The notes under the pieces are model-generated. The model was given only the letters and a program-made list of their open reading frames with translations, was not told the DNA's origin and did not search any database. Below are positions 1-64,000 of a stretch of 64,000 bases of DNA, one piece after another. A program made the position numbers and the translations under genes. The DNA lies in the IMG/VR virus record IMGVR_UViG_2585427757_000006. One strand, written 5' to 3'. How positions within the stretch are numbered: position 1 is the stretch's first letter; the number at the start of each line of letters is the position of its first letter. This stretch comes from a virus. Lineage: Duplodnaviria > Heunggongvirae > Uroviricota > Caudoviricetes.

Positions 1-19233: not shown

Positions 19234-19551
19234 TGGAGAGTTCCCTTTGCGTATATAATTATCGTCTGAAACAACTTGTTTTCTTATATGTGATATAGCC
19301 TAAATGCCTACGGCTGCGGTGTAAAGGTTAAATGGTAGGTTGTGATTAACAATTGGCAAACATAGCTTGTATTTGTCTGTTGAAAAAAGTAACAATGACC
19401 TCTATATTACAAGTACGGTGATATGCCGTACACAATTTGATAATGCACACGTAATGGGCTATAGCCTTTTAAAGTAATTTTTGAGTCGAAAACTCAGTTT
19501 GAACAGAGGAGATTGATGGCCTTCCTACATCACGGCCATCAGGAGGAATAC

Positions 19552-19821
19552 ATGTCAGCACTAAAAAAGCAGCGCATCGATTTGAGATTAACCGATGACG
19601 ATAAAAGCATCATCGAGGAAGCTGCCGCAATGTCTAACCAGAGCATTACTCAGTTTATGGTTAGCAGTGCATCTGAACGTGCCGTGAAAGTTATAGAGCA
19701 ACACCGTAGACTAGTTCTGAATGAAGAATCCTGGAATCTGGTTATGGACGCTATAAGCAATCCTCCGGCACCGAACGACAAGCTGAAACGAGCTGCTGAT
19801 CGTCTGAAAAGCATGGAGTAG
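19552..19821 (+). CDS. DUF1778 (TacA-like) antitoxin
   Basis: ATG at 19552 preceded by AGGAGG; about 90 aa, sequence RIDLRLTDDDKSIIEEAAAMSNQSITQFMV typical of DUF1778 antitoxins of GNAT toxins; ORF track start 19513 is probably upstream of the real start. Confidence 0.7.
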   Translation: MSALKKQRIDLRLTDDDKSIIEEAAAMSNQSITQFMVSSASERAVKVIEQHRRLVLNEESWNLVMDAISNPPAPNDKLKRAADRLKSME

Positions 19822-19828
19822 TTTACTC

Positions 19829-20350
19829 GTGGATAATATAAAGATAGAAATTTTCTCTGGAGAGAAAGATTATGATTTGAATGGTTTTGATTGCGGTGAA
19901 GAATCACTAAATGCCTTTTTAACCAACCACTTAAAAAGGCAGCATGAGGGAAAAATTCTTCGCGCTTATGTGCTTTGCACGAAAGAAGGCAGACCAAAAG
20001 TGTTAGGGTATTACACTTTGTCAGGTAGCTGCTTTGAAAAGGAGTCCTTACCTTCAAGAAGCCAGCAAAAGAAGGTACCTTATCGGAATGTTCCAAGTGT
20101 TACTTTGGGTAGGCTGGCTTTGGACAAGTCCCTTCAAGGTCAAGGATTTGGCTCAATGCTTGTAACACATGCAATGCGCGTTGTGTACAATGCATCTCTT
20201 GCTGTAGGCATTCATGGACTTTTCGTTGAGGCGTTAAATGACAAAGCCAAGGCGTTTTATAAAAGTTTAGACTTTATCCAGCTGGTTGGTAACAACGAGC
20301 GTTCTTTGTTCTATCCTACAAAATCTATCGAAAAATTGTTCGAAGAATAA
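19829..20350 (+). CDS. GNAT-family acetyltransferase toxin (TacT/AtaT-like)
   Basis: 173-aa ORF 8 bp after antitoxin; GNAT motif region LALDKSLQGQGFGSML. Confidence 0.7.
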   Translation: MDNIKIEIFSGEKDYDLNGFDCGEESLNAFLTNHLKRQHEGKILRAYVLCTKEGRPKVLGYYTLSGSCFEKESLPSRSQQKKVPYRNVPSVTLGRLALDKSLQGQGFGSMLVTHAMRVVYNASLAVGIHGLFVEALNDKAKAFYKSLDFIQLVGNNERSLFYPTKSIEKLFEE

Positions 20351-20381
20351 TGTACTCCCCTCAAGTGAGGGGAACTTCGCA

Positions 20382-20597
20382 TCACCAACCGCAAACTCTC
20401 TCTCCCATCGTATTGTGAAAAAGGATTTGGCGTTCGGTTTCTTCGGTCATCACATCATTATTGCTGATATAGATAGGCCCAGCTCCATCGCAGAACAATA
20501 CGCTGGCGGTTTGTGGTTTAATGACGCACCCACTTATCATACAACTCACGATGAACGGCAGAAGCATCTTTCTGACGTATTTTATTGCTCGTCTCAT
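20382..20597 (-). CDS. o-spanin candidate (lipoprotein overlapping i-spanin gene in another frame)
   Basis: 71-aa ORF with lipobox-like ISGC after hydrophobic stretch; overlaps 3' end of 20518-20769. Confidence 0.45.
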   Translation of the reverse strand: MRRAIKYVRKMLLPFIVSCMISGCVIKPQTASVLFCDGAGPIYISNNDVMTEETERQILFHNTMGERVCGW

Positions 20598-20769
20598 TCA
20601 CCACTTCCACTGTGCTTTGAAGTCGTTTTCTGTCTTCCTGTTTTGCCTTCTCTTCCATTGCTCGTCGCGCCGCATTCCCGCCCATCGTGTAAGCGCCGAC
20701 AAGAACGAAAAGAACGGCAGCCAGCGTAATCAAAGCAACTTTTAGCTTTGTCATCAGGCTGCCTAGCAT
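20518..20769 (-). CDS. i-spanin candidate (N-terminal TM plus coiled coil)
   Basis: 83-aa ORF; TM helix VALITLAAVLFVLVGAY then charged helical region. Confidence 0.5.
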   Translation of the reverse strand: MLGSLMTKLKVALITLAAVLFVLVGAYTMGGNAARRAMEEKAKQEDRKRLQSTVEVVNETSNKIRQKDASAVHRELYDKWVRH

Positions 20770-20770
20770 A

Positions 20771-21490
20771 TTAGACCATCCCTTTCTGGTGTTTTCTTAC
20801 CTGCGACCAGGCAATGAATCCGGCCACAACAATAGTGGCAATACCGAAGATGATGCGTACTGTATCCCCGCTAGAGATATGACCTTGTGCTTTATCCATA
20901 GCAGCGGAAACCTGCGGCATAACATCGGCCAGCTGCGCCAGACCAATACCTGCTGTAACAGTTGCGCCTGCGGTTTCTTTAGTTACAGGAACAGCCTTCA
21001 CGGTTTTCACCGGCTTAACAACGCCAGCTCGACGCAGACCTTCCTCAATAACTTCTGCCGCATACCAGGTGTTCAGCGTTTTTAGCGGACCTCGCCCATT
21101 CTCATGGCGAATGATTGCCTCAACCAAAGGTCGAAGAATGTCGTAATCATGCAGATCGATAATCATGTCTGCGGTTACACCAACGGCTTTAGACACCTCA
21201 TTAATGTAGGCGTCAGTATTGTTTTCATTCGGCGGTGCCCAACGTTCAATAACTTCACGAATGGTATCGATACTTGAGCCGTCTTTTGCGCGACGTTTGT
21301 CGTGGTAGGTAATTAGAGTCACCGCCAGCGCACGAATCCCCCAAACAGGGTCTTTAAACGTGCAAAAGCGCGGTTCGTCTGGATTCGCAACCAGACCTTG
21401 CCACGGTGATCCTTTATCAAGATTACCGGGGTTATTATTACGAATGCCTCTCGGAGTCTTCATCCTTGATCTCCTGTTATTGCAGTCCAC
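20771..21490 (-). CDS. endolysin-like protein with C-terminal transmembrane helix
   Basis: 239-aa ORF; N-terminal NNPGN motif region; C-terminal hydrophobic IIFGIATIVVAGFIAW; position between holin-like gene and spanins. Confidence 0.5.
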   Translation of the reverse strand: MDCNNRRSRMKTPRGIRNNNPGNLDKGSPWQGLVANPDEPRFCTFKDPVWGIRALAVTLITYHDKRRAKDGSSIDTIREVIERWAPPNENNTDAYINEVSKAVGVTADMIIDLHDYDILRPLVEAIIRHENGRGPLKTLNTWYAAEVIEEGLRRAGVVKPVKTVKAVPVTKETAGATVTAGIGLAQLADVMPQVSAAMDKAQGHISSGDTVRIIFGIATIVVAGFIAWSQVRKHQKGMV

Positions 21491-21812
21491 TTTTTACGCC
21501 ATACGCGGCTAACCCCAAAAGCAGTGCGGTAATAATGAACGACGTTATTTTAGAAACAATGCCGCCAAAGAACCCACTTGAGATGGAATCTAACCGGTTA
21601 AGGAGTTTGTCCAGATTGGAGTGTTGAATACTATGTTGCGCCGGGGTCATATCACCAAAGTAGGTTTTCAGCTGATCATTGACCTCCTGGCCAATTTCTT
21701 CACGTAGCTCTTTACCTAATTTGCCAACAACCTCCCGAGCAACGATCGCGGCAATACGCTCAACTTGCTCTGTTGTAACGCCCGCCATCTCGTTCGACAT
21801 GTTTTCCTCCAT
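21477..21812 (-). CDS. holin candidate
   Basis: 111-aa ORF with C-terminal TM segment ITSFIITALLLGLAAYGV; first gene of lysis block. Confidence 0.45.
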   Translation of the reverse strand: MEENMSNEMAGVTTEQVERIAAIVAREVVGKLGKELREEIGQEVNDQLKTYFGDMTPAQHSIQHSNLDKLLNRLDSISSGFFGGIVSKITSFIITALLLGLAAYGVKSGLQ

Positions 21813-21881
21813 GAAAAGTCAAATCGGGATGGCGGATTTATATCACATTTCACCCTTTTGTTGTAGGTGTGTACTTACCTA

Positions 21882-22115
21882 TCATTCAGCATTGCAACCG
21901 ATTGATGAGAAAGCACCTACTCCAACCCATCGCCAGTTATAGATGCTACCCGCTTTGTATAAGGTATAGTCGTTCACTTTTTTAACAGCATATATGGGTA
22001 TGACTGTCTCCTGTCCACCAATGATAGCTTCACCATAACATATAGGTGTCGGCAATTTCTGGCAGCCAGTAAGAGAGAGAACAACAGCTATTGTTAGAAA
22101 TAATCTTTTCATCAT
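21882..22115 (-). CDS. small lipoprotein (candidate receptor-blocking superinfection-exclusion protein)
   Basis: 77-aa ORF with signal peptide plus lipobox LTGC; located immediately downstream of tail-fibre genes. Confidence 0.5.
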   Translation of the reverse strand: MMKRLFLTIAVVLSLTGCQKLPTPICYGEAIIGGQETVIPIYAVKKVNDYTLYKAGSIYNWRWVGVGAFSSIGCNAE

Positions 22116-22122
22116 TTACTCA

Positions 22123-22731
22123 TCAGTTATACAGATTTCTATTTATTACCGGTACTCTGCCATTTACGCTAAAACTATGGCCGCCATTAAGTTGGTTTAC
22201 GAATATCGAGCTAACAGTATTTCCATATGCCGCATATCCATAAACCATTGTCATGGCTCCGCCCGGTACTGGAACAGCGAACACATTCGCATATGTTGGG
22301 ATTATCGCTGGAGGGTAATCAAAAACATGCCCTCCAGAGCTGTTCCACTCCGTATTATTAAGAAAGGTAAATGAAAGTGGGATATTTGCCGTATTATAGA
22401 TTTCCCCCCCTTGTGCATTGAAAAAACTCATGCCCCAAGTTTCTTTTTTGGCTATACCTTTCGAAAATACGTATATCGTGGCACTAGAGTCGCTACCCTG
22501 ACCTCCGAAACTGTAAATCACCTGGTTGTTACGCACTATTCTGTTGGCTATTAATGAAACAGCTTTCGAATAGGCAACAAAAATAATCGGTGAACGATCT
22601 GGAGATATTTTGGTGTTAAACTCTGTCCCGCCGGACAAAGAAACAACCTGCTTTCTCTGAAAAACGATAGGAGACAAAGAAGGAGACATCCAGACCTTCC
22701 CGTCAGATCGATATATCTTGCTTCCGTACAT
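22123..22731 (-). CDS. tail-fibre-associated hypothetical protein
   Basis: 202-aa ORF translationally coupled (TAATG) to upstream ORF; Gly/Ser/Asn-rich. Confidence 0.45.
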   Translation of the reverse strand: MYGSKIYRSDGKVWMSPSLSPIVFQRKQVVSLSGGTEFNTKISPDRSPIIFVAYSKAVSLIANRIVRNNQVIYSFGGQGSDSSATIYVFSKGIAKKETWGMSFFNAQGGEIYNTANIPLSFTFLNNTEWNSSGGHVFDYPPAIIPTYANVFAVPVPGGAMTMVYGYAAYGNTVSSIFVNQLNGGHSFSVNGRVPVINRNLYN

Positions 22732-22985
22732 TATTTTTGAAAAACCAATATGTTTAAATTACCACTAGCTCCAGACCACGAAATGGTATTTCCAGAAACC
22801 GTAAGACTTGTGTACTTTCCATTGGTTACGTCCATTATGTAATAGTCGATTCCCAATCCCGCCTCAACCTCATATGTTCTACTTCCTGAACCAGAGGGAG
22901 TAAAATAATCGAGGTAATAAACAGGGGCCAACGCATTGACCATCTCCTGTCTTGATGGCGACCAAACCTGTGCACCATAGCTCAT
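22731..22985 (-). CDS. tail-fibre-associated hypothetical protein
   Basis: 84-aa ORF downstream of side tail fibre. Confidence 0.4.
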   Translation of the reverse strand: MSYGAQVWSPSRQEMVNALAPVYYLDYFTPSGSGSRTYEVEAGLGIDYYIMDVTNGKYTSLTVSGNTISWSGASGNLNILVFQK

Positions 22986-23045
22986 AAATATATCCTTATA
23001 CTTTTAAGCAGGGGCTGGTTTAGCTCCAGCCCCGATTGAAGTTGT

Positions 23046-26000
23046 TTATTCTTTAGGTGAATTTAACTTCGTTTCAAGCTCCTCAACCCTTTTGGTCAAT
23101 TGCTGAATATGATGAATGAGTGGTACAACCAAACGCTCATACATCACTCCTTCAGCGACCATACCATTTGAGGAAATATCTTCTGGAGAATCATTATTTG
23201 TTGGTTCACGCCAATGGACATATTGCGGGGCAATCTCACCAACCTCTTCAGCAATAAGGCCGTAATACCCCCAATCCTTTCGGTCACCTCGACAAATTGA
23301 ACGATACCAAACAGGTCTTAATGACAAAAGTTCATCAGCATATCGATCTTGTAATGTTTCAATATCCTTTTTATAGCGCCTTGAAGACGTTGAACGCCAA
23401 ACTGTATTGATACCTGGGTTTGGATCAATGTACATATTGGCACCGCTAGTAGTTGTGCCAATATCCCATATAGCAAACCCTCCACTACCGCCTGATTTGA
23501 CAACCAGTGTTTCAGCAACAATATCCAGGTTGCCACTATAGCCTGTCAGTGATGATCTGCTTGCATAGGAGCTTAGAAGGTTTGCTACCTCTGTTTTCGT
23601 GTAAGCATTAAGGTTAGCCGCAGTCAAAGTTATATCGGCAGAGCCATCAAACGCCACACCAGCAATTTTCCTTGCTGTCTGCAATTTTGTGGCGGTTGCG
23701 GCATTACCAGTAGTGTTCTGATTACCAGTTGTATTCACACCAGGGATTGAATCCTTAGCGGTATATACCTGCGCCCACGCTGACCATGCTGCACCTGTGT
23801 TATCTCTTCGTGAGCGAATGAAAACTGGCGCATGTGCACCGCTCGTACCACTCCAGCCAATAAGCAACTCGCCCTCACCAGCAGCACTCGCACCTTTCAT
23901 GTGCAATACGTTGCCATACGTGGTCGGGTAGCTATTGTTGTACGCCTCATACATTTGAATGCCAGCAGTGCCTTGAGTAGAGCCGCTTAACGCCGTAACT
24001 CGGCCACGAGATACCAATGTATTAATGTTGATATCGCCTGAACCATCAAACTTAACACCATTGATGTTTCTCGCTGTTTGCAACTTCGTAGCTGTTGAAG
24101 CATTACCGTTCAAACTACCATTTACGCCACCAGTCACATTTAGTCCATTACCAATTGATACAGCACCGCTGGTATTATTAATTGTAATCGGTCGCAAACC
24201 GTTCCATGAACCTAATGTGTCTCCTGATGCTGTTAGCAGGAAATATGTGTTCGCCCCATCATTACGGATAAAGAACCCATAGTTACCGTAAGCAATGCGG
24301 AAACCATTTGCATATTTTGAAACGATCTCACCAGAAGACGTTACCCCCCCAGATAATGTGCCACCTGAAAGCGGTAATGCTCCTACATCAGAAGCTGTTG
24401 GTTTGTTTCTGGTGTTATAAGAACGACGCCAGCCTGGCGCATAATCACTTCCATTGTACACATAAATAAATTCCGCATTATTAACACCACCATGACCCGA
24501 TGTTGTTGTCGTTGTAACACGAATAGTGTAATGGCTTGTTGCCTTATTACTAAACACCTCAATCACGGAACCAGATAGATCGATCCTACCGCAACCAGTG
24601 TCGTCTATATAATTATTGTTGGCGTAAGCCCATGAGCACCGTGCAATCCAATATTTGTTTGAAAATGCACCCTGATTATTTAGCCACGTTATAAACTGAG
24701 CAGTCGTAAATGCTGTTCCGTTACCACTATTTAACCATCCGGCGGCAGCGGTTGGTGCGTTTATATCAGCCGGCTGAGGCATAAATCCAGTCGTGTAAAC
24801 CTGCTCCCAACCACTTTCAAAACCATAGCCATCTCTTGAGGAACGGTAGAACAGACCACCATTTTTATAGTGAGCTTTAATTTGAAGCGTACGGCAACTA
24901 CCTACACCGGTATAAAAGTTGGCAAGAATATAACTAGCGCCTGCTCTAGTTACATTGTAAGCACCAGATTCAGCATTCCACGGCACGCCACCATCAGCAT
25001 CCGCATATGTATCCGTTGCCCTTCTGGCAAAAGCAGCCACATGCGCGGCGGTTAAAGTGATATCTTTGGAACCATCAAACTCAACACCAGAAACCCGTCT
25101 TGGCGTTTGCAGCTTTGTTGCTGTTAATGCATTACCGTTCAGACTTGCGGACAGTTTGGTTCCAATAACCAGTTCGCCGGTTGCGTTATCAATAGCAAAC
25201 GGTCTTAATGTATTCCAGCCACCATAAACATCACCTTGATTGGTAAGCAGCAGGTAAGTTTTAGCGCCATCATTACGCCATAATGCCCCATACTCCCCAC
25301 CTATCATTCGAATCTGATTACCACCACGCGCTACAATTTCGTCTGTGGCAAAAAGTTTTTTGCACGACAAGTTATCGTTAACGATTAACGAATGAGACTC
25401 ATAAAAACCACGCCCACTCTTAAAATCAAGGATAACGTCCGCCGCGATACATTCAATCGCCGGATTTGTTGCCCCAAACTTATAGGTCGTATCATTAACA
25501 ACGAGATCCGCACCAGGTGCGGATATTGACAGGCCATCTTCAATAAACGCAAAAACAGGGAAAGCAGCACCATCAACATAGAACACAGAGCGCAAATCAT
25601 CGCCCTTATTACTCATCATTATTGAGTGGATGGCTCGTTCATTGTTTTGATATTGCCAGAACATTCCATAAGCATAACGCCCCCTGTCAGTCCAGCCACC
25701 AGGCATAACAAATCCGTTAAACTCGCAGTTATTCATCGGATCGCCTGCGGTTCGCGTTGCCGTGGTGATAATGACCCTTGATGCCAGTTCGCTTACTGAG
25801 CCAGCAGAACGCATAACAACAACAGGGTAATATTTTCCAGATGTTGCACCTGCAGGAGCGTTAACCCGCACATAACGCATACCACGCTTATCAGCAAAGT
25901 CTGTTTTACTGACCGCGTTAATGTTGTTCAGGAAGCGTCCCTTATCGGGTATATCAGCGCCGTTCTGGTCTTTCTGCAGACGTTTCTCTGCATTGTCATA

Positions 26001-27467
26001 GGCTGATTTTACTGCCTTTGGCGTTGCCGCCAGCGTCTCAGACGTACTGTTGGTCGCACTGCTGAGCTGTACTATCCCCTTTTTCGTCGTACTTGCATCC
26101 TCAAGCGCCACGGCGGATGCAATATCCTCTGCCCGTTTTGCCGCTGTCTCGGCGCGCGTTGCCGCGGATTCCGCCGTACTTTTGCTCTGTGCTGCCGCCG
26201 TCGCACTGCCAGCTGCCTCTGTCGCCTTCGTGGATGCTGTCGTGGCGCTGCCCTTCGCTGCGGACGCTTGTCTGGTCGCCTCATCTTTTGAAGCAGACGC
26301 CGATGATGCCGATGACGCTGCCGAACTGGCGGACGATGCGGCTGCCGTTTTTGAGGATTCTGCACGGGTTTCCGACGCTTTCGCGTTCGTTTCGGATGTC
26401 TTCGCTGCGGAAGCAGACCTCGCTGCTGCGCTGGCCTGTTCAGTGGCTTCGCCAGCCTTCGTTGTGGCTGTTGAAGCAGACGATGCGGCACTTTCTGCCG
26501 ATTTTCCGGCGGCGGTGGCACTGGCTGAGGCCTGCCCGGCACTTGTTGACGCGGCACTTGCAGACGACGCAGCCGCTGTTTTTGAGCCTGCCGCAGCCGA
26601 GGCGCTCTGTCCCGCTGCCGTTTCAGAAGACCTGGCGTTCGTCTCGGACGTTTTTGCCGCCTTCGCGGAATTTCCTGCCGCCGTTGCCGAGGAAGCGGCA
26701 TTACTGGCGCTCGAGGCTGCGTTCGTTTCTGATGATTTCGCTGCCTCTTTTGAGGCCGCCGCATCCCGGGCTGAGGTGGCAGCTTCTGACGCCTTCGTGG
26801 TCGCGGTGGATGCAGAAGTGGCTGCAGATTTTTGTGACGCTGCAGCATTCGTTTCAGATTTTTTCGCAGCAGTTGCACTCGCACTTGCGGCACTTTGTGA
26901 GGATGCCGCAGCGGATGCACTTTGAGACGCTTGAGAGGCTTTTTCTCCAGCGGCATTGGCGCTTTTTGCTGCTGCGGCAGCACTGGCCGCCGCCTCACGA
27001 GCTTTGTCGCCAGCAGCATCAATCGCGTCAGTGTTATTTTTATACCACTCAACGTTTTCGTTGTGCTCGTTGACGATCTGCATTAGCGGCTTAACGGTCA
27101 CTTCTGTACCGTCTTCACGCTCGATTGTCACCTCATCCAGCGCAGTCAACCAACTGCGTATGGACTTGGAATCAGCCGACATACGCGACATTAGCGCAGT
27201 AAAACGCGCGCTAAACTGTGTTAAGTCGCCTTCATAGGTCGTAATGATTCGGCACGGAACCTCAGACTGAGTTTCGCCGGTATAAGGTTCTGAGAGAACA
27301 ATATTCGTATCGCTTATTACGCGCTTGATCTCATACAGCTTATTGTCGGGGCCAATGACGATCATCCCCGGCAACACACCATTAGCTGTTACGTTCCAGG
27401 CTGTCCCTGCCCCAACCAGAGTATTGCTACCATGTGTAAATGTGATAGTACCTTCCCTGTACCACAT
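23046..27467 (-). CDS. side tail fibre protein with Ala/Ser/Thr-rich repeat region, phage-fibre repeats and C-terminal S74-type intramolecular chaperone
   Basis: 1473-aa ORF; three copies of ...TATKLQTAR..G..FDGS.DI.. motif; C-terminal DIETLQDRY...GYYGLIAEEV...SSNGMVAEGVMYERL resembles chaperone-of-endosialidase domain. Confidence 0.8.
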   Translation of the reverse strand: MWYREGTITFTHGSNTLVGAGTAWNVTANGVLPGMIVIGPDNKLYEIKRVISDTNIVLSEPYTGETQSEVPCRIITTYEGDLTQFSARFTALMSRMSADSKSIRSWLTALDEVTIEREDGTEVTVKPLMQIVNEHNENVEWYKNNTDAIDAAGDKAREAAASAAAAAKSANAAGEKASQASQSASAAASSQSAASASATAAKKSETNAAASQKSAATSASTATTKASEAATSARDAAASKEAAKSSETNAASSASNAASSATAAGNSAKAAKTSETNARSSETAAGQSASAAAGSKTAAASSASAASTSAGQASASATAAGKSAESAASSASTATTKAGEATEQASAAARSASAAKTSETNAKASETRAESSKTAAASSASSAASSASSASASKDEATRQASAAKGSATTASTKATEAAGSATAAAQSKSTAESAATRAETAAKRAEDIASAVALEDASTTKKGIVQLSSATNSTSETLAATPKAVKSAYDNAEKRLQKDQNGADIPDKGRFLNNINAVSKTDFADKRGMRYVRVNAPAGATSGKYYPVVVMRSAGSVSELASRVIITTATRTAGDPMNNCEFNGFVMPGGWTDRGRYAYGMFWQYQNNERAIHSIMMSNKGDDLRSVFYVDGAAFPVFAFIEDGLSISAPGADLVVNDTTYKFGATNPAIECIAADVILDFKSGRGFYESHSLIVNDNLSCKKLFATDEIVARGGNQIRMIGGEYGALWRNDGAKTYLLLTNQGDVYGGWNTLRPFAIDNATGELVIGTKLSASLNGNALTATKLQTPRRVSGVEFDGSKDITLTAAHVAAFARRATDTYADADGGVPWNAESGAYNVTRAGASYILANFYTGVGSCRTLQIKAHYKNGGLFYRSSRDGYGFESGWEQVYTTGFMPQPADINAPTAAAGWLNSGNGTAFTTAQFITWLNNQGAFSNKYWIARCSWAYANNNYIDDTGCGRIDLSGSVIEVFSNKATSHYTIRVTTTTTSGHGGVNNAEFIYVYNGSDYAPGWRRSYNTRNKPTASDVGALPLSGGTLSGGVTSSGEIVSKYANGFRIAYGNYGFFIRNDGANTYFLLTASGDTLGSWNGLRPITINNTSGAVSIGNGLNVTGGVNGSLNGNASTATKLQTARNINGVKFDGSGDININTLVSRGRVTALSGSTQGTAGIQMYEAYNNSYPTTYGNVLHMKGASAAGEGELLIGWSGTSGAHAPVFIRSRRDNTGAAWSAWAQVYTAKDSIPGVNTTGNQNTTGNAATATKLQTARKIAGVAFDGSADITLTAANLNAYTKTEVANLLSSYASRSSLTGYSGNLDIVAETLVVKSGGSGGFAIWDIGTTTSGANMYIDPNPGINTVWRSTSSRRYKKDIETLQDRYADELLSLRPVWYRSICRGDRKDWGYYGLIAEEVGEIAPQYVHWREPTNNDSPEDISSNGMVAEGVMYERLVVPLIHHIQQLTKRVEELETKLNSPKE

Positions 27468-27560
27468 GTTGAATATGCTCCTTGATTTGGCGGGTTATCC
27501 TTGCCCGCCATTAAGTAAATACTTACCTATTTTTACCGATATAAAATTTTTTTTCCACCA

Positions 27561-30500
27561 TCACAGACGGCCAATTCTTACTCGTAGGACGTTGTTATCG
27601 TCATAAACGTCAATCCGCTGACCATTTATAACCAATCGCCCATTGCCGCCGCTATTACCGTTGATCTCCAGCGTTCCATTTTTGCCGAACCGCCATCCAG
27701 ATCTACCGCTAACAAAATTGGTAGATTGCAGATCGCCTACTTTTGCATTGGTGATTGTGCCATCCTTGATATACGCTCCATTCATATAGGCGATACTGTT
27801 TTCGATAACAAATGGCGTTGTGATCTTCCCGTTAACAGAGTTGACCAAACCAAACCTGTCCGCCTGAACCAAAAACTGAGATAGCCCAGTGGTGTCAATA
27901 CCAAGCGCAATACCGGCAACATACTTCTGCCCTCCGCTCGTTGAAGTCTCCATTTTCAACGTCCACGCGGTTGACACTTTTTTGTTGGTATCAGCAATAG
28001 CTGTTGCCTGCTGTTGAATTGTCGCGGTATTTCCATTCACCTCTGCTTTCAGAGTATCGATTCGCCCACTCAGAGCATTATCTGCCTGCGTTCTCGCTTT
28101 CGTTTCAGTTGTGACCGCCGCGGAAATGTTGGCTGCCGTTTGAGACTCTAAGTTTGTGATTTGAGTCGCCAATGCAGCATCTTGCTCTGTACGCGTTTTC
28201 GTTTCGGTTGCTACAGCCGCTTTAATATCCTCTTTGTATTGAGAGGTCAGCTTGGTGATCTGAGACGACAACGCCGAGTCAGCATCAGTTCGAGCCTGCG
28301 TTTCAACTGCAACGGCCGCACTAATATCTTTCGCTGTCTGTGCTTTTAAACTTGAAACCTCTTTTGTTAAAGCGGTATCACCATCTGCACGAGCCGTTGT
28401 TTCTCTGGCAAGAGACGCCTTGAGATCATTAGCTTTTGCTGTAAGAGACGTAATCTGGGTAGACAATGCACTATCGGCATCAGTCCTTGCTTTTGTCTCT
28501 ACAGCAACCGCTGCGGCAATATCAGTTCCGGTTTGTGCTCGCAGGCTGTTAATTTCTCGTGAGAGCGCCTGGTCAGCACTTGCTCTGGCCTCCTGCTCCT
28601 GAGTGATGGCAGCGGATATATCACCGTCAACCTTTGACTGAAGCTGGTTTATTTGTTTGGCTAACGCAGAGTCCCCGCTTGCTCGGGCCTCCTGCTCACT
28701 ACGTATTGCAGCAGAAATATCATCATCAACCTTTGCCTGAAGTTGGGTGATCTGGCTTGCCAGAGCCGAATCTTCCGTTACTCGGGCTTCTTGCTCTTCC
28801 TTAATAGCTGCGACGATATCGTTGCTTACTTTCGACTCAAGCTGAGTGATCTGTGTCGTCAGAGCTTCATCGGCAGATGTACGAGCCTCCTGCTCTGTAC
28901 TAATCGCCGCGCTGATATCTCCTTCAAACTTAGATTGCAGCTGAGTGACACGCTTTGCCAACGCTTCATCGCCATCGGCACGAGCGGTGGACTCTTCCAG
29001 AATACTGGCCTTAATGTCTTCGCCAATTTCTACGCGAATTTCCTCAACCTTCGTGGCCATTGCAGACATATCATCAGCAAAGGTTTTCTGTGTTGTTGCG
29101 ATCTTCGCGTTATTGACCATCTGCTTGTGCTGGTCTTCATCTTGACGAAGAGCCAGGTCAATATTTGTTTTGGCCAAAGCCTCAATGTTCGTAGTCAGTT
29201 CTGCACTGGCACGATCGACCTCTGCAACCGTCTTTTTCATTTCTTCAACGGCAGCGGAGCTTTCCTCTACCGTTGACTGCAACACTTCCAGTTGTTTAGC
29301 GTTTGCAGCATCCCCTTCAACACGAGCCTCGCTTTCCTTAGCAATAAGAGCCGCCGCTTCGTCTCTTGCAGCCTTTATTGCCTCGACTGTATTAGCGAGA
29401 GCTTTATCGTGTTCAGATACGGTGTTTTCGATTTCAACAATTGCAGCATCAGTAGCATCAATTTTTTCAAACGCTTCATTGACCTTGTCGATCGTTGCCG
29501 AAACCTCACCTTTAAGCTCGGTTTGTGCGTTCTCCAAAGCATCGCTACGCTCGTTGAATTTTATTTCAAAACCCGCGAGGTTATCGCTGAACTGCTTATC
29601 TAATTCAGCTATATCTTCCTTAACGTCGTTTACCGACCCCTCCAAAGATTCGACGCTCTGGTTGATATGCTCATTTAACTCGTCAACTGCTTCTTGAGAG
29701 ACTTTGCTGTTGATGTCCTCAAGCAGAGCCTGACCAAGCTCGGAAGATGTAATTTTGCCAGTCAGGAACGACAGTACATCGCGAGTTGTCGCCTCTGTTC
29801 CCAAGTTTGAGTTCGGAGGACTTAACATACCTCGCTTGTTCGATGCTCGAACCCAGTAATACCACGTTTCGCTATCCCCAAGACCAGCATGTGTAAAGGT
29901 GGTGCTTGCAGACTCTGCGATCAGTTTCGCCGTATCCAGATTGTTGGTCTGGGATGCGTAAACATTAATGTGATCAAGGTCTACCGAATCTGGATTAACC
30001 CAATTCAGTATCACATTACGATAGTCTCCAACGGCCGTTAATGACGTTGGGGCATCTGGCGGTGTCATTGTGCCCAACACCTGATAAACGGTACTGATAA
30101 TCTCTGTTTTTTTACCGTTGAATGAAACCGCATACAGCTGGAAGTCGTAGCGTCCATTCTCCGCGACATTAACGATTTCGTATTGCTCTTCGGTTACACG
30201 CGCCGATTGCCAGTTCGATACATTGTTTTCATCAGAACGTCGCCAACTGATCCAATACTCTGGAGATTTCCCTTCCCATGTTGCAGTCAGTTTTACTGAC
30301 AGGTTGCCCGGGCTTGAGAGGTAAGTCCCTTCAGTGATTTGCAAATTAGACGGCTTGGAGTAAGTCGGGTCCAATACCGTCGTATTCTGCGGGATAAGCG
30401 TTGCACCATTGTCGATCGCCTCATATTTAGACGGATTGTTTTCAACAGCGGTGATGTCAAAGCTACCCGACGTTTCCCCCTGAGCGATGTTAACGATGCG

Positions 30501-32291
30501 AACGCGCATAGGTTCGAGATCTGGTTCTGTAATTGTCCAGACACCGTTCAAAACAGGCGTTTCCGCTGACGACAGGGCTTTTGAAAACGTAACCTTTGTT
30601 ATGTTTTCGCCAGTTTCAAGAACATCGCGCTCAACGATTTTGCCTTCCTGATTCAATATCCGAATAAAGCTGCCGCTTTTAGCTAACGACACAGGCGCAT
30701 CGAGAGTGATGCTGTTTTTGGTAAACTCCACAATTCGACCGGAGTTACGTTTACCTGCACGATATTTGTTCTGAATCAGAACGGTTTCACCAGGCATCAG
30801 AAATGAGGCGTCTAAGCCGGCAGTAAATGTAATTACATCCGACTCCATTCTGGCGGTATACAAAAGCCACAAACCAACTCGGTGAGCCTGGCCTCGGCTT
30901 GTACATCCAAATGCTACGACTTCTGTTTTACGCTCACCATAACGGCGCATTGCGTCCTGATCTTCAACGTATTCGATGTTTTGCTTATAACCGTCCTCCT
31001 TGTTGTTGTAGGTTACGAGCGCAACGGATGGGCGATCTTTACGCGCAGAACCTTTATAGGTAAACAGTCCATCTTTGACGTTGGAGTTGGTAAACATCAT
31101 TACCGGATCTGATGGGCTATCCTGCATGATGTTAACCATGCCACCAGCCCAAAACACCATGCCGCGGAATGCACCGGCAATATCCTGAATTAATCGGTAT
31201 GCGTCTTGTCGACTGGTGATCTGCGTATTGATTGCAAAGCGTTTCTCTTTACCCCCAAAGCCATCATCGACCTCTTCGTCACAATATCGACCAATCTGGT
31301 AGAGCTGGCCGAGGTCAATCATGGATTCCGACACAAATTGCCCAAGACCATACCGAGTATTGGTAAGCAAATCGTAGAGAATCCACGCAGGGTTTGAAGA
31401 AGACAACAGCTTAAAAGTACCGTCCCATACGCCGACATAAGTATTGGTGTATTCGTTGTAGTTTGACGGTACTCGGATTTTGATACCGCGCACCAAATAC
31501 GAACGGGAAGGCATTGTGCTACCAAACTGCTCTGAATTGACCTTCAAGCCAACAAGAGCAGAGTTAGGGTAGTTCATTGGCGTGTCGACAATCTCACCGA
31601 TGGAATCAACCCATGTGTCGTTGTAGAGGTACTGGCTACTATTATCATCTGTAAGACGAATCACCCTAACCTTGTATGCACGACCAGGCTTAGGCAGTTT
31701 CAGCTCATAGCTACGGTAATACACGCCGGTTTTCTTTGCCGTTAGCGTGATATCAACGCTTTTCTCACCTTCTGCCACTACATCAGAAAATGTTGCGTCT
31801 GCGTTGGCGATCTGGAATTTGTACTTCACCGTAGTGTCATTTGTATCGCCAGAGCTTTTATCAACGCTACGTAAAGAGGGGAATTTCATGATGACACGAA
31901 CGCGATCAGCTTCATCGTTATCGATTGAAACCGTAACGTCGTGGGTTTTTTTAAGGTGAATATTTACGGACTTAGGCGTTTCAACAAAATCAAAACCAGC
32001 CATTGGCGTCTGGTCTTGTGAGCCGTCACGAAAATCCCATGTAATACCGCTGAAGTTGGAAGAGCCATCTTCATTCAAGATCGGTAAATCGTCGATGAAG
32101 ATCGACTTTGCGCCATTTACCAGGCCACCGATAACCCCCTCGCCAAGAAGGTCGAGGATGGCTGCCATAGCACGAGAATTGACAGTATCATCAGCTTCAA
32201 CCGGGGTACGGCTGGAGCTTTTACTTTTCTTGCCACCAGCACCGGCAATAAGAAGCGGTAATTTTTTCTTCTTGAACTGTTCCATGTCCAA
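27561..32291 (-). CDS. gpJ-like host specificity / central tail fibre protein with C-terminal coiled-coil tandem repeats
   Basis: 1576-aa ORF; lambda-J-like N-terminus and position ahead of I/K/L/M homologues; about 12 tandem ~30-aa repeats (EQEAR..AD.AL..QI..L.SKV..DI.AAI). Confidence 0.8.
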   Translation of the reverse strand: MDMEQFKKKKLPLLIAGAGGKKSKSSSRTPVEADDTVNSRAMAAILDLLGEGVIGGLVNGAKSIFIDDLPILNEDGSSNFSGITWDFRDGSQDQTPMAGFDFVETPKSVNIHLKKTHDVTVSIDNDEADRVRVIMKFPSLRSVDKSSGDTNDTTVKYKFQIANADATFSDVVAEGEKSVDITLTAKKTGVYYRSYELKLPKPGRAYKVRVIRLTDDNSSQYLYNDTWVDSIGEIVDTPMNYPNSALVGLKVNSEQFGSTMPSRSYLVRGIKIRVPSNYNEYTNTYVGVWDGTFKLLSSSNPAWILYDLLTNTRYGLGQFVSESMIDLGQLYQIGRYCDEEVDDGFGGKEKRFAINTQITSRQDAYRLIQDIAGAFRGMVFWAGGMVNIMQDSPSDPVMMFTNSNVKDGLFTYKGSARKDRPSVALVTYNNKEDGYKQNIEYVEDQDAMRRYGERKTEVVAFGCTSRGQAHRVGLWLLYTARMESDVITFTAGLDASFLMPGETVLIQNKYRAGKRNSGRIVEFTKNSITLDAPVSLAKSGSFIRILNQEGKIVERDVLETGENITKVTFSKALSSAETPVLNGVWTITEPDLEPMRVRIVNIAQGETSGSFDITAVENNPSKYEAIDNGATLIPQNTTVLDPTYSKPSNLQITEGTYLSSPGNLSVKLTATWEGKSPEYWISWRRSDENNVSNWQSARVTEEQYEIVNVAENGRYDFQLYAVSFNGKKTEIISTVYQVLGTMTPPDAPTSLTAVGDYRNVILNWVNPDSVDLDHINVYASQTNNLDTAKLIAESASTTFTHAGLGDSETWYYWVRASNKRGMLSPPNSNLGTEATTRDVLSFLTGKITSSELGQALLEDINSKVSQEAVDELNEHINQSVESLEGSVNDVKEDIAELDKQFSDNLAGFEIKFNERSDALENAQTELKGEVSATIDKVNEAFEKIDATDAAIVEIENTVSEHDKALANTVEAIKAARDEAAALIAKESEARVEGDAANAKQLEVLQSTVEESSAAVEEMKKTVAEVDRASAELTTNIEALAKTNIDLALRQDEDQHKQMVNNAKIATTQKTFADDMSAMATKVEEIRVEIGEDIKASILEESTARADGDEALAKRVTQLQSKFEGDISAAISTEQEARTSADEALTTQITQLESKVSNDIVAAIKEEQEARVTEDSALASQITQLQAKVDDDISAAIRSEQEARASGDSALAKQINQLQSKVDGDISAAITQEQEARASADQALSREINSLRAQTGTDIAAAVAVETKARTDADSALSTQITSLTAKANDLKASLARETTARADGDTALTKEVSSLKAQTAKDISAAVAVETQARTDADSALSSQITKLTSQYKEDIKAAVATETKTRTEQDAALATQITNLESQTAANISAAVTTETKARTQADNALSGRIDTLKAEVNGNTATIQQQATAIADTNKKVSTAWTLKMETSTSGGQKYVAGIALGIDTTGLSQFLVQADRFGLVNSVNGKITTPFVIENSIAYMNGAYIKDGTITNAKVGDLQSTNFVSGRSGWRFGKNGTLEINGNSGGNGRLVINGQRIDVYDDNNVLRVRIGRL

Positions 32292-32302
32292 AAAATCCTT
32301 GA

Positions 32303-32893
32303 TTACATAAGCTGGTCGATGGTGATAGAAGAACTCACGACCTGTGAGCCAACTAAAATTTCCTCGCCATAGATAAGCTGTACAGGGTTCCCCTGGTTTG
32401 TTGTGTTTTGAGGTCCATCAAAGTAATAAGAGTTCGAGTTATCCGCCTGCCTCACACTTTCGTTAGTGGCTTGCGGAGATATGATTTGCGCTATACCGCC
32501 CATCATCAGTGACAAACCGAGAGGCGCAAGAGCGGGCACCCATATCGAGGCAACCATTAATACTGCTCCAACAACCGTCTGAAACCATCCAAAAGCAGAT
32601 CCACCGCTTCCTCGCGGAACAGGTGTAATGCGGATTTTGGCTATGTTGTCAGACTGCCCCATCATCTGATATTCACTCTCGTCCACAGACCACTTGTGGC
32701 CCTGTTTATTGGTGATCTGGATGTGGTATCTGTCATAGGTTTTGATGTTGCGCTTCATCCATGCTTTAAACCCAGGCTTGTTGGCCTCAATTAAATCCAG
32801 AGCCTGTTTTGTATTGCGCACCTTTAGATGCCAGTGGCGGCCAAAATGTTTGGCCATAGGACCGCCAAGCTGCACATGAACTAACTCAGACAC
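32303..32893 (-). CDS. tail assembly protein I-like
   Basis: 196-aa ORF between J-like and K-like genes; C-terminal hydrophobic segment. Confidence 0.65.
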   Translation of the reverse strand: MSELVHVQLGGPMAKHFGRHWHLKVRNTKQALDLIEANKPGFKAWMKRNIKTYDRYHIQITNKQGHKWSVDESEYQMMGQSDNIAKIRITPVPRGSGGSAFGWFQTVVGAVLMVASIWVPALAPLGLSLMMGGIAQIISPQATNESVRQADNSNSYYFDGPQNTTNQGNPVQLIYGEEILVGSQVVSSSITIDQLM

Positions 32894-33705
32894 GTCTCAT
32901 CTCCCTTGAGCAAGTCTCTGTGACGCAAGTGATGCGTCGTATGTTTCTGATACATCCCGCCGTAATAAGCACGACAACTAAGGCGGTCGATCTGGTGATG
33001 AAGAATCATTCCATCGCCGATATAAACCGCACAGTGGTCAGGCATTTTTCCGTATTGGATAAAGAAGACGTCCCCACGTTGAGGTTCTGTCCCGGGCGCA
33101 AGCCGTACCAATCCTTCGTTTCGGTAGTTCTGGTCGAGAATGTCGTTATCGCCGGTGTACCACGATGGAATATGCAGGTGTGCGTTCGGGTTTAGTTCGA
33201 CGTTAAACTCACGCTTCAAATAGTCCCGACACAACATCCAGCAATCGAATACGCCAAATACATACGGTCTGCCCAGGTATGGCATTTCGAAACCATCAGG
33301 TGTGATCACATTCATCTCGCTAAAATGGAAAGGGGCATCTCCCTCAACATTCTTGCGAATAGCCAGAATCATCCACGGAACTTCCGTCGCTTCGCAGCCT
33401 GCACGATCGGCATCAGATGCTTCTGCTGATTCATCAGTATGTGAATGCCAGATTGCGATTACGTCACCTGCATCCTCTGCCGCTATAATGTCGTCAACGT
33501 GCATTACAAAAGTGTTCTGCGGGTTCTCCGAAACATTTCGCGCTTCCATAAAGCGATATTTGTCGCCATTAGTTCTCACCAGAAAGCCACACGCTTCATT
33601 AGGGTAGCGATTTATGGCGCAGAGATAGATTTGCTGCATAACATCAGAGCCAAGCTCAGGGATTGCTTTATTACCCATATCGCGTAGCTCCAATAAACCC
33701 GCCAA
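32881..33705 (-). CDS. tail assembly protein K-like (JAMM/MPN plus NlpC/P60 domains)
   Basis: JAMM motif HSHTDESAEASDAD; Cys/His NlpC/P60-like region. Confidence 0.75.
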   Translation of the reverse strand: MAGLLELRDMGNKAIPELGSDVMQQIYLCAINRYPNEACGFLVRTNGDKYRFMEARNVSENPQNTFVMHVDDIIAAEDAGDVIAIWHSHTDESAEASDADRAGCEATEVPWMILAIRKNVEGDAPFHFSEMNVITPDGFEMPYLGRPYVFGVFDCWMLCRDYLKREFNVELNPNAHLHIPSWYTGDNDILDQNYRNEGLVRLAPGTEPQRGDVFFIQYGKMPDHCAVYIGDGMILHHQIDRLSCRAYYGGMYQKHTTHHLRHRDLLKGDETCLS

Positions 33706-34369
33706 AATGGATCACTCCGTTGGCAAAATAATTCCGACGCGCATTACAGGCGTCATAACGTTTTGTGCAGTAATCAGCACCAGACATAGACGTCTGCTGG
33801 TTATTTTTGTCGAAATATGGACCGGTATAGCCGCATTCTGGCCCTCGGTATTTCCACGGGCAGGTGTTTTTAATGATCTGACGATACGGCAGTTGCACCC
33901 CCATCAAATCGAACACACTGGACAACTCAAACTCGACAACCTGATGAGTTTCGAGCGTTTTCTGTTCGATAAACCACATTTCATCCGGGAAATGTTGGTT
34001 TGGATCTGCTGTTGGGTTGCCGTCTTTAAAATTAACGGCATCGAGGAAGCGAGCCAGCGTCATCTTGCGAATAATGCGGCAGCCAACAAGATCGTCGTTC
34101 GCCTGAACTTCCGCAGAGACGGTTCCGGCAAAGTTCGATACCTGAATTTTTGGACGTGGCAACGTTCCCTGGCCAGTTTTGTCAAAGCCTGATGCTTTGA
34201 TTGGCCACGGCTCGTATGTCACTCCTTGCCAGACGACCGGTTGCATCAGTTCGTTTGTTCCGGCGTGGAAGAATAGCTTCCCCCCTGAAGTTGTGTTCGA
34301 CATATCCAGTACGAACAACTCAATGAGTGCAGAGGGAGATAAGCTCTGAATATCAGCTTTAATTCCCAT
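33671..34369 (-). CDS. minor tail protein L-like
   Basis: 232-aa ORF (same length as lambda gpL); conserved Cys cluster near C-terminus. Confidence 0.75.
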   Translation of the reverse strand: MGIKADIQSLSPSALIELFVLDMSNTTSGGKLFFHAGTNELMQPVVWQGVTYEPWPIKASGFDKTGQGTLPRPKIQVSNFAGTVSAEVQANDDLVGCRIIRKMTLARFLDAVNFKDGNPTADPNQHFPDEMWFIEQKTLETHQVVEFELSSVFDLMGVQLPYRQIIKNTCPWKYRGPECGYTGPYFDKNNQQTSMSGADYCTKRYDACNARRNYFANGVIHFGGFIGATRYG

Positions 34370-34451
34370 TGTTTCATCCTTGATATAAGTAGGCGCTAAA
34401 ATCCTGTTAGCGCCACAATGATAGTAAATTAGTACTTACTTATCCAGATGC

Positions 34452-34787
34452 TTAAGCCTCAAATACTTGTCTGAATGTAGCAGTTAAGACACAGTACCCC
34501 TGATATCGCTTGACCGTATGACTGTCACATACAACTACAATCTGCTTGCCTCTTGGATTAACCCAATAGAACGATTCAACACCTGATCGCTCAGTCAGGA
34601 AATCATCGATTGCATTAATTTCGTTGTATGATCTGGTAAAGGTTAACGACCATTCTTCTTTAATACGATTAAGACCTTGAGCCTGTCGCTGCTCGTAGTC
34701 ATCACCAAAATTAAGTACCGTTACATTCGGTTTTACGCTCTTTTCAGATTCGTAATCTGGATACCAATTAAACGTTTGTCTTTCCAT
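34452..34787 (-). CDS. minor tail protein M-like
   Basis: 111-aa ORF directly downstream of tape measure gene. Confidence 0.7.
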   Translation of the reverse strand: MERQTFNWYPDYESEKSVKPNVTVLNFGDDYEQRQAQGLNRIKEEWSLTFTRSYNEINAIDDFLTERSGVESFYWVNPRGKQIVVVCDSHTVKRYQGYCVLTATFRQVFEA

Positions 34788-34829
34788 CTCACATCCTTGT
34801 GAGACTGCCCCGGTCGGGGCAGTCGATAG

Positions 34830-37800
34830 TTAGTTACGTTGAGTGTTTGGGTTGAGTGATCCGCCAGGGCGTTTCTCTTGAGCGATAGTCTCAAGCGCGA
34901 TTGCTTTCATCCGTTGAGCGGCATTGTTCCATATGCTTTCTGTATCGCCGGATTCTGTCGTGCTACCGTCACTATGGACGTTGATCTCAATTGATACAGG
35001 AGAAAGAACATTTCCGCCTCCACTCATACCATCGGTACTGAGCGTTACAGGGATTGTTCGACCATCAGGCAATGGAACATACGCCTCATTCATATCGCCT
35101 TCCCCAAACAACGCCAATTGAGGTGAGTTAGCAATACCGCCTTTCTGGTATGCCCGGAGCGGGATCACGCCGTCTTTTCCGAATATTCCTCCATTTGCAA
35201 ACTTCGGGATTGCAGGAATGCCTTTAGTTCCGTCAGCCACACTGCTGGTTGCGGTTTTAGCAGAGCTTGATGTCACGCTGTCGAAACCACCGCCAGCCCA
35301 AGCTGAAACAAGACCAGATGCAACCGTTGCTCCAAAACTCAACCACTTATTACCAGAGCCGGAAGCATTAGCTCCAAGCATTGCAAACGCGGCAGACAGC
35401 GCGCCGGTAACAGAGCTGAGGTTCTGCATCGAGAAGATGGAGTCCTTCACGGCTTTTGTCTCGGCATCTTTGGCTTCAGTGCTATCAAATAGCCCCGATA
35501 CCCAGCTACCAATCGCATTTGTTGCAGTGCCAATTGCGCTGGTGGTCTGCTGTGTTGTTTGCCCCAATCCAGTTACCGAACTGGACGTCTCCTTCGTGGC
35601 TTCTCCTACCGACTTGTCGCCGTTAACAGTGTTGCCCATTCGTACCCCTTGATTGGCAACGGCGGAAGCAACCCCGGTCAGCAAATTACCACTCTGTGAA
35701 CTACCAGCTGCGGTGGTTCCCATCCCCAACATGTTCATTAGAGGCAGCGTGATCTGCGACTTCACGACCATATTGGTGATATCTTTCAAAATGGACTGAG
35801 ATAGGCTGGAGAAGCTCATCTTCCCGTTAATAACGAAATCAGTCAGGACATCAGTTAAGCCACTAAACAAATCAGTCCAGGTGCTTTCGATCTGCTCTGC
35901 CAGGTTTTCGTATTCCAGTGCCAACTTCTGCGTCGCAGTCCCCGTCTCTTTAATAAGCGCGGTATTGCCAGCAGCAATCAGTTGATTGATTTTCTTTGTA
36001 TAAAGCGCCACAACTTTAGGATCAGACGCCTTATCACGAAGTTCTATCAACGCTTTGAGATTGCGGTTGTAGGTGTCTTCGAAATCAGCAACTTTCTCTT
36101 CACGAGACGGCGTATAGCCAGCACTAATAATGGAATCCGCCTCCGGTGCCCAAGTGGAGATCATCTGCTCAACATTGCGGCGATTAAACATCTCGCGATA
36201 TTCAGGTGTCGCATTTTTGAGGTCTTCAAGACGTTTTTTCGCCTTGTCGATCATCTCTTGAGTGATGAACTCGTTAGGAACCGCATTAGCCAAATCCGTC
36301 AGCGATTTCGTTGTATCGCGTAGAGACTGATCAAACGATACCGTAGCCTTAGAGCTTTCACCCATTTGCCCCATAAGCTGATCGGCTTTATCCAGAGCCT
36401 TCTGGTATCCGGCTGCCAGTTTCTGTTGCGCTGCCTGTTCTTTCTTGGCCGCACGCTGCGAGGCATTAGCTGATCGTTGGGCTGCTTTCTCGGCGGCTGC
36501 GGCATCCTGTTCACGAGCTTTAGTCAGTGCGGCAATGGCTGCGGTACGCTCTTCATCGCTCATTTTCTCCAGAGAGCTGGCACTGGATGCTTTCTGCAAA
36601 TTAAGCTGCGTCTTGAGTTGTTTAGGCCCAATAATCGGCTTACCTTCGAAGTCCATCATCGGAGTGCCGTCAGGCAAAGTACGTTGATAAGTCGCAGAAT
36701 CCATCTGGTTTCGCATGTATTGCGCCAGCGCCTTCTGAGCAGCTTTATCAGTTGTACCTAACCCAAGAACAGTCCCCTGGTTTGACATTACGCCCTTACC
36801 AGTTTTGGCCGCGTTATCTCTCTCGAACTCTGCCTGAGTAAGTTCCTGAGCAACGGCTTCCAAATGCTCCTGATAACCACGAATACTGCCTTGCAGTTTC
36901 TGGATTTGCTCGGTATTGCCATCCTTTTTGGCTTTTTCAAGCTGATCATTAAGAGTCGCAATTTGCTTCTCGGTCGCATTCTTACGAGAAGAAAGTGAAT
37001 CAACCAGTTTTTGCGCAGGCTCCAGATAGCTTTTGTTTACCGTTTCACGTAACGGTGCCAATAGCTTGTTCTTTTCGTCATCTGAAAGTGAACCGTCATC
37101 ATTGATTTTCTGGATCTTATCCAGAGCCTCCTGCCGGGCTTTCACGAATGTTGCCGCGAAAATCTGGTTTTCCGCTCGAATTTTCTCAATCTGAGATTCG
37201 GCAGCCTCTTTAGCCAAACGCTTTGCTACAGCGCCGTCACCAAGAGCTATCGTGCCGGTTATCTTTTGATACTCTTCCTGATTTTTTTTCAGGCGTGCTT
37301 CGATGTCAGCCTTCGACTCTTTGTGAGTAATAACACCGGCAGAGTTAGATACGTAATTAACACCCTCACCAGTTTTTAATGCTCGTTGATCAGCAAGAAT
37401 CTGCTTTTCGAGCTTTTCTGCGCGGTCGGCCATTTGTGCACGTTTGGCCGCTGTCATCGCTTCTGGTATTTTCCTAATCTCGTCAACGACCTTTGAAGTT
37501 TCGCTGCGGAGCATGGTCATGTACGTGATTAGGCCAGCAACAGCTACAGTGGCAACTGTAAATGCTGCCCCTATAGGGTTTGCTACAATGAACGCCGTTA
37601 ATCCAGCAAAAGCGCCTTTAAGCCCCGTAATCGCCCCACGGATGGCGAAAATAAGAGAGGGGATCGGAGCCAGCCCCATACGTGCCGCACGATTGAATCG
37701 AGTTACTGCTGTAGCGCCGAGGTTAAATGGAGTCTGTATGGCGGTCGCCATCGTGGCAAAGGTGCTAACCATCTGGCTCCCAGCGCCAACTACCCCCATG

Positions 37801-39404
37801 ATCCCTGCTCGCATCAGTTTGAACGCAACCATCGCGGCCACGACCTTACCGAGATTAATTACCAGCTCTTGGTTCTTTGCTAACCATTGAGCAAGCTGAC
37901 GCAACCCATCGATTGCCGTTGTTAACCCCGAACCTAAAGAATTGGCAAACGAAATCCCTTCGGCGCTATTCATGATTGAAGCCAGTTCTTTCATCCCCTT
38001 CGATAGAGAATCCAGATATCCGGCCTGACCAACCCGATCAGCAAATAACGTGAATGACGTCTGAAGTTGCGCCAGCGCACCTGTGTAGGTTTGCATCATG
38101 TCTTTCGCTGCGTTCTCATTCTCCGCACGCAGACCAACAAACATCAGAGACAACGCCTGTTTTGCCTCAACCGTACCGCTGGCAACGGCTTTAGTCAGTT
38201 CCCCCATAGTGATGCCTGCGGCGTCTGCCATTGCCTGCATCGCGTTAGGAACGGCTTCACCTAATTGCTGACGTAGCTCTTCCATTGACACGACGCCCTT
38301 ACCGGACATCTGCTGAACGGCCACAGCCGCACGTTTCAACAGCTCACTATCACCACCAAAACGAGCAACGGAGTCCACCAGCGCCTTCAGAGAACCATCG
38401 GTTGGATCTAAGCCAGCAGAACGAAACTTCACGAAGGAGTCTGTTAACGCCTGCATCGCGAACGGCGCATTTTGAGCCATGTCTACGATGTACTTCATAT
38501 CATCAGCGGCAGCCTGGCCCGGGTTGGACTTCTCCTTATTCAACCCTCGAAGCATCACCCGCATACGTTCCATTTCGGCCGCAGCTTCAACAATAGGCTT
38601 CTGCCACCCAAACATGATGTCAGTAACCGTTCTGGCTGCATCTCCGATCTCGCCAAGCAGGAAAATGTTGCCACGAAGGCCAGAGAACATACCTTCTTCG
38701 TTACTTTTACCGCTATGGCCAGAAGCGCCGCTACGCCGCCCGCCACCACCATCGCCACTTCCAGATGTACGAACGCGTACCGGCTTGCTAATCAGTTGCT
38801 GACGTCCGATAACTTCGTCCATCTGCTCACGAACCTTTTTCAGTCCCTCGGCAGCCTGACTCGTTGTGACACCCCAATTACTGAGTCGCTTCGTCGTGGT
38901 ATTAAGGCGCGTATTCATGCCACTCACGGACGCAGAGGCTTCTTTGACCTCCGTACCAAAGCGGCTTGCGCTTTTGCTTGCATAGGTCGCCCAATCAGAG
39001 AAATCATTTAGCTCTGATTGCACTTTACGTAATGACGCGGTGAGTTTATCTACTGAAGAAGTTGTCGTATCGACGCGCTCAATCAGGGCTTTAAGACCAG
39101 AATTGAGGCTGGTGATGTTGCCACGCATTTTACGCGTAGCATCTGAAGCAAGCTCAAAACCGGCAGCTACATCCTGTAGTTTATCTGCCGTAGAATCGAG
39201 CTTGCTTTCCAGAACGCCAATGATACGGGCGACCGAACCCAAAGAGCGTTCAAAGGTTTGGATTTTTTGAGCAGGCTTTGTTACCTGCTCACCAAATCGA
39301 GTAAGCAGTTTCCCCGCACGATCGATTGACGCTGTAAACTGTTTGTCTTCCAGCGACAGGATAAACTCTACGTTTTGTGACATTCCCTTGTCATCCTCTG
39401 CCAA
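34830..39404 (-). CDS. tail tape measure protein
   Basis: 1524-aa ORF, helical/coiled-coil-rich with hydrophobic segments, downstream of G/T chaperones. Confidence 0.85.
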   Translation of the reverse strand: MAEDDKGMSQNVEFILSLEDKQFTASIDRAGKLLTRFGEQVTKPAQKIQTFERSLGSVARIIGVLESKLDSTADKLQDVAAGFELASDATRKMRGNITSLNSGLKALIERVDTTTSSVDKLTASLRKVQSELNDFSDWATYASKSASRFGTEVKEASASVSGMNTRLNTTTKRLSNWGVTTSQAAEGLKKVREQMDEVIGRQQLISKPVRVRTSGSGDGGGGRRSGASGHSGKSNEEGMFSGLRGNIFLLGEIGDAARTVTDIMFGWQKPIVEAAAEMERMRVMLRGLNKEKSNPGQAAADDMKYIVDMAQNAPFAMQALTDSFVKFRSAGLDPTDGSLKALVDSVARFGGDSELLKRAAVAVQQMSGKGVVSMEELRQQLGEAVPNAMQAMADAAGITMGELTKAVASGTVEAKQALSLMFVGLRAENENAAKDMMQTYTGALAQLQTSFTLFADRVGQAGYLDSLSKGMKELASIMNSAEGISFANSLGSGLTTAIDGLRQLAQWLAKNQELVINLGKVVAAMVAFKLMRAGIMGVVGAGSQMVSTFATMATAIQTPFNLGATAVTRFNRAARMGLAPIPSLIFAIRGAITGLKGAFAGLTAFIVANPIGAAFTVATVAVAGLITYMTMLRSETSKVVDEIRKIPEAMTAAKRAQMADRAEKLEKQILADQRALKTGEGVNYVSNSAGVITHKESKADIEARLKKNQEEYQKITGTIALGDGAVAKRLAKEAAESQIEKIRAENQIFAATFVKARQEALDKIQKINDDGSLSDDEKNKLLAPLRETVNKSYLEPAQKLVDSLSSRKNATEKQIATLNDQLEKAKKDGNTEQIQKLQGSIRGYQEHLEAVAQELTQAEFERDNAAKTGKGVMSNQGTVLGLGTTDKAAQKALAQYMRNQMDSATYQRTLPDGTPMMDFEGKPIIGPKQLKTQLNLQKASSASSLEKMSDEERTAAIAALTKAREQDAAAAEKAAQRSANASQRAAKKEQAAQQKLAAGYQKALDKADQLMGQMGESSKATVSFDQSLRDTTKSLTDLANAVPNEFITQEMIDKAKKRLEDLKNATPEYREMFNRRNVEQMISTWAPEADSIISAGYTPSREEKVADFEDTYNRNLKALIELRDKASDPKVVALYTKKINQLIAAGNTALIKETGTATQKLALEYENLAEQIESTWTDLFSGLTDVLTDFVINGKMSFSSLSQSILKDITNMVVKSQITLPLMNMLGMGTTAAGSSQSGNLLTGVASAVANQGVRMGNTVNGDKSVGEATKETSSSVTGLGQTTQQTTSAIGTATNAIGSWVSGLFDSTEAKDAETKAVKDSIFSMQNLSSVTGALSAAFAMLGANASGSGNKWLSFGATVASGLVSAWAGGGFDSVTSSSAKTATSSVADGTKGIPAIPKFANGGIFGKDGVIPLRAYQKGGIANSPQLALFGEGDMNEAYVPLPDGRTIPVTLSTDGMSGGGNVLSPVSIEINVHSDGSTTESGDTESIWNNAAQRMKAIALETIAQEKRPGGSLNPNTQRN

Positions 39405-39660
39405 ATATTTGCATCAGTTGCTCTTTGGCGTCAGGGTCTGCCTTATCCTGGCTTGGATCGTAGACTTTATCTGTTACGACTGGTCTTCCAATCCTGAGTT
39501 GCAAACCCTCCATGAACGCCTTCACAGCCTCGCCATCCGCCTGGGACGCACGAGCGACTTGTAAGTTGCGGACATCCTCTTCCGCACGCAGACGGTCTAT
39601 ATTGCGACTGAGCATCCAGAACATCGTGAGAGGAACGTTCAGTAGCTCTAATGGCGACAC
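39391..39660 (-). CDS. tail assembly chaperone T-like segment (probable -1 frameshift extension of G)
   Basis: Frame stays open upstream of the GTG start back into the 3' end of the G-like gene, in the -1 frame relative to G. Confidence 0.5.
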   Translation of the reverse strand: MSPLELLNVPLTMFWMLSRNIDRLRAEEDVRNLQVARASQADGEAVKAFMEGLQLRIGRPVVTDKVYDPSQDKADPDAKEQLMQIFGRG

Positions 39661-39740
39661 GGCGTAGTGAGCAACTACACGACTGAAATAGAATCCGAGA
39701 TCTATTGAGACGGTCCTTGTCCCGGATTCATCGCGGGAAA

Positions 39741-40058
39741 TTACTTTGCCCCTTCGCCAGCCGCTTTTTCGTTTTCTTCATCAATCACTTCCATAGCGAA
39801 GGTGAAGATCTGCTGGAGTTGCGGAACGGTCAGTTTTTCAAGAACTTCATCAGGTACTGAAGGGATAACCTTACGAACCAGATCTGCATAAGCTGTCACT
39901 TGCTCAACAGGAGACATGTTCATGAGATCTTTGCCTTCCATCTGCTTGATGGAAACGAACAGACCTACCGTCATTTCAACGATGGGATATTCCTGACCGC
40001 CAAATTTGATGCTTTTCTTCGGAGGCAGAATGGAATCTAGATCGAGTAATTTGGTCAT
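39741..40058 (-). CDS. tail assembly chaperone G-like
   Basis: 105-aa acidic protein between major tail and tape measure genes. Confidence 0.6.
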   Translation of the reverse strand: MTKLLDLDSILPPKKSIKFGGQEYPIVEMTVGLFVSIKQMEGKDLMNMSPVEQVTAYADLVRKVIPSVPDEVLEKLTVPQLQQIFTFAMEVIDEENEKAAGEGAK

Positions 40059-40113
40059 TGGTTAAAATCCTTTTAAAAGAGAGGCCCATCCTGAGCCTCT
40101 GCTTAATTACTGA

Positions 40114-40896
40114 TTAATCTGCGGGGTTAATCGTTACTGACTTAGTTGCCTTCTTACCACCGCTATTGCTGGTGAAGGAGATATTTGTAGAACCCTGCGC
40201 CACACCACGTACCAGACCCGTTTGATCTACCGTGGCCTTTTTCTGGTCTTCGGATTCCCAAACACCGGTTTTGTCTGCGGCATCAGCTGGAGTGATTTCG
40301 GCTGTCAGTTGCACAGTCTCCCCTGCTTTTACAGTTGGAGATTCCTGTTTGATCGACACGGTTTTTACCGGTTTAGGACCGCTCATTTTGCCCAGAACGC
40401 CTTCATCATCCGGGTATGCGCTGAACTGAACAGAGAACACACGAACATCATCAGACTGGTAGGTCATAGTGAAGTTGCCCGCGGTTGCCGCTTTCGGGAT
40501 GGTCAACACATAGTCGGTGGTGTCCTGCGGAGTCAGAACCAGCTCCTTCGCCACATCAATCAGGTTAACGCCCTGTGCAGATGTGATCGTGACAGAGCTG
40601 TCATCTTCGCTCAGAGTAGAACCAGGCATCAGGTCAACCATGTTTTGGAGTACAGACTCAGCCAGAGGCGCGGTGATGGTAATGTTGCGCCCCTGAACTA
40701 ATTCGGAAATTACGGTCTGCCCCAACTGATCGACGGTGACTTTCAGCGTTTCAGTGGCTACTTCAACCTGAACACCACCTTTGGTGTAACCCAAATCCAC
40801 ACCACCAAACGACACCTTACAGGCACCAAGTTTGATGTTTTTTACATGGGTATTAGACATTGATGGAAAACTCCTTTTTCCGTTAATTCTACGCAT
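40114..40896 (-). CDS. major tail protein with C-terminal Ig-like (Big_2) domain
   Basis: 260-aa ORF; C-terminal ...TVQLTAEITPADAADKTGVWESEDQKKATVDQTGLVRGVAQGSTNISF... Big_2-like; true start possibly internal Met (about 40860). Confidence 0.75.
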   Translation of the reverse strand: MRRINGKRSFPSMSNTHVKNIKLGACKVSFGGVDLGYTKGGVQVEVATETLKVTVDQLGQTVISELVQGRNITITAPLAESVLQNMVDLMPGSTLSEDDSSVTITSAQGVNLIDVAKELVLTPQDTTDYVLTIPKAATAGNFTMTYQSDDVRVFSVQFSAYPDDEGVLGKMSGPKPVKTVSIKQESPTVKAGETVQLTAEITPADAADKTGVWESEDQKKATVDQTGLVRGVAQGSTNISFTSNSGGKKATKSVTINPAD

Positions 40897-40934
40897 TCAT
40901 TGCGCCAACAGTAAGTATATACTTACCGATTAAC

Positions 40935-41441
40935 CTAATTCAATAAATAGCCAGCAAATTCAACAGGAATGCCTGCTTCTATTAATGCTCCATCATTTTT
41001 GGGATAAATGATTGGCATCGCCATCGGTCGTACCAGTCGAAAATAAACACCACCAGATTCCGTTTCCTCTACTGGAAACATCTCAATGATTTTATTAGCT
41101 TTCTCAACCGTCGTAGTAATTGACGAACCACGCACAATTATTGTGAATGATTCGTGGTAAAAGCCCTGTAGCTCATGATCGATGCTGATACCGGTATTTG
41201 GGTTAATAAGCAGGACGCCAGATTTCACATTGGCAGGCAAGTAGTGACAGAAAATGTCAGTCCCGACCGTGCCAATCTTTGCCTTCTGCATCAAACTTGC
41301 AAACGCTTCAATAAACACATTAACCTCTCGTAAAACCGGCTTTTCTGGCAGCCTCAAGAATCGCTTCTGAGAACTGCTTCTCGCTAATTTCCACCGCTCT
41401 TTCCAGAAAGTGTGGCCCAACACGAGGTTTAACACCGGCAA
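40935..41441 (-). CDS. tail completion / terminator-like protein (start uncertain)
   Basis: 168-aa ORF overlapping upstream ORF by about 120 nt; likely starts at a downstream codon. Confidence 0.4.
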   Translation of the reverse strand: MPVLNLVLGHTFWKERWKLARSSSQKRFLRLPEKPVLREVNVFIEAFASLMQKAKIGTVGTDIFCHYLPANVKSGVLLINPNTGISIDHELQGFYHESFTIIVRGSSITTTVEKANKIIEMFPVEETESGGVYFRLVRPMAMPIIYPKNDGALIEAGIPVEFAGYLLN

Positions 41442-41793
41442 TTGGTGGGTTTGTCACGTTCTTCATTCGAGAAAGATAACCGAGTCGGTATTTACCCAGC
41501 TCCATGTACTTAGCATAGTCACCGACTTCTACGCCCGGATGCCCCTGACGTGGTTTTGCTCCAGACACAGAAAGCTCAATGCGCAGCCCTGAATAACCTT
41601 CTTTAATCACCCTGGCAAAGATGGCTGTCTCCAGAGATCCGGTTTCCAGCGGGGCCATTGCACGGCTGAGACGCTCAACCAAACGCGCCAGCTTTTCCAT
41701 GTCCCGAATAAGATATCGCTTAAATGCTTTCTGGCTGTTATTGAGTCTATTCCCCGCACGTTTGAACTGATGCGCATCGTATTTCAGACCCAT
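41320..41793 (-). CDS. head-tail joining protein candidate
   Basis: 157-aa ORF in neck module by position. Confidence 0.4.
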   Translation of the reverse strand: MGLKYDAHQFKRAGNRLNNSQKAFKRYLIRDMEKLARLVERLSRAMAPLETGSLETAIFARVIKEGYSGLRIELSVSGAKPRQGHPGVEVGDYAKYMELGKYRLGYLSRMKNVTNPPIAGVKPRVGPHFLERAVEISEKQFSEAILEAARKAGFTRG

Positions 41794-42224
41794 ATATTCG
41801 CCCCCACTTCAAGATGCCCAGGTCTTCCTCGTAGCCCCCAGCGGCGATGAACACTGGACACCTTTAATTTTTGACCTTCAAGGATCAGCACATCATCAAG
41901 TTGTACAGCCGCTTCTAAAGGGACAACTAACACAGCATCAAACAGCTCCAGACTCGCCTTACCACGACTACCAGAGCTATCAGCACGAACTGACGATTTC
42001 TCATTACTCTGTTCGAACTTAACCACGCCGACATTCGTCTTCCTGACGAATTGTAATTGCGCCTCGCCGTAAACGTTCTTTGCGCCAAAGCGGTAGATCG
42101 CAATTTCTGTTTGCCACGAAATATTCATGCTCTCTCTCTGTTGTTGTCGGTCGCTCTCATTACTGGCCAAAAAACCTTTCGACCAAAAGTAAATAATGCG
42201 ACTGGCGTTACGCACGGCGAACAA
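41784..42224 (-). CDS. head-tail connector/neck protein candidate
   Basis: 146-aa ORF, position-based. Confidence 0.4.
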   Translation of the reverse strand: MFAVRNASRIIYFWSKGFLASNESDRQQQRESMNISWQTEIAIYRFGAKNVYGEAQLQFVRKTNVGVVKFEQSNEKSSVRADSSGSRGKASLELFDAVLVVPLEAAVQLDDVLILEGQKLKVSSVHRRWGLRGRPGHLEVGANIWV

Positions 42225-43041
42225 TCATACGGTTGTTGATGTAACTGACCAGCAAGCGCCAGGTACTACGAGCCACATGCACGTTTGCAGCTTTACCGGT
42301 ACGGTACATGTTGGTTGTTTCACCGATGGACTCTGACAAAATGCCATCCTCTCGTGCTGCGGCTACATCATTGCCATTTGCGATCTCACACGCTTCGTTG
42401 ACAACGGCAAGCATCAACGCTTCTTTGAAGTAGTCAGGGAACTCTTCAAACTTCTCCTGCGTCATCTTTTCCCAATCGACTAAATCATGCCGGTACGCTC
42501 CATCTGCTCCCCACGGAATGTCATACACATTCAGCATATTTTGAGGGCGATCGTATCGGTCAAAGTCGATACGTAGAATTTTGCGGATTGAGAACGGTAA
42601 AGTTTTAATTCGTCTGGTAGCCTCAATGAGACGCTTGCGCATTAAGCCTTCACCATCCGACAGCAAAGTGTCCCCATTCAGCATATCGATCGCCTGCATT
42701 TGAGCATCAGCGACAGTTGCAAACGACTGTTCTGGTATCGACAGTTCAAAACTATTCAGCAGAACATACATTTGCCGCTCTTCATGCGTCAGACCCGATG
42801 CAACAGCCTTCACAATGACGTACCGCAGATCTCGCTCTTTCTCAGAGAGCTGGTTATATTCAGCCGACACGACAACCGGAATCGACATTTGACCGCTGGT
42901 AATTTCTAGCGGCTCGCCCTCAACGAGAATAGCCCCGGGGCTGTCCTTTACTGTGTAGGTAGCAGATTCGATATCCAGCACGTTGAAGGCAAATGAAAGG
43001 GAAACAGCTTCACCGCTACGATACGAGTCGATCTGCGCCAT
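42208..43041 (-). CDS. hypothetical structural protein
   Basis: 277-aa ORF between capsid and tail modules. Confidence 0.4.
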   Translation of the reverse strand: MAQIDSYRSGEAVSLSFAFNVLDIESATYTVKDSPGAILVEGEPLEITSGQMSIPVVVSAEYNQLSEKERDLRYVIVKAVASGLTHEERQMYVLLNSFELSIPEQSFATVADAQMQAIDMLNGDTLLSDGEGLMRKRLIEATRRIKTLPFSIRKILRIDFDRYDRPQNMLNVYDIPWGADGAYRHDLVDWEKMTQEKFEEFPDYFKEALMLAVVNEACEIANGNDVAAAREDGILSESIGETTNMYRTGKAANVHVARSTWRLLVSYINNRMIVRRA

Positions 43042-43475
43042 TACTCACCGCCTTGTGCTTTCAGGATGCCTTCAATCATCTCGACAATTCCTTTCGCTTT
43101 GACACCAACCTGATTACCAATCACACGTAGACCGGCAATGCCTTCATTGTCTGCAATTGACTCCAACTCTTCTCGTGTGAAAGTCTGGATCTGTTTGGCC
43201 GGTTCATCTGGTGTCCCACGTTTCATTGGCACAATGTCAGGTGCTGCTGGCTCGGTAATCAGGTCTGCGGTCAACTCGCCACGATCACTGTATGCGGCAG
43301 ACGGAGAAACATTTTTGCCCTCGACTGTTGATGCTCGCATTGAGGCACAAATCCTTTGCTGATCGATAAAAGGCAACTCCGCTACGGACACCCCGTTCTC
43401 GAACTGAACGCCGCACAGCATTCCCGAATAACCGGAAAATTGCGGTTCTAATAAAACAATTTTTGCTGGTTTCAT
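43041..43475 (-). CDS. hypothetical structural protein
   Basis: 144-aa ORF, position-based. Confidence 0.4.
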   Translation of the reverse strand: MKPAKIVLLEPQFSGYSGMLCGVQFENGVSVAELPFIDQQRICASMRASTVEGKNVSPSAAYSDRGELTADLITEPAAPDIVPMKRGTPDEPAKQIQTFTREELESIADNEGIAGLRVIGNQVGVKAKGIVEMIEGILKAQGGE

Positions 43476-43519
43476 AACGCTTTCTCTCCTCTTGGGCGGC
43501 TTTCGCCGCCCAATGTCGG

Positions 43520-44440
43520 TTATTCCTGTGCGGCAGTGACCTCTACGGTCGCTGTCGCTTTGTGGCTACCATCTTGGGTAGTAACCTCGATTGTGGCAGT
43601 ACCAGCCGCAACACCAGTTACAACACCGGTTTCGCTGTCCACCGTTGCAAACTCGGTATTTTTAGATTCCCAAGTAACGGTTTTATTTGTGGCTCCTGCC
43701 GGCTCGACATTTGCGGTCAGCTGAACAGTTTTGCTTGCCTCAACGGTTGTGCTATTTGGGTCGATTTCGACGCCTGTAACAGCCACAACAGGCGCAGTTA
43801 CTTCCACCGTTGCAGTTGCCTTTTTGCTACCATCTTGGGAAACGATCTCAATCGTCGCAGTGCCAACTTCTACACCAGTTACGTTCCCGCTCTGGTCTAC
43901 CGTTGCCTTATCTTCATTTTTGGAAGACCAGGTAACAGCCTTATTCGTCGCATTTGACGGCTGAACATTCGCTTTCAGACTGACTGATTTCCCTTTCTCA
44001 ACAGACGTTGATTCTGGCGTTACCGTTACGGATTGAACGGCTACCGGATTTACGGTGACTTCCACTGAAGCGGAAAGCTGGGTTTCCTGATCAGTTGCAG
44101 TAATTTTTACTTTGCCTGGGGCTACGCCAGTTACTAATCCAGTGCCGTTAACGGTTGCAATTTGATCATTGGCTGACTTCCAGGTAAATGAACTGGCACT
44201 CTTACCCATACTAATACCTGCACTAAGTTGAACAGTTTTCCCAACCAAAACTGATGGTGAAGCCGGAGTTATGTTTACGGATTGGGAGAAGGGAACCGCC
44301 TGCAAACAAGCAGATAGCTGACTTTGTTGCCGCTCGGTTAAAGGTTCATCGGAGATAGAATTGGTAAATCCGGCGCGGCACATATGCCCCGTAAAATCCG
44401 AAAATGCCTCTTCCGTAATCTTCATCTTTTGTTCTGGCAT
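43520..44440 (-). CDS. capsid decoration-like protein with three tandem Ig-like (Big_2) domains
   Basis: 306-aa ORF; three repeats of ...TVQLSA/TANV.P..ATNK.VTW.SKN...ATVD..G.VTGV..GTATI...; immediately downstream of major capsid gene. Confidence 0.65.
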   Translation of the reverse strand: MPEQKMKITEEAFSDFTGHMCRAGFTNSISDEPLTERQQSQLSACLQAVPFSQSVNITPASPSVLVGKTVQLSAGISMGKSASSFTWKSANDQIATVNGTGLVTGVAPGKVKITATDQETQLSASVEVTVNPVAVQSVTVTPESTSVEKGKSVSLKANVQPSNATNKAVTWSSKNEDKATVDQSGNVTGVEVGTATIEIVSQDGSKKATATVEVTAPVVAVTGVEIDPNSTTVEASKTVQLTANVEPAGATNKTVTWESKNTEFATVDSETGVVTGVAAGTATIEVTTQDGSHKATATVEVTAAQE

Positions 44441-44513
44441 TTCTTGCTCCTACAAAAAGGGGGGGCGTATAGCCCACCCTTAAACATAGATAATTACTTA
44501 TCTACCACACTGA

Positions 44514-45389
44514 TTAAATTTTTACATTGGTCAGTGCAGCGATAGCCTTATCGTGCTTATTCGCCAGAGAGCAGTACCACTTCACACGGGTACGTACTGC
44601 GTCTTTGTTCTGTACAGTACCAATGTTTTCAACAACGATACCTGCGTTGTCGCCGCCATACAGACCAGTAACGCCGTTCTCTTCTGACAGATGCAGGCAG
44701 TAGATGCTTGCTTTGCCAGCATCGGTCGGGATGAAGTCGTTTACGATAAACGGAACGCCGTTATGGCACAGCATTGGTCGACCGAAGTTTTCCATCATGA
44801 TTTCGGACGGGCCTACGTTTACAGTTCGCAGCAGCGCACGGTAAGCGCGAAGATGCTCAGAACGCATCATGATGCAGTCAGCACCAAGATCTTTCACCGC
44901 ATCGACCAGTTCGTCGAACATGGAGAAAGTCATAGATGCACCTGCAATGTCGATCTTCTGATCTGCGTGCATCAGGCGTGGAATGCCGTCGAAGGCTTTG
45001 TTGTTAGTGGTGGAGTCGCCAACAATCAGATTGCGACGGAAGGCACGAGCCAGACCTTTGACTTTCTGACGAACCTGGATAGCCAGCTGGTTGTTGGTAT
45101 CAGCCATAGTGGTAGCCAGGAATTTGTCGACGTCAACGTCGCCAGCCAGAATGCGCAGCTTCGCAACTTTCTCTTCGAAGGTTGCTGCACCTTCGGTGAT
45201 GGTGTCGTTCACATCAATGAAAGTAGCTTCGCTCAGCGTTTTTTCACGGTTGTACAGATATGCCTTTGAATTAATTTTCATAAAAGGCAGGATGGCAAAC
45301 AGGTCATCGCGATCGATGATAGTTTCGATCACACCCTGTTCAAGTTCGTTGTTAGACAGCTTTTCAGCTTCTTCACGCAGTAATGGCAT
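44514..45389 (-). CDS. major capsid protein
   Basis: 291-aa ORF between scaffold-like and decoration genes. Confidence 0.7.
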   Translation of the reverse strand: MPLLREEAEKLSNNELEQGVIETIIDRDDLFAILPFMKINSKAYLYNREKTLSEATFIDVNDTITEGAATFEEKVAKLRILAGDVDVDKFLATTMADTNNQLAIQVRQKVKGLARAFRRNLIVGDSTTNNKAFDGIPRLMHADQKIDIAGASMTFSMFDELVDAVKDLGADCIMMRSEHLRAYRALLRTVNVGPSEIMMENFGRPMLCHNGVPFIVNDFIPTDAGKASIYCLHLSEENGVTGLYGGDNAGIVVENIGTVQNKDAVRTRVKWYCSLANKHDKAIAALTNVKI

Positions 45390-45414
45390 CTATCAATTCC
45401 CTTTGATTTAGATG

Positions 45415-46302
45415 TTACTTAAGTCCAATTTTCCCCAGACCGGAGGCCAACTTATCCATAGTCGACTTGTTCTTCGGTTGGGATATTGTGTAGGTCGATT
45501 TGGAATGTGAGCCTACACCCTGCTTGGCTTCGCTACGCATCAATGCGTCAGCTTCCGGATCTGCCCGCACAATGCGTTCAATCGCGGATTCAAACGGCAA
45601 CGGCTTACCTTCACCGTCAACCAGAACAGCTCGTTCTTTATGACCTGCCGGTTTGTCATAACCCACTACGCTACCGTCTTCACCCACTTCAAAATGAGAA
45701 CCGTAGATCACGCGGGCTTTTGCCGGGGTCATCAGAACTTTGTCACGTAGGAAGAGAGAGTTACTGAAGGAAGCGCCCACGGTCATCTCGACTAATTGAG
45801 ATTTCAGTGATGCGTTTTCACTTTCCAGTGCTGTATAACGTTCGTCACGCTGTGCCAGCTCTGCCTGGTGTGCTTCGATCATCTGTTTTTTAACAGCATC
45901 GAACTCACCACGACGCTCCAGTTCAGCTTGCTCCGCCTCACGACGTGCATTTTCTGCGGCCTGTTCAGCTTCTAAAAGCTGGCGAGCACGCGCCGGGTCG
46001 ATATCACCGTACTGAGCAAGCTGATCGGCCAATGTGCGCTCTTTCTCTTTGCGCTTCATGTTCTCTTTCAGCAGTTCAGCACCAGCTTTCTTGGTTTTAC
46101 GAAGTTCGGCCAGTAACTCTTCCTGAGTCATGCCAGCGTATTCGTCATCGCCCTTCGGCTGCTCTTTTTGTTCACCCTGTTTGTCAGGATCTTGTGTGCT
46201 CTGCTCATTATCAGCAGCTACACCGCCAGCGCCTCCACGCTCATGCGCTTCAGCGACATCCATCAGACCACGACGGGCCAAAAGCATTTGCCACAGATTC
46301 AT
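45415..46302 (-). CDS. scaffolding protein
   Basis: 295-aa charged, coiled-coil-rich protein (EAEQAAENARREAEQAELERR...) between portal and capsid genes. Confidence 0.6.
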   Translation of the reverse strand: MNLWQMLLARRGLMDVAEAHERGGAGGVAADNEQSTQDPDKQGEQKEQPKGDDEYAGMTQEELLAELRKTKKAGAELLKENMKRKEKERTLADQLAQYGDIDPARARQLLEAEQAAENARREAEQAELERRGEFDAVKKQMIEAHQAELAQRDERYTALESENASLKSQLVEMTVGASFSNSLFLRDKVLMTPAKARVIYGSHFEVGEDGSVVGYDKPAGHKERAVLVDGEGKPLPFESAIERIVRADPEADALMRSEAKQGVGSHSKSTYTISQPKNKSTMDKLASGLGKIGLK

Positions 46303-46323
46303 AAAAATTCCTTTTGTTACTTA

Positions 46324-47898
46324 TCACTCGTTCTCTTGAGTAGATGAGTCCCCATTCCCTCGGGGTTGATCTTGCCCGCTTTCTTGGGCTGCACCACGAT
46401 CATAAGTAAGTACTGACTTATTTTCAAGGGTATTTAGATCATTTTTTGGAGGAAAATTCAAGAGATCTTTATCAAATTCCTTTTTCATCGCCTCAGTAAT
46501 GTTCGGGAAAATCTTCTCAATAAGCATTTCCATCTGGTGACGACGTACAGAGTCCGGTGCCTGAAGTAATGACAGTTTCTCGGCAACAGAAAATTCATCA
46601 GTAAGGCCACGAATATCGAAACTTTCTGGATACGCAATTAAAGAGTGGTCTTCGTCCAGATCTGCCCCCATCCATTTCGCAACCAGTAGCATGATTTGGC
46701 GTTCAGCCCTTTCCAGACGCTCTGCTTTTGTGACAAGCAAGCTATTTACACGCTGGAAGTCATACATTTTTGCGGCACCAGATGAATTATCGATTCCCTG
46801 TGCGTTGTCCTGCTTCGTTCGCTCACCAGCTACACCAACTGAATGGTAGATTTCGTTAATCACCGTCTTAATCGTAGTGATGATCATCTGAGCTTGTTTC
46901 GGGTCTGGTGACAGATAAAACGGCTGGTTTCCACCTTCAGAATCGTAGGTGAAGACTCGCTTTGTGCCCATTTCAAGCACTTTAGTGTGGTTTTCATCAC
47001 CAGGTAAAAGCGACTGTACCGGTATAGCCAACTGGCTAAATGTCTGATCCTGAATAATGGCATCAAGGTTTGACAGATAGTTTGCAACCGCACGATCAAG
47101 ATAAGCGATATCATCGATCAACGATGGGCTGAAATACGGTGATTCACTTTCTCCAATACAATCAACAGGAAACACAGGAACTACGCCGAGATTATGCGCG
47201 CCGCTGTCCTCTAAAATAACTTTTGCCTGACGACGACCTGCTCCACCAGCCCCCTTCTTCACTTCCTCACGGAACAGATACCACTCGTTTTGTGTCCACA
47301 GACGATAACGTTGGTATTCCTGACCTGTAGAAGTAAAAGGATCTGCGTCATCGCGAGCGACTTCCACAATTAACGCCCATAACATATTCCCGTCGTCGTC
47401 CCATGCCACATCCAGCATTTGCTGAGGTGAAATCCAGTAGGCGTAGGCGCGAGCATCTTTCTTTTTCTCGTCAGCTACTGACTCAACATCACCACTCATC
47501 GTGCTATCGACAACAACCCATATGCGACCGTAAATAGACGACTGCAAATCAATGGCGGCCATAAATGAGTCAATAGAGGCATTCTGGCGAGTCGCACGTT
47601 TCCAGAAATTGCGGATCTGCTCTGGTGCCTCTTCGATATTTCTATGAATGTCTTCTTTAAAGAGATATTTGTTGATGAGGTTTACCACCTCACGAGTGTG
47701 GTTGAAGCGATAGGCACGCTCAACACGCTCCTTAAACTCCTGATCTCCCTCTTTAAAGTAACGAAAGATATTGTCTGTAAACCAACCACGCCCGCCAGCG
47801 TAAGTGCTGGCGAGGAAGTCCCAATGTTCTTTTTTCTTTTCGTATTCCGGGTGGCGTCGCGCCACCAGATCCTTAATTTGTTTGTCGTTCAATTCCAT
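46324..47898 (-). CDS. portal protein
   Basis: 524-aa ORF directly downstream of terminase large subunit. Confidence 0.75.
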   Translation of the reverse strand: MELNDKQIKDLVARRHPEYEKKKEHWDFLASTYAGGRGWFTDNIFRYFKEGDQEFKERVERAYRFNHTREVVNLINKYLFKEDIHRNIEEAPEQIRNFWKRATRQNASIDSFMAAIDLQSSIYGRIWVVVDSTMSGDVESVADEKKKDARAYAYWISPQQMLDVAWDDDGNMLWALIVEVARDDADPFTSTGQEYQRYRLWTQNEWYLFREEVKKGAGGAGRRQAKVILEDSGAHNLGVVPVFPVDCIGESESPYFSPSLIDDIAYLDRAVANYLSNLDAIIQDQTFSQLAIPVQSLLPGDENHTKVLEMGTKRVFTYDSEGGNQPFYLSPDPKQAQMIITTIKTVINEIYHSVGVAGERTKQDNAQGIDNSSGAAKMYDFQRVNSLLVTKAERLERAERQIMLLVAKWMGADLDEDHSLIAYPESFDIRGLTDEFSVAEKLSLLQAPDSVRRHQMEMLIEKIFPNITEAMKKEFDKDLLNFPPKNDLNTLENKSVLTYDRGAAQESGQDQPRGNGDSSTQENE

Positions 47899-47924
47899 TT
47901 GAATAACCTTAGATAATTACTTAC

Positions 47925-49181
47925 CTATCGAGAACCACCAAGAATAACACGGTTTTTGACTGGATACCTACGATGTACTGGATAGCCCAATGCGTCTGCA
48001 CTATGCTCAATGCCACCTGTCTTATCCATATCTCGTGTTCCAGGCTTGTAGATGACTTTTTCCAGTGAATCAATCAAATGCTTGCACTTCGGATCGATAT
48101 ACAGCCGGATATCTCCAGATGCGGACATCAGCATTCGGTTAACAGCATTAACACGATCCGCAATTGGCGGGGGCTTTTTCGAATAATCGACACGTAAGAA
48201 TCCCTTCTCTTTGAATATGTCTACGTCAGACTCCCCACGAGCATGTTGGCGATAAGCACCTGCCGGATCTGGAAATACCGTTACCTGTGATTTCCAGCGC
48301 CAGAAGCGTCTCTCAAGCTCATCACAAACTTCTGCCGTGTTAGAGGAAAAGAGCACCAATTCATCAATTGCCCATAACTCACCATTTGGCTGAGGTTGCA
48401 AAATTACTGAAGACATCGGGTCAATGTTGAAGTCCTGCCCTACCCATATAGGCAACCGAGGGTTGAACTGAAGCGGTTTTACATGCACGTTACGATCGAA
48501 CGGGTAGTAAACGCGCCCGGACATGTTCTCAAAGCTGGCCAGGTACTCCTGAGCGAACGATTTGGGGTCCATATCGTTCTTAGCAGCTTCAATTTCCGCC
48601 GTAGGCACAAACGGAGAATCGGCAGTTACAAACTGCCAGCTCTTCCACTGTCCCTTTCTTTGCAGCTCTACGTTCTGGCCTATAGTCCACAGTTTGTGAA
48701 ATTCCGAGAAGCCTTTTGGCGTACCAATGATCAGTGCACCGCCGCGTGTCGATGAAAGAGTAGGTCGTAACACCTTGTACCAGGTGTCAGCCTTCATATC
48801 CTGAAATTCATCAAGCACTACAAAATGCAACGCTACGCCGCGCAGAGTGTCAGGCTTATCAGCACCTTTGAGGGCGATCTCCGAACCGTTCTTCAACACG
48901 ATTGTCATCGTGGTGTCGTTCTTTTTCCTAACCCACTTACGAGGCAGAACTTCCTGTAGATCGTCCCACAAAATCTGGCGAGCCATCTGGTAAGTAGGAG
49001 CGACATACCAGACCCTTTGCTTTTTTTCCTTTGCCGCCGCACGAATAATAGTGGAGATCGACAACCGGGATTTTCCCCAGCGTCGACCAGCACAAACAAC
49101 TTTAAATCGATGCGGAGACTGGAAGACTTTCATCTGTCCAGAATGCAGTTGCACAAGACTGAGCGAGGACGGGATTGCCAT
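47925..49181 (-). CDS. terminase large subunit
   Basis: 418-aa ORF; Walker A-like VVCAGRRWGKS, Walker B VVLDEF, C-terminal nuclease-like region. Confidence 0.85.
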   Translation of the reverse strand: MAIPSSLSLVQLHSGQMKVFQSPHRFKVVCAGRRWGKSRLSISTIIRAAAKEKKQRVWYVAPTYQMARQILWDDLQEVLPRKWVRKKNDTTMTIVLKNGSEIALKGADKPDTLRGVALHFVVLDEFQDMKADTWYKVLRPTLSSTRGGALIIGTPKGFSEFHKLWTIGQNVELQRKGQWKSWQFVTADSPFVPTAEIEAAKNDMDPKSFAQEYLASFENMSGRVYYPFDRNVHVKPLQFNPRLPIWVGQDFNIDPMSSVILQPQPNGELWAIDELVLFSSNTAEVCDELERRFWRWKSQVTVFPDPAGAYRQHARGESDVDIFKEKGFLRVDYSKKPPPIADRVNAVNRMLMSASGDIRLYIDPKCKHLIDSLEKVIYKPGTRDMDKTGGIEHSADALGYPVHRRYPVKNRVILGGSR

Positions 49182-49813
49182 TATTCGTCCTCCCCTTCAC
49201 TTCCATCATCTGTCGCATCAAATTCGCTTAGAGCTTCTTCTTCCAACGTCTCAAGCAATTCGTCATCGATGATTTCAGGCTCGTCGTCTTCCTGACGTAA
49301 TTTCGCCACCTGGGAAGGCGTAAGCTCACCAAATACCAGGTTCGGAATTTCTTCCTCGTCATTTTCCGCATGATCCATGCCCAATGCTTTGGACGAAACT
49401 TCAAAGCATTTTGCAAGGGTATTACTGGCTCTCTGTAAGCTCTTGAGAGAATCCTCAATCGCCCCTAAAGGCTTACCCTCACGTTTGGCCGTAGTGACTT
49501 CGACCATCACCATCTGCCCCAACGCATACGCCCAGCCGTCATAACGTGTACGACGTTCTTCTATCTTTTCCGCACGGGCTTTAGCGCGAAGCTCTGCGTC
49601 AGATTTAAGAGACTCACGAACCATCTTCCCAACAGAGTCCGCGCCTTTCTCTAATCCTCGCTTTTTGAAATGTCTGGAGAGTGTTTCACGACGAATGCCG
49701 TACTCTTCCTCCAGCTTTGAGAGTGTATATTCGCCTGACGTCCATTTGGCTTCAGCTTCGGCCCACTCCGCTGGTGTCAGGCGAGTTTTTACCTCGTCTT
49801 TTTCGACCGTCAT
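49181..49813 (-). CDS. terminase small subunit candidate
   Basis: 210-aa ORF; N-terminal HTH-like region, acidic C-terminus, stop overlaps large-subunit start. Confidence 0.6.
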   Translation of the reverse strand: MTVEKDEVKTRLTPAEWAEAEAKWTSGEYTLSKLEEEYGIRRETLSRHFKKRGLEKGADSVGKMVRESLKSDAELRAKARAEKIEERRTRYDGWAYALGQMVMVEVTTAKREGKPLGAIEDSLKSLQRASNTLAKCFEVSSKALGMDHAENDEEEIPNLVFGELTPSQVAKLRQEDDEPEIIDDELLETLEEEALSEFDATDDGSEGEDE

Positions 49814-49929
49814 AGATCCCTCTAAAACACACAGAGCGCGTCCATGCGCTCTAAAACAACTTGTTTACTGCATCTGCTAACCAACTTGTTTTCTGGGGTG
49901 TTTAATTAGGTCTGGCATGTCTTACGAAG

Positions 49930-49986
49930 CCTGCTTCCGTATATATTTAATAAGTTACTTATTATTTATATATACAGATGCAGGTC
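49930..49986. repeat. 57-bp imperfect palindromic element related to 17329-17383, core taagttacttatt
   Basis: Left arm cctgcttccgtatatat, right arm tatatacagatgcaggtc (2 mismatches to the reverse complement of the 17329-17383 left arm). Confidence 0.7.
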
Positions 49987-50008
49987 TTTAAATAAGCTCC
50001 CAGACCGA

Positions 50009-50275
50009 TTACATCACCAGTAACTTCGCTTTGGCTCGACCTAAAGTGGTTAACCCAAGAGTTCGGCGGTGATAGCGATTGTCACTGCGTTGGCGCGTAT
50101 GCCCTTTCTCCACCAGCCCCTTTTTTATCAGAGCGCGAATTGAGAACTGGATACTTTGCTTGGTTGTCTTGTACGGCAAAACTTCAAGCAATTCGTCCAG
50201 GTCAAGTAGATGACCTCGCTCATAACCGAGATTGAGCGTTTTGATGATGTCCTTTTGTTTATCGGTTAACGTCAT
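50009..50275 (-). CDS. small winged-helix DNA-binding protein candidate
   Basis: 88-aa ORF; segment KQSIQFSIRALIKKGLVEK HTH-like. Confidence 0.4.
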   Translation of the reverse strand: MTLTDKQKDIIKTLNLGYERGHLLDLDELLEVLPYKTTKQSIQFSIRALIKKGLVEKGHTRQRSDNRYHRRTLGLTTLGRAKAKLLVM

Positions 50276-50284
50276 GGCAAATCC

Positions 50285-51184
50285 TTATGCCGGTAAAGCA
50301 ATTTCTAACGGTTTATCCAAAGGTTGTTTGTCGAATGCCAGCAGTGGCAGCGTGTCAGGCAGTCGACGACCAAAGTCAGGGTTTCGATACACACCATACA
50401 ACGGAGACGTAAAGCTCAGGTTGTGAATGTCCTTGAGCAGCTTCACAATGCTGGCCTCGTCCACCAGACTGTCGGCAATGTCCTGAATCGTCGTGCCACG
50501 ATTCCGCCCAGCTTTTGCCAGGGAACTGTTCTTGTGGTAGTCCGCCACCAGATCACGCAGTGCACGGCGACGACGAGACTCGCTCATAGCGAACAACTCT
50601 TTGACGATCGCCTCGTTATCACCCGGGTCGGAGCGGAAATGGCGCTGGAACACACGCAGTGCACTTTCATAGCTCTTCGGTCGCTCAGAGCGGATGAACT
50701 TAAACCCTGCTTTCATGGCGAAGGGATTGTATTTGCTCATCGATGACTGGATCTCAATGATTGGCCGGTCATGCATCCTGCTAACCAGGTTAATCATTCG
50801 ATAAGAGACGCCTACGCCACGGTACTGAGTATCCACAACTGAGCGGCTGATCACCGCAAAGTTGTTATTCACGTACCGGCCCCAGTACTGGTTAGCCACG
50901 GTGGTATTGGTGGTTGGTTTCAACTTAGGAAACATGCGATGGCGAGGTGCCAGCAGAAGTTTCGGGTAAGCCATAACCACGACGCCCACCAGACGGTCAT
51001 CCAGTTCGCAGCGATAGTATGTTGGCGCGAAAGGTTTGCCGTCTGTTTTGTAGTGAAGCGACTTAAGAGCGTGCCAGTCCTCTACAGTTCCCTTTGTGAC
51101 AGTCATTCGCTCCAGAAAGTCCAGATGACGCGGAAACTCTTCAGGGCGGTAGCGTTTGATGATGATATCTGCCATGTCGATCAC
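50285..51184 (-). CDS. hypothetical protein
   Basis: 299-aa ORF; no confident motif. Confidence 0.45.
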   Translation of the reverse strand: MIDMADIIIKRYRPEEFPRHLDFLERMTVTKGTVEDWHALKSLHYKTDGKPFAPTYYRCELDDRLVGVVVMAYPKLLLAPRHRMFPKLKPTTNTTVANQYWGRYVNNNFAVISRSVVDTQYRGVGVSYRMINLVSRMHDRPIIEIQSSMSKYNPFAMKAGFKFIRSERPKSYESALRVFQRHFRSDPGDNEAIVKELFAMSESRRRRALRDLVADYHKNSSLAKAGRNRGTTIQDIADSLVDEASIVKLLKDIHNLSFTSPLYGVYRNPDFGRRLPDTLPLLAFDKQPLDKPLEIALPA

Positions 51185-51435
51185 CTGCGCTCGATATTGG
51201 CATTGATGAAATCCAGGCGAAGAGACTCCATCGCCCCTACCATGACATACGGGCGCCCGCCGTTATGCCAGCAATCAAGAACACTGCCGTCGTTGTTGAT
51301 CATCAACAGCGCCAGACTCTGGCTTTTTCCTTCTCTGGCATGCTGAAGTGCTTCTTCCAGCAGGCGGATGACTTCCACGTTGTTGTTATCAGTCTCTTTC
51401 GATGGCTTCAGCTCTACGATCTTCAAATCAGGCAT
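51181..51435 (-). CDS. hypothetical protein
   Basis: 84-aa ORF, overlapping start/stop with neighbours. Confidence 0.4.
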   Translation of the reverse strand: MPDLKIVELKPSKETDNNNVEVIRLLEEALQHAREGKSQSLALLMINNDGSVLDCWHNGGRPYVMVGAMESLRLDFINANIERR

Positions 51436-52066
51436 ATTCCACCTTCACGCGTTCTTTGTAGTGCTTGGTGATCTGCATATCCGGGCGCAGCGCGTTCTTC
51501 AGGTCTTCGTGAGTCGTCGCCACCATTACCGTCGCACCAACCTTTCGAGCGGCACGCTGGAGGTTAGACGCCACAACCTGAGCGGTTACACGGTCTAGAA
51601 CAGCGCCGAACTCGTCAGCAGCCCATACTTTAGCGCCTGACTCAATCAGTTTGGCAATCTTGAGACGATATTTCTGGCCGTCTGACATTTCAGAAGGCTT
51701 GCGAACAAACAGATATGCATCGTTCAGACCAGCCATAGATAACAACCCAAGCGCATCACTGGTCGTTTTGCCCAACTGATCGATGACGTTAACCTCATTA
51801 TCGAAGGTAAAATCATCGATGGAGGCTACAGACAGCCCTTCATCCTTCATCTGTCGTTGCAACTCGCGCAGCACAACGGATTTGCCGGAACCGGATTGGC
51901 CGGTGATGTACACCACATCGCCCTGCTTCACTTCCAGCTCCAGATTGTCGTAAAGCGTCCACTCTTTTTCGTCCAGGCCAAGCCCGAACGACTCAGCGAT
52001 TTCCAACGTGCGCGTGGTTTTATTTACGCGTGTCTGAAACGATACGTTGATGATGTATTTGCTCAT
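51428..52066 (-). CDS. ABC-type ATPase (no transmembrane domain)
   Basis: Walker A GQSGSGKS, ABC signature-like MSDGQ, Walker B VWAADEF, H-loop TTHED. Confidence 0.65.
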   Translation of the reverse strand: MSKYIINVSFQTRVNKTTRTLEIAESFGLGLDEKEWTLYDNLELEVKQGDVVYITGQSGSGKSVVLRELQRQMKDEGLSVASIDDFTFDNEVNVIDQLGKTTSDALGLLSMAGLNDAYLFVRKPSEMSDGQKYRLKIAKLIESGAKVWAADEFGAVLDRVTAQVVASNLQRAARKVGATVMVATTHEDLKNALRPDMQITKHYKERVKVEYA

Positions 52067-52764
52067 GCAGCCATCTCCCCGGAAGAGATCTTCTCCGCAT
52101 ATGCCACAAATGCGTCTACCCCGCTTTCTCCCGTCATTTCTTCCATGTGGGCAAGCAAATCACCAACAACAATGGCAGAGCCAGCAGGAAGCGTTTTAAA
52201 GCCCAATACGTCGACAACACGTACTTCTTCCGCTGCAACTTCACGACTGATCTCGGTGTGTTCATCCTTCTGTCGTTTAGTTTCTTCGCCAAGATCGATA
52301 ACTAGCGAGTCGGTGTCCATTTCTTCTGTCATACTGCCAACGAGAACATTCAACTCACGCTCTTCGAAGCCGAAAACCTCGATATCGTCCAGAACAAGCG
52401 ACTCAAGCTCTTTCTGTAGCTTAATTGCATCGTAATCAATGCTGGCAAGTCGGTTATCTTCAAGGCGCTTTGCACGTACCTCGTCATCACTCAGATCATC
52501 ACGAACAATAACCGGTACGCGCTCAAGTCCAGCAAAAATTGCAGCCTCACGGCGGCCGTGGCCAGTAATAATTACGTCGTTCTTATCGACCGTAATTGGC
52601 TGGTCAAATCCACGCTTTTTAATGGCTGCGGCCAGATCTCTGATCTGCTGTTCATCATGCTTTTTGGCATTCATCTCATAGGGAATAAGATCTGCCGGGT
52701 CGCGATATACGATTTCAAACTTTTTGGTCATTACATACGCTCCTTGTAGTAGTCGACCAGCCAC
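52063..52764 (-). CDS. ParB/Srx-domain protein
   Basis: ParB N-terminal-domain motif ITGHGRREAAIFAGLERVPV. Confidence 0.7.
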   Translation of the reverse strand: MAGRLLQGAYVMTKKFEIVYRDPADLIPYEMNAKKHDEQQIRDLAAAIKKRGFDQPITVDKNDVIITGHGRREAAIFAGLERVPVIVRDDLSDDEVRAKRLEDNRLASIDYDAIKLQKELESLVLDDIEVFGFEERELNVLVGSMTEEMDTDSLVIDLGEETKRQKDEHTEISREVAAEEVRVVDVLGFKTLPAGSAIVVGDLLAHMEEMTGESGVDAFVAYAEKISSGEMAA

Positions 52765-53429
52765 ACCAGAGCCTCACCAGCGTTCTCCATTTCATTACCG
52801 GTGTTAATAGCCTGCTCTTTGATGATGTTTTTTATGGTTTCTGCAACACGATCTGACGCATCGAAAGTTACTTTGAAGCGCATGGTCTGATGTTCCGCAC
52901 CCACACGTTCGGTTTTCTCTCGTTTGTCGGTATCGACAGGCTCATCACTACCACGAGACAACGCCTCCAGTGCTTCAAGGTCGATTGCCGCCTCTTTTGC
53001 TAAAACCATCGAGATTTCGTCGTCATACGGAGCGATTTCAGACAGTTGATAGTCAAGTTCTGACTGAATTTCTTCAATGAAGCGTTGCAATGCGATTTGG
53101 TCGTCTTCACCGTATCGCTCGTTGTCCACCAGTGACATCTGTTTAGCTACGACATCGCTAATTTTGCCCACAGAAAGCACCGGAACCGTTGAAATTCCTT
53201 GCTCAATAGCAGCACGCCAGCGATGTTCACCGCCGAGGATTTCAAAAAATCCATCTTCAAGTTCACGAGCCAAAATTGGCTTAAAAAAGCCCAATTTTTC
53301 GATAGAACCTTTCAGTTTTTCAAAATTCTGCGCACCAACCGAATTGGTGTTCCAGGTATTCGGGCGAAGGTTGGCAACATCAACCTGCAAAATCGTGATT
53401 TTTACATCCATTTTATTGCTACAATCCAC
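52731..53429 (-). CDS. ParB/Srx-domain protein (second copy)
   Basis: Motif ILGGEHRWRAAIEQGISTVPV; acidic C-terminal half. Confidence 0.7.
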   Translation of the reverse strand: MDCSNKMDVKITILQVDVANLRPNTWNTNSVGAQNFEKLKGSIEKLGFFKPILARELEDGFFEILGGEHRWRAAIEQGISTVPVLSVGKISDVVAKQMSLVDNERYGEDDQIALQRFIEEIQSELDYQLSEIAPYDDEISMVLAKEAAIDLEALEALSRGSDEPVDTDKREKTERVGAEHQTMRFKVTFDASDRVAETIKNIIKEQAINTGNEMENAGEALVWLVDYYKERM

Positions 53430-53493
53430 TAAGTAATCACTTACTTATTATAATAGCCAAATAACATACAAAAGGCACTAAGGAAAGAGGTTT

Positions 53494-55053
53494 ATGACTG
53501 TTCGGATTGTATCTAACGCAGTAAATGCGCTTATTTCTGGCGCAGATGACAAGGTAAAGCAACTGGTGCAGCAAATGTTGAGCTACGAAGTCGAGACTGG
53601 CGACTGGAAGGGCACAAGCACGATGTTCAACTGGAGTAAAAACTCGTTCCCTGCTGGCTTTGCCAAGCCTGTAGCGGCGAACTTGAACAAGGCGGGCATC
53701 AAATGTGTTCATATCCGCAAAGACAAAGCCCCGGCGCTTGGTAAACCAAATCCGGCGGTTAACCCATTCCCATACAATCCTGATTATGCGTATCAGGATC
53801 AGACTGTGGAAACACTGGTTCGAGAGGGAATGATGATTGCGCAGATCGCTACTGGTGGCGGGAAATCTAACGTTGCCTGCAAAGCAGCTGCACGTATCGG
53901 TCGAATGACATTATTTTTAACAACCCGCTCTGTTCTGATGTTTCAAATGGCCGAAAACTTCCAGAGATCCATCGACTACCGCGCCGAAAATGGCGAACCG
54001 TGGTTAAAGGGCCAAAAGGTTGGAGTCATTGGCTCGGGTGAGTTCCAGGTATCACGACATATCAACGTCGCTACAGTTCAAACTCTGGCAAGTTTCCTTG
54101 AAGAACCACCACGCGATGCAACACCAGATAAAAAGAGCTACCACCTCAAACGTCGGGAGTTGGTGAAACGCTTCCTTTCAAGTGTGTCTCTGCTTATTCT
54201 GGAAGAAGCGCATGAGTCTTCAGGCTCTAATTTCTATGACATTGCCAGATTATGTGTGAACGCAGACTATCGTCTGGCGCTTACAGCCACGCCGTTCATG
54301 AAGGATTCGACGGAAGCCAACATGCGCCTGATGGCGGTGGCCGGGCGAATTGAAATTAAAGTCACAGAAAAGTACCTGATTGATCGAGGCATTCTGGCAA
54401 AACCGTACTTCCTTTATCATAAAGTTGCCTACAAGCCAGACGAGGCCAGAATCAAGGCCGAACTTGCCAACAAACACCTTAATTTTAGAGTAGGTATGAG
54501 CACAGCCTACCAAAAGGCTTATCAGTTGGGGATCGTGTATAATTTGGGACGTAACGAGGCCATTGTGCGCGAGGCATTGCTTTATAAGCAACATTCACTC
54601 AACTGCATGACTCTGGTTCGTCTTAAACGCCACGGGCAAATCCTGATGGAGATGATGAAGGAGTCAGGTCTTAAAGTTGATTTCATCTATGGGGAATCTA
54701 ACCAGACGACAAGGCAAGCAAAGCTGAATAGTTTAGCGTCTGGTGAAATAGATGTTTTAATAGGCTCGACTATTCTGGATGTTGGTGTTGATGTGCCAAG
54801 CGTTGGTGCGGTCATTCTTGCTGGTGGTGGGAAAGCAGAAGTTGAAATGAGACAGCGTGTCGGTCGCGGCTTACGAGCCAAAAAAAATCAGGCAAACGTG
54901 TGTTTTATCACTGATTTCATTGACATTAGCAACAAATACCTGTTGTCTCACTCTTATGAGCGAAAACACATCATCGACACCACACCTGGCTTTGCAGAAG
55001 GTGTATTGCCTATTGATGGAGCATTCGATTTTGGAGTTCTGAAACGAGATTAG
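53494..55053 (+). CDS. superfamily-2 DEAD/DEAH-type helicase
   Basis: Walker A TGGGKS, motif II LILEEAHE, C-terminal helicase motifs (QRVGRGLR). Confidence 0.75.
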   Translation: MTVRIVSNAVNALISGADDKVKQLVQQMLSYEVETGDWKGTSTMFNWSKNSFPAGFAKPVAANLNKAGIKCVHIRKDKAPALGKPNPAVNPFPYNPDYAYQDQTVETLVREGMMIAQIATGGGKSNVACKAAARIGRMTLFLTTRSVLMFQMAENFQRSIDYRAENGEPWLKGQKVGVIGSGEFQVSRHINVATVQTLASFLEEPPRDATPDKKSYHLKRRELVKRFLSSVSLLILEEAHESSGSNFYDIARLCVNADYRLALTATPFMKDSTEANMRLMAVAGRIEIKVTEKYLIDRGILAKPYFLYHKVAYKPDEARIKAELANKHLNFRVGMSTAYQKAYQLGIVYNLGRNEAIVREALLYKQHSLNCMTLVRLKRHGQILMEMMKESGLKVDFIYGESNQTTRQAKLNSLASGEIDVLIGSTILDVGVDVPSVGAVILAGGGKAEVEMRQRVGRGLRAKKNQANVCFITDFIDISNKYLLSHSYERKHIIDTTPGFAEGVLPIDGAFDFGVLKRD

Positions 55054-55055
55054 TT

Positions 55056-55334
55056 ATGAGTGAAAAGAAAACAACTTACTGTCAGGTAGCATTGTCTGAT
55101 AAGGCCAATGACAAACTTGGAAAGTTTCAAGTGAAACTAAAAGAAAAAAATATCAAAATGTCTAAGGCTGAAGTCATAAATACCATTCTGGAACAATTGA
55201 CAATGGCCGACTTTGACAAGGTTATATCTTCTGTCGGGGCTTCCGCTAAGACTCGTGAGAAAATCATGCGTATCTATGAGAACTCTAATATGACAAAGGA
55301 AGATCTCGAAACGCTATTAAGCAGATTAAAATAA
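55056..55334 (+). CDS. hypothetical protein
   Basis: 92-aa ORF. Confidence 0.4.
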   Translation: MSEKKTTYCQVALSDKANDKLGKFQVKLKEKNIKMSKAEVINTILEQLTMADFDKVISSVGASAKTREKIMRIYENSNMTKEDLETLLSRLK

Positions 55335-55402
55335 TCACGCTATCAATTAGGGAGACAAAGATGAAGTCTCCCATACTGTTCACTTTCTGTTCTAAAACTA
55401 TC

Positions 55403-55825
55403 ATGAAATACTCGCTTCTCCCTCTACTAACGTTACCAGTGTTGATGCTTACCGCGTGCCAATCACGCCCAATATCAATCCATGACGCCAAACCAGCACC
55501 GCAGGCCAAAGTGTTCAAGTATCAAAGCGCAGCGCCAGCTACGTTGGTGGTAATGAGAGACACAGGTTTTGTAGGAGCTGGATGTGATGCTTCCATTTTC
55601 ATCAACGGCGAAACTATCGCAAAACTGGCTACAGGCGAAAAAGCGACTTTCCATTTAAATGCCGGAGAATTAATTGTGGGTGCATCTCTTGAAGGTGCAG
55701 GTTTATGTGCTCTAAACCCCGCTCGTCAAGAGCGAGAAACGACTCTGAAGAATGGAGACACAAAAGCATTCAGGGTGTTCACCAGCAATTCTGGTGACAT
55801 CGACATTCTGCCAACAACTCTGTGA
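55403..55825 (+). CDS. lipoprotein
   Basis: Signal peptide plus lipobox MKYSLLPLLTLPVLMLTACQ (internal Met of track ORF 55361-55825). Confidence 0.5.
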   Translation: MKYSLLPLLTLPVLMLTACQSRPISIHDAKPAPQAKVFKYQSAAPATLVVMRDTGFVGAGCDASIFINGETIAKLATGEKATFHLNAGELIVGASLEGAGLCALNPARQERETTLKNGDTKAFRVFTSNSGDIDILPTTL

Positions 55826-55829
55826 TGAC

Positions 55830-56354
55830 ATGACAACCAAAGATATTACCTACGGTATCCAAGCTGAACTCTGGCCGCGAGATTACACTAACGTTGAAAA
55901 ACTACTGATGTTCTGGCGCAGAGAACAAATTCCTGTAAGGGTCACTCTCGAAGATGGCCAGGCGTTTTGCATGTACGTTTATGGCCTCATGCCATCTCGT
56001 AACAAAGTTGACCTTTGCCCAGCCCCTTTTGACAAAGAAAATCGTATAAGGCTCCCACTTGAACGCATTAGTACAATTGAATCAGGTGTGGTTGACAGTA
56101 TCGCTCACGATTTCAAAGGTCGACTAACAGTTCACCCTGATTATGTCGATAATCGGCCATCACGCCGCGATTTTTTTGCAATTTGCAACCAAGCCTACAA
56201 AGCAAACAAATCTATAAGGGTGTACATGGCGGATGGCCGTGAAATTGAGGGGGTGTCAGCAGGCGCAGATGCTTGTCAGGTTACACTACGTGTCGAGAAC
56301 GGTAGAAAAATAGTTGTTTTGTTCGATTGGGTTGAACGAATTTTGCCTTTTTGA
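55830..56354 (+). CDS. hypothetical protein
   Basis: Internal ATG (MTTKDITYG...) of track ORF 55752-56354, just after stop of lipoprotein gene. Confidence 0.45.
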   Translation: MTTKDITYGIQAELWPRDYTNVEKLLMFWRREQIPVRVTLEDGQAFCMYVYGLMPSRNKVDLCPAPFDKENRIRLPLERISTIESGVVDSIAHDFKGRLTVHPDYVDNRPSRRDFFAICNQAYKANKSIRVYMADGREIEGVSAGADACQVTLRVENGRKIVVLFDWVERILPF

Positions 56355-56357
56355 GTT

Positions 56358-56666
56358 ATGAAATCGATATTGTTACCACCATTATTTTTACTTTGCTCAG
56401 TTGCGGCAAATGCAATGGACTATAAGCCTGTCATTCAGTCGCTGATGAATGACGTGTGCTCAACGTCTCAGAATGTATCAGTTTGCATGTATCAATTTTC
56501 GGCAGCCGTAAAAGCAGGAAAAGCGATAGGCGAGAATGTGGAACTGTGTAAGAAAGTGGCAAATGAAGAACGGGCAATGTTGGATTGCGAATCTAGCGAG
56601 TCATCGGCACAGTTCGTTGATGCGCTATTTGACACCAATCGTAAGGCTGTAGAGTCTGTTCAATAA
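56358..56666 (+). CDS. secreted small protein
   Basis: N-terminal signal peptide MKSILLPPLFLLCSVAANA. Confidence 0.5.
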   Translation: MKSILLPPLFLLCSVAANAMDYKPVIQSLMNDVCSTSQNVSVCMYQFSAAVKAGKAIGENVELCKKVANEERAMLDCESSESSAQFVDALFDTNRKAVESVQ

Positions 56667-56856
56667 ATCTATAAGGTTAATAACCGGCTAAGTCCGGTTA
56701 TTATTTTTCACATCACTTCTTTATATCTACAAATCAAATAACCTAAATATATATAAGGTCTAAAGCCGCAATCGATTATTTATTTAGGGAACACCTTCGA
56801 CGATCTCGCTTTTATTTCTAGGACTTTCATCCCTGCAAAAAATTTTAAAAAAACAC

Positions 56857-56885
56857 TTGCAATCTTTTTTCGTATATCGATAATT
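56857..56885 (+). promoter_or_regulatory. sigma70-like promoter (TTGCAA - 16/17 bp - GATAAT) with upstream A/T tract
   Basis: Hexamers read directly about 65 bp upstream of ATG at 56950. Confidence 0.5.
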
Positions 56886-56949
56886 GAACTCGTCGAAAGC
56901 GAATACGCTAACGACAATAAATTTTAAATTTACATAAGGAAAAATCATC

Positions 56950-57600
56950 ATGGCTAACATTATCATTTCTAAAAAATCCATCGTTGAAGCTGCTTCCATT
57001 GTATCCGATGAACTGCGCGAAAAAGCAGATCTGGCAACTCAAACATATAATGAACATTATAAAAATGGTACGCACACTAAAGCAGACAAAGCAAATATGC
57101 AAGCTGCGACCACGAAACTTGCTTACTTCATCAACAACGTCGTAAACGCAGTAGAAGACGAAAAATTATGCTCTGTTTTCTACTATGCGATTAAAGCAAG
57201 CAAACAAGCGCCAGAAGTATTTTTTCGTGATGCAATGACTAATAGTTATTCTCTGGAAAAACTGGTTTATCTGGTTAAATCAATTAAATCTGGCAAATGC
57301 GTTTATTCCATCGCTGATATGTCAGGATCTCGTGTATTCGCTTTAATCGATATGATTAACGACGAGATCGACACGTTCACCAATGGCGCTGTTTTCGATT
57401 TAATGAATGAAGCTAAAAAAGCGTGTGAAATTAAATTGGACGCTGGCTATACTCAAGCCAACCAGTTGATCAATCTTTGCGAACGTCTTGGACTTGTTGA
57501 AAAAGTCAAAGGAGCTGGGAGCGCGAAAGCTGGTACTCAGCAATATCGCTTCATTAAAAATGATTTCTACAATTATTTGGCTGATGCTTTCAAAGCGTAA
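56950..57600 (+). CDS. hypothetical protein (moron-like cassette)
   Basis: 216-aa ORF with own promoter and downstream hairpin. Confidence 0.55.
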   Translation: MANIIISKKSIVEAASIVSDELREKADLATQTYNEHYKNGTHTKADKANMQAATTKLAYFINNVVNAVEDEKLCSVFYYAIKASKQAPEVFFRDAMTNSYSLEKLVYLVKSIKSGKCVYSIADMSGSRVFALIDMINDEIDTFTNGAVFDLMNEAKKACEIKLDAGYTQANQLINLCERLGLVEKVKGAGSAKAGTQQYRFIKNDFYNYLADAFKA

Positions 57601-57648
57601 TTAATGGAATCAAGCGCCCACTATGGGCGCTTTAAAGGAGCTTTGAAA

Positions 57649-57852
57649 ATGGTCAGCTATGACAAGATCCGCGCGGAATATCGCGCAAAGTATCGCGCTT
57701 ATAAACTGGAATTAATCGATGATTTGATCGCGCAACGCGACCAATTAAATTTTACGTTTTCTGATTTGCTTAACAGCAAGCGAGATTGCAAGCGCAAACG
57801 TGAATACTTACGCTTAAGCGCATTAATCGGAAAACTTCAAAATTCTATTTAA
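57649..57852 (+). CDS. hypothetical small basic protein
   Basis: ATG at 57649 preceded by AAAGGAG; track ORF 57604 start lies inside the upstream hairpin. Confidence 0.4.
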   Translation: MVSYDKIRAEYRAKYRAYKLELIDDLIAQRDQLNFTFSDLLNSKRDCKRKREYLRLSALIGKLQNSI

Positions 57853-57873
57853 TTTTTTTTAAGGAGCTTAATC

Positions 57874-58104
57874 ATGTTTGTTCTTATCGCTGGCGTTAAC
57901 GTCCATAATGAATATTATGTTAATCGCATCGCTGGGATCGCTGGTTACGCTGGGCGCGCAGTCGAGCTTATAGATGAAACGACGCGCAAAATTGACTTAT
58001 TGAGCGACCAGGAGCGAAAAAAAGCAGACGTGAACGACGCTGATATATTTTTAATGTTAAAAGCGTTTGTAGAAATGGGATTTAAAATCAGTTTACACAA
58101 ATAA
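57874..58104 (+). CDS. hypothetical small protein
   Basis: 76-aa ORF preceded by AAGGAG. Confidence 0.4.
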   Translation: MFVLIAGVNVHNEYYVNRIAGIAGYAGRAVELIDETTRKIDLLSDQERKKADVNDADIFLMLKAFVEMGFKISLHK

Positions 58105-58110
58105 AATCGA

Positions 58111-58139
58111 GCGCCCCCCATGGGCGCTTTTTTTTTTTT
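58111..58139 (+). terminator. strong intrinsic terminator
   Basis: gcgcccccca-tgggcgc followed by a 12-nt T-run. Confidence 0.7.
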
Positions 58140-58156
58140 CCATACTTCCACCATAA

Positions 58157-58181
58157 CGCGCCAATGATGGCGCTTTTTTTA
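58157..58181 (+). terminator. second tandem intrinsic terminator
   Basis: gcgcca-atga-tggcgc followed by ttttttt. Confidence 0.6.
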
Positions 58182-58595
58182 TTGTCTTTGACTCAAGCCA
58201 ACAACATAAAAATAAGCGCCAAAATAACGCCATAGACGCGCTTTTATATCCTTACCAGTACATACCCATTACTTAACACATTAACGCGCTTAAATCGCGT
58301 TATATTGCGTTATGGTGTATGGTTAATCATTGGCTTTTATTCTTGCTTTATGATCCGCGTTTATTTGTCGGCGCGGATCGGCATTTTGTTTTGTTCCGTA
58401 TCCGCTCGCGTATTATGTGCGCGTGATTTTTCACATAATCACACCACTTAATCACGTATGTGATTATGCTACGAAAGAAATCTGGATGTCTCAGGCGACG
58501 AAAGTCATCATAATTTTCCCCGCTCACCTGTCCGACAACCGCTGGTTGGATTCCACCAGCTTCCCGATGTTTTTTCTACACAAAGGCGAATGCAG

Positions 58596-58708
58596 CCGTT
58601 TCCCGAAAAAATCCTGGCCGTTCCCCGTCGGCTCATGAATACGTTCCTCGCCGTTTCTGAAAATTTCCCTGCGGCAGCTGGTGGCTATAGAGAAAGGGCC
58701 GTTTCTGG
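58596..58708. repeat. iteron-like array A: about 5 direct copies of CCGTT(T)CC(C)G motif at about 22-24 bp spacing
   Basis: Copies at about 58596, 58618, 58642, 58651, 58699; about 35 bp near-identical to array B. Confidence 0.7.
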
Positions 58709-58720
58709 CCCTCTTCTCAG

Positions 58721-59203
58721 TTACACGCCATCAAGGATGTGGATGCGGTTGCTTGCGTATACATTCAGCATAAAGTTAGCGCAAAACAGTTTCCATGTAT
58801 CAACGCCAGCGGTATACGTAATGTTTTTGCATTTAATTGCATTGTTGGCGATCCGCATCCCCTGCGATACTGCTTCATCGTCGGAAAATTTGAACGACGA
58901 TTGAGTTTTAATCCAGACAGAAATCTGCGTAGCGAACTCAATCAGCTTGGACTGGCAGAATCGCCCGGAGCGCACCGGAAAGACGAACGTTCCGAATCCA
59001 GAATTTACCACATATGCTTTCTCAAATACCCGCGAGTAACGACGATTGCCAATGATGTCGCGTGCAATAATGCATTTTTCTTGTGCTGACAGTTCTACCG
59101 TCTCATTGTCGCGCCATGCACCAAGTACTCGTTTTTCAATGTCAGAGAACGTTACAGCGATATTGCCATGTGCGGGTGCGTTTACAGTAGCGATAAAATT
59201 CAT
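58721..59203 (-). CDS. hypothetical protein
   Basis: 160-aa ORF; motif-II element about 22 bp upstream. Confidence 0.45.
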   Translation of the reverse strand: MNFIATVNAPAHGNIAVTFSDIEKRVLGAWRDNETVELSAQEKCIIARDIIGNRRYSRVFEKAYVVNSGFGTFVFPVRSGRFCQSKLIEFATQISVWIKTQSSFKFSDDEAVSQGMRIANNAIKCKNITYTAGVDTWKLFCANFMLNVYASNRIHILDGV

Positions 59204-59407
59204 GATTAATTCCTTATCGTAAATAACAAATTGTTTTCTTGTTGGTGTTAATTATCGTTGTACGAATAAGGCGTCAAAGTGGAAAGTTGCGGTAGCCGGA
59301 CGGGAACAGGTGGGTTTGTCGGTTGCCTGGAGGTAAGAGGTTGGTGTTATTAGCCTGAGGGAAACAGGATGGTCATTTAAGACCACCAATGCTGGTGGCC
59401 TTAATAA

Positions 59408-59551
59408 TTATCGCCCGATTACGCTAAGGATCTTTTCCTCAACTGATTTGTTGTTGCGACTAAACTGCCTTGCGTATCTGATGACAGAAGAGGCGTTTTG
59501 CTTTCTGACCATCTCGGCTCTTTCCTTCAGGCGTTTCTTGAAATCGCCCAT
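59408..59551 (-). CDS. putative small basic protein (MGDFKKRLKERAEMVRKQ...)
   Basis: Own translation, 47 aa, below track cutoff. Confidence 0.3.
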   Translation of the reverse strand: MGDFKKRLKERAEMVRKQNASSVIRYARQFSRNNKSVEEKILSVIGR

Positions 59552-59553
59552 AT

Positions 59554-59970
59554 TTACCACCAGGCGCAGAAGGTCAGTCTGTTATTGTGAAAGTCGTGGT
59601 TCTTAATCAGATCTTCCACAAGCTCTTTCAACTGCCCCACATCATGCCAGTAACCTTCGTCGTACTCCTGACTGCCGAAGAAAAAACCTTCCCGAGTAGG
59701 CAAGTACTCTTCGCAATTGCTTTCGTTTATGTGCATCAAATGAGCTTTCAGAAGACAAATGTCATTCATCGTTAATTCTAAAAGCTCACAATTTTCGACT
59801 TCACCTACGTTGCGCTCCATCCACCCAACGAGCGCATTGAACTTACGGAAGTAAGCAACCTGCTTTCTGGATGCCTCGTTATTCAGATCGTTTTTAGGCT
59901 GTGTCTCGATATAGATATCAAGTCCCATGATGGTTTCCTTATTAACTTGCTTCAGTAAAATCATTTTCAC
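59554..59970 (-). CDS. hypothetical protein
   Basis: 138-aa ORF; possible internal start at MGLDIYIE. Confidence 0.45.
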   Translation of the reverse strand: MKMILLKQVNKETIMGLDIYIETQPKNDLNNEASRKQVAYFRKFNALVGWMERNVGEVENCELLELTMNDICLLKAHLMHINESNCEEYLPTREGFFFGSQEYDEGYWHDVGQLKELVEDLIKNHDFHNNRLTFCAWW

Positions 59971-60012
59971 AAATCAGATAAGGCAGAAAACAAATTGTTA
60001 TCGGGCTTAATA

Positions 60013-60037
60013 AAATGGCGCGGTTTACGCGCCATTT
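60013..60037 (-). terminator. intrinsic terminator for minus-strand gene 60046-60441
   Basis: aaatggcgcg-gttta-cgcgccattt hairpin with T-rich tail on minus strand. Confidence 0.5.
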
Positions 60038-60045
60038 AAAGAGGA

Positions 60046-60441
60046 TTAAGCGAATACGCTTTCAGGGATTAAGGTGTCGGCAGGAATGCCAGAGGTAATG
60101 CGCAGGCCGTACTGACCAATCCAGGTAGTGTTGGTATTCAGGCTGGAGGCGAATACGGTGTTAACCATATTCATCATGGTTTCAAACACCTCTTCATCAA
60201 CCTGGCGGAAGTAGTTCTCGATTTTCAGCAGCAGCGGGTCAGTTGCATCGAGAATGGACTGGTATTGAGTCGCGTACTCGCCGCCGGAGGCATCACCTTT
60301 ACGCACGATCGTACTGGCCTGGACTTCGGCACCAGTTTCGGTGTTGTACGTAACAACGGTAATTTTTGCCACATTCTTACCTTCGGCGGTTTCAGAGGCA
60401 TAGTAAACATCAACTGTCAGTTTTTCGCGTTTAACGGTCAT
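60046..60441 (-). CDS. hypothetical protein
   Basis: 131-aa ORF; motif-I element about 45 bp upstream. Confidence 0.5.
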   Translation of the reverse strand: MTVKREKLTVDVYYASETAEGKNVAKITVVTYNTETGAEVQASTIVRKGDASGGEYATQYQSILDATDPLLLKIENYFRQVDEEVFETMMNMVNTVFASSLNTNTTWIGQYGLRITSGIPADTLIPESVFA

Positions 60442-60504
60442 TTCACTCTCCGTAGTGTATTGGTTATTTTTATATTCTATAATCGTAAGTATTTACTTAC
60501 AATA

Positions 60505-60532
60505 CAAAAAGCCCCGTAAGGATGGCGGGGCT
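60505..60532 (-). terminator. intrinsic terminator for minus-strand gene 60567-60878
   Basis: Minus strand reads AGCCCCGCCATCCTTACGGGGCTTTTTGTATT. Confidence 0.65.
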
Positions 60533-60566
60533 GTCGTACTGTCGACTAATTGCCACTTGCACATTA

Positions 60567-60878
60567 TCAGGCTATTGCCATCACTGATGCTCTCTGAATT
60601 TCTTGCTGGGCCACGCGGTTAACTTCCATCAAGGCCAGTTCGAGCTGATGTTCCGGCCACATTCTTTGAAACGCCATCCAGCCTTTTCCACGCTGGCGAC
60701 GAACATTCATTACATAACGAGTAAAGGTGTTTTTATCGAAAGACACCGCTGTTTCACGGAACAGACGAATAGAGGTTCCATTGGCAACGATGTCCAGCAA
60801 AGTTAATTGAGCAACCAGCGCAGGCTTCTCTTTTCTCTTCTGGTCTTTGTCCAGACCAAGAACCAATGATTTTTTCAT
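60567..60878 (-). CDS. hypothetical basic protein
   Basis: Internal ATG (MKKSLVLGLDKDQ...) preceded by GGAG; track ORF extends to 60926. Confidence 0.45.
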   Translation of the reverse strand: MKKSLVLGLDKDQKRKEKPALVAQLTLLDIVANGTSIRLFRETAVSFDKNTFTRYVMNVRRQRGKGWMAFQRMWPEHQLELALMEVNRVAQQEIQRASVMAIA

Positions 60879-61032
60879 CACAACTCCGTAAACAACTTGT
60901 TTTCTCAATGGCGTAAATAATACCAATAAGAAAACGGCTACAAAGCATAATGATCAGGTGCATGAGCGATATGCAGGTTCTTCCCTGCGGCTACAGATTA
61001 AGTTAAGCCAGCAATGCTGGCTTTGGTTGGGG

Positions 61033-61383
61033 TTACTCGAATACTTCAAGAAACTCCTGAACGTCCCAATGCTGGACGAGGTGAAGATAGACCTTAGAAA
61101 TCACGTCATTTTCGCTATCGCATGTGAAGTAGTACTTCTGGCTGCGGTTGTATGTGTCCACACAAAATTCGCTCATATCCATAAAGTCAGCATCTTCACC
61201 CATGTCGCAAATCATCAAAGCAGGTGCGTCATCACGAGTCATCAGCTCAAGCACCCACCGCGAATTGATCAGAGTGGAAGACCAACCTTCTAACTCATAA
61301 AACTGATCAAACTCTTTTTGAGTTAATTTCTTGATTTGGTTGATGTCGATATTTGCAAACATAAAGCAATCCTTAAACAACAT
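61033..61383 (-). CDS. hypothetical acidic protein
   Basis: 116-aa ORF; start codon embedded in motif-II element. Confidence 0.45.
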   Translation of the reverse strand: MLFKDCFMFANIDINQIKKLTQKEFDQFYELEGWSSTLINSRWVLELMTRDDAPALMICDMGEDADFMDMSEFCVDTYNRSQKYYFTCDSENDVISKVYLHLVQHWDVQEFLEVFE

Positions 61384-61726
61384 GTTTTCTTATTGGTGTT
61401 ATTATCGCAATAACGCATAGGCGAAAAAGGATTTTATTCCGGTGAATGTGGTTTTGGCAGTGAGTTTTCAGGTTCAGTACCGAGTACACTTTTTACATTA
61501 TTCTGATTTAGTAGCCGAAGGTGGCTGGTGGGCAGAATAATCATCTCCCCGAAAACCTACTGAAATCGATTGTGACCCGTTGGCTGTCTGGCACAATTAC
61601 GCTGTAGCTGGGCATTCAGAGGGAATCCAGCGGTAAGTAAGTTCGCCTGCACGTGAGCGCCTCTCTTCTTCCCGCACATTACAGGTGGGTAGCCGCAACT
61701 CTCCCTCTCGCTATACCGGTACGCCA

Positions 61727-61857
61727 CCGTTCCTGAACCGGCACCGAGCCTTTTCCCGAAATCCACACAGGCAACTCGACCGTTTCCCTGAAAATCCCCA
61801 GCCGTTCCCCGAAGGCAACCCAGCCGTTTCTGTAGCGGGATGCAGCCTTTTCCCTGT
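61727..61857. repeat. iteron-like array B: 6 direct copies of CCGTT(T)CC(C)(T)G motif, mostly 22-bp spacing
   Basis: Copies at 61727, 61749, 61780, 61802, 61824, 61846. Confidence 0.75.
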
Positions 61858-61986
61858 ATGGACCGAAGGCTGACCGTAGGGGTGTTGTCAGCGCCAATGA
61901 TATAAGACAGTAATTCACCATTTGGATTGTCCGCTCCACCCAACATGTTGTTTCCTTAAGGTTCCTACACCACAAAGGGAACACTC

Positions 61987-63953
<1,967 letters not shown>

Positions 63954-64000
63954 TGACCAATAGCGGACATTAAAAATGGCGAAAAACGGCCAATAATCTT

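What the first reader, a model, noticed from the sequence alone, without database searches (positions are those of the whole stretch)
50285..55053. Cluster of two ParB/Srx-domain proteins, an ABC-type ATPase and a divergent SF2 helicase upstream of the packaging genes
The two adjacent ParB N-domain proteins (GxGRRxAA and GGEHRWRAA motifs) and the soluble ABC ATPase have no obvious role in the structural module. The combination could be a second DNA-segregation or condensation system, a DNA-modification/anti-restriction module, or a packaging accessory.
Basis: partly seen in the sequence, partly recalled or inferred. Interest (0 to 1): 0.55.

Follow-up and report, generated by a model that had tools for sequence, protein, structure and literature searches.

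The report
Phage ParB-linked ATPase–acyltransferase module
Just upstream of the DNA-packaging genes, this SSU5-like plasmid-prophage carries two ParB-like proteins and an ATPase paired with a previously unrecognised acyltransferase; the set recurs in many unrelated phages and most likely chemically modifies phage DNA, not partitions the plasmid.

Summary
Window 50285-55053 holds two paralogous ParB/Srx proteins, a soluble ABC ATPase and a divergently transcribed SF2 helicase, upstream of TerS-like, TerL and portal genes.

The unnamed 299-aa ORF inside its coordinates is a GNAT acyltransferase. In distant relatives it is fused to the C-terminus of the same ABC ATPase, so ABC and GNAT form one split enzyme.

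ParB followed by ABC-GNAT, usually within a few genes of TerL, recurs at 25-45% identity in lytic and temperate phages of Proteobacteria, Actinobacteria, Firmicutes and Spirochaetes. Four different TerL families are involved. This rules out plasmid partition.

The arrangement fits the "ParB-Tls locus" predicted in 2013 to modify phage DNA at packaging. It also fits the 2026 demonstration that HTH-less phage ParBs activate a DNA-modifying dioxygenase.

Best reading (about 0.5): an ATP-driven, ParB-assisted DNA acylation module that protects phage DNA. The substrate and the chemistry are untested.

The helicase belongs to a general replication-helicase family and is probably only a neighbour.

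RefSeq calls the GNAT "hypothetical", and phage records call it an "ABC transporter". The module is present in 247 of 5,426 complete E. coli genomes, always on plasmids.

The parts
52731..53429 (-). ParB-A. A ParB/Srx N-terminal (NTP-binding) domain, an acidic linker and a C-terminal domain; no HTH detected. The likely start is the ATG at 53411 (226 aa).
   Evidence: Pfam ParB_N E 3e-13; phrog_723; phmmer to Spo0J 1vz0 at E 2.6e-9. Box II motif GGEHRWRAA and box III DNERYG. pI 4.55. Orthologues lie in the same position in nickie, RHEph10 and BUCTxx99.
52063..52764 (-). ParB-B. A paralogue of ParB-A and the counterpart of the ParB-like gene that lies directly upstream of ABC-GNAT in most phages. 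The likely start is the ATG at 52731 (222 aa), separated by one base from the ParB-A stop codon (TAATG).
51428..52066 (-). Soluble ABC-type ATPase: a single nucleotide-binding domain forming the N-terminal half of a split ABC-GNAT enzyme.
   Evidence: Pfam ABC_tran E 5e-13; phrog_293; PDB ABC NBDs. All catalytic motifs are present and conserved across the fused family. tblastn of the fused protein P0184 covers this ORF plus the GNAT ORF (96% of the query, 35% identity).
51181..51435 (-). 84-aa ORF of unknown function inserted between the ABC and GNAT genes. It is a variable passenger and not a core part.
   Evidence: phrog_796, no other hit. Absent in Cyrano and in most E. coli plasmids that carry the module. 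Other small genes sit at this junction in nickie and RHEph10, and none in BUCTxx99.
50285..51184 (-). GNAT-fold acyltransferase (residues ~20-165) with a C-terminal helical domain: the C-terminal half of the split ABC-GNAT enzyme. The likely start is the ATG at 51175 (296 aa).
50009..50275 (-). 88-aa basic winged-helix-like protein, conserved between the GNAT gene and the TerS-like gene. It may be a DNA-binding adaptor or a regulator.
   Evidence: phrog_900; weak NCBIfam hits to the Sta1/Lrs14 wHTH families. pI 10.2. A small gene occupies the same position in nickie, RHEph10, BUCTxx99 and SSU5.
49832..49984 (-). Non-coding elements between the module and the TerS-like gene: an AT-rich palindrome (49930-49984), two direct repeats AAACAAGTTG(G/T)TT (49854-49895), and a terminator-like hairpin (49853-49832).
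   Evidence: All three elements are conserved in SSU5. The deposited SSU5 and Cyrano linear records break inside the palindrome.
47925..49813 (-). TerS-like gene (49181-49813) and terminase large subunit (47925-49181). Together they form the downstream boundary of the 'ParB-Tls' locus.
   Evidence: phrog_867; Pfam Terminase_6N, Terminase_3 and Terminase_6C.
53494..55053 (+). SF2 helicase (XPB/UvsW-like) transcribed divergently from a 64-nt shared region. It is a conserved neighbour within the SSU5/nickie lineage and probably not a component of the module.
   Evidence: Pfam DEAD, ResIII and Helicase_C; PDB XPBII, Rad25 and UvsW. There are 881 phage records with homologues, mostly in the replication modules of SPO1/K-like phages. 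Among 150 ORFs downstream of ABC-GNAT in the IMG/VR loci, only one had a DEAD hit.

Best explanation
The minus-strand operon ParB-A, ParB-B, ABC ATPase, (84-aa passenger), GNAT, wHTH is a phage 'ParB-Tls'-type nucleic-acid modification module.

Its catalytic core is a two-gene version of a widespread ABC-ATPase-GNAT fusion enzyme.

Proposed mechanism:
1. The basic GNAT subunit transfers an acyl group to an exocyclic amine of a base in phage DNA. Here the donor is probably acetyl-CoA, because no donor-making enzyme is linked.
2. ATP binding and hydrolysis by the dimerising ABC domains supply the conformational work needed to engage or open duplex DNA. This is analogous to the ATPase+GNAT enzyme TmcA on tRNA.
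3. The HTH-less, acidic ParB-like proteins act as NTP-dependent activators or clamps that hold the enzyme on DNA, as shown for ParB-dependent phage thymine dioxygenases.
4. The module lies directly in front of the terminase genes. If it is expressed with or just before them, DNA would be modified just before or during packaging and so be protected from host nucleases on the next infection.

Shown: the folds, the motifs, the ABC-GNAT fusion link, and the conserved ParB/ABC-GNAT/TerL neighbourhood.

Inferred: DNA as the substrate, the acyl donor, the role of ATP, the activator role of ParB, and the timing.
For: (1) The 299-aa protein is a GNAT with intact CoA-binding motifs.

(2) A profile search finds 974 cluster representatives. 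Distant ones are ABC(N)-GNAT(C) fusions, in the same order as the two genes here. A fused homologue aligns across both window ORFs.

(3) Synteny helicase<>ParB-A, ParB-B, ABC, GNAT, small wHTH, TerS, TerL, portal is kept at ~40% identity in nickie, RHEph10 and BUCTxx99.

(4) In 80 IMG/VR loci holding fused ABC-GNAT:
- a ParB-like ORF is at -1/-2 in 55 of 69 loci with upstream sequence;
- TerL is at +1..+5 in 38 of 60 loci with enough downstream sequence;
- the TerL genes hit four different TerL Pfam family groups.
Named examples are Streptococcus 315.4, Gordonia Sisko and Jace, and Leptospira LE4.

(5) Genes for acyl-donor supply or tailoring are linked in other phages, as in known DNA-hypermodification clusters:
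- aspartate decarboxylase plus CoA-transferase (Jace and IMG/VR loci);
- formyltransferase (Sisko, phiE255, Porphyromonas phages; 39 of 80 bacterial loci).

(6) In phiE255 the module lies after the tail-fibre genes at the end of the late operon. That is where com-mom lies in Mu (the Mu position is from own knowledge).

(7) The GNAT subunit is strongly basic (pI 9.8), consistent with a polyanionic substrate. Its best match among viral models is a Mom protein, though the match is weak.

(8) Literature:
- ParB-Tls loci were predicted to modify phage DNA during packaging (cited in PMC4738411 and PMC6536676).
- HTH-less phage ParBs (NBD+CTD) are required activators of a DNA thymine dioxygenase (PMC13229309).
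- ParB folds are fused to methyltransferases and acetyltransferases and bind CTP, ATP or GTP (PMC12704722).

(9) The ParB-B model has the same NBD + linker + CTD, no-HTH layout.
Against: - No experiment or direct computational test shows that DNA is the substrate. GNATs mostly acylate proteins and small molecules, and the structural matches are generic to the superfamily.
- In some phages ABC-GNAT sits in replication modules without an obvious ParB or TerL next to it.
- In the phiE255-like clade only a 47-85-aa remnant of the ParB C-terminal domain is kept, and TerL is not adjacent. So neither the ParB NTPase domain nor packaging is universally required.
- S. pyogenes phages have ParB+ABC with no GNAT found.
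- No report of modified DNA in SSU5-like phages turned up in the papers searched.
- The match to Mom is weak (E 9e-5, TM 0.34/0.48).
Confidence: 0.5

Rival explanations
1. Packaging accessory complex. The ParB-like proteins (as nucleases or NTPases) and the ABC ATPase help the terminase recognise, cut or hand over concatemeric DNA at the pac/cos site. The GNAT tunes this by acetylating a packaging protein.
For: - TerL lies within five genes downstream in 38 of 60 IMG/VR loci, across several unrelated TerL families.
- In Sisko no TerS is annotated between the ParB, ABC-GNAT and formyltransferase genes and TerL.
- In the window a conserved palindrome, direct repeats and a hairpin lie between the module and TerS. 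The SSU5 and Cyrano records break inside the palindrome.
Against: - The module also occurs away from TerL: in replication modules and at the end of the tail operon in Mu-like prophages.
- A separate TerS-like protein is present here.
- Linked PanD, CoA-transferase and formyltransferase genes make little sense for a purely mechanical packaging aid.
- ParB-Tls loci elsewhere carry bona fide DNA methyltransferases in the same slot (PMC6536676).
Confidence: 0.15
2. Host-takeover or anti-defence enzyme that does not act on DNA. ABC-GNAT acylates a host or phage protein, a charged tRNA, or a small signalling or nucleotide molecule. The ParB-like proteins serve as NTP-binding regulators or nucleotide-depleting enzymes.
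For: - The ABC-GNAT family occurs in varied genome contexts.
- Members of the ParB/Srx fold have ATPase, kinase-like and nuclease activities unrelated to DNA modification (discussed in PMC10853773 and PMC12704722).
Against: - There is a tight, nearly invariant coupling to a ParB-derived partner: 55 of 69 viral loci, and 79 of 80 bacterial loci at least as the C-terminal mini-domain.
- The module occupies a slot otherwise filled by DNA methyltransferases.
- Fusion to a family-B DNA polymerase and an intein in the ABC domain point to DNA metabolism.
Confidence: 0.2
3. A second plasmid partition or DNA-condensation system of the phage-plasmid. The ParB proteins would be the centromere binders, with the ABC ATPase acting as an SMC-like or ParA-like motor.
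For: - There are two ParB_N proteins and an ATPase on an element that is maintained as a plasmid: all 254 E. coli occurrences are on plasmids.
- RefSeq names ParB-A 'ParB/RepB/Spo0J family partition protein'.
Against: - The same module is present in lytic-type phages and integrated prophages of many phyla.
- There is no ParA/Walker-type partner, and no HTH (TIGR00180 below cut-off; model).
- No N-terminal LG(K/R)GL ParA-binding motif is visible in the sequences.
- No parS-like repeats were found.
- The ATPase is a minimal transporter-type NBD without coiled coils, fused to GNAT in relatives.
Confidence: 0.03

Closest known systems
Phage 'ParB-Tls' DNA-modification loci (Iyer, Zhang, Burroughs & Aravind, NAR 2013; seen here only as cited in PMC4738411 and PMC6536676)
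   Same: A ParB-like gene upstream, the terminase large subunit downstream, and a candidate nucleic-acid-modifying enzyme between them. The prediction is that ParB directs the modification apparatus to phage DNA at packaging.
   Different: The documented payloads are mainly N6A/N4C and C5 methyltransferases (often fused to ParB), TET/JBP enzymes and similar. Here the payload is a split ABC ATPase + GNAT, with two ParB paralogues. I could not read the 2013 paper, so I cannot say whether ABC-GNAT was already listed there.
ParB-dependent phage thymine dioxygenases (5mYOX + ParB; PNAS 2026, PMC13229309)
   Same: A phage ParB-like protein with NBD + linker + CTD and no DNA-binding domain, encoded next to a post-replicative DNA-modifying enzyme. 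[quoted passage not shown] It shows experimentally that such a ParB is an obligatory activator.
   Different: The enzyme there is an Fe(II)/2OG dioxygenase, not an ATPase-GNAT. There is one ParB, not two. No homology between the enzymes was found or expected.
Mom of phage Mu (GNAT-fold DNA adenine N6 methylcarbamoyl/carbamoylmethyl transferase; PDB 8bv8)
   Different: There is no detectable sequence homology, no ABC or ParB partner in Mu, and no Com-type regulator here. The structural similarity is not better than to many ordinary GNATs.
TmcA / NAT10 (ATPase + GNAT, N4-acetylcytidine in RNA)
   Same: An ATP-hydrolysing domain coupled to a GNAT that acetylates a nucleobase amine. It serves as a mechanistic analogy for why a GNAT would need an ATPase (own knowledge).
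   Different: The ATPase there is a helicase-type P-loop domain, not an ABC NBD. The substrate is RNA. There is no homology beyond the GNAT superfamily.
DpdA-DpdB (7-deazaguanine DNA modification) and DndB (phosphorothioation)
   Same: ParB-superfamily NTPases that work with DNA-modifying enzymes (described in PMC12839542 and PMC10853773).
   Different: The catalytic partners differ (a TGT-like transglycosylase; DndACDE). Those are bacterial defence systems rather than phage packaging-linked modules.
COG2401-type proteins ('ABC-type ATPase fused to a predicted acetyltransferase domain', MK0520)
   Same: The same two domains in the same order. The Cyrano and Klebsiella phage annotations already use this name for the 299-aa protein.
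   Different: Here the enzyme is split into two genes, with a variable small ORF at the junction. The family has no characterised member that I could find.

Membership tests
ParB/Srx (ParB-CTPase) fold | Pfam PF02195 match above the gathering score | tested here: met
   ParB-A scores 49.9 bits and ParB-B 35.0 bits against a cut-off of 26.3.
ParB/Srx (ParB-CTPase) fold | Three-dimensional fold similar to solved ParB N-domains or sulfiredoxin | tested here: met
ParB/Srx (ParB-CTPase) fold | Box II GxxR phosphate-binding motif and box III acidic/Asn motif | tested here: met
   ParB-A has GGEHRWRAA and DNER. ParB-B has GHGRREAA and EDNR, and these are invariant in the ParB-B family. Nucleotide binding itself was not tested.
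Canonical ParABS partition ParB (TIGR00180) | Full-length match including the HTH DNA-binding domain | tested here: not met
   TIGR00180 scores 43.3 and 43.0 bits against a cut-off of 58.45. The ParB-B model shows no HTH domain between NBD and CTD.
Canonical ParABS partition ParB (TIGR00180) | Adjacent ParA ATPase and a parS centromere array | tested here: not met
   No ParA/CbiA-type gene is in or beside the operon. There is no repeated palindrome array. The module is present in non-plasmid phages.
ABC ATPase superfamily | Walker A, signature LSGGQ-like, Walker B, D-loop and H-loop motifs in order | tested here: met
   GQSGSGKS (56-63), MSDGQ (127-131), DE (151-152), LD (157-158), H186. ABC_tran E 5e-13. 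The motifs are conserved in the fused family.
ABC transporter (import or export system) | A partner transmembrane domain or permease gene | tested here: not met
   There is no permease or membrane-protein family hit in the operon. In relatives the partner is a fused GNAT. The 'ABC transporter' names in phage records are therefore misleading.
GNAT acyltransferase superfamily | GNAT fold | tested here: met
GNAT acyltransferase superfamily | Motif A (Q/R-x-x-G-x-G/A) for CoA pyrophosphate binding | tested here: met
   Q120-Y-R-G123-V-G125. R122 and G125 are invariant, G123 is the consensus residue, and NPFAxKAGF follows. Fused relatives hit Pfam Acetyltransf_1/7/10.
GNAT acyltransferase superfamily | Acyl-CoA-dependent transferase activity | not testable with these tools
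   This needs biochemistry.
ABC-GNAT fusion family (COG2401-type) | Homology of both halves to one fused protein, in the same order | tested here: met
   The profile of the 299-aa family finds 440-500-aa proteins with an N-terminal ABC_tran domain. tblastn of fused P0184 covers 96% of its length across the two window genes.
ParB-Tls DNA-modification locus | ParB-like gene upstream and TerL downstream, on the same strand | tested here: met
   Window order is ParB-A, ParB-B ... TerS, TerL. The arrangement recurs in independent loci.
ParB-Tls DNA-modification locus | The sandwiched enzyme modifies DNA | not testable with these tools
   The evidence is only contextual: linked PanD, CoA-transferase and formyltransferase genes, a basic GNAT, and the mom-like position.
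Mom family | Sequence homology to Mu Mom | tested here: not met
   There is no Pfam, PHROG or NCBIfam Mom hit. Only fold-level similarity was found.
SF2 helicase | Two RecA-like domains with helicase motifs I and II and Helicase_C | tested here: met
   DEAD E 1.5e-14, ResIII E 1.8e-14, Helicase_C E 4e-13. Motif II is EEAH instead of DEAH.

The most novel reading that the evidence does not exclude
ABC-GNAT plus a ParB-derived partner is a widespread, so far uncharacterised class of ATP-dependent DNA acyltransferase. It would install a new N-acyl base modification in phage genomes: acetyl in SSU5-like elements, and beta-alanyl or formyl-aminoacyl where PanD, CoA-transferase or formyltransferase genes are linked. 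This would include the SSU5-like plasmid-prophages carried by about 4.6% of completely sequenced E. coli. The small C-terminal domain of ParB would be the obligatory adaptor, and the ParB NTPase domain an optional loader.
Probability: 0.35. Interest if true: 0.8.

Novelty: new variant of a known kind. Interest (0 to 1): 0.6.

Why it matters
If the module acylates DNA, it adds a new enzyme class and probably new chemistry to the list of phage DNA modifications. That has consequences for restriction evasion, for sequencing-based detection of modified bases, and for enzyme tools.

It would also give a second, chemically unrelated case of ParB-assisted DNA modification. That would help explain why orphan ParB folds are so common on mobile elements.

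There are practical consequences too:
- Hundreds of phage and plasmid records call these genes 'ABC transporter' or 'partition protein', and RefSeq calls the GNAT 'hypothetical'. Phage-plasmid typing and analyses of plasmid maintenance that rely on those names are misled.
- SSU5-like phage-plasmids have been reported to carry resistance genes in Enterobacteriaceae, so a DNA-protection system could affect their host range.

Tried and rejected
- Sequence search of the 299-aa family profile against PDB chains found nothing. Only structure prediction revealed the GNAT fold.
- PADLOC gave only weak, generic hits; the module is not a known defence system.
- Literature searches for COG2401 and 'ABC-type ATPase fused to acetyltransferase' found no functional study.
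- The Iyer et al. 2013 NAR paper is not held. I could not check whether ABC-GNAT is already listed among ParB-Tls payloads.
- The first viral-contig scan with the 299-aa family returned only near-identical SSU5-like loci, so I switched to fused homologues.
- A naive six-frame ORF caller produced spurious antisense ORFs in GC-rich loci. It was replaced by same-strand ORFs.
- The N-terminal ~440-aa extensions of long ABC-GNAT proteins (P0190, P0235) are not ParB-like.
- The context of the ABC-GNAT-TFIIB protein P0155 was too short to be useful.
- The afdb50 fold library was unavailable.
- I tested whether the helicase of Nonlabens phage P12024S, which lies near its ABC-GNAT, is orthologous to the window helicase. 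It shares only the generic Helicase_C region, so the idea that the helicase belongs to the module was dropped.
- The link to ASCH domains is anecdotal. It was seen in 315.4 and in L090 but was not among the Pfam families listed for the ORFs flanking ABC-GNAT in the 80 IMG/VR loci.
- The palindrome-centre motif ATAAGTNACTTAT is not a repeated parS-like array: there is one perfect copy, and the remaining matches have two mismatches each.
- TerL counts from the Pfam family tallies may double-count proteins that hit two TerL families. I therefore use the per-locus jackhmmer counts.

Full report
**What the window is.** The region is 99% identical to Escherichia phage CMS-2020a, 98% to phage Cyrano and 84% to Salmonella phage SSU5. 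It is therefore part of an SSU5-like phage-plasmid. The module at 50009-53429 occurs in 247 of 5,426 complete E. coli genomes, and all 254 places are on plasmids.

**Checking the observation.** The ORF map shows, on the minus strand:
- ParB-A: 53429/53411..52731
- ParB-B: 52764/52731..52063
- ABC ATPase: 52066..51428
- an 84-aa ORF: 51435..51181
- a 299-aa ORF: 51184..50285
- an 88-aa ORF: 50275..50009
- then, after a 195-nt gap, a TerS-like gene (49813..49181), TerL (49181..47925) and portal (47898..46324)

The SF2 helicase (53494..55053) is transcribed divergently, from a 64-nt intergenic region.

Each assignment holds up:
- Both ParB proteins exceed the Pfam ParB_N gathering score and match solved Spo0J, ParB and Noc chains. 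They are paralogues.
- The ATPase is a complete ABC nucleotide-binding domain.
- The helicase has DEAD, ResIII and Helicase_C domains.

**The missing piece: a GNAT.** It has no Pfam, NCBIfam or PADLOC hit and no sequence match in the PDB.
- With 45 homologues, AF2 gives a confident model (pLDDT 90, pTM 0.82).
- The CoA-binding motif A (Q120-x-x-G123-x-G125) and a motif-B-like NPFAxKAGF are conserved.
- The protein is very basic (pI 9.8; the GNAT domain has net charge +12). Both ParBs are acidic (pI 4.5).

**ABC and GNAT are one enzyme.** A profile search of 1.8 billion cluster representatives finds 974 relatives.
- The distant ones are mostly 440-500 aa, with the GNAT part at ~200-480.
- Pfam shows an ABC_tran domain in front of it.
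- The fused protein P0184 aligns by tblastn across both window genes (96% of the query, 35% identity).
- An alignment of 20 fused proteins keeps all ABC catalytic motifs and the GNAT motif A.
- Variants include an intein in the ABC domain and a PolB-ABC-GNAT fusion in a phage replication module.

The window therefore encodes a split version of this family. The 84-aa ORF sits at the split. It is absent from Cyrano and from most E. coli copies, and other small genes take its place in related phages.

**Conservation of the neighbourhood.** The whole arrangement (helicase<>ParB-A, ParB-B, ABC, GNAT, small basic protein, TerS-like, TerL, portal) is kept at ~40% protein identity in Pseudomonas phage nickie, Rhizobium phage RHEph10 and Stenotrophomonas phage BUCTxx99. 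These are ~110-kb phages that are not known plasmids.

Beyond this lineage, ParB followed by fused ABC-GNAT (or ABC alone), followed within a few genes by TerL, is seen in:
- Streptococcus prophage 315.4
- Gordonia phage Sisko (genes 1-4)
- Gordonia phage Jace
- Leptospira phage LE4

In 80 IMG/VR loci (40-65% identical to Jace gp86; more than 600 matching stretches exist):
- the same-strand ORF immediately upstream is ParB_N by Pfam in 34 of 76, and the majority consensus of those ORFs is ParB-like;
- iterative HMM searches find a ParB-like ORF at -1/-2 in 55 of 69 loci with upstream sequence;
- they find TerL at +1..+5 in 38 of 60 loci with more than 3 kb downstream;
- the TerL genes hit four different Pfam family groups, so the link does not come from shared descent of one structural module.

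**Clues to chemistry from other members.**
- Jace and several IMG/VR loci add aspartate decarboxylase (PanD) and CoA-transferases next to ABC-GNAT.
- Sisko, Burkholderia phage phiE255 and Porphyromonas phages add a PurN-like formyltransferase.
- In phiE255 the module lies after the tail-fibre genes at the end of the late operon. That is the position of com-mom in Mu (own knowledge).

Donor-making and tailoring enzymes around a transferase are typical of DNA-hypermodification clusters (own knowledge of the thymidine and 7-deazaguanine pathways).

In 80 bacterial genomes carrying phiE255-like ABC-GNAT:
- 79 have, directly upstream, a 47-85-aa mini-protein that corresponds to the C-terminal domain of the short ParBs;
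- only about five have a full ParB;
- a formyltransferase follows within 1.5 kb in 39;
- TerL is not adjacent.

So a ParB-derived partner is almost universal, but its NTPase domain is not.

**Literature.**
- Two held papers cite Iyer et al. 2013 for the 'ParB-Tls locus'. This names DNA-modifying genes sandwiched between a ParB-like gene and TerL, predicted to modify phage DNA during packaging, with ParB directing the machinery. I could not read the 2013 paper itself.
- A 2026 PNAS paper shows experimentally that phage ParB-like proteins with NBD + CTD and no DNA-binding domain are required activators of a post-replicative thymine dioxygenase. It also finds that terminases frequently co-occur.
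- A 2025 PNAS survey shows that ParB folds on mobile elements are fused to methyltransferases, acetyltransferases and ASCH domains, and bind CTP, ATP or GTP.
- The ParB-B model has exactly this NBD + acidic linker + small CTD layout.
- I found no paper on the ABC-GNAT family.

**Interpretation.** The best-supported reading is a ParB-Tls-type modification module whose enzyme is an ATP-dependent ABC-GNAT acyltransferase acting on phage DNA. The ParB proteins would act as activators or clamps, and expression would come just ahead of packaging.
- Shown: the folds, motifs, fusion link and neighbourhood.
- Inferred: DNA as the substrate, acetyl-CoA as the donor, the role of ATP (by analogy with TmcA), and the timing.

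I put this at about 0.5.

Rivals:
- A packaging accessory (0.15). It is supported by the TerL link and by the conserved palindrome, repeats and hairpin before TerS. The linked small-molecule enzymes and the TerL-independent contexts weaken it.
- A GNAT that does not act on DNA, used for host takeover or anti-defence (0.2).
- Plasmid partition (0.03). This is essentially excluded by the distribution, the lack of ParA, HTH and parS, and the nature of the ATPase.

**The helicase.** Its homologues are the replication-module SF2 helicases of SPO1-, K- and A511-like phages (881 records). It accompanies ABC-GNAT only in the SSU5/nickie lineage. The helicase near ABC-GNAT in Nonlabens phage P12024S is not orthologous. 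I treat it as a neighbour.

**Novelty and value.** The general kind (ParB-associated phage DNA-modification loci) is known, partly as prediction and since 2026 with one experimental case. The ABC-GNAT payload, its split form, the two ParB paralogues and the retained ParB C-terminal mini-domain appear undescribed in the literature I could reach. The genes are widely misnamed as 'ABC transporter', 'partition protein' or 'hypothetical'.

My verdict is a new variant of a known kind, with interest 0.6. It would be higher if a new DNA modification is demonstrated.

Noticed in passing
window 49930-49984: An AT-rich palindrome lies between the 88-aa wHTH gene and the TerS-like gene: CCTGCATCTGTATATAT...ATATATACGGAAGCAGG. 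In SSU5 the 17-nt arms are perfectly complementary. The deposited linear SSU5 and Cyrano records begin and end inside it. It could be a pac/cos site, a late promoter or operator, or simply an assembly break at a hairpin.
   Followed up: partly
window 49832-49895: Two direct repeats AAACAAGTTG(G/T)TT, 25 nt apart, are followed by a terminator-like hairpin (GAGCGC-loop-GCGCTC plus a T-rich run) about 20 nt before the TerS start codon. Both are conserved in SSU5, which differs in the loop and gains one extra stem pair. This suggests that the ParB-GNAT operon and the late packaging operon are separately controlled, possibly by antitermination.
   Followed up: partly
window 53430-53493: The 64-nt divergent region between ParB-A and the helicase contains TAATCACTTACTTATTAT. 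This resembles the centre of the palindrome upstream of TerS and may be a shared operator.
   Followed up: partly
window 51181-51435: An 84-aa ORF (phrog_796, function unknown) sits exactly at the junction of the split ABC and GNAT genes. It is missing in Cyrano and in most E. coli plasmid copies. Unrelated small genes (one is DUF2829) occupy the junction in nickie and RHEph10. The junction looks like a hot spot for small gene insertions.
   Followed up: partly
L181-L260 (e.g. L185 5837-6004; L098 3810-3974): In phiE255-like prophages a 47-85-aa mini-protein directly precedes ABC-GNAT. It has the motif GF[KR]Y[KR]xQ[FY]G[VI]I[VI]VC..E..QQ...QGY..KVV.V and is homologous to the C-terminal domain of the short phage ParBs. 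A few loci keep the full ParB. This suggests that the domain is the actual partner of ABC-GNAT.
   Followed up: partly
window 61987-63953: An IS21-family element (IstA transposase 61987-63159, IstB ATPase 63156-63953) lies at the right end of the window.
   Followed up: no
window 486-16430: Other genes recognised in passing: CobT-like VWA protein (486-2594), tyrosine recombinase (3537-4640), ATP-dependent DNA ligase (9283-10605), Sel1-repeat protein (12645-13835), primase-like protein (13827-15080) and DnaB-like helicase (15090-16430).
   Followed up: no
L087-L089 8001-11783: A 1,260-aa protein joins a family-B DNA polymerase (exonuclease and polymerase domains) to ABC-GNAT in one ORF. It lies in a phage replication module with Prim-Pol, RecA and a 5'-3' exonuclease, and was seen on at least 24 contigs. 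Another relative, P0165, carries an intein in the ABC domain.
   Followed up: partly
L092 4486-6490; L090 10558-10818: ASCH-domain genes lie near ParB+ABC in Streptococcus prophage 315.4 and next to a 908-aa ABC-GNAT protein. ASCH is a predicted reader of modified bases, and E. coli YqfB hydrolyses N4-acetylcytidine (own knowledge). The association was not among the Pfam families listed for the ORFs flanking ABC-GNAT in the 80 IMG/VR loci.
   Followed up: partly

What the first reader, a model, noticed from the sequence alone, without database searches (positions are those of the whole stretch)
56700..58200. AT-rich plus-strand moron-like cassette with strong sigma70-like promoter and a family of GCGCC...GGCGC hairpins
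A promoter (TTGCAA-N16-GATAAT with A-tract) drives a 216-aa unknown protein and two small ORFs. The hairpins at 57613-57631, 58111-58127, 58158-58173 and about 58211-58240 share the GCGCC-N-GGCGC core, suggesting a repeated terminator/structured element family.
Basis: seen in the sequence. Interest (0 to 1): 0.5.

Follow-up and report, generated by a model that had tools for sequence, protein, structure and literature searches.

The report
Silent phage-plasmid operon with duplicated terminators
This is a conserved, self-contained gene unit of SSU5/pHCM2/pMT1-type phage-plasmids, with its own promoter, a winged-helix protein of unknown role, two optional small genes and a duplicated terminator hairpin; published RNA-seq shows it switched off in the carrier state, so it is not a moron.

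Summary
The described features are real. TTGCAA-N16-GATAAT sits at 56857-56884, followed by a 216-aa ORF, two small ORFs, and three GCGCC..GGCGC hairpins. These are the only three in 64 kb (0.43 expected). The fourth 'hairpin' lacks the core and folds no better than shuffles.

The window is an E. coli SSU5/pHCM2/pMT1-type phage-plasmid. ORF1 (phrog_1513, no Pfam) is a core gene. It is present in hundreds of related plasmids and keeps its synteny in relatives of 31-42% identity, with dN/dS 0.07. Its model has a helical N-terminal part and a winged-helix C-terminal domain.

In E. coli LF82, which carries the near-identical phage-plasmid Cyrano, published RNA-seq puts ORF1 and the small ORF at the detection floor. 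The operon just upstream is expressed. The moron reading therefore fails.

Hairpins 1 and 2 are copies of one terminator stem-loop. Across 87 distinct loci this stem-loop brackets 0, 1 or 2 small genes from only two families. Internal copies lose the T-tract to the next gene's Shine-Dalgarno sequence. The terminal copy keeps its T-tract and is backed by hairpin 3. Loops repeatedly flip to their reverse complement.

Function of the proteins stays unknown. Ordinary, modest interest.

The parts
56678..56708 (+). Intrinsic terminator of the upstream helicase-to-FljA-like operon (TAATAACCGG-CTAAGT-CCGGTTATTA followed by T5). It insulates the ORF1 unit from upstream transcription.
   Evidence: It folds at -12.6 kcal/mol, z -4.0, and is listed by the terminator scan. 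It is 88-98% identical across genera, against 50-63% at ORF1 third codon positions. In Cyrano, RNA-seq drops from log2 7-8 (CYRAN_114) to about 3 (CYRAN_113) across it.
56746..56835 (+). Conserved non-coding blocks upstream of the promoter: ATATATATAAGG (56747-56758), TTTATTTAGGGAACACCTTCGA (56779-56800) and TTTTATTTCTAGGACTTTC (56810-56828). These are candidate regulator sites.
   Evidence: The blocks are at least 95% conserved in 81 distinct upstream sequences. The same motif types, AAATCTATAAGG x3 and TTTCTA(A/G)G x3, are present upstream of the 31%-identical homologue in L190. The 22-mer is unique in the window.
56836..56884 (+). Sigma70-type promoter: A/T tract resembling an UP element (56836-56856), -35 TTGCAA (56857-56862), 16-nt spacer, -10 GATAAT (56879-56884, inside the invariant TATCGATAATT).
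   Evidence: TTGNNN-N16-GATAAT is found in 75 of 81 distinct sequences. Function is inferred; the promoter is silent in the LF82 carrier state.
56891..56949 (+). Predicted 5' UTR, with the conserved TCGAAAGCGAAyACGCTAACGA and the Shine-Dalgarno sequence AAGGA at 56936-56940.
   Evidence: The promoter plus UTR segment is 73-77% identical across genera, against 50-63% at neutral-proxy sites. The transcription start position is inferred from the -10.
56950..57600 (+). ORF1, 216 aa: a core gene of SSU5-type phage-plasmids (phrog_1513). It has an N-terminal long helical hairpin and a C-terminal winged-helix domain. Its function is unknown.
   Evidence: phrog_1513 matches at 7e-139. There are no Pfam, NCBIfam or PADLOC hits. 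102 homologues were found, nearly all from Enterobacterales, many on contigs of about 105-112 kb. Only 24 clusters match in 1.84 billion representatives. dN/dS is 0.067. The AF2 model has pLDDT 82. Foldseek hits are to winged-helix domains only (Orc1/Cdc6, MukBEF head-module chain, RTP, PadR, TubR), with E at or above 0.009.
57613..57633 (+). Hairpin H, internal copy (AAGCGCCC-ACTAT-GGGCGCTT). It is followed by only TTT and then the Shine-Dalgarno sequence AAGGAG (57635-57640) of ORF2. It is predicted to be a weak or partial terminator, or a 3' stabiliser.
   Evidence: In 87 distinct loci, internal copies are followed by TTTAAAGGAG, TAGTTTTAAGGA or TTTTAAGGAG rather than a T-tract.
57649..57852 (+). 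ORF2, cassette family A: 67 aa, basic (pI 9.7), with heptad-like composition suggesting a coiled coil. It is optional in the family.
   Evidence: phrog_6145 matches at 6e-47; the 'MIT/CorA transporter' name is a mis-annotation. dN/dS is 0.065. It is present in SSU5 and absent in Cyrano, pMT1 and Cronobacter. Homologues are found only on SSU5-type contigs.
57874..58104 (+). ORF3, cassette family B: 76 aa. It is optional in the family.
   Evidence: phrog_1585 matches at 3e-39. dN/dS is 0.23. AF2's best model has pLDDT 81 but the other four only 47-64. The fold is ferredoxin-like, with weak PII/ACT/Cas2 matches at E of 0.004 or above. Homologues are nearly all on SSU5-type contigs; one 70% hit lies on a 5.2-Mb E. 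coli contig.
58110..58139 (+). Hairpin H, terminal copy (AGCGCCC-CCCAT-GGGCGCT) followed by T12. This is the main intrinsic terminator of the unit.
   Evidence: See (z -4.8). The terminal copy is followed by TTTTTTCGTTTC or similar in 80+ loci.
58158..58180 (+). Hairpin 3 (GCGCCA-ATGA-TGGCGC) followed by T7. This is a back-up tandem terminator.
   Evidence: The stem is conserved in all lineages, and the loops occur in both orientations: TTGT 23 / ACAA 9, ATGA 15 / TCAT 7, TTGA 3 / TCAA 1.
58214..58243 (+). It is not a member of the family and is weak in this window.
   Evidence: It folds at -6.2 kcal/mol, z -1.2. Other lineages can form AAACGCG-N9-CGCGTTT at the same place. It lies in a segment evolving at about the neutral rate.
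58595..58718 (.). Far end of the gene-free zone. It holds four GCCGTT(T/C)C(C/T) repeats (58595, 58617, 58650, 58698) and the minus-strand terminator of the convergent 160-aa gene (58690-58718). It is adjacent to the unit; whether it belongs to it is unknown.
   Evidence: It is 72-74% identical across genera, against 48-60% for 58191-58560. The terminator folds at -17.7 kcal/mol, z -3.6.

Best explanation
The region is a conserved, insulated transcription unit of SSU5/pHCM2/pMT1-type phage-plasmids, not an imported moron.

How it is built:
- A sigma70-type promoter (56857-56884) drives ORF1, a winged-helix protein found only in this phage-plasmid lineage.
- The ORF1 stop is followed 12 nt later by a GC-rich stem-loop, here called H (AGCGCCC-loop-GGGCGCT).
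- In the simplest relatives, H carries a T-tract and is backed by a second terminator, hairpin 3.
- In most relatives, including this window, one or two small lineage-specific genes sit between a T-tract-less copy of H and a full copy of H. These genes belong to family A (67 aa) or family B (75-76 aa).

How it probably works:
- The small genes are probably read by partial read-through of the internal copy.
- The whole unit ends at the terminal H followed by T12, plus hairpin 3.
- The repeated 19-nt stem-loop is where the small genes are gained, lost and stacked, most simply by recombination or slippage between copies.
- The stem is a perfect palindrome, and the loop repeatedly inverts.
- The unit is switched off while the element is carried as a plasmid, so its promoter must be repressed or silenced, or it needs an activator. 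It is probably used in the lytic or induced phase, or under particular stress.

Shown: the sequence anatomy, its conservation, purifying selection on the three ORFs, core status of ORF1, and silence in one lysogen.
Inferred: promoter and terminator activity, read-through, the recombination mechanism, the cause of silencing, and any role of the proteins.
For: Identity of the element:
- The region is 98% identical to many E. coli plasmids of about 110 kb, and matches phages CMS-2020a, PhiR41_1, Cyrano and SSU5.

Core status of ORF1:
- 102 homologues were found, nearly all from Enterobacterales, many on contigs of about 105-112 kb.
- Only 24 clusters match in 1.84 billion representatives.
- Homologues of 31-42% identity keep the order ABC-ATPase, ParB_N, ParB_N (all leftward), then rightward DEAD helicase, a gap and ORF1. 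In the two loci that extend beyond ORF1, a gene-free gap of 600-750 bp follows.

Real genes:
- dN/dS is 0.067 for ORF1, 0.065 for family A and 0.23 for family B.

Promoter:
- TTGNNN-N16-GATAAT is present in 75 of 81 distinct upstream sequences, and TATCGATAATT is invariant.
- The promoter plus UTR is 73-77% identical, against 50-63% at ORF1 third codon positions.

Hairpins:
- These are the only 3 copies of the core in 64 kb, and their folding z-scores are -2.8 to -4.8.
- Cronobacter, Buttiauxella and some other loci have ORF1-H(T-tract)-hairpin 3 with no small gene. All other loci have H-gene(s)-H-hairpin 3.
- Counts in 87 distinct loci are: A only about 32, B only about 23, A+B 19, B+B' with a third H copy 2, none 10.
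- Internal copies are followed by the next gene's Shine-Dalgarno sequence, and terminal copies by T6 or longer.
- Some lineages carry 2-3 tandem 44-nt terminator units.
- The exact 19-mer occurs in 94 IMG/VR stretches. In the 80 held for reading, all but one sit beside ORF1 or in a fragment of a known SSU5-type contig.
- Loop ACTAT occurs 134 times and its reverse complement ATAGT 19 times, in either copy and in several genera.

Silence in the carrier state (PMC9928086 S1 Table):
- CYRAN_113 log2(FPKM+5) is 2.78/2.32 in LB and 2.8-3.2 in medium, with the floor at 2.32.
- The mean count is 5.9, against the element median 9.8 and the moron cut-off 49.
- The upstream genes CYRAN_114, 117 and 118 are expressed at 18-114.
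- Cyrano's -35 and -10 hexamers are identical to the window's.
Against: - No transcription start or 3'-end mapping exists for any member, so promoter and terminator activity rest on sequence and conservation.
- Expression data come from one strain and one related element, not this one. No lytic or induced transcriptome was found, so 'used in the lytic phase' is inference by exclusion.
- CYRAN_113 rises only to log2 5.6 in macrophages at 6 h, as do many Cyrano genes.
- The hexamer match (9 of 12, 16-nt spacer) is unexceptional.
- Only two cassette families, always in the order A then B, were seen. The pattern could therefore reflect a few ancient deletions rather than ongoing exchange.
- In this window there is no hairpin between ORF2 and ORF3.
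- The stem never varies, so there is no covariation evidence for RNA structure.
- The winged-helix call rests on weak Foldseek hits (E at or above 0.009), and the C-terminal domain is acidic (pI 5.0).
Confidence: 0.6

Rival explanations
1. One reading: this is a moron, an imported AT-rich cassette with a strong constitutive promoter that is expressed from the resident element for the benefit of the host.
For: - It has its own promoter-like site and terminators, and lower GC than its surroundings (0.34-0.41 against 0.46).
- The small ORFs vary in presence among relatives.
Against: - ORF1 is present in all relatives examined, including homologues of 31-42% identity with conserved synteny.
- All three proteins are confined to this lineage, apart from one chromosomal ORF3 hit.
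- The small ORFs have no promoter of their own.
- CYRAN_113 and CYRAN_112 are at the detection floor in LF82 and were not called morons by the authors.
Confidence: 0.06
2. The stem-loop H is the recognition site of a dedicated cassette-shuffling mechanism, in the manner of T4-type PeSLs or integron attC sites. On this view it is not merely a terminator that happens to be repeated.
For: - Every cassette boundary coincides with a copy of H.
- Arrays with 3 copies and two stacked B alleles exist (L031, L036).
- The stem is 100% conserved while the flanks diverge.
- Recombination between PeSLs causes this kind of indel in T4-type phages (PMC2839356, PMC4122927).
Against: - Only two gene families, in a fixed order, were found in 87 loci.
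- The repeat is confined to one locus per genome.
- There is no promoter half, unlike PeSLs.
- No recombinase is associated with the locus.
- The A-B junction in 19 loci lacks H.
- A 19-nt direct repeat is enough for ordinary slippage or recombinase-mediated unequal exchange.
Confidence: 0.1
3. ORF1 and the gene-free DNA next to it form a cis/trans DNA-handling module, for example a lytic replication origin with its initiator or a partition- or silencing-type site. The hairpins would only insulate this module.
For: - Foldseek hits to the ORF1 model are all winged-helix domains, and the best is the origin-binding Orc1/Cdc6.
- A TQxxQ motif at the start of the predicted recognition helix is nearly invariant down to 21% identity.
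- ORF1 is followed by a gene-free gap of 600-750 bp in the two distant relatives whose loci extend beyond it.
- That gap ends in an array of GCCGTTTCC-type repeats that is conserved above the neutral rate.
- A second array with 22-bp phasing lies 3.1 kb away. Both arrays are present in Cyrano, and two comparable arrays occur in the distant locus L192.
- The unit is off during plasmid maintenance.
Against: - The winged-helix domain is acidic (pI 5.0).
- No link between ORF1 and the repeats has been shown. Two ParB_N proteins nearby are equally good candidates to bind them.
- The middle 370 bp of the gap evolves at about the neutral rate.
- No DnaA-box or AT-rich unwinding signature stood out.
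Confidence: 0.12
4. The promoter is intrinsically weak or dependent on an activator, rather than strong and repressed. The conserved blocks at about -55 to -145 would be activator sites, and the unit fires only when a phage or host factor is present.
For: - The hexamers match 9 of 12 with a 16-nt spacer.
- There are conserved direct repeats, TTTATTT(N)AGG(G)AC, 32 bp apart and upstream of -35. The same motif types are retained in a very distant relative.
- The unit is silent without induction.
Against: - The A/T tract resembling an UP element and the near-consensus -10 argue for intrinsic activity in the E. coli lineage.
- The invariant aTCGATAATTg at the -10 matches 8 of 10 positions of the H-NS nucleation motif tCGATAAATT (PMC2094087), and the region is 34% GC. 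Both fit silencing as well as they fit activation.
- The element expresses an S24/LexA-like repressor strongly in lysogens (CYRAN_98).
Confidence: 0.2

Closest known systems
Tandem Rho-independent (intrinsic) terminators closing a phage or plasmid operon at a zone of convergent transcription
   Same: The stems are GC-rich (6-8 bp), the loops are 4-5 nt, and a T-tract follows immediately (T12, T7). Two terminators lie in tandem at the end of a unit that faces an oppositely transcribed gene set. The stem is conserved while the loop varies freely.
   Different: The first copy is duplicated upstream and stripped of its T-tract, so one sequence serves both as an internal attenuator or stabiliser and as the final terminator. 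The duplication marks the boundaries of optional genes.
PeSLs (promoter-early stem-loops) of T4-type phages (Arbiol et al. 2010, PMC2839356; Comeau et al. 2014, PMC4122927)
   Same: A short, highly conserved terminator stem-loop is repeated on both sides of small, non-essential genes of unknown function. Insertion, deletion and stacking differences between relatives have their endpoints in the repeats.
   Different: There is no promoter half here. There are only 2-4 copies at a single locus rather than dozens across hyperplastic regions. Only two gene families are involved, and mini-circles have not been examined. The host element is a temperate siphovirus-type phage-plasmid, not a T4-like myovirus.
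Morons of lambdoid phages (Hendrix/Juhala concept; author's knowledge)
   Same: The unit has its own promoter-like and terminator elements and deviant base composition. The small ORFs are present or absent between otherwise collinear genomes.
   Different: ORF1 is ancestral to the lineage, the small ORFs have no promoter of their own, and the unit is not expressed from the resident element in the one transcriptome available.
Minute loop inversions in hairpins of non-coding DNA (described for chloroplast spacers and bacterial quasi-palindromes; author's knowledge)
   Same: Loops are found as exact reverse complements (ACTAT/ATAGT, TTGT/ACAA, ATGA/TCAT, TTGA/TCAA) with few intermediates, while the palindromic stems stay unchanged.
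   Different: Here the inversions occur in terminator hairpins of a mobile element, recurrently and in either copy.

Membership tests
Moron (phage accessory transcription unit) | Present as an insertion between genes that are adjacent in related phages | tested here: not met
   ORF1 is in every relative examined, including homologues of 31-42% identity with the same neighbours. The feature is met only for the small ORFs 2 and 3.
Moron (phage accessory transcription unit) | Own promoter and own terminator | tested here: inconclusive
   The unit as a whole has a conserved promoter-like site and terminators. The variable small ORFs have a terminator copy but no promoter of their own. Activity has not been measured.
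Moron (phage accessory transcription unit) | Transcribed from the resident prophage or plasmid while lytic genes are off | tested here: not met
   CYRAN_113 and CYRAN_112 read 5.9 and 5.0 normalised counts (floor 4.99, median 9.8, cut-off 49) in LF82 (PMC9928086 S1 Table). This is one strain and a related element.
Intrinsic (Rho-independent) terminator | GC-rich stem with a short loop, followed directly by a run of T | tested here: met
   Met for 58110-58139 (7-bp stem followed by T12) and 58158-58180 (6-bp stem followed by T7). Not met for the internal copy at 57613-57633, which has only TTT and then AAAGGAG.
Intrinsic (Rho-independent) terminator | RNA 3' ends map to the T-tract in vivo | not testable with these tools
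   No Term-seq or 3'-end data were found, and the unit is silent in the only transcriptome.
Sigma70 promoter | -35 and -10 hexamers with 16-18 nt spacing | tested here: met
   TTGCAA-N16-GATAAT matches 9 of 12. This is not above chance on its own, but it is conserved in 75 of 81 distinct sequences.
Sigma70 promoter | Initiates transcription in vivo | tested here: inconclusive
   There is no signal in the carrier state of Cyrano/LF82. Induced or infecting conditions are not available.
PeSL (T4-type promoter-early stem-loop cassette) | Composite of a strong early sigma70-like promoter plus a terminator stem-loop | tested here: not met
   The repeated unit is the stem-loop, plus a T-tract or up to a 44-nt spacer. 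No promoter hexamers accompany the copies. The definition is taken from PMC2839356.
PeSL (T4-type promoter-early stem-loop cassette) | Indels and replacements between close relatives have endpoints in the repeats | tested here: met
   All states (0, 1 or 2 cassettes, and 3 copies) are bounded by H copies in 87 loci.
PeSL (T4-type promoter-early stem-loop cassette) | Many copies dispersed through hyperplastic regions; mini-circle formation | tested here: not met
   Copies occur only at this locus in the 64-kb window and in IMG/VR contigs. Mini-circles cannot be tested here.
Winged-helix DNA-binding protein (ORF1 C-terminal domain) | Helix-turn-helix plus beta-hairpin wing fold | tested here: inconclusive
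   The AF2 model (pLDDT 82) shows H-E-H-H-E-E at residues 128-201. Foldseek gives winged-helix hits only, with probability up to 1.0 and target TM-score 0.5-0.6, but E at or above 0.009. No Pfam or PDB sequence match was found.
Winged-helix DNA-binding protein (ORF1 C-terminal domain) | Binds specific DNA | not testable with these tools
   The conserved TQxxQ in the predicted recognition helix argues for DNA binding. The domain's pI of 5.0 argues against it.

The most novel reading that the evidence does not exclude
ORF1 is a winged-helix protein family confined to SSU5-type phage-plasmids. Together with the conserved gene-free DNA beside it and the two arrays of GCCGTTTCC-type repeats (58595-58706, and 61748-61853 with 22-bp phasing), it could form an unrecognised cis/trans DNA-handling module. 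Examples would be the element's lytic replication origin and initiator, or a partition- or silencing-type system. Such a module would be kept off during plasmid maintenance and turned on at induction.
Probability: 0.12. Interest if true: 0.6.

Novelty: new member of a known kind. Interest (0 to 1): 0.3.

Why it matters
SSU5/pHCM2/pMT1-type phage-plasmids are common in E. coli, Klebsiella, Salmonella, Enterobacter and Yersinia pestis, and they carry resistance genes. Most of their non-structural genes have no assigned function.

- Showing that this unit is core, insulated and silent in the carrier state removes it from the list of candidate lysogenic-conversion genes. It becomes instead a regulated, probably lytic-phase, function.
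- The duplicated terminator gives a concrete small-scale example of how optional genes are added to and removed from an operon's 3' end without disturbing its termination.
- The neighbouring repeat arrays are a lead for finding cis-acting sites of this family.

None of this overturns current understanding.

Tried and rejected
- Rfam at permissive thresholds gave only sub-threshold hits anchored on the terminators.
- Pfam, NCBIfam and PADLOC gave nothing for the three ORFs. The weak DUF6899, Torus and ISG65 hits are below cut-off. Pfam also gave nothing for the distant ORF1 homologues.
- PDB sequence searches with two profiles gave 0 hits at E up to 10.
- The 'MIT family metal ion transporter / CorA' name for ORF2 was rejected. 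The protein is 67 aa, basic, with no Pfam transporter match and no hydrophobic stretch by eye.
- I looked for the upstream conserved blocks elsewhere in the window and in 48 kb of Cyrano by shared 10-mers, to define a regulon. Only chance-level or coding hits appeared.
- I checked whether the Y. pestis pMT1 sRNAs sR082 and sR083 (PMC3770706) map to the gene-free zone. They lie near ymt instead.
- A 2026 preprint on an SSU5-type element and heteroresistance could not be opened.
- I considered an integron or attC-like reading of the hairpins and dropped it. There is no integrase, only two cassette families in a fixed order, and a single locus.
- I considered the second repeat array as an IS21 end and rejected it. 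Cyrano has the array without the IS.
Full report
**What is there**

The window from 56000 to 59000 shows the following features:
- a terminator hairpin at 56678-56703 followed by T5;
- a 250-bp AT-rich spacer;
- TTGCAA (56857-62), a 16-nt spacer and GATAAT (56879-84), preceded by AAAAAATTTTAAAAAAACAC;
- a Shine-Dalgarno sequence AAGGA, then ORF1 (56950-57600, 216 aa);
- a stem-loop AAGCGCCC-ACTAT-GGGCGCTT (57613-57633);
- ORF2 (57649-57852, 67 aa) and ORF3 (57874-58104, 76 aa);
- AGCGCCC-CCCAT-GGGCGCT followed by T12 (58110-58139);
- GCGCCA-ATGA-TGGCGC followed by T7 (58158-58180).

GCGCC-N2-10-GGCGC occurs nowhere else in the 64 kb. Shuffles give 0.43 matches, and none of 100 reach 3. The three hairpins fold well below shuffled controls, with z-scores of -2.8, -4.8 and -3.0. 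GC is 0.34-0.41 here against 0.46 for the window. The promoter hexamers match 9 of 12, and such matches are not enriched in the region (9 found, 11.8 expected).

**What the element is**

The DNA is 98% identical to many E. coli plasmids of about 110 kb. It also matches phages CMS-2020a, PhiR41_1, Cyrano and SSU5. With a more sensitive search, 812 plasmid records match, from Klebsiella, Escherichia, Enterobacter, Yersinia (pMT1), Salmonella (pHCM2), Citrobacter and Cronobacter. It is therefore an SSU5-type phage-plasmid. Every record calls the three ORFs hypothetical. The exception is the name 'MIT family metal ion transporter / CorA' given to ORF2 in SSU5 and PHROGs, which does not fit a 67-aa basic protein.

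**The proteins**

- ORF1 is phrog_1513, with no Pfam, NCBIfam, PADLOC or PDB sequence match.
- Its 102 homologues are nearly all from Enterobacterales, many on contigs of about 105-112 kb.
- A profile search of 1.84 billion representatives finds only 24 clusters.
- The full-length distant members (21-42% identity) whose contigs could be read keep the same neighbourhood. This is an ABC ATPase and two ParB_N genes transcribed leftward, then a DEAD/UvsW helicase transcribed rightward, sometimes a FljA-like gene, a gap of 370-500 bp and ORF1. In the two loci that extend beyond ORF1, a gene-free gap of 600-750 bp follows, facing convergent genes.
- ORF1 is under strong purifying selection (dN/dS 0.067), as are ORF2 (0.065) and ORF3 (0.23).
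- The AlphaFold model of ORF1 (pLDDT 82) has a long N-terminal helical hairpin, further helices, and a C-terminal H-E-H-H-E-E unit.
- A D-x-(G)-Y-T-Q-x-x-Q motif at the predicted recognition helix survives to 21% identity. The C-terminal domain is nevertheless acidic (pI 5.0).
- ORF3's best model is ferredoxin-like with weak PII/ACT/Cas2 matches, and the other four models are poor.
- ORF2 and ORF3 homologues are found only on SSU5-type contigs, apart from one 70% ORF3 hit on a 5.2-Mb E. coli contig.

**Expression**

Misson et al. [quoted passage not shown] The ORF1 homologue CYRAN_113 reads log2(FPKM+5) 2.78/2.32 in overnight LB, 2.85/2.78 and 3.18/3.07 in medium, 3.41/3.90 in macrophages at 1 h, and 5.67/5.49 at 6 h. 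The floor is 2.32.

Its mean LB count is 5.9 and that of CYRAN_112 (the ORF3 homologue) is 4.99. The Cyrano median is 9.8 and the authors' moron cut-off is 49. Neither gene is in their moron list.

The operon immediately upstream is expressed, at 18-114 counts for CYRAN_114, 117 and 118. The terminator at 56678-56703 therefore works, and the ORF1 promoter is off. Cyrano's -35 and -10 hexamers and spacer length are the same as in the window.

**Comparative anatomy**

An alignment of nine lineages and a survey of 87 distinct loci from IMG/VR, GTDB genomes and plasmids show the following.

1. TTGNNN-N16-GATAAT is kept in 75 of 81 distinct upstream sequences, and TATCGATAATT is invariant. Blocks further upstream are kept too: AAATATATAAGG, TTTATTTAGGnAACACCTTCGA and TTTATTTCTAAGACTTT.
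2. In Cronobacter, Buttiauxella and some others, ORF1 is followed directly by AGCGCCCACTATGGGCGCT with a T-tract and then hairpin 3. There is no small gene.
3. Elsewhere the same 19-nt stem-loop appears twice. One copy follows ORF1 without a T-tract, with the Shine-Dalgarno sequence of the next gene starting 1-4 nt later. The other copy follows the small gene(s) and carries the T-tract.
4. The intervening genes belong to just two families, A and B. The arrangements are A only (about 32), B only (about 23), A+B without a hairpin between them (19, including this window), B+B' with a third hairpin copy (2), and none (10).
5. Some diverged members carry 2-3 tandem 44-nt terminator units.
6. The exact 19-mer occurs in 94 IMG/VR stretches. 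In the 80 held for reading, all but one sit beside ORF1 or in a fragment of a known SSU5-type contig.
7. The stem never changes, but loops are found in both orientations: ACTAT 134 / ATAGT 19, and in hairpin 3 TTGT 23 / ACAA 9, ATGA 15 / TCAT 7, TTGA 3 / TCAA 1. These occur in either copy and in several genera. That is the signature of recurrent inversion within a palindrome. It shows that the stem, not the loop sequence, is what selection keeps.

Measured against ORF1 third codon positions (50-63% identity to other genera), the segments compare as follows:

| Segment | Identity to other genera |
|---|---|
| Upstream terminator | 88-98% |
| Promoter plus UTR | 73-77% |
| Hairpin 2 to hairpin 3 | 73-80% (52% vs Cronobacter, which lacks this hairpin copy) |
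| 58191-58560 | 48-60% (about neutral) |
| 58561-58720 | 72-74% |

**Interpretation**

The unit is a core, insulated operon whose 3' end is built from one terminator module.
- The terminal copy plus hairpin 3 are textbook intrinsic terminators placed where two transcription units converge.
- The internal copy has lost its T-tract and should let a fraction of transcripts continue into the optional genes, or protect the ORF1 3' end.
- The copies are the places where optional genes are lost, gained or stacked. Unequal exchange or slippage between 19-nt repeats is sufficient to explain this.
- The closest described parallel is PeSL-mediated shuffling in T4-type phages (PMC2839356, PMC4122927). The promoter half, the genome-wide dispersal and the diversity of cargo are all missing here.

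Why the promoter is off in lysogens is unresolved. There are three candidates:
- the element's strongly expressed S24-type repressor (CYRAN_98);
- H-NS silencing, since the region is 34% GC and the invariant aTCGATAATTg at the -10 matches 8 of 10 positions of the nucleation motif tCGATAAATT (PMC2094087);
- dependence on an activator that binds the conserved upstream repeats.

**Beyond the finding**

The gene-free zone ends in four GCCGTT(T/C)C(C/T) repeats (58595-58706). A second array of five, with 22-bp spacing, lies at 61748-61853. Eight of the ten matches in the window fall in these two arrays. Both arrays are in Cyrano, and two comparable arrays occur in the distant locus L192. Their partner protein is unknown. 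ORF1 is one candidate, and that is the basis of the 'novel case', which I rate at 0.12.

**Verdict**

The 'hairpin family' idea is right for three of the four hairpins, and more specific than proposed. The 'moron expressed in the carrier state' reading is contradicted. The result is a useful clarification of an ordinary feature in a known element family, with unknown protein function and one unexplained neighbour worth a follow-up.

Noticed in passing
window 58595-58706 and 61748-61853 (also L095 35336-35455 and 38956-39059; L192 7029-7231 and 11531-11873): There are two same-orientation arrays of GCCGTT(T/C)C(C/T)-type repeats, 3.1 kb apart. The second array has strict 22-bp spacing. Together they hold 8 of the 10 matches in 64 kb. 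Both arrays are present in Cyrano, and two comparable arrays occur in a locus whose ORF1 is only 33% identical. They look like iteron- or centromere-type protein-binding arrays, and the binding protein is unknown.
   Followed up: partly
window 55830-56354: This gene encodes a FljA-like protein (Pfam Flag1_repress, E 1.5e-84, with a weak Hfq-like stretch) immediately upstream of the unit. Its Cyrano homologue CYRAN_114 is expressed in the lysogen and rises from log2 about 4 to about 8 in medium and macrophages. It could affect host flagellin expression or act on phage RNA.
   Followed up: partly
window 56208-56219, 56665-56676, 56747-56758 (L190 5520-5640): The motif AAATCTATAAGG (or ATATATATAAGG) occurs three times within 550 bp, against 0.48 expected in the whole window. 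One copy lies inside the FljA-like gene, one just before the upstream terminator and one after it. Three copies also precede the ORF1 homologue in a very distant relative.
   Followed up: partly
window 56358-56666: A 102-aa ORF with a hydrophobic N-terminus (signal-peptide-like by eye; phrog_9536) lies between the FljA-like stop and the terminator. Of the nine lineages aligned, only this window's E. coli type (the annotated close relative L001 also has it) and pHCM2 carry it. It rides on an operon that is expressed in lysogens, which makes it a better accessory or 'moron-like' candidate than the flagged cassette.
   Followed up: partly
window 61987-63953: An IS21-family insertion sequence is present. 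IstA matches rve and Mu-transpos_C_2, and IstB matches IstB_IS21 at E 1e-87. It sits about 130 bp from the second repeat array and is absent at this place in Cyrano.
   Followed up: partly
L145 1497-1603, L114 8080-8142, L116 and L127 (IMG/VR contigs): In a diverged sub-lineage, ORF1 is followed by two or three head-to-tail 44-nt units. Each unit is the AGCGCCC-loop-GGGCGCT hairpin plus a T-tract and spacer. The terminator module itself therefore amplifies in tandem.
   Followed up: partly
window 58434-58443 and 58461-58470: CATAATCACA and its reverse complement TGTGATTATG form an inverted pair in the window and in Cyrano. Other lineages have a single CACATAATCACAT in the opposite orientation at the aligned position. 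This is a small conserved motif in an otherwise neutrally evolving spacer.
   Followed up: no
L190 6697-6786: In the distant relative L190, the place of the small cassette genes is taken by a 29-codon hydrophobic mini-ORF (read by eye; MKSLFTKVFQFILIGVLVVPLVWWWMLAF). It lies between two terminators of unrelated sequence, and the second terminator keeps the same TTTTTTATTGTCT tail as hairpin 3 of the window.
   Followed up: no
L097 12915-12933 (IMGVR_UViG_3300031925_000025, 32 kb): This is the only exact copy of the 19-nt hairpin found away from an ORF1 homologue. It sits directly after an unrelated gene ending ...GSSAGTYKVS and is followed by TTTTCTTAT.
   Followed up: no

What the first reader, a model, noticed from the sequence alone, without database searches (positions are those of the whole stretch)
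58596..61857. Two iteron-like direct-repeat arrays in the same orientation bracket a 3-kb block of small genes
Array A (58596-58708) and array B (61727-61857) each carry 5-6 copies of a CCGTT(T)CC(C)G motif. Array B has strict 22-bp (two helical turns) periodicity. The arrays share a near-identical ~35-bp stretch (ccgtttccc(t)gaaaa(a)atcc..gccgttccccg). They bracket five or six minus-strand genes of unknown function. This looks like a plasmid/phage origin or incompatibility iteron set, an operator array, or directly repeated recombination sites that could excise the block. None of these is explained by the gene annotation.
Basis: seen in the sequence. Interest (0 to 1): 0.75.

Follow-up and report, generated by a model that had tools for sequence, protein, structure and literature searches.

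The report
Conserved paired iteron-like arrays, phage-plasmid
Two clusters of a 10-bp motif, spaced two DNA turns apart, are real and are kept in every SSU5/pHCM2-type phage-plasmid examined; they are almost certainly docking sites for one DNA-binding protein, but neither that protein nor the job of the sites (my best guess is a second, lytic-cycle replication element) has been identified.

Summary
The motif GCCGTTTCC(C) occurs three times in array A (58596, 58618, 58651) and six times in array B (61727-61846). All copies are on the + strand, 22 bp apart or 31-34 bp apart, so they face the same side of the helix.

The window is an E. coli SSU5-like phage-plasmid. Both arrays belong to its backbone:
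- IS-free relatives carry them.
- ISEc62 (IS21 family) starts only at about 61885-61887.

Both arrays keep their position and orientation in Escherichia, Klebsiella, Salmonella SSU5, Enterobacter, Citrobacter, Cronobacter and one distant lineage. Y. pestis pMT1 keeps array A only. The 10-bp core stays fixed while the spacers drift, and there is no third cluster in a complete relative.

What they are not:
- Not the plasmid RepA iterons, which have a different motif 35 kb away.
- Not a lambda-type cosB.
- Not excision sites: 0 of 225 plasmids show a footprint.
- Not coding, and not a stable RNA structure.

Best reading, inferred: same-face binding arrays for one phage-plasmid protein. The candidate is the adjacent 216-aa winged-helix protein. 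They may act as a RepA-independent, probably lytic, replication element, with array B next to a conserved 0.8-kb G+T-skewed non-coding stretch. A centromere or a looping operator remain live rivals.

The parts
58593..58660 (+). Array A: three strong copies of GCCGTTTCC(C) starting at 58596, 58618 and 58651 (spacing 22 and 33 bp)
   Evidence: 20.1, 18.1 and 20.1 bits. Conserved with spacing 22 and 33/34 in all relatives examined (alignment A1).
58690..58718 (.). Hairpin just after the stop codon of the 160-aa gene. Its loop holds the weak fourth 'copy' (58699).
   Evidence: Fold. The stem changes on both sides between E. coli and Klebsiella in alignment A1. The weight-matrix score on the + strand is below 9 bits.
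61724..61856 (+). Array B: six copies at 61727, 61749, 61780, 61802, 61824 and 61846 (spacing 22, 31, 22, 22, 22)
   Evidence: 13.1 to 21.8 bits. Conserved with 4-6 copies in relatives. Phage PhiR41_1 lacks exactly one 22-nt unit (alignment A2).
61857..61886 (+). Start of a family-wide conserved element to the right of array B (GACCGTAGGGGTG..TTACGGGGGAT..CTTGAAT..ACTTATAC). It is cut here by the IS. In intact relatives about 0.8 kb of G+T-skewed non-coding DNA follows.
   Evidence: Alignment A4. L001 sequence and skew. The skew is conserved in 8 lineages.
61887..64000 (+). ISEc62 (IS21 family; istA 61987-63159, istB 63156-63953). It is an insertion and is not part of the feature.
   Evidence: Homology to IS-free relatives stops at 61886. 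Identical IS copies on unrelated plasmids start to match at 61884-61886.
58721..61383 (-). Bracketed block of six small minus-strand ORFs (160, 50, 124, 131, 103 and 116 aa), all of unknown function
   Evidence: Five of the six match PHROGs families of unknown function (the 50-aa ORF matches none); there are no Pfam or NCBIfam families.
56950..57600 (+). Gene for a 216-aa protein with a C-terminal winged-helix domain. It is the candidate binder of the arrays (an inference).
58553..58560 (-). Chi site (GCTGGTGG on the minus strand) on the left flank of array A
   Evidence: The nearest Chi to the left of array A is on the minus strand in 9 of 9 loci that have one.
58677..58684 (+). Chi site on the right flank of array A
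   Evidence: the nearest Chi to the right is on the + strand in 9 of 9 loci. It is conserved in alignment A1, except PhiR41_1, which reads GCTGATGG.
61524..61531 (+). Intergenic Chi site 200 bp to the left of array B
   Evidence: It is conserved in Klebsiella (alignment A2).

Best explanation
The two arrays are clusters of binding sites for one sequence-specific DNA-binding protein encoded by the phage-plasmid. Each site is an asymmetric core of about 10 bp, GCCGTTTCCC. Neighbouring sites lie two or three helical turns apart, so all face the same side of the DNA and could hold a cooperative protein array.

The pair is a fixed cis-acting part of the SSU5/pHCM2-type backbone. Its most likely role is a replication element that does not depend on the plasmid initiator RepA, probably the origin used in the lytic cycle. 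In this model array B, the conserved element beside it and the adjacent 0.8-kb G+T-skewed non-coding stretch form the core. Array A, 3.1 kb away, is a distal partner reached by DNA looping, as in the P4 ori/crr pair or the R6K origins. The best candidate binder is the 216-aa winged-helix protein encoded 1 kb to the left of array A.

Shown: the arrays, their conservation, their exclusivity in the genome, and what they are not. Inferred: protein binding, the identity of the binder, and the replication role.
For: - The clustering is far beyond chance.
- There are only two clusters in a whole 108-kb relative.
- Position, orientation and 22-bp phasing are kept across seven genera-level lineages. 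This includes one lineage whose neighbouring 160-aa protein is only 33% identical. Information content is 1.0-1.8 bits in the 10-bp core and 0.1-0.4 bits in the spacers.
- Copy number changes by whole units: a 22-nt deletion in PhiR41_1.
- A 22-bp period and frame-breaking indels rule out coding. RNA folds are unremarkable, z = +0.5 to -1.9.
- Spacing of 22 bp on asymmetric direct repeats is the classic geometry of initiator iterons (established knowledge for F, P1, RK2 and R6K). In other phages found here, CCGTTTCC arrays with a 22-bp period sit inside O-like initiator genes (L045, L057, L052).
- Array B adjoins a conserved element and about 0.8 kb of non-coding DNA. That stretch has GC skew +0.2 to +0.55 and a T-over-A excess in all 8 lineages, and is about 68% identical between genera.
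- The genome encodes its own helicase, primase, Pol III alpha, a T4 gp32-like SSB, UvsY and UvsW, but no lytic origin is annotated.
- The 216-aa neighbour has a winged-helix domain and an invariant recognition helix. It is at or below background in a lysogen transcriptome, which fits a lytic-cycle role.
- The Chi sites nearest array A point towards it from both sides in 9 of 9 loci. This is the arrangement expected around a bidirectional origin.
Against: - No recognisable initiator gene lies next to either array.
- The helicase and primase genes are about 40 kb away.
- There is no AT-rich unwinding element, and DnaA boxes are not enriched: one box 160 bp from array A and 4 in the window against 6.8 expected.
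- Only 10 bp per unit is conserved, whereas classical iterons conserve 17-22 bp.
- The similarity to iterons of other phages was selected by the search pattern itself. Those initiators have no homologue here.
- The Chi pattern could be a by-product of Chi-containing intergenic hairpins.
- The ISEc62 insertion between array B and the skewed stretch is tolerated, at least for life as a plasmid.
Confidence: 0.33

Rival explanations
1. Centromere-like partition sites. The arrays would be bound by the adaptor of the plasmid's ParA system (the 119-aa, probably ribbon-helix-helix, protein at 18206-18565) or by another adaptor. They would then serve segregation of the low-copy prophage plasmid, as with the multiple parS arrays of pSM19035 or parC1/parC2 of pB171.
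For: - Arrays of direct repeats are typical of type Ib, II and III centromeres (established knowledge).
- The ParA partner gives a weak match to a ribbon-helix-helix family, E = 2e-4, below the family cut-off.
- It is 91-93% conserved across genera, which would fit an invariant motif.
- No obvious repeat array lies next to parA.
- TubR, a centromere-binding protein, is among the best fold matches of the 216-aa protein.
- pMT1, which lives as a plasmid, keeps array A.
Against: - The arrays lie about 39 kb from parA, whereas type Ib centromeres normally sit at the par operon.
- A different conserved palindrome, AAACAAnTTGTTT, sits just upstream of parA and is the more natural operator.
- pMT1 keeps array A, yet no homologue of the 119-aa protein was found in Yersinia plasmids.
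- Known ribbon-helix-helix centromeres use contiguous 4-11-bp repeats, not 10-bp cores every 22 bp.
- The 216-aa winged-helix protein is not expressed in lysogens.
Confidence: 0.2
2. Operator or insulator arrays. A regulator bound at A and B would loop out the 3.1-kb block, or block transcription through it. This would switch the accessory small genes on or off. It resembles lambda OL/OR, where three operators on each side, 2.4 kb apart, bracket a few genes.
For: - The arrays bracket the same gene cluster in every lineage, although the gene content inside varies.
- Array B lies between the upstream leader and the first gene, and array A lies right after the last gene's hairpin.
- Two promoter-like sites on the minus strand lie just to the left of array A.
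- Some genes of the block are expressed in lysogens: CYRAN_109 and CYRAN_111.
Against: - The sites are asymmetric direct repeats, unlike the palindromic operators of dimeric repressors.
- No convincing promoter overlaps either array.
- Each gene in the block already carries its own conserved upstream element, and that element also precedes terS and parA.
- Genes of the same kind continue beyond array B.
Confidence: 0.2
3. Packaging recognition sites (pac or cosB-like) for the small terminase subunit.
For: The lambda cosB sites R3, R2 and R1 contain CGTTTCC, which is the heart of this motif (sequence read). That these are the gpNu1 sites is established knowledge. Arrays of terminase-binding repeats are known in lambda, SPP1 and P1.
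Against: - The arrays are 9-12 kb from terS and terL.
- TerS shows no similarity to Nu1.
- TerL belongs to Terminase_6N/Terminase_3, not to lambda GpA.
- All sites point one way, whereas lambda R2 is inverted.
- There are two arrays 3 kb apart.
- pMT1 keeps array A.
Confidence: 0.05
4. RNA-level repeats. The arrays would be transcribed as part of minus-strand mRNAs, giving GGGAAACGGC repeats that act as a multi-site platform or sponge for an RNA-binding protein, in the manner of CsrB. A candidate binder would be the nearby FljA-like protein.
For: - Both arrays lie in the leader or trailer of leftward transcription units.
- A homologue of the FljA translational repressor is encoded 2.2 kb away.
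- The minus strand of array B folds slightly better than shuffled sequence, z = -1.9.
Against: - There is no Rfam match.
- The predicted helix of array B rests on an inverted repeat that SSU5 lacks.
- Helical phasing of 22 and 31-34 bp is a property of DNA, not of RNA.
- Array A lies beyond the hairpin that follows the last gene.
Confidence: 0.05
5. Directly repeated recombination sites that excise or exchange the block; or terminal repeats of the IS21-family element; or a chance cluster.
For: The arrays are in the same orientation and share a 37-nt stretch at 78% identity. An IS21-family element lies 30 bp from array B.
Against: - A synthetic recombinant junction finds 0 of 225 plasmids with one contiguous match.
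- pMT1 lacks array B through a larger rearrangement, not a clean footprint.
- IS-free relatives carry both arrays, and ISEc62 copies elsewhere match only from 61884-61886 onwards.
- Chance is excluded.
Confidence: 0.02

Closest known systems
Iteron arrays of theta replicons (F oriS/incC, P1 oriR/incA, RK2 oriV, R6K gamma with distal alpha/beta origins)
   Same: Asymmetric direct repeats phased at about 22 bp. There are two clusters in the same orientation, a few kb apart. Copy number varies by whole units.
   Different: - Only a 10-bp core is conserved.
- No rep gene lies between or beside the arrays.
- The plasmid's own RepA has different iterons 35 kb away.
- No DnaA-box or AT-rich module was detected.
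Phage P4 ori / crr (two clusters of the same octamer 4.5 kb apart, bound by the winged-helix domain of the alpha protein)
   Same: A short core repeated in two clusters kb apart on a phage-plasmid, with a winged-helix protein as candidate binder.
   Different: - The candidate binder is a 216-aa protein without primase or helicase domains.
- It shows no sequence relationship to the alpha protein.
- Replication function is untested.
- The comparison with P4 rests on my own knowledge, not on a tool result.
Lambda-type origins inside the O gene (found here as GCCGTTTCCATTCGGC x5 at 22 bp in O-like genes of lambdoid prophages, L045/L057)
   Same: The same CCGTTTCC octamer and the same 22-bp period.
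   Different: - Those arrays lie inside the initiator's own reading frame, whereas these are intergenic.
- The O-like protein has no homologue in this genome.
- The match was selected by the search pattern.
Plasmid centromeres made of direct repeats (tubC/TubR, parC/ParR, parH/ParG, pSM19035 parS1-3)
   Same: Clusters of direct repeats, sometimes split into two or three arrays. TubR-like winged-helix fold hits for the neighbouring protein.
   Different: - The arrays are not next to the par genes.
- The cores are spaced, not contiguous.
- There is no TubZ or ParM.
- The ParA operon has a different candidate operator.
Lambda cosB R1-R3 sites (gpNu1 binding)
   Same: They share the heptamer CGTTTCC.
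   Different: Different terminase families, not adjacent to the terminase genes, uniform orientation.

Membership tests
Iteron-regulated plasmid origin (Rep-iteron replicon) | Tandem direct repeats at about 22-bp phase | tested here: met
   Spacings are 22 (and 31-34) bp, conserved across lineages. Only 10 of the 22 bp are conserved.
Iteron-regulated plasmid origin (Rep-iteron replicon) | An adjacent rep gene whose product binds the repeats | tested here: not met
   Neighbouring ORFs match no Rep family in Pfam, NCBIfam or PHROGs. RepA is about 35 kb away and has CTCTCTATAGTGGATA iterons (PMC6735626).
Iteron-regulated plasmid origin (Rep-iteron replicon) | DnaA boxes and an AT-rich unwinding element beside the iterons | tested here: inconclusive
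   There is one TTWTNCACA box at 58427. The window holds 4 boxes against 6.8 expected. No AT-rich tract is seen; instead a G+T-skewed stretch lies to the right of array B.
Iteron-regulated plasmid origin (Rep-iteron replicon) | Supports autonomous replication or exerts incompatibility | not testable with these tools
   This needs a cloning and replication assay.
IS21-family terminal repeat arrays | The repeats lie inside the IS ends and travel with the IS | tested here: not met
   IS-free relatives have both arrays. Other ISEc62 copies match only from 61884-61886 onwards.
Lambda-type cosB | Next to cosN and terS, bound by a Nu1-type small terminase together with a GpA-type large terminase | tested here: not met
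   The arrays are 9-12 kb from terS. There is no Nu1 similarity. TerL is of the Terminase_6N/Terminase_3 type.
Type I/II/III plasmid centromere | Located at the par operon and bound by its adaptor protein | tested here: not met
   parA and the 119-aa gene lie at 18.2-19.2 kb. No copy of the motif is found there. Binding itself is not testable here.
Site-specific or homologous excision repeats | Natural genomes with a single hybrid array and both flanks intact | tested here: not met
   0 of 225 plasmids match a synthetic A/B junction in one place.
Two-part origin of the P4 ori/crr type | The same short iteron in two clusters kb apart, both bound by the initiator and both needed in cis | tested here: inconclusive
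   The geometry is met. The binder and the cis requirement cannot be tested here.

The most novel reading that the evidence does not exclude
Array B, its conserved flank and the 0.8-kb G+T-skewed non-coding stretch, working with array A, are the so far unmapped lytic origin of SSU5/pHCM2-type phage-plasmids.

In this reading the origin is fired by a phage-plasmid winged-helix protein that is silent in lysogens. It would work by a T4-like route in which a transcript (R-loop) or a recombination intermediate primes synthesis. That would explain three things: the strand-skewed stretch, the UvsW/UvsY/gp32-like gene set, and the Chi sites that guard array A from both sides.
Probability: 0.15. Interest if true: 0.65.

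Novelty: new member of a known kind. Interest (0 to 1): 0.45.

Why it matters
SSU5/pHCM2/pMT1-type phage-plasmids are common in clinical Escherichia, Klebsiella, Salmonella and Enterobacter, and some carry resistance genes. About 800 plasmid records in the collection hold the gene next to array A.

Their plasmid replicon is known. I found no description of their lytic origin, centromere or packaging site in the searchable literature. A pair of cis elements kept unchanged across genera is a concrete, clonable handle on one of these missing functions. It is also a possible target for incompatibility-based curing, or a marker for typing.

Tried and rejected
- **Tandem Repeats Finder** finds nothing at the arrays, because the spacers are too divergent. 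Motif and weight-matrix scans were needed instead.
- **Rfam** gives nothing on the window region or on the intact relative. **RNA folding** of both strands of both arrays is unremarkable.
- **Promoter and terminator scan**: no promoter at or beside array B, and only weak minus-strand sites to the left of array A. I tried to read a promoter in the conserved element to the right of array B by eye and found no convincing -35/-10 pair.
- **Small ORFs of the block and their neighbours**: no Pfam or NCBIfam family and no sequence hits to solved structures.
- **Lambda cosB lead** (shared CGTTTCC): rejected on terminase family and location.
- **O-like initiators of other phages with the same octamer**: no homologue here.
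- **L080**, a lambda-like contig with ParB_N genes and an 11-bp CCGTTTCC array, looked like a link to the ParB_N proteins. The array is simply intergenic and the ParB_N genes are IbrB or methylase fusions.
- **Cumulative GC skew** of the whole genome follows the coding strand and does not locate an origin.
- **Chi polarity as an origin or terminus locator**: the genome-wide switch points (about 104-3 kb and 37-47 kb in Cyrano coordinates) do not coincide with the arrays. A flip at array B is not seen in the E. coli lineages.
- **Excision footprint search**: negative.
- **Literature**: nothing on SSU5-type termini or lytic origin.
- **The afdb50 fold library** was not available.


Full report
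**What the window is.** The 4 kb around the finding is 98% identical over window 58000-61886 to about 185 E. coli and Shigella plasmids of 95-115 kb, and to phages Cyrano, CMS-2020a and PhiR41_1. These are SSU5-like phage-plasmids (PMC9928086). Annotated relatives place the region between a UvsW-type helicase with two ParB_N proteins and the terminase genes on one side, and metG/apbC on the other.

**The IS is an insertion.** Homology to IS-free relatives ends at 61886. From about 61885-61887 the window holds ISEc62, an IS21-family element. Identical copies on unrelated conjugative plasmids start to match at window 61884-61886. The arrays are therefore backbone DNA and not IS ends.

**The observation.**
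- The degenerate motif CCKTTYCY has 16 hits in 64 kb, which is no more than chance overall. Ten of them lie in the two intervals, all on the + strand.
- Random placement gives 4 or more hits in 130 bp in 5 of 100,000 trials.
- A weight matrix from 52 sites of seven genomes has information only in GCCGTTTCCC (1.0-1.8 bits per position). The spacers carry 0.1-0.4 bits.
- In the window, + strand matrix scores of 13-22 bits occur only at 58596, 58618, 58651 (array A) and 61727, 61749, 61780, 61802, 61824, 61846 (array B). The next best + strand hit is 12.7 bits; a minus-strand hit of 13.7 bits at 58698 lies in the hairpin arm.
- Array A therefore has three good copies. The 'copy' at 58699 is the loop of the hairpin that follows the 160-aa gene.
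- Spacings are 22 and 33 in A, and 22, 31, 22, 22, 22 in B. These are two or three helical turns, so all sites face one side of the helix.
- The 37-nt shared stretch is confirmed at 78% identity.
- A complete relative has no third cluster.

**Conservation.**
- Both arrays occur in the same place, order and orientation in Klebsiella, Salmonella phage SSU5, Enterobacter, Citrobacter and Cronobacter. They also occur in a distant Klebsiella lineage whose adjacent 160-aa protein is only 33% identical.
- Y. pestis pMT1 keeps array A only.
- Dozens of viral contigs repeat the same patterns: A as 22/33-34, and B as 22/31/22/22/22 or 22/22/22.
- In the alignments the core is invariant, while the spacers and outer flanks drop to 50-60% identity.
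- PhiR41_1 lacks exactly one 22-nt unit. That deletion, and the 22-bp period itself, are incompatible with a conserved reading frame across array B. The ORF 61557-61946 also has no PHROG family.
- RNA folding gives no support for a structured RNA, and Rfam finds nothing.
- The simplest reading is a set of protein-binding sites on DNA.

**What the arrays are not.**
- **Not the RepA iterons.** In Cyrano, repA lies about 35 kb away and is flanked by some 20 copies of an unrelated CTCTCTATAGTGGATA-type repeat at 21-22-bp spacing. This agrees with published iterons beside repA in the Klebsiella relatives (PMC6735626).
- **Not excision sites.** A synthetic A/B recombinant junction finds no plasmid with one contiguous match, 0 of 225.
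- **Not lambda-type cosB.** Lambda R1-R3 do contain CGTTTCC. But TerS is unrelated to Nu1, TerL is of the Terminase_6N/Terminase_3 type, and the arrays are 9-12 kb from the terminase genes.
- **Not at the par operon.** parA (18565-19233) and its 119-aa partner have no copy of the motif nearby. A different palindrome sits upstream of parA.

**Surroundings that bear on function.**
- To the right of array B, all lineages share a conserved element followed by about 0.8 kb of non-coding DNA. That DNA is strongly strand-skewed (G and T on the + strand) and about 68% identical between genera. In this window ISEc62 separates it from array B.
- Its putative recognition helix (YTQ.NQL) is invariant across the family. 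In the LF82 lysogen transcriptome it is at or below background.
- The six ORFs between the arrays have no known function.
- The Chi site nearest array A is on the minus strand to its left and on the + strand to its right in all nine loci that have such sites.

**Mechanism.** Asymmetric direct repeats in 22-bp phase are the geometry of initiator iterons in F, P1, RK2 and R6K (established knowledge). Two clusters of one short core, kb apart, recall P4 ori/crr and the distal origins of R6K. In other phages retrieved here, 22-bp CCGTTTCC arrays lie inside O-like initiator genes. That retrieval was biased by the search pattern, and those proteins have no homologue here.

The genome encodes a full replication and recombination set, but no lytic origin is annotated. 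I therefore favour a RepA-independent, probably lytic, replication element, with confidence about 0.33. I am much more confident, about 0.85, in the narrower claim that the arrays are conserved protein-binding arrays.

A centromere (0.2) and a looping operator or insulator for the bracketed block (0.2) remain live alternatives. Packaging, RNA-level and recombination readings are unlikely.

**Novelty.** I found no description of these arrays in the searchable literature. In form they are a new member of a known kind, namely iteron-like arrays. The unusual points are the short core, the absence of an adjacent initiator gene, and the pairing around a gene block.

Noticed in passing
window, whole (for example 9589, 18962, 31141, 47243, 50110 on the minus strand; 54820, 58677, 59391, 61524 on the + strand): Chi (GCTGGTGG) is about 9-fold enriched: 14 sites against 1.6 expected. 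It is also strand-polarised. Nine of the ten sites up to 50.1 kb are on the minus strand, and sites from 54.8 kb onwards are mostly on the + strand. In complete Cyrano there are 24 sites, with polarity switches near the terminase genes and near 37-47 kb. Several sites form the stems of intergenic hairpins.
   Followed up: partly
window 16450, 19269, 49854, 49879, 59224, 59988, 60890, 61375 (also L001 13870-13935): A 13-bp palindrome, AAACAAnTTGTTT, has 9 matches against 0.6 expected. It lies just upstream of parA, terS and each small gene of the block, inside a conserved element of about 35 nt. It looks like a family-wide operator or leader element with an unknown binder.
   Followed up: partly
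L001 12000-12800 (intact relative; in the window this DNA lies beyond the IS): About 0.8 kb of non-coding DNA with extreme strand skew (GC skew up to +0.55, AT skew down to -0.6) and degenerate 82-90-nt repeats (GTAATGGCA...). The feature is conserved in all 8 lineages.
   Followed up: partly
window 59280-59345; L001 12454-12515: A 31-nt unit, CGGTAGCC..AGAGGTKGGT, is repeated in tandem upstream of the 160-aa gene and again inside the skewed stretch. It cross-matches between genera.
   Followed up: no
window 61887-64000: ISEc62 (IS21 family; istA, istB) is inserted 30 bp to the right of array B, inside a family-wide conserved element. Relatives carry other IS elements (IS5075, IS5, IS1541) in the same neighbourhood.
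   Followed up: yes
window 55752-56354 (+): A homologue of FljA, the 'repressor of phase-1 flagellin' (Pfam E = 2.5e-84), with a weak Hfq-like tail. It is conserved in the whole family. FljA is an RNA-binding translational repressor, so it may act on the conserved leaders.
   Followed up: no
window 51428-53429 (-): Two ParB_N-domain proteins and an ABC-type ATPase lie just upstream of the terminase operon. The first ParB_N protein is 67% identical even in the distant lineage. By eye, its C-terminus (RFKVTF, then helix, then helix) looks like a ribbon-helix-helix.
   Followed up: partly
window 18206-18565 (-): The 119-aa partner of ParA, annotated in Cyrano as a RelE/ParE toxin, gives a weak ribbon-helix-helix family hit instead (aCcr1, E = 2e-4). 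This suggests a type Ib partition adaptor. It was not found in Yersinia pMT1-type plasmids.
   Followed up: partly
window 50009-50275 (-): An 88-aa protein with weak Sta1/Lrs14-type HTH-regulator matches (E 0.0025 and 0.0042; winged helix by my reading) is encoded immediately upstream of terS. An AT-rich inverted repeat (49940-49985) lies between the two genes.
   Followed up: no
L045 4880-5000; L057 about 7000-7300; L052 4798-4860: Unrelated phages carry CCGTTTCC arrays at 22-bp spacing inside O-like or initiator reading frames. This is the classic 'origin inside the initiator gene' layout.
   Followed up: partly
window 28579-28796: A 99-bp tandem repeat (2.2 copies, 76% matches) lies in the structural-gene part of the window.
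   Followed up: no
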